From Pseudoalteromonas translucida KMM 520 (GTDB lineage: Bacteria; Pseudomonadota; Gammaproteobacteria; Enterobacterales; Alteromonadaceae): a stretch of 32,000 nt of DNA. Below, one piece after another: positions 1-32,000 of this stretch. A program made the position numbers and the translations under genes. The notes beneath the pieces are model-generated. The model saw nothing but the letters and a program-made list of their open reading frames with translations. It did no database searches and had not been told where the DNA came from. The stretch lies in NCBI RefSeq assembly GCF_001465295.1, contig NZ_CP011035.1, forward strand, positions 360,001 through 392,000, written 5' to 3'. Position 1 is the first letter of the stretch; each line of letters begins with the position of its first letter.

Positions 1-398
1 CCATTATTGCCCGCTTGGCGACGTGTACCATCTTGAAAAAGCTCACCTAATTGGCCCCTAATTGTTGGTAAACTTGGCGCGCCAAAACCACTGGCTGAAT
101 AGGTATTGGGGCTTACGGCAAGCACATCTTGTAACGTGGTAATGTTAAGCTGCTCTATTAACTCGCTCGAAATAGGCGTTACCGAACGTGCTATGTCTTT
201 TAGTGCTAAGTTGTCGCCAAATGGGCCATCTATACTGGCATCTTTAACTGAAAGGCCTTGAGATTTAATAACTTGGCCAGCTACTTCAATGTGCTCTATG
301 GTGTTATTGGTTGTTACTGTTGAGCTTTGGGCAGCTTGCGCCAGCAGTGGGGTATTTAATACGCTTGCTAACGATAGGGCTAAGTATTGGTATTTCAA
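1..398 (-). CDS. TonB-dependent receptor, N-terminal part (C-terminus runs off the left edge of the window)
   Basis: Not in the supplied ORF track because it is edge-truncated. My own minus-strand translation from TTG at 398 gives LKYQYLALSLASVLNTPLLAQAAQSSTVTTNNTIEHIEVAGQVIKSQGLSVKDASIDGPFGDNLALKDIARSVTPISSELIEQLNITTLQDVLAVSPNTYSASGFGAPSLPTIRGQLGELFQDGTRRQAGNN. This shows a signal peptide, a TonB-box-like IEHIEVAG, then a plug-domain pattern (IRG....DG.RR). A purine-rich AGAGAAAG lies just upstream. The exact start codon is uncertain. Confidence 0.7.
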   Translation of the reverse strand, partial: MKYQYLALSLASVLNTPLLAQAAQSSTVTTNNTIEHIEVAGQVIKSQGLSVKDASIDGPFGDNLALKDIARSVTPISSELIEQLNITTLQDVLAVSPNTYSASGFGAPSLPTIRGQLGELFQDGTRRQAGNN

Positions 399-726
399 GG
401 GCTTTCTCTTTCTTGTTAATAGTTGATGATGATAAAGACCGAAAGGTGTAAAAATAACTTTCAGTAAAGTTTCGATTCTTTTTATTTTTTAGGACATAAC
501 AAAACAGCGCGTTTAAAGCGTGCTAATAAAATATTGCCGTTTTCATTTGTAAATAAAATAGCAATAGGGTGGCGATATTACACAGATTATAAATAATTGC
601 TTTTAAACATGTTTTTAAATTGTAGTCTACTTGCTAGCAGTTAACCTATTATATTTATTAGCTTTTTGTACGGCGTTTAAATACTTAAAATAAGCCGCGC
701 TTTAACTGTTAATAAGCTAGGTAGGT

Positions 727-757
727 AAGGATAATTAAAAATAATTATCCTTTTTTG
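727..757 (+). terminator. Orphan intrinsic-terminator-like hairpin about 70 nt upstream of the 828 CDS
   Basis: AAGGATAATT (727-736) pairs perfectly with AATTATCCTT (743-752) across a 6-nt loop, followed by TTTTG. No plus-strand CDS lies upstream of it; the neighbouring receptor gene diverges on the minus strand. Confidence 0.5.
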
Positions 758-827
758 AAATAAAAACCAATTTATACGGTCTTGCTAATTTAATAGTTTA
801 TTAATATTTTTTATTAAAGGAAGTTTT

Positions 828-1241
828 ATGACAAACCCAATCAGTGCCGATCTACAAAACCGTGTGCGGTGGTCTTTACTCTCTCTACGTGTGGGTGTTT
901 TTATTGTAATGATAATGTGGACGCTGGATAAATTTGTGAACCCGGCACATAGCGCCGGTATTTTTGAAAAGTTTTATGGCATTAGTGGGTCAACGGATAT
1001 AGTGGCGTATGTGTTAGGTGCGCTGCAGTTAGTTTTAGTATTAGCATTTTTGGCGGGTATTAAAAAGCGACTTACTTACGGAATCATTTTTGTAATGCAT
1101 GGCTTGTCTACACTTTCATCGTACAACCAGTACATAGATGGCTTTAACAACTTATTATTCTTTACTGCATGGCCAATGTGGGCAGCGTGTTTTGCGTTGT
1201 ATTTACTGCGCGACCAAGACGTAAAATTTACTATAAAATAA
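828..1241 (+). CDS. Small integral membrane protein (about 4 hydrophobic helices; DoxX-like is only a guess)
   Basis: 137-aa ORF with AAAGGAAG RBS-like purines about 6 nt before the ATG. Four long hydrophobic segments are present (LLSLRVGVFIVMIMW, IVAYVLGALQLVLVLAFLAGI, YGIIFVMHGLSTL, LLFFTAWPMWAACFALYLL). The overlapping antisense ORF 1076..1306 is rejected. Confidence 0.6.
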   Translation: MTNPISADLQNRVRWSLLSLRVGVFIVMIMWTLDKFVNPAHSAGIFEKFYGISGSTDIVAYVLGALQLVLVLAFLAGIKKRLTYGIIFVMHGLSTLSSYNQYIDGFNNLLFFTAWPMWAACFALYLLRDQDVKFTIK

Positions 1242-1254
1242 TAAATTAAAAAAT

Positions 1255-1280
1255 GGTTATAAGCCGCTTGGCTTATAACC
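1255..1280 (-). terminator. Hairpin between convergent genes; terminator for the hemerythrin gene, possibly bidirectional
   Basis: GGTTATAAGCC (1255-1265) and GGCTTATAACC (1270-1280) form an 11-bp perfect stem with loop GCTT. On the minus strand the stem is followed by ATTTTTTAATTT. Confidence 0.6.
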
Positions 1281-1339
1281 AAATAGTACACAAGGGAGTG
1301 TATCAAAGTTATAGCGTATAAAGTGGTTACTGCATATAG

Positions 1340-1765
1340 CTAGTGCATTGCATCGTTGTAGTGCTCAGCCAAGCTTTCTTTTTGCCCTTCGGTTAGCGCT
1401 TTGCCCGCTAATTGAAATACTTCGTGCTCTTCTTCATCTAAGTGATGATGCACTAAATGATGGAGTTTTTTAGCCGCAACCAACCACGCTGGTGAACTCC
1501 TATCGGTTTCTTCAAGTTGTTCAATTAATTCATCAATATCATGATGTTCTGCCACACTATGGCGGGCTTTTTCGTGGGTTAGGTCTTCAAACATCAGTGG
1601 ATTATAGAAATATCGCTCTTCAAATTTTGCGTGTTGTTTTAGCTGTGTTTTTAGTTCAAGCATTAATTTTTGACGCTCATCTGTATCACCATGAGTTTGA
1701 ATAAGCGCATCTACTAATTTACGTTGTATGTCATGATCGGCGCGTAGTGCTTCAAAAATATTCAT
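1340..1765 (-). CDS. Hemerythrin-like (HHE cation-binding) domain protein
   Basis: His/Glu-rich helical protein with hemerythrin-type motifs: ADHDIQRKL, H..FEERYFY, SVAEHHDIDELIEQLE, HHLVHHHLDEEEHEVF. I prefer the internal ATG at 1765 (MNIFEALRADH), which has AGGAAA 5 nt upstream, over the track start at 1786. Confidence 0.8.
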   Translation of the reverse strand: MNIFEALRADHDIQRKLVDALIQTHGDTDERQKLMLELKTQLKQHAKFEERYFYNPLMFEDLTHEKARHSVAEHHDIDELIEQLEETDRSSPAWLVAAKKLHHLVHHHLDEEEHEVFQLAGKALTEGQKESLAEHYNDAMH

Positions 1766-1907
1766 TTTATTTCCTACTTTACTCATTGTTTAAATAATAT
1801 GAAGCAAATATAAGGCCATTTTTAATACACTGTAATACAAGGGGTTTTGTTTTTATTACAAAGAGATTATTTGAGAGGTGTGTAAAAATTACTATGAACT
1901 GTATAAA

Positions 1908-1946
1908 GATAACAACAAAAAGGGCTAATATTGCTACTAGCCCTTT
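1908..1946 (-). terminator. Intrinsic terminator downstream of the S9 peptidase gene
   Basis: AAAGGGCTA (1919-1927) and TAGCCCTTT (1938-1946) form a 9-bp stem with a 10-nt loop. On the minus strand it is followed by TTTGTTGTTAT. Confidence 0.6.
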
Positions 1947-1985
1947 AGTAAAATAACTTACTTATTCATAACCGTATTTAGCTAG

Positions 1986-4034
1986 CTATTTATTTGCGTC
2001 TTTTATTGCTTTAAGTTTAGCTGCGTGGTCAATTTCAAACGCGGGCATGTCTTTATTACCATCGATCAGGTAGTTATCCATCCAACGCATTAAACGTAAG
2101 CTGTAGTCGTACTGGGCTGCTACTTTACGGTTACCGTGGCCCTCGCCAGGGTAGTAAACTAAACGCACGTCTTTACCTTGCACTTTCATGTAGCGGTATA
2201 GCTCCATTGATTGCGCTGGATGTACACGAGGATCGTCTTTACCGTGCATAATTAATAACGGTGTTTTAGATTGCCCAGCCCAATAAATAGGGCTGCGCTC
2301 TAAGTACCATTGCCATTTATCCCAAGGGTATGAACGAGCATGTACTAGGTTCATTTCGTTAGATATATCGGTAGTGCCAAACTTAGATAATTGATTAGAT
2401 ACGCCGACAAACATTACGCTGGCAGCAAAGTGCTCAGTTAATTTTGTTGCGCCCCACGCAGAAGCATAACCGCCGTATGAGCCACCAGTAATACCAACAC
2501 GTTTAGTGTCTACTAAACCTATATCAACAAGGTGATTTTTAAAATCAACTAAGTCATCAAACTCTTTGCCTGCGTAATCATTTTGGCCAAGTTTAGAGTA
2601 ATCAACCCCTTTACCCGTTGAGCCACGATAATTTGGATAAAATACAGCGTAACCACGAGCCGCCCCCATTTGACCAGGGCGTGAGTAGTTAGTTAACCAA
2701 CCGTCTTTGTCATGGCTTTCAGGGCCGCCATGTACCGACATGATTAATGGGTAACGTGTCCCTTTTTTATAATCAAGCGGATATACAAGTACACCATCAA
2801 TTTCTACGCCGTCACGGGCTTTTAAATTAATTGTTTGTTGCTTGGCAAAGCGCTTGTCGTTTAGCCAAGTGTTTGAATCGGTTAAACGCTCTGCTTTTTT
2901 ACTACGAACAATAAACACTTCGTTAGGGTGCTTTGCGGTATTGGCGCGCAGCGCTAAAGTTTTATCTGAAGCAGAAATACTTAGGCTTGAGGCAATAAAT
3001 TGACCTTCTTTAACTATTTTTTTATATTTATTGCTGCCGGTTTTAATGCTGCCGACAAAGCTTTGGGTGCCTACATTGGCAATAAAGTTTAAGGTATTGC
3101 GTTTATTTTGCCATTCAATATCGGCTACGTGGCCGCTAAAGTTGGGTAACCACTCATCTACTTTACCGCTTTTTGTATCGGCTAAAAATAAGCGACCAGT
3201 AGCAGGATCGTGTTTATCTTGTGCGCCTAAAATTGCGATATAACGACCATCATGAGAAAGCTCTGCTGTACCAAGTTTACCCTCTGTGGCAAACGACATA
3301 GTGACTTGATTACTTGCTATATCAAACATATGCCATTGTGATCTTGTGTACTTATCATCAATTAACGCAGTAGGCTGAGTTTTAACCAGTAGCTTTTTGC
3401 CATCAGCAGCCCAATTAACATCACTAACATAGTTAGCTACATTGAGCGCGGTAGGTGAAAGTGGCTTATTGGTTTGTTTTAAATCAGCAATAAACAGCTG
3501 TTTGTTTTTTAAACCCTGCTCGTATACCTCTGCCATAAAGCCTAATTTTTTAAGCTCTTTATCAGATTTATCAGCTGCTGGCATTGCTAAAATAGCGAGG
3601 TGTTTATTATCTGGGCTTAGTGCGTAGCTTGAAATTGAGGTATCTTTTAACGACAGTACTTTATGTGCTTGACCGCCATCAACCGGAATTTGATAAAGCG
3701 CGGTAAATTTGTCGTCTTTTAATTTTGCTAAAAAGTAGATGGTTTTACTGTTGTTAGACCATTGAATGCTGCTAATACTAACCGACCCAGTAATAAAAGG
3801 GCGCTCTACACCTTTGTCGTTAACCACATATAATTCGCGGTAGTTAGTGCCATTTTCATCAACATACAGCTCACGCGGCACCGAGCGAGTAAAAGCGACG
3901 TTGTCGCCATCTGGACTAATACTGGTTTGAATAACTGATTGAATTTTTGGGATATCTTCAACCGTTAATGCTGTTGCAGCACTTACCAATGAGCTAGATA
4001 ATCCCATTGCAAGCGCTAAGCTAAGTTTTAACAT
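1986..4034 (-). CDS. S9 family (prolyl oligopeptidase / acylaminoacyl-peptidase-like) serine peptidase, secreted
   Basis: Nucleophile elbow GGSYGGY. C-terminal alpha/beta-hydrolase signature: LLIMHGKDDPRV (Asp) and YPGEGHG (His). The N-terminal region is long and beta-propeller-like. Start moved to the ATG at 4034 (MLKLSLALAMGLSSSLVSAATA signal peptide), which has AAGGAAAG just upstream. Confidence 0.9.
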   Translation of the reverse strand: MLKLSLALAMGLSSSLVSAATALTVEDIPKIQSVIQTSISPDGDNVAFTRSVPRELYVDENGTNYRELYVVNDKGVERPFITGSVSISSIQWSNNSKTIYFLAKLKDDKFTALYQIPVDGGQAHKVLSLKDTSISSYALSPDNKHLAILAMPAADKSDKELKKLGFMAEVYEQGLKNKQLFIADLKQTNKPLSPTALNVANYVSDVNWAADGKKLLVKTQPTALIDDKYTRSQWHMFDIASNQVTMSFATEGKLGTAELSHDGRYIAILGAQDKHDPATGRLFLADTKSGKVDEWLPNFSGHVADIEWQNKRNTLNFIANVGTQSFVGSIKTGSNKYKKIVKEGQFIASSLSISASDKTLALRANTAKHPNEVFIVRSKKAERLTDSNTWLNDKRFAKQQTINLKARDGVEIDGVLVYPLDYKKGTRYPLIMSVHGGPESHDKDGWLTNYSRPGQMGAARGYAVFYPNYRGSTGKGVDYSKLGQNDYAGKEFDDLVDFKNHLVDIGLVDTKRVGITGGSYGGYASAWGATKLTEHFAASVMFVGVSNQLSKFGTTDISNEMNLVHARSYPWDKWQWYLERSPIYWAGQSKTPLLIMHGKDDPRVHPAQSMELYRYMKVQGKDVRLVYYPGEGHGNRKVAAQYDYSLRLMRWMDNYLIDGNKDMPAFEIDHAAKLKAIKDANK

Positions 4035-4154
4035 TAAACTTTCCTTTATATACACGTTAACTTGGCAGTATAACAAGGCAGATGTAATAGGCTAAAAAAT
4101 GCGATTAACACACTGTTTATAAAGGTTAATGGGTAAAGCGATAATAAAAGTAAC

Positions 4155-4185
4155 TACGCCAACTTTTATTACACGTGTTGGCGTA
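4155..4185 (-). terminator. Hairpin downstream of the ThrE-family gene
   Basis: TACGCCAAC (4155-4163) and GTTGGCGTA (4177-4185) form a 9-bp stem with a 13-nt loop. Flanks are T-rich on both strands. Confidence 0.55.
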
Positions 4186-4218
4186 TATTTTAATCAATGG
4201 ATAGGTGATAAAAGCGCG

Positions 4219-5445
4219 TTACAAACTCTTTTTAGGCGGTAGTGCTACGTTGGCAAAAATTAACCCAGCTACCAGCGACATAAATATTAAAAACGTTTGC
4301 TGGCCTATATGTTCTGCATAAACAAAGTCTTGGCCTTCAATAAGCGAGTTTAAGCCAATATAGGTTTTGCTACCTGGCACTAATACAATTAAGCCTTGCA
4401 TAGCAACAATTGAAGCAGGGGCGTTGGCCACGCGATTAAATAAGTTACTAAATATACCTACAGCTAATGCGCCAACAAAGGTTCCTAAGGTGTAATCGAG
4501 ATACATAGCTGAGCCAATACTGGTGCCATAAGCAATAAAACCAGATGCAATAGACCACACGGCATGTTTAAGCTTGGTTCTAAATATGACTATTAGGCTG
4601 CTACACAGCAAAAATATAGCCAGCCAAGGCGTCCACGCTGGTAGTGGCGCAGGCTGCACAAAGTCGGCTTGTCCAAATAATGCAAAACCAATACCTATGC
4701 CAATAAAACCACCAAAGTAGAGTTTAAACAGCAACATGAATGAGTCCATCACCCGTGCTGTACCCGACACTAAGTGCCTTGCTGCAAGTTCAGCTAATCC
4801 TAGCGCTAATGCCAAACCCGGAATAAATACAATGATGGACGACAGTACCACTAAACGTATATTGATCTCTGGGGCAAAATAAACGCTAATAGCACAAGCA
4901 ACGATTGACGATACAATTGCGACCAAAGGCTCAAGCATGTGGGCGACACGTTTTGAGCGCCCCGACCAAAGTACAAATAAGTATACAATAGATGAGAGCA
5001 ACGCAGACCAAGCTACATCAAACCAACTGGTGCCCATTAGCATAGCAAACGCACCACCAGATGTGGCAAACGCAATGCCCGTAGTGAGTTTATTGTAAGA
5101 GTTTGGAGCAACAAAAATAATGTCTAACTGTTCATCTACTTCGTGCAAGGTTAACTTGCCATCAAGCATTTGATTAACTAAGTCGTCGGTGTCGGCAAGT
5201 GAGCCTAGGTCATGATCGCCAGGGTCTACCCGTGCAACATGGGTATACTCGTCTTCGTGGCCGTCGGTCCAAATAACAAAAGTAACAGAAGTAGGCGACA
5301 TAACAAACGACGATTTAAGGTCTAAGTAGGTCGCAACTTCCATTAAATGCGCTTCTAAGCGGTATGCGGGCGTACCATATTTGTGCAGCATTTTACCTAA
5401 TTTAACGATAAATTTGCGTTTTTCTGTAAAGGTTGCGTTTTTCAA
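4219..5445 (-). CDS. Threonine/serine exporter (ThrE) family membrane protein, fused YjjP-like and YjjB-like halves
   Basis: The N-terminal soluble part (GKMLHKYGTPAYRLEAHLMEVATYL) is typical of the ThrE/DUF1212 family. It is followed by about 10 hydrophobic helices. The start is TTG at 5445. An internal ATG 18 codons downstream is possible, but it would cut into the conserved N-terminal segment. Confidence 0.8.
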   Translation of the reverse strand: MKNATFTEKRKFIVKLGKMLHKYGTPAYRLEAHLMEVATYLDLKSSFVMSPTSVTFVIWTDGHEDEYTHVARVDPGDHDLGSLADTDDLVNQMLDGKLTLHEVDEQLDIIFVAPNSYNKLTTGIAFATSGGAFAMLMGTSWFDVAWSALLSSIVYLFVLWSGRSKRVAHMLEPLVAIVSSIVACAISVYFAPEINIRLVVLSSIIVFIPGLALALGLAELAARHLVSGTARVMDSFMLLFKLYFGGFIGIGIGFALFGQADFVQPAPLPAWTPWLAIFLLCSSLIVIFRTKLKHAVWSIASGFIAYGTSIGSAMYLDYTLGTFVGALAVGIFSNLFNRVANAPASIVAMQGLIVLVPGSKTYIGLNSLIEGQDFVYAEHIGQQTFLIFMSLVAGLIFANVALPPKKSL

Positions 5446-5494
5446 ATGCTTTTAAGCCAACGGTTAAATAACTAAGCTAAAAATATAGACAAAA

Positions 5495-5760
5495 AATACT
5501 AATCTGCCATAAAAAGTGCTAATTCAGAGTTCATCCAGTGGCTTTTGATTCAAGTGGGCAACATGTAGGAAGGGTGGTTCCCTTTCAAAAGTTGCCAACG
5601 AAGAAGAAATGTCACTGGTGAGCTCCCTTGGGCGAGTTTTAAATGAGCTTATACTGCGTTCCTCGAACTCAAAATAGAACCACTATTTTATCATTCAAGC
5701 GCCTTGGCTAAGCTCATTTTAATTCTCGCTGAATTGTACCGTTTAAGGTAGATTGGTATT
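5495..5760. repeat. MITE-like or structured-RNA element bounded by 19-bp imperfect inverted repeats
   Basis: AATACTAATCTGCCATAAA (5495-5513) matches the reverse complement of TTTAAGGTAGATTGGTATT (5742-5760) at 16/19. Nested internal pairings: AATTCAG 5521-5527 with CTGAATT 5729-5735; CCAGTG 5535-5540 with CACTGG 5613-5618; GGCAAC 5557-5562 with GTTGCC 5591-5596; AAGGG 5570-5574 with CCCTT 5580-5584; AAATGAGCTTA 5641-5651 with TAAGCTCATTT 5709-5719. No ORF. A-runs flank both ends. Confidence 0.4.
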
Positions 5761-5823
5761 AAAAATTTGCCCACGTTTAATGGGCGCGATTTTAAACACT
5801 AATTGGTGTGTGTCTAGTCATTT

Positions 5824-7053
5824 TTAATCTAATTTTTTATTTTTTTCAGCTATCCATTGCGACATGTATTGTGTGCTGCGCATTGTATGATGTTTGAGCA
5901 TTTGGCCTGTGAAGTTTTTTTCGCGATGGGCGTTTAAATCGCTACTTATTGAATCGACTTTTTGAATTAGTGCAGCGCTTAATTGGGCTTTGTCATACAG
6001 TGTATTAAGTAGTGTATTGCCATCTTGTTGTGCTTGTTCAAATTCACTTTGATTGTTGTACATTTCAACGGCTGCACTTGCAAAATCATCGGCGGTGTTT
6101 GCTATTTTACCAGGCCAAGATAACTCATTATGCATGCCTTCACTGCCAATATTAGTGGTAACACTTGGGGTTTGCATTATCATTGCCTCTAGCAATTTGC
6201 CCTTTATACCTGCGCCAAAACGCAGTGGTGCTAAACATACTCGTGCGCTTTGCATTACCTCAAACGCATTATCGGCCCAGCCTTTAATTAAAAACCCCGT
6301 TTTAGGGTTGTTAAGTGCAGTTGCTTTTGGCGGCGGGTACGATCCATATATATGCAGCTCAGCTTTAGGCAGTTGCTTGCGAATAAGTGGCCAAATTTGT
6401 TGTAAATAAAGCACAGCATCCCAGTTTGGCGCGTGCCTAAAGTTACCTATGGTCATAAAGTGTTGGCGCTGCTCAAAGGTTTTAGTGCTGGTGGGCAATG
6501 TGTTTAAATCGACCATAAAAGGTAAATGGTGTAATAAGCTAGGCTCTATTTTAAATACATCATTAAGTAAACTCATTTCATAGCTAGAAATAATAAGGCT
6601 TAAATCGCAACGTAAGATGGCTGCAATTTCGCGTTTTGCTATGTCTGAATGCAAGTCGTTAGTGGTAAATTCTCGCTCGCCTTTGTGGGCTTCGTGGCGC
6701 GCATTACGCAAACATTGTAGATCTTCGGTATCTAAAATTTTCAGCGCATTCGGGCAATGCTTATCAACGCGCCAACCAAACTGCTCTTCCATCATAAAAC
6801 GATCAAACATAACAATATCGGGAGCATATGCTTTAACGTAATCGTCAAAACTTTCGCAGTTAAGCGCAATGCTCTGGCTACTAATACCAAAGTCGTCAAG
6901 GTTGACCATGTGCTCGGTGCGCAGTGCGGGCGTTGCAAACTCTACTTGCCAGTGTTGGGCTCTAAAGGCATTTAATAACGACATCATGTGCGTGCCTGCA
7001 GCAGATGAGTTGGGCTCTGGCCATACGTAGCCAATTACCAGCACTTTTTTCAT
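5824..7053 (-). CDS. Glycosyltransferase (GT-B fold, GT4-like)
   Basis: N-terminus MKKVLVIGYVWPEPNSSAAGTHM is typical of the GT-B Rossmann start. The C-terminal half carries the donor-binding style motif (LAPLRFGAGIKGKLLEAMIMQTPSVTTNIGSEGM). Three overlapping plus-strand ORFs are rejected as antisense shadows. Confidence 0.8.
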   Translation of the reverse strand: MKKVLVIGYVWPEPNSSAAGTHMMSLLNAFRAQHWQVEFATPALRTEHMVNLDDFGISSQSIALNCESFDDYVKAYAPDIVMFDRFMMEEQFGWRVDKHCPNALKILDTEDLQCLRNARHEAHKGEREFTTNDLHSDIAKREIAAILRCDLSLIISSYEMSLLNDVFKIEPSLLHHLPFMVDLNTLPTSTKTFEQRQHFMTIGNFRHAPNWDAVLYLQQIWPLIRKQLPKAELHIYGSYPPPKATALNNPKTGFLIKGWADNAFEVMQSARVCLAPLRFGAGIKGKLLEAMIMQTPSVTTNIGSEGMHNELSWPGKIANTADDFASAAVEMYNNQSEFEQAQQDGNTLLNTLYDKAQLSAALIQKVDSISSDLNAHREKNFTGQMLKHHTMRSTQYMSQWIAEKNKKLD

Positions 7054-7422
7054 TGGCTAGGATCTCTTATTAGTAAGTTTAAATTTACCCATGTAAAAAC
7101 AGGTAAGATTATTTTTTGTGATGATTATTACAATAATAACGATAGCAGTTTAGTAAATTTTAGCGCACTAGTTCTACACAATTTCAATGCTTATAAAGTC
7201 ATTTGTTATTAATGGGTAATATTAAAAATATGACAGTATTGACTTTGTTATTCATTAGCGCTTTTTAGGTGCACAGCACTTTATAAAAAGCGCTGTAGTG
7301 TAGCTTAAGTTAGGGTGGCGATAAATCATTTACGCTATTTTGTATAACCTTAATGCTTTATGAATGGTGTAAAACATGTTTAGATAGCTTTATTAAACTA
7401 AATAATTACTAAAGGACAAAAC

Positions 7423-9894
7423 ATGAACGCTTTTAGGCTGTTAGTTGCCTTTATTGGCTGTATTGCATTACTGCCAATGAGCTATGCGGAGCAAGGATAT
7501 CAAACGCCATCGGCTGAACTTGCTGCATTAGTTGATGCTAAATTATCGCCCACCAGTAGTTTGTCAGACGATGGCCAATGGCTTGCATTGTTTGAGCGAA
7601 AACGTGTAGTGTCGTTAGATGAGTTGGCAAAAGAGGAGCTTAAACTGGCGGGTATTAAACTAAACCCGGCAAACTTTTCACGCTCACGCGTAAGTGCAAA
7701 ATACAGTGCGGTGCAAATTAAGCACGTACAAAGTGGTACGGTTATTAATATTAATAACTTGCCACAAGGTATTATTCGCGCGCCAAAATGGTCATCAAAT
7801 AGTGAGTACTTAGCCTTTGTGGTTGAGCAAAAAAATGATGCGCGTTTATGGTTATACAATGTAAAAACAAAACAAGCGAATGAGCTAAATTCAATAGCGC
7901 TTAACTCTGTCCTTACTGCATCTCCCTATGAATGGCTACCCGATAGCAGTGCCTTGGTTGCAAATTTAGCCGTTAATTTAGGAAAAACCAGATTACAAAA
8001 TGATAGCCAAAGTACGGTGCCTGTTATTCAGCAAAGTAGCGGTGAAAAAGCGCCTGCACGCACTTATCAAAACTTATTAACTGGCCCGTTTGATGAGGCG
8101 CAGTTTAAATTTTATGGCCAAGGGCAACTTGCCTATATAACGCTTGATGGTCATGCGCAACCGATTGGCCGCCCTGCGTTGTTTAAGTCATTTTCAGTAT
8201 CACCCGACTCAACCAATATATTGGTGGCGAGTATAAACGAGCCATTTTCGTATCAAGTACCATACAACCGCTTTGCTACAACATGGCAAATATTGGGAAT
8301 GCGTGGTTTTTCATTAGTTGAGCTGGCAAAACAACCATTAGCCGATAACATTCCACAAGGCTACGACAGTGTACGAACTGGCAGACGTGACTTTGAGTGG
8401 CGAGCCGATCAAGGTGCAGAGGTTATTTGGGCCGAAGCGCAAGATGGCGGTGATATGAAAACCGATGTTGAATATCACGACTTTATTTACAGCTTACGTG
8501 CACCATTTAAACGCGAGCCTAAACTGTTTGCTAAAGTAGAGCGTCGTTATTCGGGTATAGAATGGGGTAACGATAATATTGCCATGCTCAGTGATTGGCG
8601 CTTTAGTGACCGCCAAGTGCGCACCTATATTATTGCCCCTCGTGATGCTGATAAAAACCGCATATTATTTTCAGAGCGTAGTTACAACGATGCCTACAAA
8701 GACCCAGGCAGAGCAATATATGAGCGCAATGATTTAGGCAGCAAGGTAATAAAAGTGGTTGGCGGGCGCTATCTATTTTTACGTGGTAATGGTGCATCAG
8801 AGCAAGGTAATGTGCCATTTTTAGATCAATACGATGTAAAAACTAATAGCAGCAAACGTTTATGGCAATCAGCGGCACCTTATTATGAGCGTGTTCGTGC
8901 GTTACTTGATGACGAAGGCAAGCGTTTTATTACTATTAGAGAGTCTAAAACAGAGCAACCTAACTTTTTTATTCGTGATTTAAATAAACAAAATTTAACT
9001 CAAATTACTAATTTTGAGCACCCTTACCCGGCATTTAAAGGCGTAACAAAAGAGCAATTACGCTATACCCGAGATGACGGTGTTGAGCTTTCAGGCACAC
9101 TTTATTTACCACCAGGTTATGATAAAACTCAAGGCCCATTACCTGTATTAATGTGGGCATACCCGCTTGAATATAAAGATAAAGCAGTCGCTTCTCAAGT
9201 GCGTGAGTCGCCTTATGAGTTTACCTCTATTGGTTACTGGGGCCCGATGCCTTACTTAGCTAAAGGTATTGCGGTATTTGACGATCCTAAAATGCCAATT
9301 GTAGGTATTGAGGGCAGTGAGCCAAACGATAACTTTAGAAAGCAACTAGTAGCCAGCGCACAAGCTGCTGTAGATGTATTGGTTAAAAAAGGCATTGCTG
9401 ATAAAAACAATATTGCCATAGCGGGTCATTCATATGGTGCATTTATGGTGGCTAACTTATTAGCACATAGTGATTTGTTTAAAGCCGGTATTGCCCGCAG
9501 TGGCGCGTATAATCGCACCTTAACGCCGTTTGGCTTTCAAGGCGAAGAGCGCGATTTTTGGCAAGCTCAAAATGTGTACGCAAACATGTCGCCATTTTTT
9601 CATGCCGAAAAAATTAACGAGCCAATGCTAATGATTCACGGGCAAGAAGATCCGAATTCTGGCACCTTCCCAATGCAAAGTGAACGTATGTACGCCGCGT
9701 TAAAAGGCTTAGGCAAAGAAGTGCGTTTAGTCATGCTGCCACATGAAGCACATGGCTATCGAGCCCGTAAAAGCTTACTGCATGTGCTGTGGGAGCAAGA
9801 GCAGTGGCTAAACAAATACCTGTTAATGGATGAAGAGGCTGAGCCGGTAAAGGTAACAACTGAGCTAGTGGCAGAGCCAACACCGAGCCAATAG
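7423..9894 (+). CDS. S9 family serine peptidase (prolyl-oligopeptidase / glutamyl-endopeptidase-like), secreted
   Basis: Signal peptide MNAFRLLVAFIGCIALLPMSYAEQ. Catalytic triad motifs: GHSYGAF (Ser), IHGQEDPNSG (Asp), PHEAHGY (His). AAAGGA RBS lies upstream of the ATG. Confidence 0.9.
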   Translation: MNAFRLLVAFIGCIALLPMSYAEQGYQTPSAELAALVDAKLSPTSSLSDDGQWLALFERKRVVSLDELAKEELKLAGIKLNPANFSRSRVSAKYSAVQIKHVQSGTVININNLPQGIIRAPKWSSNSEYLAFVVEQKNDARLWLYNVKTKQANELNSIALNSVLTASPYEWLPDSSALVANLAVNLGKTRLQNDSQSTVPVIQQSSGEKAPARTYQNLLTGPFDEAQFKFYGQGQLAYITLDGHAQPIGRPALFKSFSVSPDSTNILVASINEPFSYQVPYNRFATTWQILGMRGFSLVELAKQPLADNIPQGYDSVRTGRRDFEWRADQGAEVIWAEAQDGGDMKTDVEYHDFIYSLRAPFKREPKLFAKVERRYSGIEWGNDNIAMLSDWRFSDRQVRTYIIAPRDADKNRILFSERSYNDAYKDPGRAIYERNDLGSKVIKVVGGRYLFLRGNGASEQGNVPFLDQYDVKTNSSKRLWQSAAPYYERVRALLDDEGKRFITIRESKTEQPNFFIRDLNKQNLTQITNFEHPYPAFKGVTKEQLRYTRDDGVELSGTLYLPPGYDKTQGPLPVLMWAYPLEYKDKAVASQVRESPYEFTSIGYWGPMPYLAKGIAVFDDPKMPIVGIEGSEPNDNFRKQLVASAQAAVDVLVKKGIADKNNIAIAGHSYGAFMVANLLAHSDLFKAGIARSGAYNRTLTPFGFQGEERDFWQAQNVYANMSPFFHAEKINEPMLMIHGQEDPNSGTFPMQSERMYAALKGLGKEVRLVMLPHEAHGYRARKSLLHVLWEQEQWLNKYLLMDEEAEPVKVTTELVAEPTPSQ

Positions 9895-10265
9895 TAAAGT
9901 ACGTGTTTATGCCGTGAGAGCAAGAAGACCCACTCTAAATCTCACTGCACCTTCCCAATGCAAAGTGAACGTATGTACGCCGCGTTAAAAGGCTTAGGTA
10001 AAGAAGTGCGTTTAGTCATGCTACCCCATGAAGCACATGGTTATCGAGCCCGTAAAAGCTTACTGCATGTGTTGTGGGAACAAGAGCAGTGGTTAGATAA
10101 GTACTTACTTAATGACTCTGCTGAGCCGGTAAAGGTAACAACTGAGCTAGTGGCTGAGCCAACACCGAGCCAATAGTAAAGTACGTGTTTATGCCGTGAG
10201 AGCAAGAAGACCCCCCTTAATCTCACGGCACCTTCCCAATGCAAAGTGAGCGTATGTACGCTGCA
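9661..10265 (+). repeat. Tandem direct repeat, period about 281-285 bp, about 2.1 copies, covering the 3' end of the peptidase gene and its 3' flank
   Basis: GCACCTTCCCAATGCAAAGTGA recurs at 9662, 9947 and 10228. TAGTAAAGTACGTGTTTATGCCGTGAGAGCAAGAAGACCC recurs at 9892 and 10174. Unit 3 keeps only about 38 nt. Confidence 0.9.
9947..10176 (+). pseudogene. Relic duplicate of the last ~77 codons of the S9 peptidase gene (track ORF 9958..10176)
   Basis: The 72-aa ORF is nearly identical to the C-terminus of the 823-aa protein (MQSERMYAALKGLGKEVRLVMLPHEAHGYRARKSLLHVLWEQEQWL...). No RBS precedes its ATG and there is no N-terminal catalytic part. Confidence 0.75.
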
Positions 10266-10615
10266 CTTTAGAGTAAAAAAATGTATTTTTGCACTTTATC
10301 ATCTCAGACTTTTGCCATGCATGAGTGTATAAAATTTCCAAACTCAGACGCTTTTTGTTTTTCATAATAAAGGGAAAATAACGCAAAAGCCTTGCTGTTC
10401 AGGGCTTTCAAGTGGGAGGTGTTTTACTAATAGGGAAATTTTATTTTGGGCTAATACTTTGTTTAGAGGAAGTTACCTTACCAAAAACAAGCTCAAGGTG
10501 AGCGAGTACAAATGCTCATATTACATATCATTTATCTTTCACCTTAGCTCTTTTTCATTTACCCTTTCGCCTAGAACCTATTACAACTTTGTCTTTAACC
10601 CATTACGAGTTTTAA

Positions 10616-11233
10616 ATGATTGATATAACAGTACTCGCGGTATTTATTCCCACCTTCTTTTTCGTTTCGATCACCCCGGGTATGTGTATGACGTTAGCCA
10701 TGACGCTAGGCATGAGTATTGGCGTGCGGCGCACTTTGTGGATGATGGTGGGCGAACTGCTCGGCGTTGCCACTGTTGCCGTTGCTGCAGTGCTAGGTGT
10801 GGCGAGTATTATGCTTAACTATCCAGAGGCGTTTGCTATTTTAAAGTGGGTAGGCGGTGCATACTTAATTTACATTGGTATAAACATGTGGCGATCTAAA
10901 GGAAAAATGTCGGTAAATACCAGCAATGCCACGGCTGTAAGTCGCCAGTCACTGTTTACGCAAGGTTTTGTAACTGCAATAGCCAACCCAAAAGGCTGGG
11001 CGTTTATGATCTCATTACTACCACCATTTATAAGCATTGAACATGACGTAGCCCCCCAACTATTAATATTGTTAAGTGTAATAATGCTTACCGAATTTTT
11101 AAGTATGTTGGCTTATGCAACGGGTGGAAAAAGTCTTCGATTATTTTTAACGCGCGGTAATAACATCCAGTGGATGAATCGTATTGCGGGCAGTTTAATG
11201 GTCGCCGTTGGTGTATGGCTGGCTTTAGGATAG
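10616..11233 (+). CDS. LysE/RhtB family amino-acid efflux translocator
   Basis: 205 aa with six hydrophobic helices. The family-typical N-terminus is present (FIPTFFFVSITPGMCMTLAMTLGMS), plus NPKGWAF in the middle. Confidence 0.85.
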   Translation: MIDITVLAVFIPTFFFVSITPGMCMTLAMTLGMSIGVRRTLWMMVGELLGVATVAVAAVLGVASIMLNYPEAFAILKWVGGAYLIYIGINMWRSKGKMSVNTSNATAVSRQSLFTQGFVTAIANPKGWAFMISLLPPFISIEHDVAPQLLILLSVIMLTEFLSMLAYATGGKSLRLFLTRGNNIQWMNRIAGSLMVAVGVWLALG

Positions 11234-11541
11234 TGCTTGAATAGATTAATTACCCGGCATTACAATATTAAAAAAGCAGTTTTATTTTTTTATTAGCTCC
11301 TAAAACGGGTAAAAAACATTGATTATGTAAAAATGAGCTAAAAGTATTAACCTCAGCTGAACGCCTTGCTGTGGTTACATTTGTTGCCATTTTAATTACA
11401 AGTAACAAAAGTTTCTTAATTTTCTGTATTGCAATTTGTAACAAATTCGGTAATTCTAACAAAATATTCAAGGAAGAATGAATTAAGTCAATGGCTTAGC
11501 TACATGCTTTCTTGCCTTTTAAATGTACAGGGAATTGCCAC

Positions 11542-12246
11542 ATGAAAAAAACTATCCTTTCTGCGCTTATTTTTGCTCCTCTTTTTGCTGGCTGTGTGTC
11601 TACAGCTGATACTTCTGGTGACTTAGATCGTAACGCTGTTGTTGCTGAGTTATCTACACGCATGGATACACTTGGTTACCAACACCCGGTAGACATTGTG
11701 CCAGGCATCAATGAATTTCTAAATGCATCGGCTATGGTGCTTGAGCGCCAATATAAAGTAATGGGTCAGTACCGTACGTCTACTGATAATCATCGTGATG
11801 TTCAAGCTTTTTTATATGCATACAAAGATGCAACACCTGAAGAGTTACAAACAGCTATAACTGAATTTGACGCGGGTGCAAAAAATAAAGATGAAAAAAT
11901 TGGTCATAAAATTGCCGCCTATAACCAAGCAAACGAAGGTATTTATCAACAAAACGTCGCACTTGCTACCGACTTAACCGTTGAAATTGCAAAGTCTGCT
12001 TATATTTTATCTCAATATAAAAATGAAGTAGCGATGGCATTAGCGCTCAGTGCTGGCAGTAGTATGATGGGTATGTTTGCTGGTGAGGAAGATGAAGCAG
12101 AAAATCCAAAAGATATTGGTGTGGCATTGTTAAAAGCAAAAGATCAGCTTTCGCTAGCATTAGAAGCGAATGAAATTATTGAATTAGAGCAAGCGACTAT
12201 TTCATCAATTAATGAGTTACAGCTAGAGCTAGAAGCGAAAGGTTAA
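11542..12246 (+). CDS. Helical lipoprotein of unknown function (operon gene 1)
   Basis: MKKTILSALIFAPLFAGC has lipobox LFAGC. AGGGAA lies 8 nt upstream of the ATG at 11542, which I prefer over the TTG at 11512. The remainder is alpha-helical and acidic, with no motif I recognise. Confidence 0.7.
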   Translation: MKKTILSALIFAPLFAGCVSTADTSGDLDRNAVVAELSTRMDTLGYQHPVDIVPGINEFLNASAMVLERQYKVMGQYRTSTDNHRDVQAFLYAYKDATPEELQTAITEFDAGAKNKDEKIGHKIAAYNQANEGIYQQNVALATDLTVEIAKSAYILSQYKNEVAMALALSAGSSMMGMFAGEEDEAENPKDIGVALLKAKDQLSLALEANEIIELEQATISSINELQLELEAKG

Positions 12247-13148
12247 TGAAAACAAGCATTTTTGCCTTTTTATTGGCATTTGCTTGTACAAGCTCAGCGC
12301 AAAGCTGGCCTGTTTGGGTAGTTCAATCGCAACAAAGTGATGAATACATTACTGCGGTGGGTATTGGTGAGAGCCGCTTAGCTGCAAAGCAAGCGGCTTT
12401 AGCCGAGATTGCAACCCAACTCAGTGTTGATGTGAGCACCCAGCAAACACAGTCGTTGAGCAAGCAAAACAATAAATTAACCAGCTATTTTGAGCAAGCA
12501 ACAACACTCAATAGTTTACCGTTTACATTAACGGGGGTTGAAGAGTTAAATGCAGTTGCACAAAACAACTTATTTGCTTTAAAAATGGGTGTTAAAAAGT
12601 CGGTTATAGTAAAAACGTTAAAATCTGATTTATCGGTACTATCACGAATTACCCCTCCAGAAAAAAATGCTGAGCAACGTTTTATCTGGGCACTGCAAAA
12701 TAGTGGTTTACTAAACCAAGCGATAAAAAAGTTAGCAGTATTGGAGCATTTGTCAGGCCCTGAGTTGTTTATTAAATCAACACTAAATAATTTATTAACT
12801 GAACAGTCAATTGCACTTAATGCAGTTGCGTGCGATGTGATTGGTGCAATCAGCGCACACGAAATTAAATCAGCTTTAAACGACGCATTACCTCACAGCG
12901 GCGACACACAACTATGGCTTCGTCCGCAATTGCGTTGGCAATACGCGCAAACTACAACTAAACACTCTGCAAAAGCCATTTTATCACTAGCACTAACACG
13001 CAGTACTAGTCCTTTTAAAGTGTTATTGCAACACGATTTAAATGCCCAAGAAAGTGCCGCTACGCGGGAAAACGCCAAACAAAAAGTGATTCAAAACTTA
13101 GTTCAACAACTTAAAGCGCCTGCTAGCCAATGGCTGTTTGATATTTAG
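12246..13148 (+). CDS. Secreted LPP20-like domain protein (operon gene 2)
   Basis: The ATG overlaps the previous stop (TAATG). Signal peptide MKTSIFAFLLAFACTSSAQS. LPP20-family pattern: WPVWVV...YITAVGIGESRLAAKQAALAEIATQLSVDVSTQQ...NNLFALKMGV. Confidence 0.7.
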   Translation: MKTSIFAFLLAFACTSSAQSWPVWVVQSQQSDEYITAVGIGESRLAAKQAALAEIATQLSVDVSTQQTQSLSKQNNKLTSYFEQATTLNSLPFTLTGVEELNAVAQNNLFALKMGVKKSVIVKTLKSDLSVLSRITPPEKNAEQRFIWALQNSGLLNQAIKKLAVLEHLSGPELFIKSTLNNLLTEQSIALNAVACDVIGAISAHEIKSALNDALPHSGDTQLWLRPQLRWQYAQTTTKHSAKAILSLALTRSTSPFKVLLQHDLNAQESAATRENAKQKVIQNLVQQLKAPASQWLFDI

Positions 13149-13156
13149 GAATAATA

Positions 13157-14281
13157 ATGAAATTAGTAAAAAAATTAACCCTGTCAGCATTAACACTTGC
13201 CTTATTAGCTGGTTGTCAAACAAAGCCTGGCAGCAGTACACAAGTAGAAAAAGTAAGTAATCGTGCATCGAATGCGGTTGTTGCTAAAAGTGCCTACGAC
13301 TTTAAAGATCACGATATTACCATTCCTGCCTATTTTGATACTCAAGGGCTAGAGCGTTGCACCTTTGATGTTAACAATGAGGCCGATAGTTGCCCACTGA
13401 AAAAGCCCATAGTACGTATGTATTTTGACTTAGCCCAAGTAGCTGGCAGTGGCATTGGTGTAGATGCAATGCGTGAGTTCGATAATGAAAATTTACTCTT
13501 TATGCTCGAAAACCAGTTTGCCGGTATTAGTCGTTTTAGAATTATTACTCGCGATGACGATACAATTTCCAAAGAGCAGCAAATAATATTAGAACAACAG
13601 GGTATAAAAACGGCCGCTAAAAGAGCTGAAGTAAGGGCATTAATGCCAGACTTTATTGTAAAAATAGATTCACTCAGAACACTAAAAACCGAAGGGGGTT
13701 ACAGCGATTGGGCCAATTACACGCTTGAGCTTACCACTGGGGTTATTAACCCTCAAACTCGGGAAAAATTATCACACCCCAACCTTGGTAAAATACGGGT
13801 TAAGTCAGAAGACGTGCGCGAACGCTCAGAATTGAAGTTTCACCGAGTAAATAATCGTTATGTTGCTGGTTTTCGATTTGATGATAGTGCCCATGTAAAT
13901 GCAGTAATCAATGATATGGGCTCGCGCGGTATTGATATTTTACTTACCCGTATGCTCAGTGAAATGCCTGCAACAGCTCAAGTGTTAGGTATTAAAGGAA
14001 ATAAAATTAGCCTTGATCGTGGCCAAAATGCCGGCGTATTACCTAACGAAACTATGATTATTTTTAGTTATGAAGCGGGTTTTGTGGAGCCAATTGGCGT
14101 TGCGAGTGTCATGCCTTCTAGTAACAGTGCTCAAGGCGAAATTATCCGCTGGAAAAATTCTGACATTGCAGATGACGTTAAAGATAAAGCCGAAAATGGT
14201 ATTTATCGCCCAGCAAAAGGTGCAAAAATATTTGCTGTATCGGTAGGCACACCAGCTGGATTTTTGGAGAACCGGACATGA
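13157..14281 (+). CDS. Lipoprotein with a CsgG/LpoB/FlgO-like alpha/beta domain and a C-terminal beta domain (operon gene 3)
   Basis: Lipobox LLAGC in MKLVKKLTLSALTLALLAGCQ. The central pattern LLFMLENQFAGISRFRIITRDDDTISKEQQIILEQQG...LMPDFIVKIDSL...YTLELTTGVINPQTREKLS resembles the CsgG/LpoB family layout. The C-terminus (AQVLGIKGNKISLDRGQNAGVLPNETMIIFS) is a small beta-barrel-like pattern as seen in FlgT_C-type domains. Similarity was judged by eye only. Confidence 0.65.
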   Translation: MKLVKKLTLSALTLALLAGCQTKPGSSTQVEKVSNRASNAVVAKSAYDFKDHDITIPAYFDTQGLERCTFDVNNEADSCPLKKPIVRMYFDLAQVAGSGIGVDAMREFDNENLLFMLENQFAGISRFRIITRDDDTISKEQQIILEQQGIKTAAKRAEVRALMPDFIVKIDSLRTLKTEGGYSDWANYTLELTTGVINPQTREKLSHPNLGKIRVKSEDVRERSELKFHRVNNRYVAGFRFDDSAHVNAVINDMGSRGIDILLTRMLSEMPATAQVLGIKGNKISLDRGQNAGVLPNETMIIFSYEAGFVEPIGVASVMPSSNSAQGEIIRWKNSDIADDVKDKAENGIYRPAKGAKIFAVSVGTPAGFLENRT

Positions 14282-15645
14282 TCAAAAAGCTTTGCTTATT
14301 AGCGTTATGCTCCTTAAGCGTACAAGCACAAGTGGATGTTTTAGCTGATGGAACATTACAAACCCAGGCGTGTGCTTATGGGCGAGGTGGCACTGCTATT
14401 TCTGGTGCAAAAGCGCAGGCAAGTGCTGAGCTTATAAGTTTTATTAAAGGTAATAAAAGCCTGACAACGCAAAGCGCACAGCAGCATTTAACAACAAATT
14501 TAACAGATGATGCCGCTAATTTATATGAGCAGCAACGCACTACTATGATCGAAGGTTTGAGTGCAGGTGCAGTCCCTTTAAATTACTCAACGCCAACACT
14601 CAGTGGTAACGACACTTGCATGACGGTAAGCCTTAACCCACAAGAATTAGGTGAAATACAAGAGCAAAGCTGGCAACAAGCGACCCAAGATATAAGTGTG
14701 ACAGTAATAGGTCAAGGCTGGAAAAAAGAAGGTAAAACAGCATTAATTAATGCTGAGCAAGATGCACTACAAAGAGCTGTATCTCAGGTGGTGGGGGTTT
14801 GGCTTACGCAGCAACACACGCAATCGTCAAGCATGAGTATGGATATTGTTGATGGTAATGAGTCAACCAATATGCAGGAGTTGATTGGCCAGCAGCTTTC
14901 TAGTCATAGTGAAGGACTGGTTAAAGAGTGGCAGACGCTCCAAAGTAAGCAGTTAAAAAATGGTGGCGTAGAAATTACGATAATGGCGGTAGTAGAAAAA
15001 GCACCGCTAATTCAGCAGGCATCGCAATTGTTGAGCATGATTGGCTCACCTAGAGTACAAGTAATCGCTCCTGAGCCATTAAAAACAGAGTTAAAAGTTT
15101 GGTTGAGTGAGCAAGGCATTGAAGTAGGTGATGCGGCGAGTTTAGTTATTTATGCACAATCTGATGTTATTAAACGTGGTAATAATCGTCAACTTCGCTT
15201 AAGTGTTAATGTGCGAGATTTAGCTGGCAATATTTATGGGAATTGGAAAAACGATCCTTCATTTATGTCTTTGCCTGATGACCCTTACGTAGAAAAAGAT
15301 TTAATGGCAGTACATTTAGCCAGTGAATCGCAGTCAAAAGCATTGCACAGCACGCTTAATACTGCGTTTACTCAAGTTGTTGCAAGAGGCGGATTAGTAA
15401 GAGAAGTTCTGTTGCCAAGTAATAAATTAACGCAACCAGAAAAATTGCATGCAGTATTAAGCACGTTAGGTGGTGTAAGCGACGTAGCTATCGATAAGCG
15501 CAGTGACTATACAGTTGCAAGCCTTAGATACAAAGGTAATACCGGTGAACTTGCCCATGCACTTGATCAAGCATTAGCAACGATTACCGTAAAAACACTT
15601 TCTAAAATTACAATCGAAAACGACTTTACACTCAGGTACAAATAA
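14278..15645 (+). CDS. Periplasmic FlgT-like / LPP20-like multidomain protein (operon gene 4)
   Basis: ATGA start/stop overlap with gene 3. Signal peptide MIKKLCLLALCSLSVQAQV. Two LPP20/FlgT_N-like modules: GGTAISGAKAQASAELISFIKG and VIGQGWKKEGKTALINAEQDALQRAVSQVVGV...GVEITIMAVV. Confidence 0.65.
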   Translation: MIKKLCLLALCSLSVQAQVDVLADGTLQTQACAYGRGGTAISGAKAQASAELISFIKGNKSLTTQSAQQHLTTNLTDDAANLYEQQRTTMIEGLSAGAVPLNYSTPTLSGNDTCMTVSLNPQELGEIQEQSWQQATQDISVTVIGQGWKKEGKTALINAEQDALQRAVSQVVGVWLTQQHTQSSSMSMDIVDGNESTNMQELIGQQLSSHSEGLVKEWQTLQSKQLKNGGVEITIMAVVEKAPLIQQASQLLSMIGSPRVQVIAPEPLKTELKVWLSEQGIEVGDAASLVIYAQSDVIKRGNNRQLRLSVNVRDLAGNIYGNWKNDPSFMSLPDDPYVEKDLMAVHLASESQSKALHSTLNTAFTQVVARGGLVREVLLPSNKLTQPEKLHAVLSTLGGVSDVAIDKRSDYTVASLRYKGNTGELAHALDQALATITVKTLSKITIENDFTLRYK

Positions 15646-15651
15646 GGACAG

Positions 15652-16950
15652 ATGATGAAATTGAAAATATTAACATTAGCAATGGTTTTAGCTATGCCTG
15701 CAATTGCAGCTGAAGAATTTAGCTTAACAGACATGATCCCAGCTCGCCCTGGTGCACAAGTAGCTAACGCAGATCAAGCCCAAGTGTCGGGCGATGTAGT
15801 GGTTGCAAAAGATACTAATGTAGCGGTAGCTGTTGCTCATCAAGCGCTGATTGATGACGACGAAGACGGTATTAAAATGATTCAAGTAGGCAGTGGTACT
15901 GGTATTTTATCAATTGGTAGTGCTAGCTATAACACTTATGACAACATGAATGCGACATTGCTTTCAAAACGAGGCGCTTATAATCAGGCTTATTTAATTG
16001 CTAAAAAGCAATTAATAGAAAACATGAAAGGTGTTGAGCACCAATGTAGCAATGTAGTAAGTGCAACGATGGATGTAATAGATACCGGTGTTGAGGGTGT
16101 TGCAAACGAGCAAACTAATATGATGGAAGCGTGTAAGGAGTCGGTATCGGGTTCTTTAGCCGGTTTTGTTACTTATGACGTGTACGATAACAATGAAGAA
16201 AAGGGAGTACGCGTTAGTTTAATTTCAACACCTAAAACACGCTCGCAAATAAAAGGTAATCGTGGTGCAGTTGCTGTGACTACAGAGCCAAATGCTATTT
16301 TTCAGCAAGTAATTAGTGATGTTAAATCAGGTGTTTTACCGCCGGTTGGCGCAAAAGTGTTAACTAACGCCGATAGCGGAGAAGTAATAGTACTAGGTTA
16401 TGGTTCGGCAATAATACGCGGTAATAAAAATAATAAAGTGGCGCGTAAATTAAAAGGTGCTGCTAAATCACAATCGCAAACGCGTGCACGCTCAGCGCTT
16501 TTAGCCACTATGCAAGGAGAGAAAGTATATTGGGAAGGTAGCTTTGACGAAAAGCAAATGGAAGGTACTCAGCAGTTTGAATACGACGATCCTAACCTAA
16601 ATGATCCACAGCAAGTAAAAGTGCTTGAAGAGGATCGAAATACATTTTTAAACCAATTAAAAATGTCTGATGAATATGCAACATTATCTAAAGGTAAATT
16701 ACCACCAGGTGTGAGTGTAAAGAGCTTTGCAAGTGATGACGGCTTTTGGCAGTACAGCGTAGCAGTTTATGCGCCAAGTTTAGAAGCAACGGCGCGCCAA
16801 GCAGCTAAAGAAATGACAGGTAATAACGGCAATACAGTAAATGGTATGAGCCGCTCTGGTCATAAAATTAAAGCAGTGGGTGGCTTAAACGAAAAAGTGG
16901 CTAATCCACAAGGTGCTTCGGGTAAAGTAGCGAGTGAAGAGGAGCTTTAA
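15652..16950 (+). CDS. Periplasmic protein with two LPP20-like modules (operon gene 5)
   Basis: Signal peptide MMKLKILTLAMVLAMPAIAAEE. Module 1: IGSASYNTYDNMNATLLSKRGAYNQAYLIAKKQLIENMKGV...GVRVSLIS. Module 2: VLGYGSAIIRG...AAKSQSQTRARSALLATMQGEKV...FWQYSVAVYAP. AAGGA RBS is present. The second ATG at 15655 is an equally good start. Confidence 0.7.
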   Translation: MMKLKILTLAMVLAMPAIAAEEFSLTDMIPARPGAQVANADQAQVSGDVVVAKDTNVAVAVAHQALIDDDEDGIKMIQVGSGTGILSIGSASYNTYDNMNATLLSKRGAYNQAYLIAKKQLIENMKGVEHQCSNVVSATMDVIDTGVEGVANEQTNMMEACKESVSGSLAGFVTYDVYDNNEEKGVRVSLISTPKTRSQIKGNRGAVAVTTEPNAIFQQVISDVKSGVLPPVGAKVLTNADSGEVIVLGYGSAIIRGNKNNKVARKLKGAAKSQSQTRARSALLATMQGEKVYWEGSFDEKQMEGTQQFEYDDPNLNDPQQVKVLEEDRNTFLNQLKMSDEYATLSKGKLPPGVSVKSFASDDGFWQYSVAVYAPSLEATARQAAKEMTGNNGNTVNGMSRSGHKIKAVGGLNEKVANPQGASGKVASEEEL

Positions 16951-17663
16951 TGCTAGCATCTATTTTAGCGCTTTCGTTGGTGGCTTCGGCCACCTTCGAC
17001 TCAGAGCAAACAATTGAACAGCAAACTGCTTTTTTTAAAAGTCAGGCTAATGGTCAATACGCCCGAGTTAAGGCGTTAAAATCGAGTGCAAAAAATGCGC
17101 TTGAGCAGGCATGTCGTAATGCATTGACCCTGCCACAGCGCAGTATTATAAAAAGTACCTTAGCTAATAAGCTTAATATTACCTTACCAGAATCGGTGAG
17201 TTTTATTGAAGCTGAGGTTACGGGGTATAAGCAAGAAAAACAGCAAGAATGGCTAACCTGTACAGGTATTGTTACCCCTGCTGCTGCAGATATAAACGAG
17301 GCAGGCTTAGCAATTAGAGCAGCATGGCAAGTAGGCAAACAGCAAGATAAAAACAACTTGCGTGCATTACTTAAAATAGCAATGGCTCACCCATCGACTA
17401 TATCAGATGCCGTTGCACTTGTTGCCGATCAATCACCGCAAAGCGAGCGCCTAGCTTACCTGGATAAATACTTAGTAGCCGATGAACTTAAACTTGATGA
17501 CGCTAAAGAGTCTGTGGCGCAAGCATGGTTTAAAGACATGCGCTACCAACAAGTTATTTCATTAATGCAACAGTGTGAAAGTGTTGATTGTAAACGCTTA
17601 GGTTTAGCCGCAGAGGCTGAGTATGAGCAGCAAAGCGCAGATGATTTAAGCAGCTACTTTTAA
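16950..17663 (+). CDS. Exported helical protein of unknown function (operon gene 6)
   Basis: TAATG overlap with gene 5, with GAGGAG RBS. The N-terminus is hydrophobic (MLASILALSLVASATF), a weak signal with no basic n-region. It has five Cys residues and a helical, TPR-like C-terminus. Confidence 0.6.
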   Translation: MLASILALSLVASATFDSEQTIEQQTAFFKSQANGQYARVKALKSSAKNALEQACRNALTLPQRSIIKSTLANKLNITLPESVSFIEAEVTGYKQEKQQEWLTCTGIVTPAAADINEAGLAIRAAWQVGKQQDKNNLRALLKIAMAHPSTISDAVALVADQSPQSERLAYLDKYLVADELKLDDAKESVAQAWFKDMRYQQVISLMQQCESVDCKRLGLAAEAEYEQQSADDLSSYF

Positions 17664-17681
17664 TTTATAAGGATATAAAAA

Positions 17682-18899
17682 GTGTACTTGAAAAGTAAAT
17701 ACTTACTAAGGTTAAGTACTATTGCGTGCCTTACTTTAAGTTTAAATAGCCTAGCCCAAACAAGTGATGAAGCCGAATTTGAAGCTTTTTTAAAGCAGCG
17801 TCAAAGCGAGTTTAGTCAGTACAAACAACAACAAAAGCAAGAGTTTGAAGCGTTTGTGAGTGCCTGGCGTGATGCAGAAAGCGCTTATTTAAAACAAATA
17901 ACTGCAAAATGGCAAGACCCAAATCTACCCAGCTCAAAAGTGTGGGTCAAATATAGTGACGATTTAAATAAACGCACCAGTGTAAATTTTGAAAGCGGTG
18001 AAGTGGTTGTTGAGTTATTAAGTAGCAAAAGCGATGAGCAAGCCGTTGAATATGCAAAAGAGCAGTTAAACGAGCTCTCACAGGTAACCGTAGATAAAAC
18101 GCTTGCCAAAGATCCAATTTACATTACAGCTAATAACACACTTAATAGTAAAAGCATTATTTCAACAGGTAAGCCTTTAAATAAAAAGGTTAAACAAAGT
18201 AAGCCACTAACAGCTACTCAATCTAAAAAAGTAGCTGAGCAAACAGTGCTCTCTACAGAAATTGTACAAGAGGTACTAGCTGCAAAGGCTCCTGTAATAA
18301 CTAAGCAAAAAGACAGGGTGACAATTAGCTACAAATTGCCTGCTAATACGCTTTCAAACCAAGCAAAGCGTTATTTGCCAGAGGTAAAAGTACAAGCTGC
18401 GCGTTACAACTTAGAGCCAGCCTTATTGTTAGCAATAATACATACTGAGTCGAGCTTTAATCCACTGGCACGCTCACCTATCCCTGCATTTGGTTTAATG
18501 CAAATAGTGCCTACTTCTGCCGGTAAAGATGTAAGTAACTTCTTGCAAGGTAAGCCGTTATTGCTTAGCCCAGAGTATTTATTTCAGGCTGATAATAACG
18601 TAGAAGCGGGGAGTACTTATCTGCATATTTTAAGTAATCGCTATTTTAAAAATGTACGTAACGAGCAATCAAGACTGTATATGAGCATAGCCGCATATAA
18701 TACTGGCCCAGGCAATGTAGCTAAAACTCTCAGTGGCTCAAACTCACTAAATCAGGCAAGTATTGCTGCTAATGCAATGTCGGCAGATAAGATTTATACC
18801 TATATGGTTAATAACTTACCTGCACAAGAAACCCGTAATTATTTACAAAAGGTGGTTAAACGCACCGCATATTATCAAGCACAATTGAAAGGAATTTAA
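17682..18899 (+). CDS. mltC: MltC-family membrane-bound lytic murein transglycosylase (operon gene 7)
   Basis: SLT catalytic region AIIHTESSFNPLARSPIPAFGLMQIVPTSAGKDV...AAYNTGPGNV matches the E. coli MltC signature (ESSFNP...GLMQVV..TAGKDV...AYNGGAG). A long N-terminal domain sits where MltC carries DUF3393. GTG start with AAGGA upstream. Signal sequence with a possible lipobox TIAC. It may be an operon-dedicated paralogue rather than the housekeeping mltC. Confidence 0.8.
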   Translation: MYLKSKYLLRLSTIACLTLSLNSLAQTSDEAEFEAFLKQRQSEFSQYKQQQKQEFEAFVSAWRDAESAYLKQITAKWQDPNLPSSKVWVKYSDDLNKRTSVNFESGEVVVELLSSKSDEQAVEYAKEQLNELSQVTVDKTLAKDPIYITANNTLNSKSIISTGKPLNKKVKQSKPLTATQSKKVAEQTVLSTEIVQEVLAAKAPVITKQKDRVTISYKLPANTLSNQAKRYLPEVKVQAARYNLEPALLLAIIHTESSFNPLARSPIPAFGLMQIVPTSAGKDVSNFLQGKPLLLSPEYLFQADNNVEAGSTYLHILSNRYFKNVRNEQSRLYMSIAAYNTGPGNVAKTLSGSNSLNQASIAANAMSADKIYTYMVNNLPAQETRNYLQKVVKRTAYYQAQLKGI

Positions 18900-18901
18900 A
18901 T

Positions 18902-19471
18902 ATGAAAAAGTTATTACCAGTAATAGCCGCTTTGGCGTTAGGTGCGTGTTCAAGTACAGAGCAAACGCAATCAGCACCGCTTGCTAAAAATGATTCAGTA
19001 CCAAATTGGGTACTTTTACCTGTATCAGATAAAGGTTTAGCTTCTTCGTCATGTGTACCTTGGTCGGGCAGTATGTCTACAGATAGAGCGCAGGCCATTG
19101 CAGCAGCGCGTGCAGATCTATCGCAGCAAATACAAGTAAAAGCAAGTGTTATGGACCGCCTATATCAACGTAAAGCGCAAAGTAATGATGAGCTAAATGT
19201 AGGTGGTACATTTGAGCAAGTAAGCAAACAAGTTGCAGAGCAAAGTCTTGTTGGCGCTATACCTCAAGAGGTAGCATTTGCACGTTTAGATGGCAAAAAA
19301 CAACTTTGTACCTTAGTAGTAATGAGCAACACACAAGATACCTTTAATAACCTAGTGGCTAAATCGGGCAAACGTTTAGACCCAGGTTCACGCGAAGCGC
19401 TTTACGAAGAGTTCAAAGCGCAAAAAGCAATGAAAGACTTAGAAAAAGAACTCGATAATTTAAATAAGTAA
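18902..19471 (+). CDS. LPP20/FlgP-like outer-membrane lipoprotein (operon gene 8)
   Basis: Lipobox LGAC in MKKLLPVIAALALGACSS. LPP20 pattern PNWVLLPV...STDRAQAIAAARADLSQQIQVKASV...KKQLCTLVVMS. AAAGGAA RBS. Starts 2 nt after the gene 7 stop. Confidence 0.8.
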   Translation: MKKLLPVIAALALGACSSTEQTQSAPLAKNDSVPNWVLLPVSDKGLASSSCVPWSGSMSTDRAQAIAAARADLSQQIQVKASVMDRLYQRKAQSNDELNVGGTFEQVSKQVAEQSLVGAIPQEVAFARLDGKKQLCTLVVMSNTQDTFNNLVAKSGKRLDPGSREALYEEFKAQKAMKDLEKELDNLNK

Positions 19472-19631
19472 TTGCTACACATTATTTTTAATTTAATAGC
19501 GTAATTAGCTTTAATTAAATATACAGCCGGTTAGCCTTATTTAGGCTAGCTAGTTAATACCTATGAGGGCTAATAAGCGCTCATTTTTTGTGAAATAAAA
19601 ACTCACTGACTATTTTAAAAAGGACTAAAAA

Positions 19632-19880
19632 ATGAAAGATGTTTTTTTCTTTGAATCTATGCTGACACCTAAAATCATTACTTTTGTATATTGGTTAATG
19701 TTACTGGGTGCTGTAATTTCTGGTGTAAGTACTATGTTTATGCAGTACGGTGGTGGTTTTTGGGCCGGGCTTGGTATTATTGTTGGTGGCGTAATTGGTG
19801 CTAGAATTTGGTGTGAACTACTTATCGTTTTATTCAAAATTCACGAGAATTTACAAAAAATAGCTAATAAATCAGAATAA
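19632..19880 (+). CDS. Small two-helix membrane protein, DUF4282-like
   Basis: 82 aa beginning MKDVFFFESMLTPKIITFVYWLMLLGAVISG and ending IWCELLIVLFKIHENLQKI, which fits the DUF4282 pattern. AAGGA lies upstream. The antisense ORF 19625..19837 is low-complexity and rejected. Confidence 0.65.
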   Translation: MKDVFFFESMLTPKIITFVYWLMLLGAVISGVSTMFMQYGGGFWAGLGIIVGGVIGARIWCELLIVLFKIHENLQKIANKSE

Positions 19881-19886
19881 ATTTTC

Positions 19887-19941
19887 AGCGTGTCATAGTA
19901 AGTTTCAATTAGAAGCAAAACCAGACACGCTATTTTATTTT
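19887..19941 (+). terminator. Possible terminator after the small membrane protein gene
   Basis: AGCGTGTC (19887-19894) pairs with GACACGCT (19924-19931), followed by ATTTTATTTT. The 29-nt loop is large, so confidence is modest. Confidence 0.35.
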
Positions 19942-20031
19942 CACCACTTTGAGGTTTAAAAAGCCTAAAATGCATTCGCAAAAATAGTTTTAAGTAAATT
20001 ATTTACAAAGAGGTTAAGAGCGCTGCGCTTC

Positions 20032-22281
20032 TTACTTTTTGCTGTTACTGTTACGTTGTTTTAACCAAGAAATAAACTCAGCTGCGGGCATAGGATAGGC
20101 CATATAGTAGCCTTGCATACCGGTAATATTAAGTTGTGTGAGTGTTTTAGCTTGCTCTGCGGTTTCAACGCCTTCGGCAATAACATTAAAGCCAAGGTTG
20201 TGCGCAAGCGAGATTATAGTACTCACAATGGCAGACCCTCTATTACCTTCATGTATTTTATCAATAAAGCTTTTATCTATTTTTAGTTCACTAACGGGGT
20301 AAGTGTGTATATAGGCTAGCGATGAATAGCCAGTGCCAAAATCATCAATCGAAAACTTGAACCCTTTAGCTTTGAGTTGCTGCATTTGTGCAATATTTTC
20401 AGCCATATCATCCAGTAAAATACTTTCGGTTATCTCCAGTTTAAATCTTGTAGGGGATATACCAAACGCATCTACAATGCTAACAATATTGTTGTATAAG
20501 GAATGTGTTATAAACTGGCAGGCGCTAATATTAATAGCAACACAAAATGAATCATAAAGTTGCTGTGTTTGCTCTAAGGTTTTAATTAACATGCAAGCGT
20601 CAAACAATACACTGCTTTGCAGTTGATCAATCAGACCAGATTGTTCTGCAACAGGAATAAAGTAGTAGGGTGATATAATGCCTTTTTGGGGATGTATCCA
20701 GCGAATTAATGCCTCAGCGGCTATAATGTTACCTTGGCAATCAAGTTGCGGCTGAAAGTAAGCCACAAATTGTTTTTCTTTTATTGCAGTTATAATGTCG
20801 CTTTCTAGCTGTAAACGTAAGTCTAATTCGTGTTGCAGTGCCGGATCGTAAAATGCAAAACGATGGCCGCCAAGTTTTTTGGCGCTATACATAGCTGTAT
20901 CAGCCCGCTTTAGTACATCGTTGCTTGTTGTGTCTGGGCCTTCAATAAAACTAATGCCAATACTGGCGGTAATTTTGTAACTACAGTTGCTTATTTTAAA
21001 TGGGTTTTTGAAGCAGTCGAGTATTTGGTTAGCACACACTATTGCCTGGCTTTGTGCACTGTTTTTATTACTACTTAGGTGCTTAGGTAAAATTACAAAT
21101 TCATCACCACCAATTCGCGCAATAATACCTGCTTTTTTAATCACGGCTTTTAACCGCATAGCAACTTCGAGTAAAACCTCGTCGCCAATAACATGGCCTA
21201 ATGAATCATTAATACGCTTAAAGTCATTTAAATCTAAAAATAATAGAGTGCCAAATGAAAGCTGCTTTTTAGATTTGCTGATCATTAATTCGAGCGTGTC
21301 AGTTAGCATGCGGCGATTAGGTAGAGTGGTTAATGGATCGTAAAATACCAGTTTTTTTACTTGCTCTTCAGCAAGCTTACGCTCGGTAATGTCGCGTATC
21401 ATCCATAAAACATGTTTTTTATTTGGCTCATCAAGTAGGTAGTTATTAATAACTGATGTTCTAGCTTCAAAAATATGTCGGTTACCCATACAATTAAGTT
21501 CGTACTCGTACAGCTGTACTTGCTCTGTTTTCAGTGTTTTAGTAATGATAGAGATTACTTTATTAGGATCACCTAATGGCAGTGAGCTTATGCGTTGCTC
21601 ATTACTTAAGCTATTACATTGTAGCTCGTTGCTAGCACCATAACTTTCAATATACCGCGCTTGCTCATCAAAAATGATTCCTAAATCGGGGATCACTTCA
21701 ATAAATGCTTTTAACTTATCGTTAGAGCGTTGTAGCTCTAAACTAAGTGCTTTTTCTCTTGCGACAGAGCGCGCTTTTTCTATTGCTAGGCCCGATAAAT
21801 GAGTAAAGCGTTCAATAAGCTTTAAATCTAATGCGGTTGGTGCGTTTGGGTACATGTAATAAACGGCAAAACTACCAAGTACTTTGTTATCTGAGGAAAA
21901 AATCGGAGTAGACCAACATGCTTGCAAACCATGTGCTAGTGCAATAGCTTTATAATTAGCCCAAAGTGGGCTAGTAGCTATATTACTAACAATAACTTGT
22001 TGCTGCGTATACACCGCAGTGCCACATGACCCTACATTATCACCAATTGTAACACCGTCTATTGCTTGGCAATATTCAGGGGGGAGTTTAGGCGCAGCAC
22101 CATGGCGAAGTTGGTTGCCTTCTAAAATTAAAATTGAACTTTTAGCATTTTTAGAGTCAATTATCGCTTCAATTTGCTCGCAAATAGTATGCAGGCACAG
22201 GTGTATATCTACACCTAATGCGATCTGCTCTATAATCTGTTGTTGGGCTGCAAATAATGCTGAATGTTGTGCTGGAGTCAC
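20032..22281 (-). CDS. GAF-PAS-GGDEF-EAL cyclic-di-GMP signalling protein
   Basis: N-terminal GAF-like region. GGDEF domain with RIGGDEFVIL and RxxD-like context. EAL domain with EALIRW, DDFGTGYSSL and EGVE. GTG start at 22281 with AGGAA 9 nt upstream. Confidence 0.9.
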   Translation of the reverse strand: MTPAQHSALFAAQQQIIEQIALGVDIHLCLHTICEQIEAIIDSKNAKSSILILEGNQLRHGAAPKLPPEYCQAIDGVTIGDNVGSCGTAVYTQQQVIVSNIATSPLWANYKAIALAHGLQACWSTPIFSSDNKVLGSFAVYYMYPNAPTALDLKLIERFTHLSGLAIEKARSVAREKALSLELQRSNDKLKAFIEVIPDLGIIFDEQARYIESYGASNELQCNSLSNEQRISSLPLGDPNKVISIITKTLKTEQVQLYEYELNCMGNRHIFEARTSVINNYLLDEPNKKHVLWMIRDITERKLAEEQVKKLVFYDPLTTLPNRRMLTDTLELMISKSKKQLSFGTLLFLDLNDFKRINDSLGHVIGDEVLLEVAMRLKAVIKKAGIIARIGGDEFVILPKHLSSNKNSAQSQAIVCANQILDCFKNPFKISNCSYKITASIGISFIEGPDTTSNDVLKRADTAMYSAKKLGGHRFAFYDPALQHELDLRLQLESDIITAIKEKQFVAYFQPQLDCQGNIIAAEALIRWIHPQKGIISPYYFIPVAEQSGLIDQLQSSVLFDACMLIKTLEQTQQLYDSFCVAINISACQFITHSLYNNIVSIVDAFGISPTRFKLEITESILLDDMAENIAQMQQLKAKGFKFSIDDFGTGYSSLAYIHTYPVSELKIDKSFIDKIHEGNRGSAIVSTIISLAHNLGFNVIAEGVETAEQAKTLTQLNITGMQGYYMAYPMPAAEFISWLKQRNSNSKK

Positions 22282-22495
22282 TCAGAAAAGTTCCTAAATA
22301 ATAGTTAATGTGTCTGAGCGCATAGCATTAATAAAAACGAGGAATTTATTTTATATTAATTAAGCAGCACCTTATTGATATTGTAAACATTATCTAATTT
22401 AACTCAATACTAGGATCGAATAAAATTTAAACTCTTTTTGTTTTAATTTTTAACTGGTTGTTATCATTTGTTATATAGAACAACAATACGAGTAG

Positions 22496-23398
22496 TTATA
22501 AGTGTTGCTTAGTACCTAATGTGACTTCAGCGAAGTGCTTTTTTAAAATATCGAGTAACGCATAAGTCTTTGCAGCAATAAAATCTCGTTTTGGCGTTAC
22601 TGCATACACAGTGTAGTTTGAACGTTGCCAGTCTTTATGAAGTTGCTTTAACTCTTTGTTTTTAATGCGTTCGCGCACTTCTGGCTCTGGTAGCATTGCA
22701 TAACCTAATCCATCGCATACTAATTGAATAACTGATTGCATATTATTTACTTTTATACGCGGAGCTTTAAGTGTGTATGGTGCGCTGTTTGGCTTAAATA
22801 ATTGATAGTTTAAATGGCTGTGAGCTATATGAGTGTACTGGTTTAATTGTTCAATACATTGATCATTTTTTGCTAAAGGGTGTGTCGCATTAACACAAAG
22901 AGCATAAGGCCATTGGGCTAATTTTCGGGCTATTAAGTTTGAGTCGTTAAGTGGGCCAATACACAATGCTAAGTCGGCTCCTTCTTTAAGCATATCAATA
23001 GGTTCATCTGTTAAAATTAGTTCTATGTTTAATTTTGGATGTAGCTCTATTAAGCGTTTTAATGGCTCAGAAAGTAACCCAGCGCCAAAGCCAACAGGGG
23101 CAACTAATTTAAGTTTGCCACTTGGTATACCGGTTAAATACTGTAGTTTTTGTTTTGTCTGCTCTGCTGTTTGCAGCAGCTTTTTACAGCTTTGATAATA
23201 AATATCACCCGCTTCAGTTAAGCTTAATGATCGTGGACTGCGATTGAATAAGTTTAATCCAACCTCTTGTTCTAGTGTTTTAATTTGCTGACTTACAGCA
23301 GAAGTTGTCATGCCTAATTGTTTAGCAGCTAAGCTCATACTGTTTGTTTCTACTATGCGCACAAACATAGTTAAAGAGCGTGTTAACTTGATATTCAT
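22496..23398 (-). CDS. LysR family transcriptional regulator
   Basis: N-terminal wHTH: FVRIVETNSMSLAAKQLGMTTSAVSQQIKTLEQEVGLNLFNRSPRSLSLTEAG. About 300 aa with a LysR substrate-binding-type C-terminus. Divergent from the receptor gene at 23519. Confidence 0.9.
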   Translation of the reverse strand: MNIKLTRSLTMFVRIVETNSMSLAAKQLGMTTSAVSQQIKTLEQEVGLNLFNRSPRSLSLTEAGDIYYQSCKKLLQTAEQTKQKLQYLTGIPSGKLKLVAPVGFGAGLLSEPLKRLIELHPKLNIELILTDEPIDMLKEGADLALCIGPLNDSNLIARKLAQWPYALCVNATHPLAKNDQCIEQLNQYTHIAHSHLNYQLFKPNSAPYTLKAPRIKVNNMQSVIQLVCDGLGYAMLPEPEVRERIKNKELKQLHKDWQRSNYTVYAVTPKRDFIAAKTYALLDILKKHFAEVTLGTKQHL

Positions 23399-23470
23399 AG
23401 TGATTAAGTTTTCCTTAATTTAATTATTAGCATACTTATATTGCTCGGCAATGCACTTATCCTTAATATT

Positions 23471-23489
23471 GTAAACGCTAATCATTATC
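23471..23489. promoter_or_regulatory. Fur-box-like operator upstream of the TonB-dependent receptor
   Basis: GTAAACGCTAATCATTATC matches the classical Fur consensus GATAATGATAATCATTATC at 15/19, with a perfect 3' half (AATCATTATC). It lies 30 nt upstream of the ATG at 23519. Confidence 0.5.
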
Positions 23490-23518
23490 AATTAATAATT
23501 CTAACATGGGAAACAAAT

Positions 23519-25498
23519 ATGAACACCGCAAGTCGACAATTATTGCCTTTAAGTGCCGCAATTTTATTTACCTTTACAAATTATGCGCAAGCAAATAAAA
23601 CAAACGATGATATGGAAGTGATGGTGGTCACTGCATCAGGGTATGAGCAGCTAATTAAAAATGCTCCTGCATCTATTAGTGTGATTGATAGAGAAGAGTT
23701 AGCGAGTCGTTTTTACCGTGATTTAACCGACGCTATGACAGACGTGCCAGGCGTTATAGTGACTGGCGGTGGCGACAGAAAAGATATTAGCTTACGTGGC
23801 ATGGCTAATGGCTATACATTAATATTGATAGATGGCCAACGACAAACATCGCGTGAAACACGGCCAAACAGCGATGGCCCAGGCGTTGAGGGAGCATGGA
23901 CACCGCCTATTGGGGCCATTGAACGTATAGAAGTTATTCGCGGTCCAATGTCATCTTTATATGGCTCTGATGCGATAGGCGGGGTAATCAATATAATTAC
24001 TCGTAAAACACCTGAGCAGTGGTACGGCGAGGTGCGTTTAGATAGTACGATTCAACAAAGTAATGAGTCTGGGAACATTAACCAAGCTAACTTTTTTACA
24101 GCGGGCTCATTAGTTGATGAACTACTTGGAATACAGCTATACGGGCAATTTACAAAACGCGATGAAGATGACCTAGTAGCTGGTTTTAGAGGCAAAGAGC
24201 AAAATAATCTTAAAGCTAAGTTTATAGTAACACCTAATAAAAATCACGAGGTTACATTAGAGCTCGGTCGTGCTGAACAAACGTTAGATGCGACTGTGGG
24301 TAAAACAATTGCGCCACTTGCTCCAGAGGAAAAGTGTGGCCGCAGTGGTTGCCCTGAATCAACAACTACACAATACGAGCAAAAAACCATCTCGGTAAGC
24401 CATAATGGTTATTATGACTTTGGTAGTTCTAATAGCTATATAAAGTACGATGAATACAATAATAAATCACGTGAAATGCTTATTAAAAATACAGATGCAC
24501 AAACGATGTGGAGTATTCCGCTTGCGAGTGAGCATAATGCGACATTGGGCGCTTCCTATAAAAAAGAAGATTTAACCGATCATACCAGCAACAAATTAAG
24601 TGATGTATCGCAAATAGATAACGAGCAATGGTCTATATTTAGCGAAGATGAATGGCGAACCAGCGAGTTTTTTGCATTAACCGGCGGTATTCGATACGAC
24701 CATGATGGTAGCTTTGGCGGCCATATTAGCCCACGTTTATATGGTGTGCTTAATGCGAGCGATAATTTAACCGTTAAAGGAGGTGTATCTACCGGTTTTA
24801 AAGCACCTAGTTTACGAGCAACTACGCCAGAATGGGGGCAGGTTAGTCGCGGCGGTAATATATACGGTAATGCGAATTTAGCGCCTGAAAAATCAATAAA
24901 TTATGAAGTAGGTGTTTATTACGATAAAGGTGAAAAGTTCAGTACCTCGGCCACTGTTTTCTATAATCAGTTTGACGATAAAATATCACGTATAGCTTGC
25001 CCATTAACTCAATGCACCGACGGTCCAAATGAATTTGGTTCAGACCCAACAACCTACGTAAATGTAGATGAAGCAGTAACACAAGGGTTTGAGCTATCAG
25101 CATCGTTTAAACTAAGCAGTAAAGTAAGTGCAAGCGCTAATTATACTTACACCGAATCGGAGCAAAAAACGGGCACTTATGCAGGAAGCCCATTAAATCA
25201 ATTACCAACACACTTACTGCAAACCTCTGTTAATTGGGTTTTAAGCGATGCATTTAGTGCATGGGCACGTATGCACTATCGCGGGGAAGAAAGCCAACCT
25301 ACAACTGGGCCATCGCAAAGTAGCTTAATTGCTCCAAGCTATACCACAGCAGATTTAGGTGCAAACTATCAATTAAGTAACAACATTAAATTAGGCGTGG
25401 GAGTTTATAACTTATTTGATAAAGAAATTAGCGAAGTAGAGTATGGTTATGTAGAAGACGGACGTCGTTATTGGGCTTCTTTAGCATGGCAATTTTAA
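23519..25498 (+). CDS. TonB-dependent receptor (siderophore/catecholate-receptor-like)
   Basis: Signal peptide MNTASRQLLPLSAAILFTFTNYAQA. TonB box DDMEVMVVTA. Plug motifs: ISLRGM, LIDGQRQ, IERIEVIRGPMSSLYGSDAIGGVINIIT. C-terminal aromatic residue (AWQF). Start moved from the TTG at 23441 to the ATG at 23519. Confidence 0.9.
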   Translation: MNTASRQLLPLSAAILFTFTNYAQANKTNDDMEVMVVTASGYEQLIKNAPASISVIDREELASRFYRDLTDAMTDVPGVIVTGGGDRKDISLRGMANGYTLILIDGQRQTSRETRPNSDGPGVEGAWTPPIGAIERIEVIRGPMSSLYGSDAIGGVINIITRKTPEQWYGEVRLDSTIQQSNESGNINQANFFTAGSLVDELLGIQLYGQFTKRDEDDLVAGFRGKEQNNLKAKFIVTPNKNHEVTLELGRAEQTLDATVGKTIAPLAPEEKCGRSGCPESTTTQYEQKTISVSHNGYYDFGSSNSYIKYDEYNNKSREMLIKNTDAQTMWSIPLASEHNATLGASYKKEDLTDHTSNKLSDVSQIDNEQWSIFSEDEWRTSEFFALTGGIRYDHDGSFGGHISPRLYGVLNASDNLTVKGGVSTGFKAPSLRATTPEWGQVSRGGNIYGNANLAPEKSINYEVGVYYDKGEKFSTSATVFYNQFDDKISRIACPLTQCTDGPNEFGSDPTTYVNVDEAVTQGFELSASFKLSSKVSASANYTYTESEQKTGTYAGSPLNQLPTHLLQTSVNWVLSDAFSAWARMHYRGEESQPTTGPSQSSLIAPSYTTADLGANYQLSNNIKLGVGVYNLFDKEISEVEYGYVEDGRRYWASLAWQF

Positions 25499-25536
25499 GT
25501 ACTTTAATTAGCTATTTAATGACTTCTTTTTAAAAA

Positions 25537-25575
25537 AATAAATAATGGCTATATACTAAATAGCCATTATTTATT
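25537..25575 (+). terminator. Hairpin terminator after the receptor gene
   Basis: AATAAATAATGGCTAT (25537-25552) and ATAGCCATTATTTATT (25560-25575) form a 16-bp perfect stem with a 7-nt loop. The 3' arm is U-rich. Confidence 0.6.
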
Positions 25576-25856
25576 GTAGTTAGGCATCAATTTTATTGCA
25601 GTAAATGCAGCCAGTATTAAAGTTTGTTTAAAAAAACTGATAAATTATAAAATGCGGTTGGCTTTTACGCTTGAGTCGCTTATTCTAGGCACATATATGT
25701 AGCTGCTTAGTTGACACTTAAATGTTATTACTGCTTGCTATTACTCTATAACCGCACTTAATCCGCAAAGGTAACACCTCGTTTGAACCACCTAGACAAC
25801 CATAACCAAGTTAATAAAATAAATGTTATTAGCACCTTTTATTTAGCAGAAAACCT

Positions 25857-26714
25857 GTGAAAATACCTAAACGCCTACAACCGCTAGTTGATGATGGTTT
25901 AATTGATGACGTACTCAGCAGGCTTATGAGCGGTAAAGAAGCCGATGTTTTTGTAGTGCAGTGTGGCGATCATATTCGCTGCGCTAAAGTTTATAAAGAA
26001 GCCAGTAAACGTAGTTTTAAAAAAGCCGCACAATATCAAGAAGGCCGTAAAGTTCGTGGTGGGCGCCAAGCGCGTGCTATGGGTAAACGCTCAAGTTATG
26101 GTCGCCAATTAGAAGAAGAAATTTGGCAAAATGCCGAAGTTGATGCGCTATCACGTTTAGCGAGTGCCGGTGTACGTGTACCCGACACCTACGGCTGTAT
26201 TGATGGTGTGTTGCTAATGGAGCTTGTGTGCGATGACAGCGGCGACGTTGCCCCGCAGTTAGGTAATGTAGCTCTTAGTGAAGAAGAGGCGATTAGGCAG
26301 CATAGCTTAATGATGCATTACATTAAATTAATGTTGTGTGCGGGTATCATCCACGGTGACTTATCAGAATTTAATGTATTGGTTGACAGCAAAGGCCCTG
26401 TAATTATCGACTTACCGCAAGCGGTTAATGCCGCAGCGAATAATAGCGCCGAAGCAATGTTTGCTCGCGATGTTAATAATATGCGCCGTTATTACGGCGA
26501 ATATGCACCGGCTTTATTGCAAACTCAATACGCCAAAGAAATGTGGGCATTATTTTCTGAGGCAAACTTAACGCCTAACTCCACTTTAACAGGTGAATTT
26601 GAAGATAACAGTGAAGCCGCTGATGTTGATGCAATACTTGAAGAAATTGAAGCTGCTCGTGAAGAAGAGCTGGAGCGCTTAGACCGTATTCGAGACGTTG
26701 ACGAAGATGCTTAA
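25857..26714 (+). CDS. RIO-type atypical serine protein kinase (bacterial RIO1-like family)
   Basis: RIO motifs: SGKEADVF (P-loop-like), catalytic IIHGDLSEFNVLV, metal-binding IIDLPQAV. Highly acidic C-terminal tail (EEIEAAREEELERLDRIRDVDEDA). GTG start with a weak RBS. Confidence 0.8.
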   Translation: MKIPKRLQPLVDDGLIDDVLSRLMSGKEADVFVVQCGDHIRCAKVYKEASKRSFKKAAQYQEGRKVRGGRQARAMGKRSSYGRQLEEEIWQNAEVDALSRLASAGVRVPDTYGCIDGVLLMELVCDDSGDVAPQLGNVALSEEEAIRQHSLMMHYIKLMLCAGIIHGDLSEFNVLVDSKGPVIIDLPQAVNAAANNSAEAMFARDVNNMRRYYGEYAPALLQTQYAKEMWALFSEANLTPNSTLTGEFEDNSEAADVDAILEEIEAAREEELERLDRIRDVDEDA

Positions 26715-26732
26715 ACTTAATTAAATTAAGCT

Positions 26733-26760
26733 GATGTCTAGCGTGTAGTAGCTAGACATC
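26733..26760. terminator. Hairpin between the convergent kinase and sulfotransferase genes
   Basis: GATGTCTAGC (26733-26742) and GCTAGACATC (26751-26760) form a 10-bp stem with an 8-nt loop. There is no strong T-tract on the plus strand and a moderately T-rich one on the minus strand. Confidence 0.45.
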
Positions 26761-26876
26761 AAACCGTTGCAGTTAAATTCAATAAAACAAAGGTTAACTT
26801 AATCGCGGCCTGAGCCCGTATAAAGCAAATGTTTTTTGTTTTAACGCTTTCTCTTTCACCTTGAGTAATTTAGCTG

Positions 26877-28463
26877 TTATTTCACTCCTATTCCCTGCGC
26901 TTTAAAGTACTGCTGTATTTCATTTGTATGTGGTTTAAATGCACGCCAGCGGCCAATGGCTTTGTTGTTGAGTGGTTGGCGAACCTGCACTTTACTGGCG
27001 GTAGAAACCGGCGCTGTATTTAAATGAAAATCAATACACTGCGGTTGCCACGCTAAATCACAAAACTTAACTAAATCTTTAATTTGCGCTTCGGGCTGCG
27101 CTACTAATTCCTCGTACTGAACTAATTTTATTGTATTTTTATGCAAACTTTGAAAATGCTGCATTAGTTTATAAAAACGGCTATAAAATTTAGCGGTATC
27201 AAGTAAGTCTAACGAATAAGCGTAATAAGGGTTATTAATACTAAATAGTTGGCGATAGTTACCAATACAGGTGTCCATTGGATCGCGTAGCAGGCAAATT
27301 ATTTTTGCATTAGGTAATGCTTTAGTTATTAAATCAATATAAAAAAAGTTAAAAGGGAGTTTATCAATAAAGTGTTTACTATTGCCTGTAACTACGCGGG
27401 TAGCATTTAAGTAATGAGTACCAAGTTGCTCAAAGTTCATTTGATAAGCGCTACTCAGGGTTTGGTTATCAAGCACGTGCGGCGAGGTAGTTTGGCTTAT
27501 TTTTTTAACACACAGGCCAAAGTCTTGCAGTTCGCCTGCAGATTGCACGTCGCTGTGGCTTGATAAAATACGCTCTACTAAGGTGGTGCCAGAGCGCGGC
27601 ATACCTAAAACAAAAATAGGCTCCTTGCTTGGGTTACCTGAGGCGTTTAGCTTGTTGTGCTCAAGGCTTAACTTTTTAATATGTGCAAATAAAGCCGCAG
27701 ATCCCTCGTTATCAAATGGGCTGTTTTTAAGTTTATCGGCTTTACCTTGTTGCAGTGCTATAAAAGCATCCGAAAATGCGCCAATATCTTGATATTCTTT
27801 TGCTAATGCATGGCCAATATGTAGTTTTGCATCGGGGTGAGTAACCTGTTCTGCAACCGTTTTTAAGCGCTTAATATGGTTAGTTTGCGTGCTTGCTTTA
27901 GTTAAATCGCTCAATGCAAAGTGGCTTTGGTGATGTAATGGTTTTAGAGTAATAGCACTTTCAAACGCATCTTGAGCTTGCTCAAAAAGGCCTAAAAATT
28001 TAGCGCAAACACCAAAGTTATAAAAAAACTGTGCTTGTGGAGTTTGTTTGTTATTTGAAAGCGTTAACGCGCATTCAAAGTAATTTATTGCTTGTTCGTG
28101 TAAACCCGCTTGTGTGAGTGCAACGCCTAAAGTGTCTGCATCCAGCGCTTTAGTTATTTTGCTAAGTGCAACACTTAATGCGGTTGTTTTGGCTTTTTGT
28201 AGTTGCCCTGTTAGCGCGTAGCATTTTGCCAGTTGCGCTGTGTATTCAACACTTTCTTTCAAACCTTGCGCTTTTTCAATCAGCTGAATGGCTTTGTAAA
28301 TTTGGCCCACTTGCAGGTTTACCATAGCTAATAAAAAATAGCCGTCTGCAAAGTCTGGTTTTTGGGTAACAAGTTCAACTAAAGCTTTATGCGCTTGTTG
28401 CGCATCACCTTGGTTTAAGTAATTTATGGCACTTTGATGTAACTGTTTTAGGCTAGGGGGCAT
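26877..28463 (-). CDS. TPR-repeat-containing sulfotransferase family protein
   Basis: The N-terminal ~260 aa carry TPR-like A/Y/F-rich helical repeats. The C-terminal half has the PAPS 5'-phosphosulfate-binding loop (GMPRSGTTLVERILSSH) and a 3'-phosphate-binding-type LLRDPMDTCIGNY. Confidence 0.85.
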   Translation of the reverse strand: MPPSLKQLHQSAINYLNQGDAQQAHKALVELVTQKPDFADGYFLLAMVNLQVGQIYKAIQLIEKAQGLKESVEYTAQLAKCYALTGQLQKAKTTALSVALSKITKALDADTLGVALTQAGLHEQAINYFECALTLSNNKQTPQAQFFYNFGVCAKFLGLFEQAQDAFESAITLKPLHHQSHFALSDLTKASTQTNHIKRLKTVAEQVTHPDAKLHIGHALAKEYQDIGAFSDAFIALQQGKADKLKNSPFDNEGSAALFAHIKKLSLEHNKLNASGNPSKEPIFVLGMPRSGTTLVERILSSHSDVQSAGELQDFGLCVKKISQTTSPHVLDNQTLSSAYQMNFEQLGTHYLNATRVVTGNSKHFIDKLPFNFFYIDLITKALPNAKIICLLRDPMDTCIGNYRQLFSINNPYYAYSLDLLDTAKFYSRFYKLMQHFQSLHKNTIKLVQYEELVAQPEAQIKDLVKFCDLAWQPQCIDFHLNTAPVSTASKVQVRQPLNNKAIGRWRAFKPHTNEIQQYFKAQGIGVK

Positions 28464-28476
28464 AGTTATAGTTAGC

Positions 28477-28514
28477 TCGTATAAATAAAAAGGCTCAAAT
28501 AAATTTGAGCCTTT
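28477..28514 (-). terminator. Intrinsic terminator after the TonB-dependent receptor gene
   Basis: AAAGGCTCAAA (28489-28499) and TTTGAGCCTTT (28504-28514) form an 11-bp perfect stem with loop TAAA. On the minus strand it is followed by TTTTATTTAT. Confidence 0.7.
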
Positions 28515-28551
28515 ATGACATAGATTAAGTACAGTTTAAATGTAATTTAAA

Positions 28552-30969
28552 TTATATTTCAAACTTGTAGTTAAATTTAATGCCTACCGTAAGAGGGCGG
28601 TTAATGTAATGGCCATAGTTACGTTGTATTTCTGCGCCATTAGCACTTGTAATATCGGCATCTGAGCGACGTACCGAGGTAACAGCATATTTATTAAACA
28701 TATTATCAACATACAATGTAGTTGACCACGCATCTGCTGTTAACTTAGCTGAAATATTACTTAAGCTGTAACCTGGTAGTACTTCACCGTTATCACGTAA
28801 ACCAACTTTGGAAATAACGTCACTTTGCGCAGTTAAGCCGTAGTTTATATCTAATGTTTTGTCGTTAAACACGTCAGTTTGGTAATTAATACCTAATGAA
28901 AACTGATGCTCTGGCGAACCAGGTAGGCGATCGCCATCTGCAGCGCCATCACTCCCGTCAGCGTTAAACAAAAATGGTGCATCTGATGTTAGCTCAGCTT
29001 TAGTGTAAGCGTATGTTGCGTAGGCGCTAAACGAGTTTGATAAAATAGCGCGAGTAGCAATTTCAATGCCTTTTGCGTTAGCGCTGCCAGCGTTTGAAAG
29101 GTAAGGCAGTTGGCCTACCGCGGTTGCTCCAGTAATTTGTGCATTGTCCCAATCTACGTTAAAGAGTGCAGCGTTAAAGTGTAACTGACTTCTAAACCAT
29201 GTACTTTTAAAGCCAAGCTCGTAGTTGGTCGTTATATCGGCATCAAATAGCATTTCATCTGGTTTACCACAGCCTGTTTGTTGATCCTCAGGAAGTGGAT
29301 CAGGGCACGGAACCAAGCCATTTGAACCACCGATTCTAAAGCCTTCACTTACTGTTACATAGCCCATTACGGTGTCATTAAATTGATACTTAGCGTTAAA
29401 TTTTAATAAATTACCGTTATCACTTGCTGCATTTTCTTCAAAGTTAATAGCGATATCGTTAGGGCCGGCACCATCATATAATGTATTTGCTAACGGAAAG
29501 TCAAAAGCGGCTTTAGACTTTACATCGTATTCGTAAAATCGTACACCAAGCGTTATATCTAGTTTGTCGGTTACTTGGTAACCAACTTCACCAAAAAGAG
29601 CGGACTCTGTTACTTTGCTGCTCGTTATTTCTAGGTACTCTAGTGCGTCAGGTCTAAGTTGAGTTGCGTCAAAGTTATCAACCGCAAACTGATCAAAGCC
29701 TGGTGTAAATTCTCTGCTTGATGCATCTGTGTCTTTTTTATTATAAAAACCACCTACTATCCAACTCAAATCGCTATCACCTTGTGATACTAAACGCAGC
29801 TCTTGGGTAAAGGTGTCTACTTCATCAGTTTCGCGGGTAAATGTTGAAAATGCTGGAAACTCTTCGTAGCCATAATCAAGACGGATCAGTAAATCGGTTT
29901 GGTCGCGTTGACCTTCAGCTTCAAAGCTTGATATACCGGTAGCCGATACTAACTCTGCAAAGCCTAAGTCAGCTTTGAGTTCTAGGCTAAGTAATTGATC
30001 TTCTTTTTCACGTGGCTCTTCGTAACGATACGCTGACTCGTACTTACCAATTATATCGCTTAAGCCATTGTTTGCATTTAAGCTGTTGCTATGAACAATT
30101 GAACGACCTTCGCTTTCTTGTTTTTGATAAAAATAGTTAAGCGTACCTTCAAAAGACTCACTCGCTTTATAACGAACTGATATACGCCCTGTAGTGGTGG
30201 TTTCGCCGTTGGCATCTTTTACTTGTTTAAGGTTGTTGTTAACGGCATCAGTATTGCTCCAATCAGGATCGCTAAGCGATACTCCCGGCTCACGAACAAC
30301 ATAATTGTAATCTACAAAACCCGGATCTTTATATAGGTTTAAGCTAGTACGTATAGCAAGTTTATCTTCAATAATTGGTAAGTTGAAAATAAAGCCACCT
30401 TCACCACCTACTGAGTCACTTTCTTGGGTTTGGAAAACATCACCGTAAATTTCGCCTGAGGTAAAATCAAGCTCTGGCGCTTTTAGCATGTAACGAATGG
30501 CGCCGCCTAATGTACCTGCGCCATATAATGTACCTTGTGGTCCAATAAGTACTTCTACGCGCTCAATATCAACGAGGCGCATATCAACACTTACCGGAAT
30601 TTCGTTGATATAAGTTGCGACAGTGCCGCCATCTGACGCTGGACCCGATGAGTTAGTATTTAAACCACGTACAATAATAGGTGAACCTTCGCGGCCACCT
30701 TGGTCAGTAATTGTTAAACCAGGAACCCAGCGTGCTACATCGGCAAGTTCACTAATGTTTTGATCTTTCATTACATCAGCGTCAAGCGCGGTTATATTAA
30801 GTGGTGCTGCTTGCACAGAGCCGCTGCGTCGTGTTGCCGTAACCTCTATAACTTCAAGTGATTTGTTTTTTGTAACCACTTGTTCTTGAGCTGAAGCGGT
30901 ATTAGAGAATAAAACCACACTCGAAAGTGTGCTTGAAATAGCCAAGGTTAACAGGCTTGGTTTAAACAT
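28552..30969 (-). CDS. TonB-dependent receptor
   Basis: Signal peptide MFKPSLLTLAISSTLSSVVLFSNTASAQ. TonB box SLEVIEVTA. Plug motifs: IIVRGLN, IERVEVLIGPQGTLYGAGTLGGAIRYM. About 600 aa of beta-barrel with alternating pattern. Confidence 0.9.
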   Translation of the reverse strand: MFKPSLLTLAISSTLSSVVLFSNTASAQEQVVTKNKSLEVIEVTATRRSGSVQAAPLNITALDADVMKDQNISELADVARWVPGLTITDQGGREGSPIIVRGLNTNSSGPASDGGTVATYINEIPVSVDMRLVDIERVEVLIGPQGTLYGAGTLGGAIRYMLKAPELDFTSGEIYGDVFQTQESDSVGGEGGFIFNLPIIEDKLAIRTSLNLYKDPGFVDYNYVVREPGVSLSDPDWSNTDAVNNNLKQVKDANGETTTTGRISVRYKASESFEGTLNYFYQKQESEGRSIVHSNSLNANNGLSDIIGKYESAYRYEEPREKEDQLLSLELKADLGFAELVSATGISSFEAEGQRDQTDLLIRLDYGYEEFPAFSTFTRETDEVDTFTQELRLVSQGDSDLSWIVGGFYNKKDTDASSREFTPGFDQFAVDNFDATQLRPDALEYLEITSSKVTESALFGEVGYQVTDKLDITLGVRFYEYDVKSKAAFDFPLANTLYDGAGPNDIAINFEENAASDNGNLLKFNAKYQFNDTVMGYVTVSEGFRIGGSNGLVPCPDPLPEDQQTGCGKPDEMLFDADITTNYELGFKSTWFRSQLHFNAALFNVDWDNAQITGATAVGQLPYLSNAGSANAKGIEIATRAILSNSFSAYATYAYTKAELTSDAPFLFNADGSDGAADGDRLPGSPEHQFSLGINYQTDVFNDKTLDINYGLTAQSDVISKVGLRDNGEVLPGYSLSNISAKLTADAWSTTLYVDNMFNKYAVTSVRRSDADITSANGAEIQRNYGHYINRPLTVGIKFNYKFEI

Positions 30970-31648
30970 AAAAAATGATCCTAATGCAATTAGTTATAAT
31001 GAGTAAGTAAGGATTTTAGTTTATCAGGGTGGAATACATCTGGGAATAAAAATATGAATTATAATTCACTTTTATAGAATAAATATCAAATCTAAGTTTG
31101 TTTAGATTAATAAATAACCATTGGTAACAGTTGCTTGCTTAAAAAGCATTCAGCGTGCTCTTACAGCTTAGTTGTTAAAAGCTAAACAGTAGTAAAATTT
31201 ATAGCAAGATGCTGAGTAGCAAGTGGCATTACACTGATGAGCAAAACTGTTATGCATTTAAATGCAGGTAAAGGGTTAAAGTAACAAGTATAAATGATAC
31301 AAAAACATGGCCGTTTTCATTAGAAAATTAAAGCCACTAGAGGTTAGGGCATATTTATCTTTTGAAGTTGTAGCAGTGCGTTTGGTTTTTAGGTTAGGCA
31401 GAGCCTATGTAATGTGGGTATTCATCATAAGTAGGCGATAACGACGCATAAATGCCAAACACGCGCTGCCCGAAGGGTTATATCTAGGGGAGTAACTTTT
31501 CCTGCATGGATGTAAGCCAGTAAACTAAAGCAGGAGCAGTTATCGAGCCCATTAGCTTACAAATTTCGCGCCGGGATTAAATTGCCCCTAAATTGAACAA
31601 ATATTAATCCCTAAGGTTAATACGGCCTACTGACTTAATGAGGATAGA

Positions 31649-32000
31649 TTAACTGCTGCTTTGTGGTTTTGAGGTTGAACTGCCAACAGAAGCAATAATT
31701 ACCAGTAATATTGCCAGCCACTGCCAAATAGACAATAGTTCGCCTAATATGAGTAATCCGGCTAATGCTGCAATTGCGGGCTCTAAGCTCATCATAATAC
31801 TAAAGCCTTGCGACGACATATTACGCAAAGTGATCATTTCTAGGGTATACGGCAGGGCGCTTGAGAGTATTGCAATAGCAATACCTAACGGAATAATATC
31901 CCAACTGAATGAAGAGGCTTGCAAAATTCCGCCATAGGGCACAAGTACAATGGCCGAAATAGTCATACCCATAGCCACAGTTGCACCACCAGATCCTTGA
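31649..32000 (-). CDS. EamA/DMT family transporter, C-terminal part (N-terminus beyond the right edge)
   Basis: C-terminal EamA repeat pattern: ALPYTLEMITLRNMSSQGFSIMMSLEPAIAALAGLLILGELLS. The frame stays open upstream of the track start (a GTG at 31978) through position 32000. Confidence 0.75.
   Translation of the reverse strand, partial: QGSGGATVAMGMTISAIVLVPYGGILQASSFSWDIIPLGIAIAILSSALPYTLEMITLRNMSSQGFSIMMSLEPAIAALAGLLILGELLSIWQWLAILLVIIASVGSSTSKPQSSS

Follow-up and report, generated by a model that had tools for sequence, protein, structure and literature searches.

The stretch of DNA analysed here, a window of 32,000 nt from Pseudoalteromonas translucida KMM 520 (NZ_CP011035.1, 360,001-392,000), carries at 11542-19471 a cluster of eight genes for exported proteins (G1 to G8, Table 1), which probably builds an undescribed envelope structure, because the cluster recurs in other genomes away from flagellar genes and corresponds to nothing that has been named. 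The form we would give to this structure, tentatively and with slightly less than even confidence, is that of a self-assembling periplasmic scaffold, anchored in the outer membrane, comparable to the H-ring or basal disk of flagella and equipped with its own peptidoglycan-remodelling enzyme.

The eight reading frames lie on the same strand and are separated, from G1 to G8, by -1 (TAATG), 8, -4 (ATGA), 6, -1 (TAATG), 18 and 2 nt, values identical to those of an earlier note on this DNA, and each start is preceded, as that note had claimed, by a purine-rich Shine-Dalgarno-like stretch (in the same order AGGGAA, AAAGG, AGGAA, GGAGAA, AAGGA, GAGGAG, AAGGA and AAGGAA). The boundaries proposed for the block, an AT-rich region upstream and hairpins downstream, were likewise recovered. 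The hairpin pair after 19471 has a minimum free energy of -32.7 kcal/mol (z = -2.69), and its second member, AUGAGGGCUAAUAAGCGCUCAU followed by U6 (about 19563-19590), resembles an intrinsic terminator; a single mismatched stem position hid it from a simple consensus scan. In the leader (11234-11541) a sigma-70-like match occurs at 11237-11266, but shuffled sequence yields such matches at least as often, and neither a sigma-54 nor a sigma-28 consensus was detected.

Table 1. Features of the cluster, in window coordinates
Feature	Position	Strand	Product or description
Leader / promoter region 5' of G1	11234-11541	+	AT-rich, 308 bp, ~34% GC
G1	11542-12246	+	234 aa
G2	12246-13148	+	300 aa
G3	13157-14281	+	374 aa
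G4	14278-15645	+	455 aa
G5	15652-16950	+	432 aa
G6	16950-17663	+	237 aa
G7	17682-18899	+	405 aa
G8	18902-19471	+	189 aa
Hairpin pair 3' of G8	19525-19592	+	second followed by U6, terminator-like

All eight products begin with a hydrophobic N-terminus, and the claim that each bears a Sec or lipoprotein signal holds throughout: the lipoboxes LFAGC, LLAGC and LGAC are present in G1, G3 and G8, respectively, and kept in the homologues of each, while G2, G4, G5, G6 and G7 carry signals of the signal-peptidase-I type. No second hydrophobic segment occurs in any of the eight (Kyte-Doolittle 19-residue mean <=1.45 after residue 30), no beta-barrel family, ATPase or polytopic membrane protein was detected among them by Pfam, NCBIfam or hydropathy, and G1-G8 contain no conserved Walker A motif, in agreement with the earlier statement that the operon encodes neither ATPases nor polytopic proteins. 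The lone Walker A match, GWKKEGKT in G4, was dismissed, as it is not conserved across the G4 family.

The most conserved component is G3, a lipoprotein (LLAGC) with a conserved Cys68-Cys79 pair, in which a disordered tether of about 25 residues leads into an alpha/beta region of the CsgG/LpoB/TolB-N type and a C-terminal beta-barrel. As modelled by AlphaFold2 (pLDDT 78.9, pTM 0.75), its overall architecture is FlgT-like, the best Foldseek matches in the PDB being to FlgT (8z5n_0, E 7.4e-11; 3w1e, E 2.5e-10) with a probability of 1.0 over 303-315 aligned columns of about 356. The TM-scores of these matches are low (0.27-0.28); to judge from the model, the domain folds agree with those of FlgT while the relative orientation of the domains differs. 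The next match is CsgG (4uv2, E 2.5e-5), followed by HpaA, PelC, LptE, TolB and the N-barrels of F1-ATPase, a series that echoes the known secondary resemblances of FlgT itself to the TolB N-domain and the F1-ATPase N-terminal barrels. At the sequence level the links of G3 run to the LpoB/CsgG clan: G3 itself falls under all Pfam thresholds, and its remote relatives match CsgG (35 bits) or LpoB (31-32 bits), the latter above the cut-off, with one relative also above that for CsgG. The FlgT Pfam domain was found neither in G3 nor in 20 remote relatives, and by sequence G3 is not a paralogue of FlgT. The G3 family is small: among 1.84 billion proteins, those reaching E<=1e-3 fall into 64 representative clusters (formed at 50% identity).

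Directly 3' of G3 there is always G4, and the pair is kept even in the remote loci L074 and L078. G4 is a periplasmic multi-domain protein in which two N-terminal beta-alpha-alpha-beta-beta modules precede two alpha/beta domains, with a conserved Cys32-Cys114 pair and a CAYGRG motif. Its AlphaFold2 model (pLDDT 67.9, pTM 0.39) yielded weak Foldseek matches, to LptE (5.7e-4), FTT1539c (7.5e-4), HP1454 (9e-3), Tip-alpha (1e-2) and Lpp20 (0.3); a remote homologue in L078 matches Pfam FlgT_N with 29.6 bits (cut-off 28.8) and LPP20 with 20.8 bits, two of 26 family members match LPP20 weakly, and the UniRef titles of some homologues read 'Flagellar assembly protein T N-terminal domain...' or 'LPP20 lipoprotein'. 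These matches weakly suggest that the N-terminal modules are LPP20/FlgT_N-like. In FlgP a beta-hairpin insert has been tied in the literature to ring formation; the equivalent place in the G4 model is helical or disordered.

G2 and G8 are, by profile comparison, LPP20-family proteins. In G2, which is periplasmic, the signal-peptidase-I signal is followed by a WPxWV motif and an N-terminal LPP20 (SHS2) domain (residues 22-82, Pfam 34.7 bits against a cut-off of 25.9), and a C-terminal extension of about 200 aa holds a second, weak LPP20-like segment; in hhalign comparisons the G2 domain matches the G8 domain with 96% and the G2 C-region with 86% probability. G8 is a lipoprotein (LGAC followed by Ser-Ser) with a tether of about 17 residues, a PxWV motif and a conserved Cys51-Cys136 pair. 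The protein of the window matches Pfam LPP20 weakly (14.9 bits), 11 of 24 family members match it (best 7.6e-8), and the profile built from the G8 family matches Lpp20 of H. pylori (5ok8, E 4.9e-9) along almost its whole length.

The lytic transglycosylase that had been proposed for the operon is G7, an intact MltC-like enzyme of family 1. A Sec signal without a conserved lipobox and a Gln/Glu-rich N-terminal stretch precede a partial MltC_N domain (Pfam Mltc_N, 28.7 bits) and an SLT catalytic domain (83.2 bits), in which the motifs ESSFNP, GLMQI and AYNTG are intact; the catalytic ESSFNP also aligns with that of MltC in the PDB (9vi7, E 2.8e-38). With MltC, a membrane-bound family 1B enzyme, G7 thus shares the domain order and the catalytic motif, but it differs in lacking a conserved lipobox and in its N-terminal extension, and orthology was ruled out by an NCBIfam MltC score of 174 bits against the equivalog cut-off of 375. 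Dedicated lytic transglycosylases are encoded with secretion systems and flagella (FlgJ/SltF, VirB1, EtgA), and G7 is likewise encoded inside an operon of envelope proteins.

The genes co-occur well beyond this strain and more than by chance, in 66 distinct genome loci from about 66 species of marine Gammaproteobacteria of several orders, with a very patchy distribution within genera, and are annotated everywhere as 'hypothetical'. The order of eight is identical in 28 of the 69 loci scored; the unit that is conserved is, however, a core of G1-G4, usually with G7 and G8. G1 is found in all loci and G1-G4 are near-universal, whereas G5 and G6 form an accessory pair, found together (G5 in 50 of 71 fetched loci), and several loci retain G1-G4 but have no G7 within 10 kb. 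A gene for a bitopic inner-membrane protein forms a pair with that of the transglycosylase in 15 related loci, and a ninth, inner-membrane-anchored protein, missing from the window, occurs in some variants. No flagellar genes lie within 10 kb in the approximately 66 loci or within the 32-kb window, and no characterised system or paper matching the cluster was found in the literature. The earlier interpretation, in which this is an unnamed non-flagellar machine, is thus partly supported: LPP20 folds (G2, G8) and a FlgT-like fold with CsgG next in rank (G3) were found as predicted, the genes co-occur in other species, they are not embedded among flagellar genes and they match no named system.

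FlgP and FlgT share an SHS2-type fold with Lpp20 and assemble into rings associated with the outer membrane (PMC12222027); the Vibrio H-ring comprises 26 FlgT and 26 FlgP, the FlgP tail lying in a groove of FlgT (bioRxiv 10.64898/2025.12.04.692373). With this ring (FlgT, FlgP, FlgO) the cluster has in common the FlgT-type TolB-N/CsgG-like alpha/beta part and C-terminal beta-barrel of G3, the LPP20/SHS2 character of G2 and G8, the latter lipidated as is FlgP, and a set of parts all exported and without an energy source. Beneath the outer membrane of Vibrio such folds assemble as a 26-mer ring, and a ring or disk of the cluster products is proposed by analogy. The cluster differs in lacking flagellar gene linkage and a flagellar promoter motif and in possessing the extra proteins G1, G4, G5 and G6 and its own lytic transglycosylase, and the window proteins match none of the Pfam families FlgT_N, M and C and FlgO. 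Further, FlgT is a soluble periplasmic protein and G3 is lipidated. A second comparison is with the Campylobacterota basal disk (FlgP/FlgQ) and the lpp20 operon of H. pylori (HP1454, Lpp20/HP1456, HP1457), in which several SHS2 proteins are similarly encoded together: the G8 profile aligns with Lpp20, and G4, also a secreted multi-domain protein, has its weak structural match to HP1454, the first domain of which is Lpp20-like (PMC11756786). Unlike the cluster, that operon has neither a FlgT-like lipoprotein nor a transglycosylase, and belonging to the LPP20 family need not mean forming a ring, because the motor structure of H. pylori does not depend on Lpp20, a protein to which no function has been assigned (PMC11756786). 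Finally, the N-terminal part of G3 shares its alpha/beta fold and lipoprotein anchoring with the CsgG/LpoB/PelC/LptE group, but G3 has an additional FlgT-C-like barrel and the cluster contains no curli, Pel or Lpt partners.

In the scaffold that we tentatively favour, which would correspond outside the flagellum to the H-ring or basal disk, all parts would leave the cytoplasm by Sec, and G1, G3 and G8 would be lipidated, sorted to the outer membrane according to the residues after the Cys and held on flexible tethers of about 17-25 residues. The core would consist of G3 and its invariable partner G4, which G2 and G8 could join in much the way that Vibrio FlgP binds FlgT, and the assembly, which would require no energy, would be suspended in the periplasm from the outer membrane's inner face, its parts steadied there by disulfides (Cys pairs are conserved in G3, G4, G5, G6 and G8). 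G7 may locally open or remodel the peptidoglycan such that the assembly is inserted or fixed. The likely role would be a structural one, in which the scaffold strengthens the outer membrane and the cell wall or sets their spacing, by itself or encircling another envelope-spanning machine whose genes lie elsewhere. Against a scaffold count the other jobs done by members of the LpoB/CsgG clan, such as PBP activation and secretion channels, the low TM-scores between G3 and FlgT, the three of eight proteins without an assigned fold and the loci in which G7 is missing.

Alternatively, the products could be accessories of the polar flagellar motor encoded at a distance, surrounding the LP/H-ring of the sodium-driven polar flagellum, in cluster-bearing species, with an additional outer disk or ring. 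We consider this unlikely. In its favour, the closest structural relatives, FlgT and the fold class of FlgP, are known almost only from motor accessories, and the host genera are mostly polar-flagellated marine Gammaproteobacteria. Yet the loci are devoid of flagellar neighbours within 10 kb, sigma-28 and sigma-54 motifs upstream are not above chance (itself roughly estimated), and the patchiness within genera of a family of only 64 representative clusters is unlike that of core motor parts. In V. harveyi, moreover, the cluster lies on chromosome 2, whereas the polar flagellar genes of vibrios, including flgOPT, are on chromosome 1. For H. pylori, the co-purification and interaction of Lpp20 and HP1454 with FapH and FlgP, both motor accessories, would favour this reading, but deletion of hp1456 has no effect on the motor (PMC11756786).

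It is also conceivable, if rather improbable, that no large ring is built and that outer-membrane lipoproteins of the LpoB/CsgG clan, G3 with its partners, position or regulate G7, or a PBP encoded elsewhere, within a peptidoglycan-remodelling complex. LpoA/LpoB and NlpI provide the models for such complexes, and the LpoB matches above cut-off among remote G3 relatives, an enzyme that is complete by its sequence, the weak TPR-like hints in G6 and the pairing of the transglycosylase with a bitopic inner-membrane protein, as expected of an envelope-spanning cell-wall module, all point in this direction. But in several loci G7 is absent within 10 kb where G1-G4 persist, and the enzyme is therefore not an obligatory centre; the whole-protein fold of G3 is nearer to FlgT than to LpoB, and six to eight dedicated structural proteins would be many for the regulation of one enzyme. 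Curli-like (type VIII-like) secretion, with G3 oligomerised into a CsgG-type outer-membrane channel that takes another product, for example G5, to the surface, is very improbable, since the rank of CsgG as second-best structural match, the remote relative above the CsgG cut-off, the lipidation of G3 as in CsgG and unlike FlgT, and a mechanism that, as in curli secretion, needs no ATPase are set against the absence from the cluster, by Pfam and NCBIfam, of CsgA, CsgB, CsgE or CsgF-like proteins and amyloid repeats, the high conservation and Cys bonding of G5, resembling a folded periplasmic protein, the long hairpin of the G3 model, which by eye is part of the core sheet motif, and the FlgT-C-like barrel, which CsgG lacks.

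That the proteins are exclusively LPP20/FlgT/CsgG-like, as the earlier note had it, is true of G2, G3 and G8 and otherwise overstated, because G1, G5 and G6 have no demonstrable fold of this kind and the evidence for G4 is weak. G5 is periplasmic and highly conserved (mean column identity 61%), with a conserved DFDLTDxxPA motif where the signal peptide ends, a C-terminus conserved as NPQGASG...DL and a Cys132-Cys161 pair; it has no PDB or Pfam relative, one of 17 members matches LPP20 weakly, and hhalign against the other cluster families was negative. G6, also periplasmic, has conserved Cys pairs (55-104 and 209-214), a conserved C-terminal ADDLSSYF tail and, in its C-terminal half, scattered weak TPR-like matches in single members each; its fold search returned nothing significant. 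In the proposed scaffold G5 and G6 would constitute an optional add-on module, for which the conserved terminal peptides may serve as docking tails. G1 has no Pfam, NCBIfam or PDB relative; its lipobox Cys (LFAGC, Cys18) is invariant in 26 sequences and is followed by Val-Ser, and the protein is therefore probably sorted to the outer membrane. Judged by eye, its alignment is helix-rich.

The eight genes G1 to G8 represent a real, conserved and uncharacterised envelope system, probably a non-flagellar kit of H-ring/Lpp20-type proteins. What the earlier note had read directly from the sequence was confirmed in every detail. From G1 to G8 the spacers measure -1 (TAATG), 8, -4 (ATGA), 6, -1 (TAATG), 18 and 2 nt, a purine-rich Shine-Dalgarno-like element lies ahead of all eight starts, and the operon is delimited by an AT-rich leader (11234-11541, ~34% GC) and, 3' of G8, by two hairpins (z = -2.69 versus shuffled sequence), the second of which is followed by a U-run. 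Every product begins with a hydrophobic N-terminus serving as an export signal, and none of the eight contains a later hydrophobic stretch of membrane-helix length. The lipoboxes of G1 (LFAGC), G3 (LLAGC) and G8 (LGAC) are kept in orthologues of many genera, while the signals of G2, G4, G5, G6 and G7 are of the signal-peptidase-I type. In the family alignments G3, G4, G5, G6 and G8 show conserved cysteine pairs, which fit folding in the periplasm. A conserved Walker A motif, the mark of an ATPase, is absent from all eight; the sequence GWKKEGKT in G4 was considered as such and rejected, because it is not conserved and G4 is exported. Among the eight products of the window there is neither a motor, an ATPase, a channel-type beta-barrel nor an inner-membrane part.

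Coordinates of the eight operon genes in the window and of genes of a ninth family in related clusters (L numbers denote fetched loci of other genomes)
Feature	Position	Strand	Product
G1	11542-12246	+	234 aa
G2	12246-13148	+	300 aa
G3	13157-14281	+	374 aa
G4	14278-15645	+	455 aa
G5	15652-16950	+	432 aa
G6	16950-17663	+	237 aa
G7	17682-18899	+	405 aa, GTG start
G8	18902-19471	+	189 aa
Ninth family	L001:15211-16017		
Ninth family	L005:7301-8077	-	
Ninth family	L011:14579-15373		
Ninth family	L060:6339-7067		
Ninth family	11 other loci		

The proposal that the operon encodes FlgT- and CsgG-like products stands for the predicted fold of G3, but not for its sequence, which matches no FlgT or CsgG family of Pfam and is without relatives in Pfam, NCBIfam and the PDB; moreover, the Pfam models FlgT_N, FlgT_M, FlgT_C and FlgO gave no match at E<=1 in any of the eight window proteins. 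The AlphaFold2 model of G3 (pLDDT 78.9, pTM 0.75) displays the three-domain FlgT fold, Vibrio FlgT being the best match in Foldseek (8z5n_0, E 7.4e-11; 3w1e, E 2.5e-10; probability 1.0), and yet over 303-315 aligned columns the TM-scores reach just 0.27-0.28, such that the domain folds match and their mutual orientation does not. The runners-up are CsgG (E 2.5e-5), HpaA, PelC, LptE, GNA1162 and TolB, and the C-terminal barrel of the model also resembles the N-terminal barrels of F1-ATPase; TolB-N and the F1-ATPase barrels are reportedly secondary resemblances of FlgT too, according to its crystal-structure paper. An exhaustive profile search among 1.84 billion representative proteins retrieved 64 relatives of G3 at E<=1e-3. 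When 20 remote relatives were scanned with Pfam, LpoB exceeded its cut-off in two, one of which also carries CsgG above cut-off (35.2 bits), a few others gave LpoB/CsgG matches below the cut-offs, and FlgT domains occurred in none. On account of the Foldseek matches and the Pfam domains of these remote relatives, G3 is classed as an outer-membrane lipoprotein whose fold is of the LpoB/CsgG/TolB-N group and whose overall build resembles FlgT; as far as sequence comparison can tell, it is not a paralogue of FlgT.

LPP20-like products, also foreseen in the earlier note, were recovered by two routes. G2 lies above the Pfam gathering score for LPP20 (PF02169, SHS2-type; 34.7 versus 25.9 bits). The G8 protein of the window alone scores just 14.9 bits, and in the scan of every family member 11 of 24 G8 orthologues match LPP20 (best 7.6e-8); in addition, the G8 family profile aligns roughly end to end with Helicobacter pylori Lpp20 (5ok8, E 4.9e-9). 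With signal peptides removed, hhalign relates G2 to G8 at a probability of 96%, which, together with a weak internal repeat in G2, is the sole link to emerge from the all-versus-all comparison of the eight families, both whole and by domain. Judged by these matches, both G2 and G8 belong to the LPP20 family. For G4 an LPP20/FlgT_N-like nature, probably as a multi-SHS2 protein, is likely but weakly supported. Its AlphaFold2 model, of moderate confidence (pLDDT 67.9), comprises two N-terminal beta-alpha-alpha-beta-beta modules and then two more alpha/beta domains, and its Foldseek matches are weak (LptE 5.7e-4, FTT1539c 7.5e-4, HP1454 9e-3, Tip-alpha 1e-2, Lpp20 0.3). A Pfam scan of all G4 family members brought marginal rescue only; a remote homologue in locus L078 matches FlgT_N at 29.6 bits versus a cut-off of 28.8, with LPP20 in the same region, and some homologues are named after FlgT_N or LPP20 in UniRef. 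FlgP, Lpp20 and FlgT have a common SHS2-type fold, and across the family an insert after the SHS2 helix correlates with ring formation (PMC12222027). In the G4 model the inserts (59-106 and 177-214) form helices or are modelled with low confidence.

The lytic transglycosylase expected in the operon is G7, which carries the Pfam domains SLT (83.2 bits) and Mltc_N (28.7 bits) and whose catalytic ESSFNP aligns with the MltC structure 9vi7 in the PDB (E 2.8e-38). It is like MltC in combining an SLT domain containing the catalytic Glu with the MltC N-terminal domain, but unlike MltC it is without a conserved lipobox, and hence a lipoprotein anchor, and at 174 bits it misses the equivalog cut-off of 375 for NCBIfam MltC (PRK11671). 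By this sequence measure G7 is an MltC-like lytic transglycosylase and not an MltC orthologue as NCBIfam defines it.

The description of the operon as made up exclusively of LPP20-, FlgT- and CsgG-like proteins was too broad, since no such fold, nor any other assignable one, was found for G1, G5 and G6 by Pfam, NCBIfam, PDB profile search or hhalign. Pfam and NCBIfam give family matches among the eight window proteins for G2 and G7 only, profile searches of PDB sequences with the G1, G3, G4, G5 and G6 families returned nothing significant, and a Pfam scan of every G1, G5 and G6 family member rescued none of the three. G1 is a lipoprotein with an alignment that is helix-rich as read by eye; G5 is very conserved, with a DFDLTD motif behind the signal peptide and a conserved C-terminus; and G6 has two cysteine pairs, weak TPR-like hints and a conserved C-terminal ADDLSSYF. 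G5 had also looked, by eye, like tandem SHS2 modules, a likeness to LPP20 that hhalign supports neither for G5 nor for G6.

The genes co-occur well beyond the window. Scanning one genome per species for a G3 relative yielded 66 loci in ~66 marine species, the carriers including Pseudoalteromonas, Colwellia, Shewanella, Parashewanella, Idiomarina, Pseudidiomarina, Marinobacter, Alteromonas, Thiopseudomonas, Ferrimonas, Catenovulum, Vibrio, Photobacterium, Grimontia, Enterovibrio, Aliagarivorans and other genera; in V. harveyi the cluster resides on chromosome 2. Gene content was determined by running family HMMs built from the window genes on all ORFs of the loci, 69 of which were scored. The order G1 to G8 is identical in 28 of the 69, and a further 16 contain all eight genes with G2 and G1 swapped. 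Another 13 are without G5 and G6 and retain G1-G4 plus G7 and/or G8, for example in the orders G7-G2-G1-G3-G4-G8, G2-G1-G3-G4-G8-G7 and G8(-)-G2-G1-G3-G4, and a few, some on short contigs, have G1-G4 alone. Overall, nearly every locus has G1-G4, most have G7 and G8, and G5 and G6 occur only as a pair; even the remote variants L074 and L078/L079 keep the adjacency of G3 and G4 and the accompanying SLT and LPP20 genes. In 15 related clusters a gene of a ninth family (242-272 aa), absent from the window, always adjoins the transglycosylase gene; its product starts in the cytoplasm, crosses the membrane with one helix (..IGNWNDT..) and ends in a periplasmic domain of ~200 aa, which hints that some cluster variants reach the inner membrane. 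It has no significant relative in the PDB, and a match to PrgH was at chance level (E 1.1).

Two loci appear to be decaying: in a Marinobacter strain (L003:12518-13798) G5 is split into ORFs of 272 and 143 aa, and in a Parashewanella metagenome-assembled genome (L026:14470-17005) G7 is split, its two parts lying ~1.3 kb apart. In gene order, ORF lengths and scores, the cluster on a contig assigned to Polaribacter (Bacteroidota) is identical to that of a metagenome-assembled Colwellia genome of the same project (L035/L036); the former is probably a binning error rather than an occurrence outside the Gammaproteobacteria.

No flagellar gene is present in the 32-kb window or in the annotated flanks of the other loci, in agreement with the earlier view of a non-flagellar kit. 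Similarly, sigma-54 (TGGCAC-N5-TTGC) and sigma-28 (TAAAG-N14-16-GCCGATAA) promoter sequences upstream of every cluster do not exceed a rough chance estimate, with three matches at <=2 mismatches against roughly one expected by our own rough reckoning, and none in the window. As a system the cluster also has neither a name nor an annotation: every homologue looked up, V. harveyi, V. owensii and V. natriegens included, is annotated as a 'hypothetical protein', and full-text literature searches on the families, the organism and the locus tags brought up no paper on it. A role in anti-phage defence was rejected, the PADLOC protein models giving no match other than a spurious one of G2 to Csn2 (18 bits).

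The analysis shows what the components are, that they are exported, which folds they have and that they are inherited together; their contacts, oligomeric form and function are inferred. Among known systems the cluster would work most like the H-ring/basal-disk class. The H-ring of Vibrio, situated under the outer membrane, contains 26 FlgT and 26 FlgP subunits, the C-terminal tail of FlgP sitting in a groove of FlgT (bioRxiv 10.64898/2025.12.04.692373). The cluster is nonetheless not a member of the flgOPT set, from which it differs by the lack of FlgT/FlgO family sequence membership, by the lack of flagellar linkage and by the predicted lipidation of G3 at its lipobox. The most economical reading, drawn by analogy and favoured tentatively, is a passive scaffold, self-assembling and attached to the outer membrane by tethers, in which G3-G4 would form the core, G2 and G8 would decorate it, G7 would open the cell wall locally and G5-G6 would be an optional module. 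A more novel reading, possible but rather doubtful, is an outer-membrane-anchored structure, either a free-standing ring- or disk-like organelle or a collar that surrounds some non-flagellar machine of the envelope, in effect an 'orphan H-ring' made of FlgT-like and Lpp20-like proteins and equipped with its own cell-wall-cutting enzyme. An unlinked accessory of the flagellum is unlikely: the folds of the cluster proteins favour it, as does the finding that Lpp20 and HP1454 of H. pylori interact with FapH and FlgP (PMC11756786), but gene context, promoters and patchy distribution all speak against it. The LpoB matches of remote G3 relatives and the presence of G7 bring to mind a cell-wall-remodelling or regulatory complex, with LpoB-clan lipoproteins arranged around the transglycosylase, which we consider slightly less likely still. 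A CsgG-like secretion device is highly improbable, the likeness of G3 to CsgG being at fold level only, joined by the CsgG domain of one remote relative, whereas G3 itself has no CsgG match in Pfam and the window proteins include no curli partner CsgE, CsgF, CsgA or CsgB.

So far, FlgT-, FlgP- and Lpp20-type proteins have been described almost solely as extra parts by which flagellar motors become wider and stiffer. Here such folds occur with a private lytic transglycosylase in a compact, mobile kit of six to eight genes. The cluster could therefore make the origin and a non-flagellar role of such proteins testable, and since tractable organisms (V. harveyi and some V. natriegens strains) are among its carriers, a direct experimental handle is available. 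Were the kit to form a ring, this would be an envelope organelle of a new kind, plausibly ancestral to the H-ring or derived from it; were it instead to regulate cell-wall enzymes, the LpoB/CsgG clan would be extended to a new task. Should the orphan H-ring be true, H-ring and basal-disk proteins would turn out to belong to a broader group of envelope scaffolds that had supplied the flagellum with its accessories, and the Lpp20 family would gain its first non-flagellar function.

Each architectural type spans several genera, and several types occur within a single genus; in Shewanella, Colwellia, Marinobacter and Idiomarina, for example, G3 is present at both ~70% and ~50% identity to that of the window. 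The flanks are entirely different between genera. This mixing of types across genera, together with the unlike flanks, points to horizontal spread of the cluster, as far as sequence comparison can indicate. Neither direct or inverted repeats as island borders nor a GC anomaly was found at the window cluster. The locus L009, labelled 'Colwellia sp. MB3u-8', has a Pseudoalteromonas-type cluster with a G3 83% identical to that of the window, compared with 52-61% in other Colwellia, and shows no similarity in the flanks, which suggests horizontal transfer or a mislabelled genome. Very remote G3 relatives (L075, E 8e-24; L076/L077, E 2e-10) occur in different settings, one beside many Pfam-less small genes and genes for a 173-aa SLT and a NERD protein, the other inside an island that also contains Mrr-like, helicase/MZB, methyltransferase, PLD and IS66 genes.

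The rest of the window encodes DoxX, hemerythrin, peptidases, ThrE, a glycosyltransferase, LysE, DUF4282, GGDEF-EAL, LysR, TonB receptors, a RIO kinase and a sulfotransferase, the upstream neighbourhood of ThrE, glycosyltransferase and S9 peptidase being conserved in the P. distincta group. Of the S9-peptidase gene (7423-9894), the final ~283 bp form a tandem repeat of ~2.2 copies at 91-94% identity (9645-10264), creating a 72-aa ORF (9958-10176) that duplicates the C-terminus of the peptidase. A gene for a small DUF4282 membrane protein (19632-19880) lies 160 nt past G8, beyond the terminator-like hairpin; it stands behind G8 also in P. distincta (L006), Parashewanella (L026) and Shewanella sp. 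OPT22 (L032), and in no other locus, and could be a passenger only loosely associated with this subtype of the cluster. Directly 3' of the cluster a DHH/DHHA1 phosphoesterase gene is found in Vibrio echinoideorum (L001:16076-17053) and in the remote L078/L079 type (L078:11292-12278), in place of which the window has a GAF-GGDEF-EAL gene nearby on the minus strand (20032-22281); a link of the cluster to nucleotide signalling would be conceivable.
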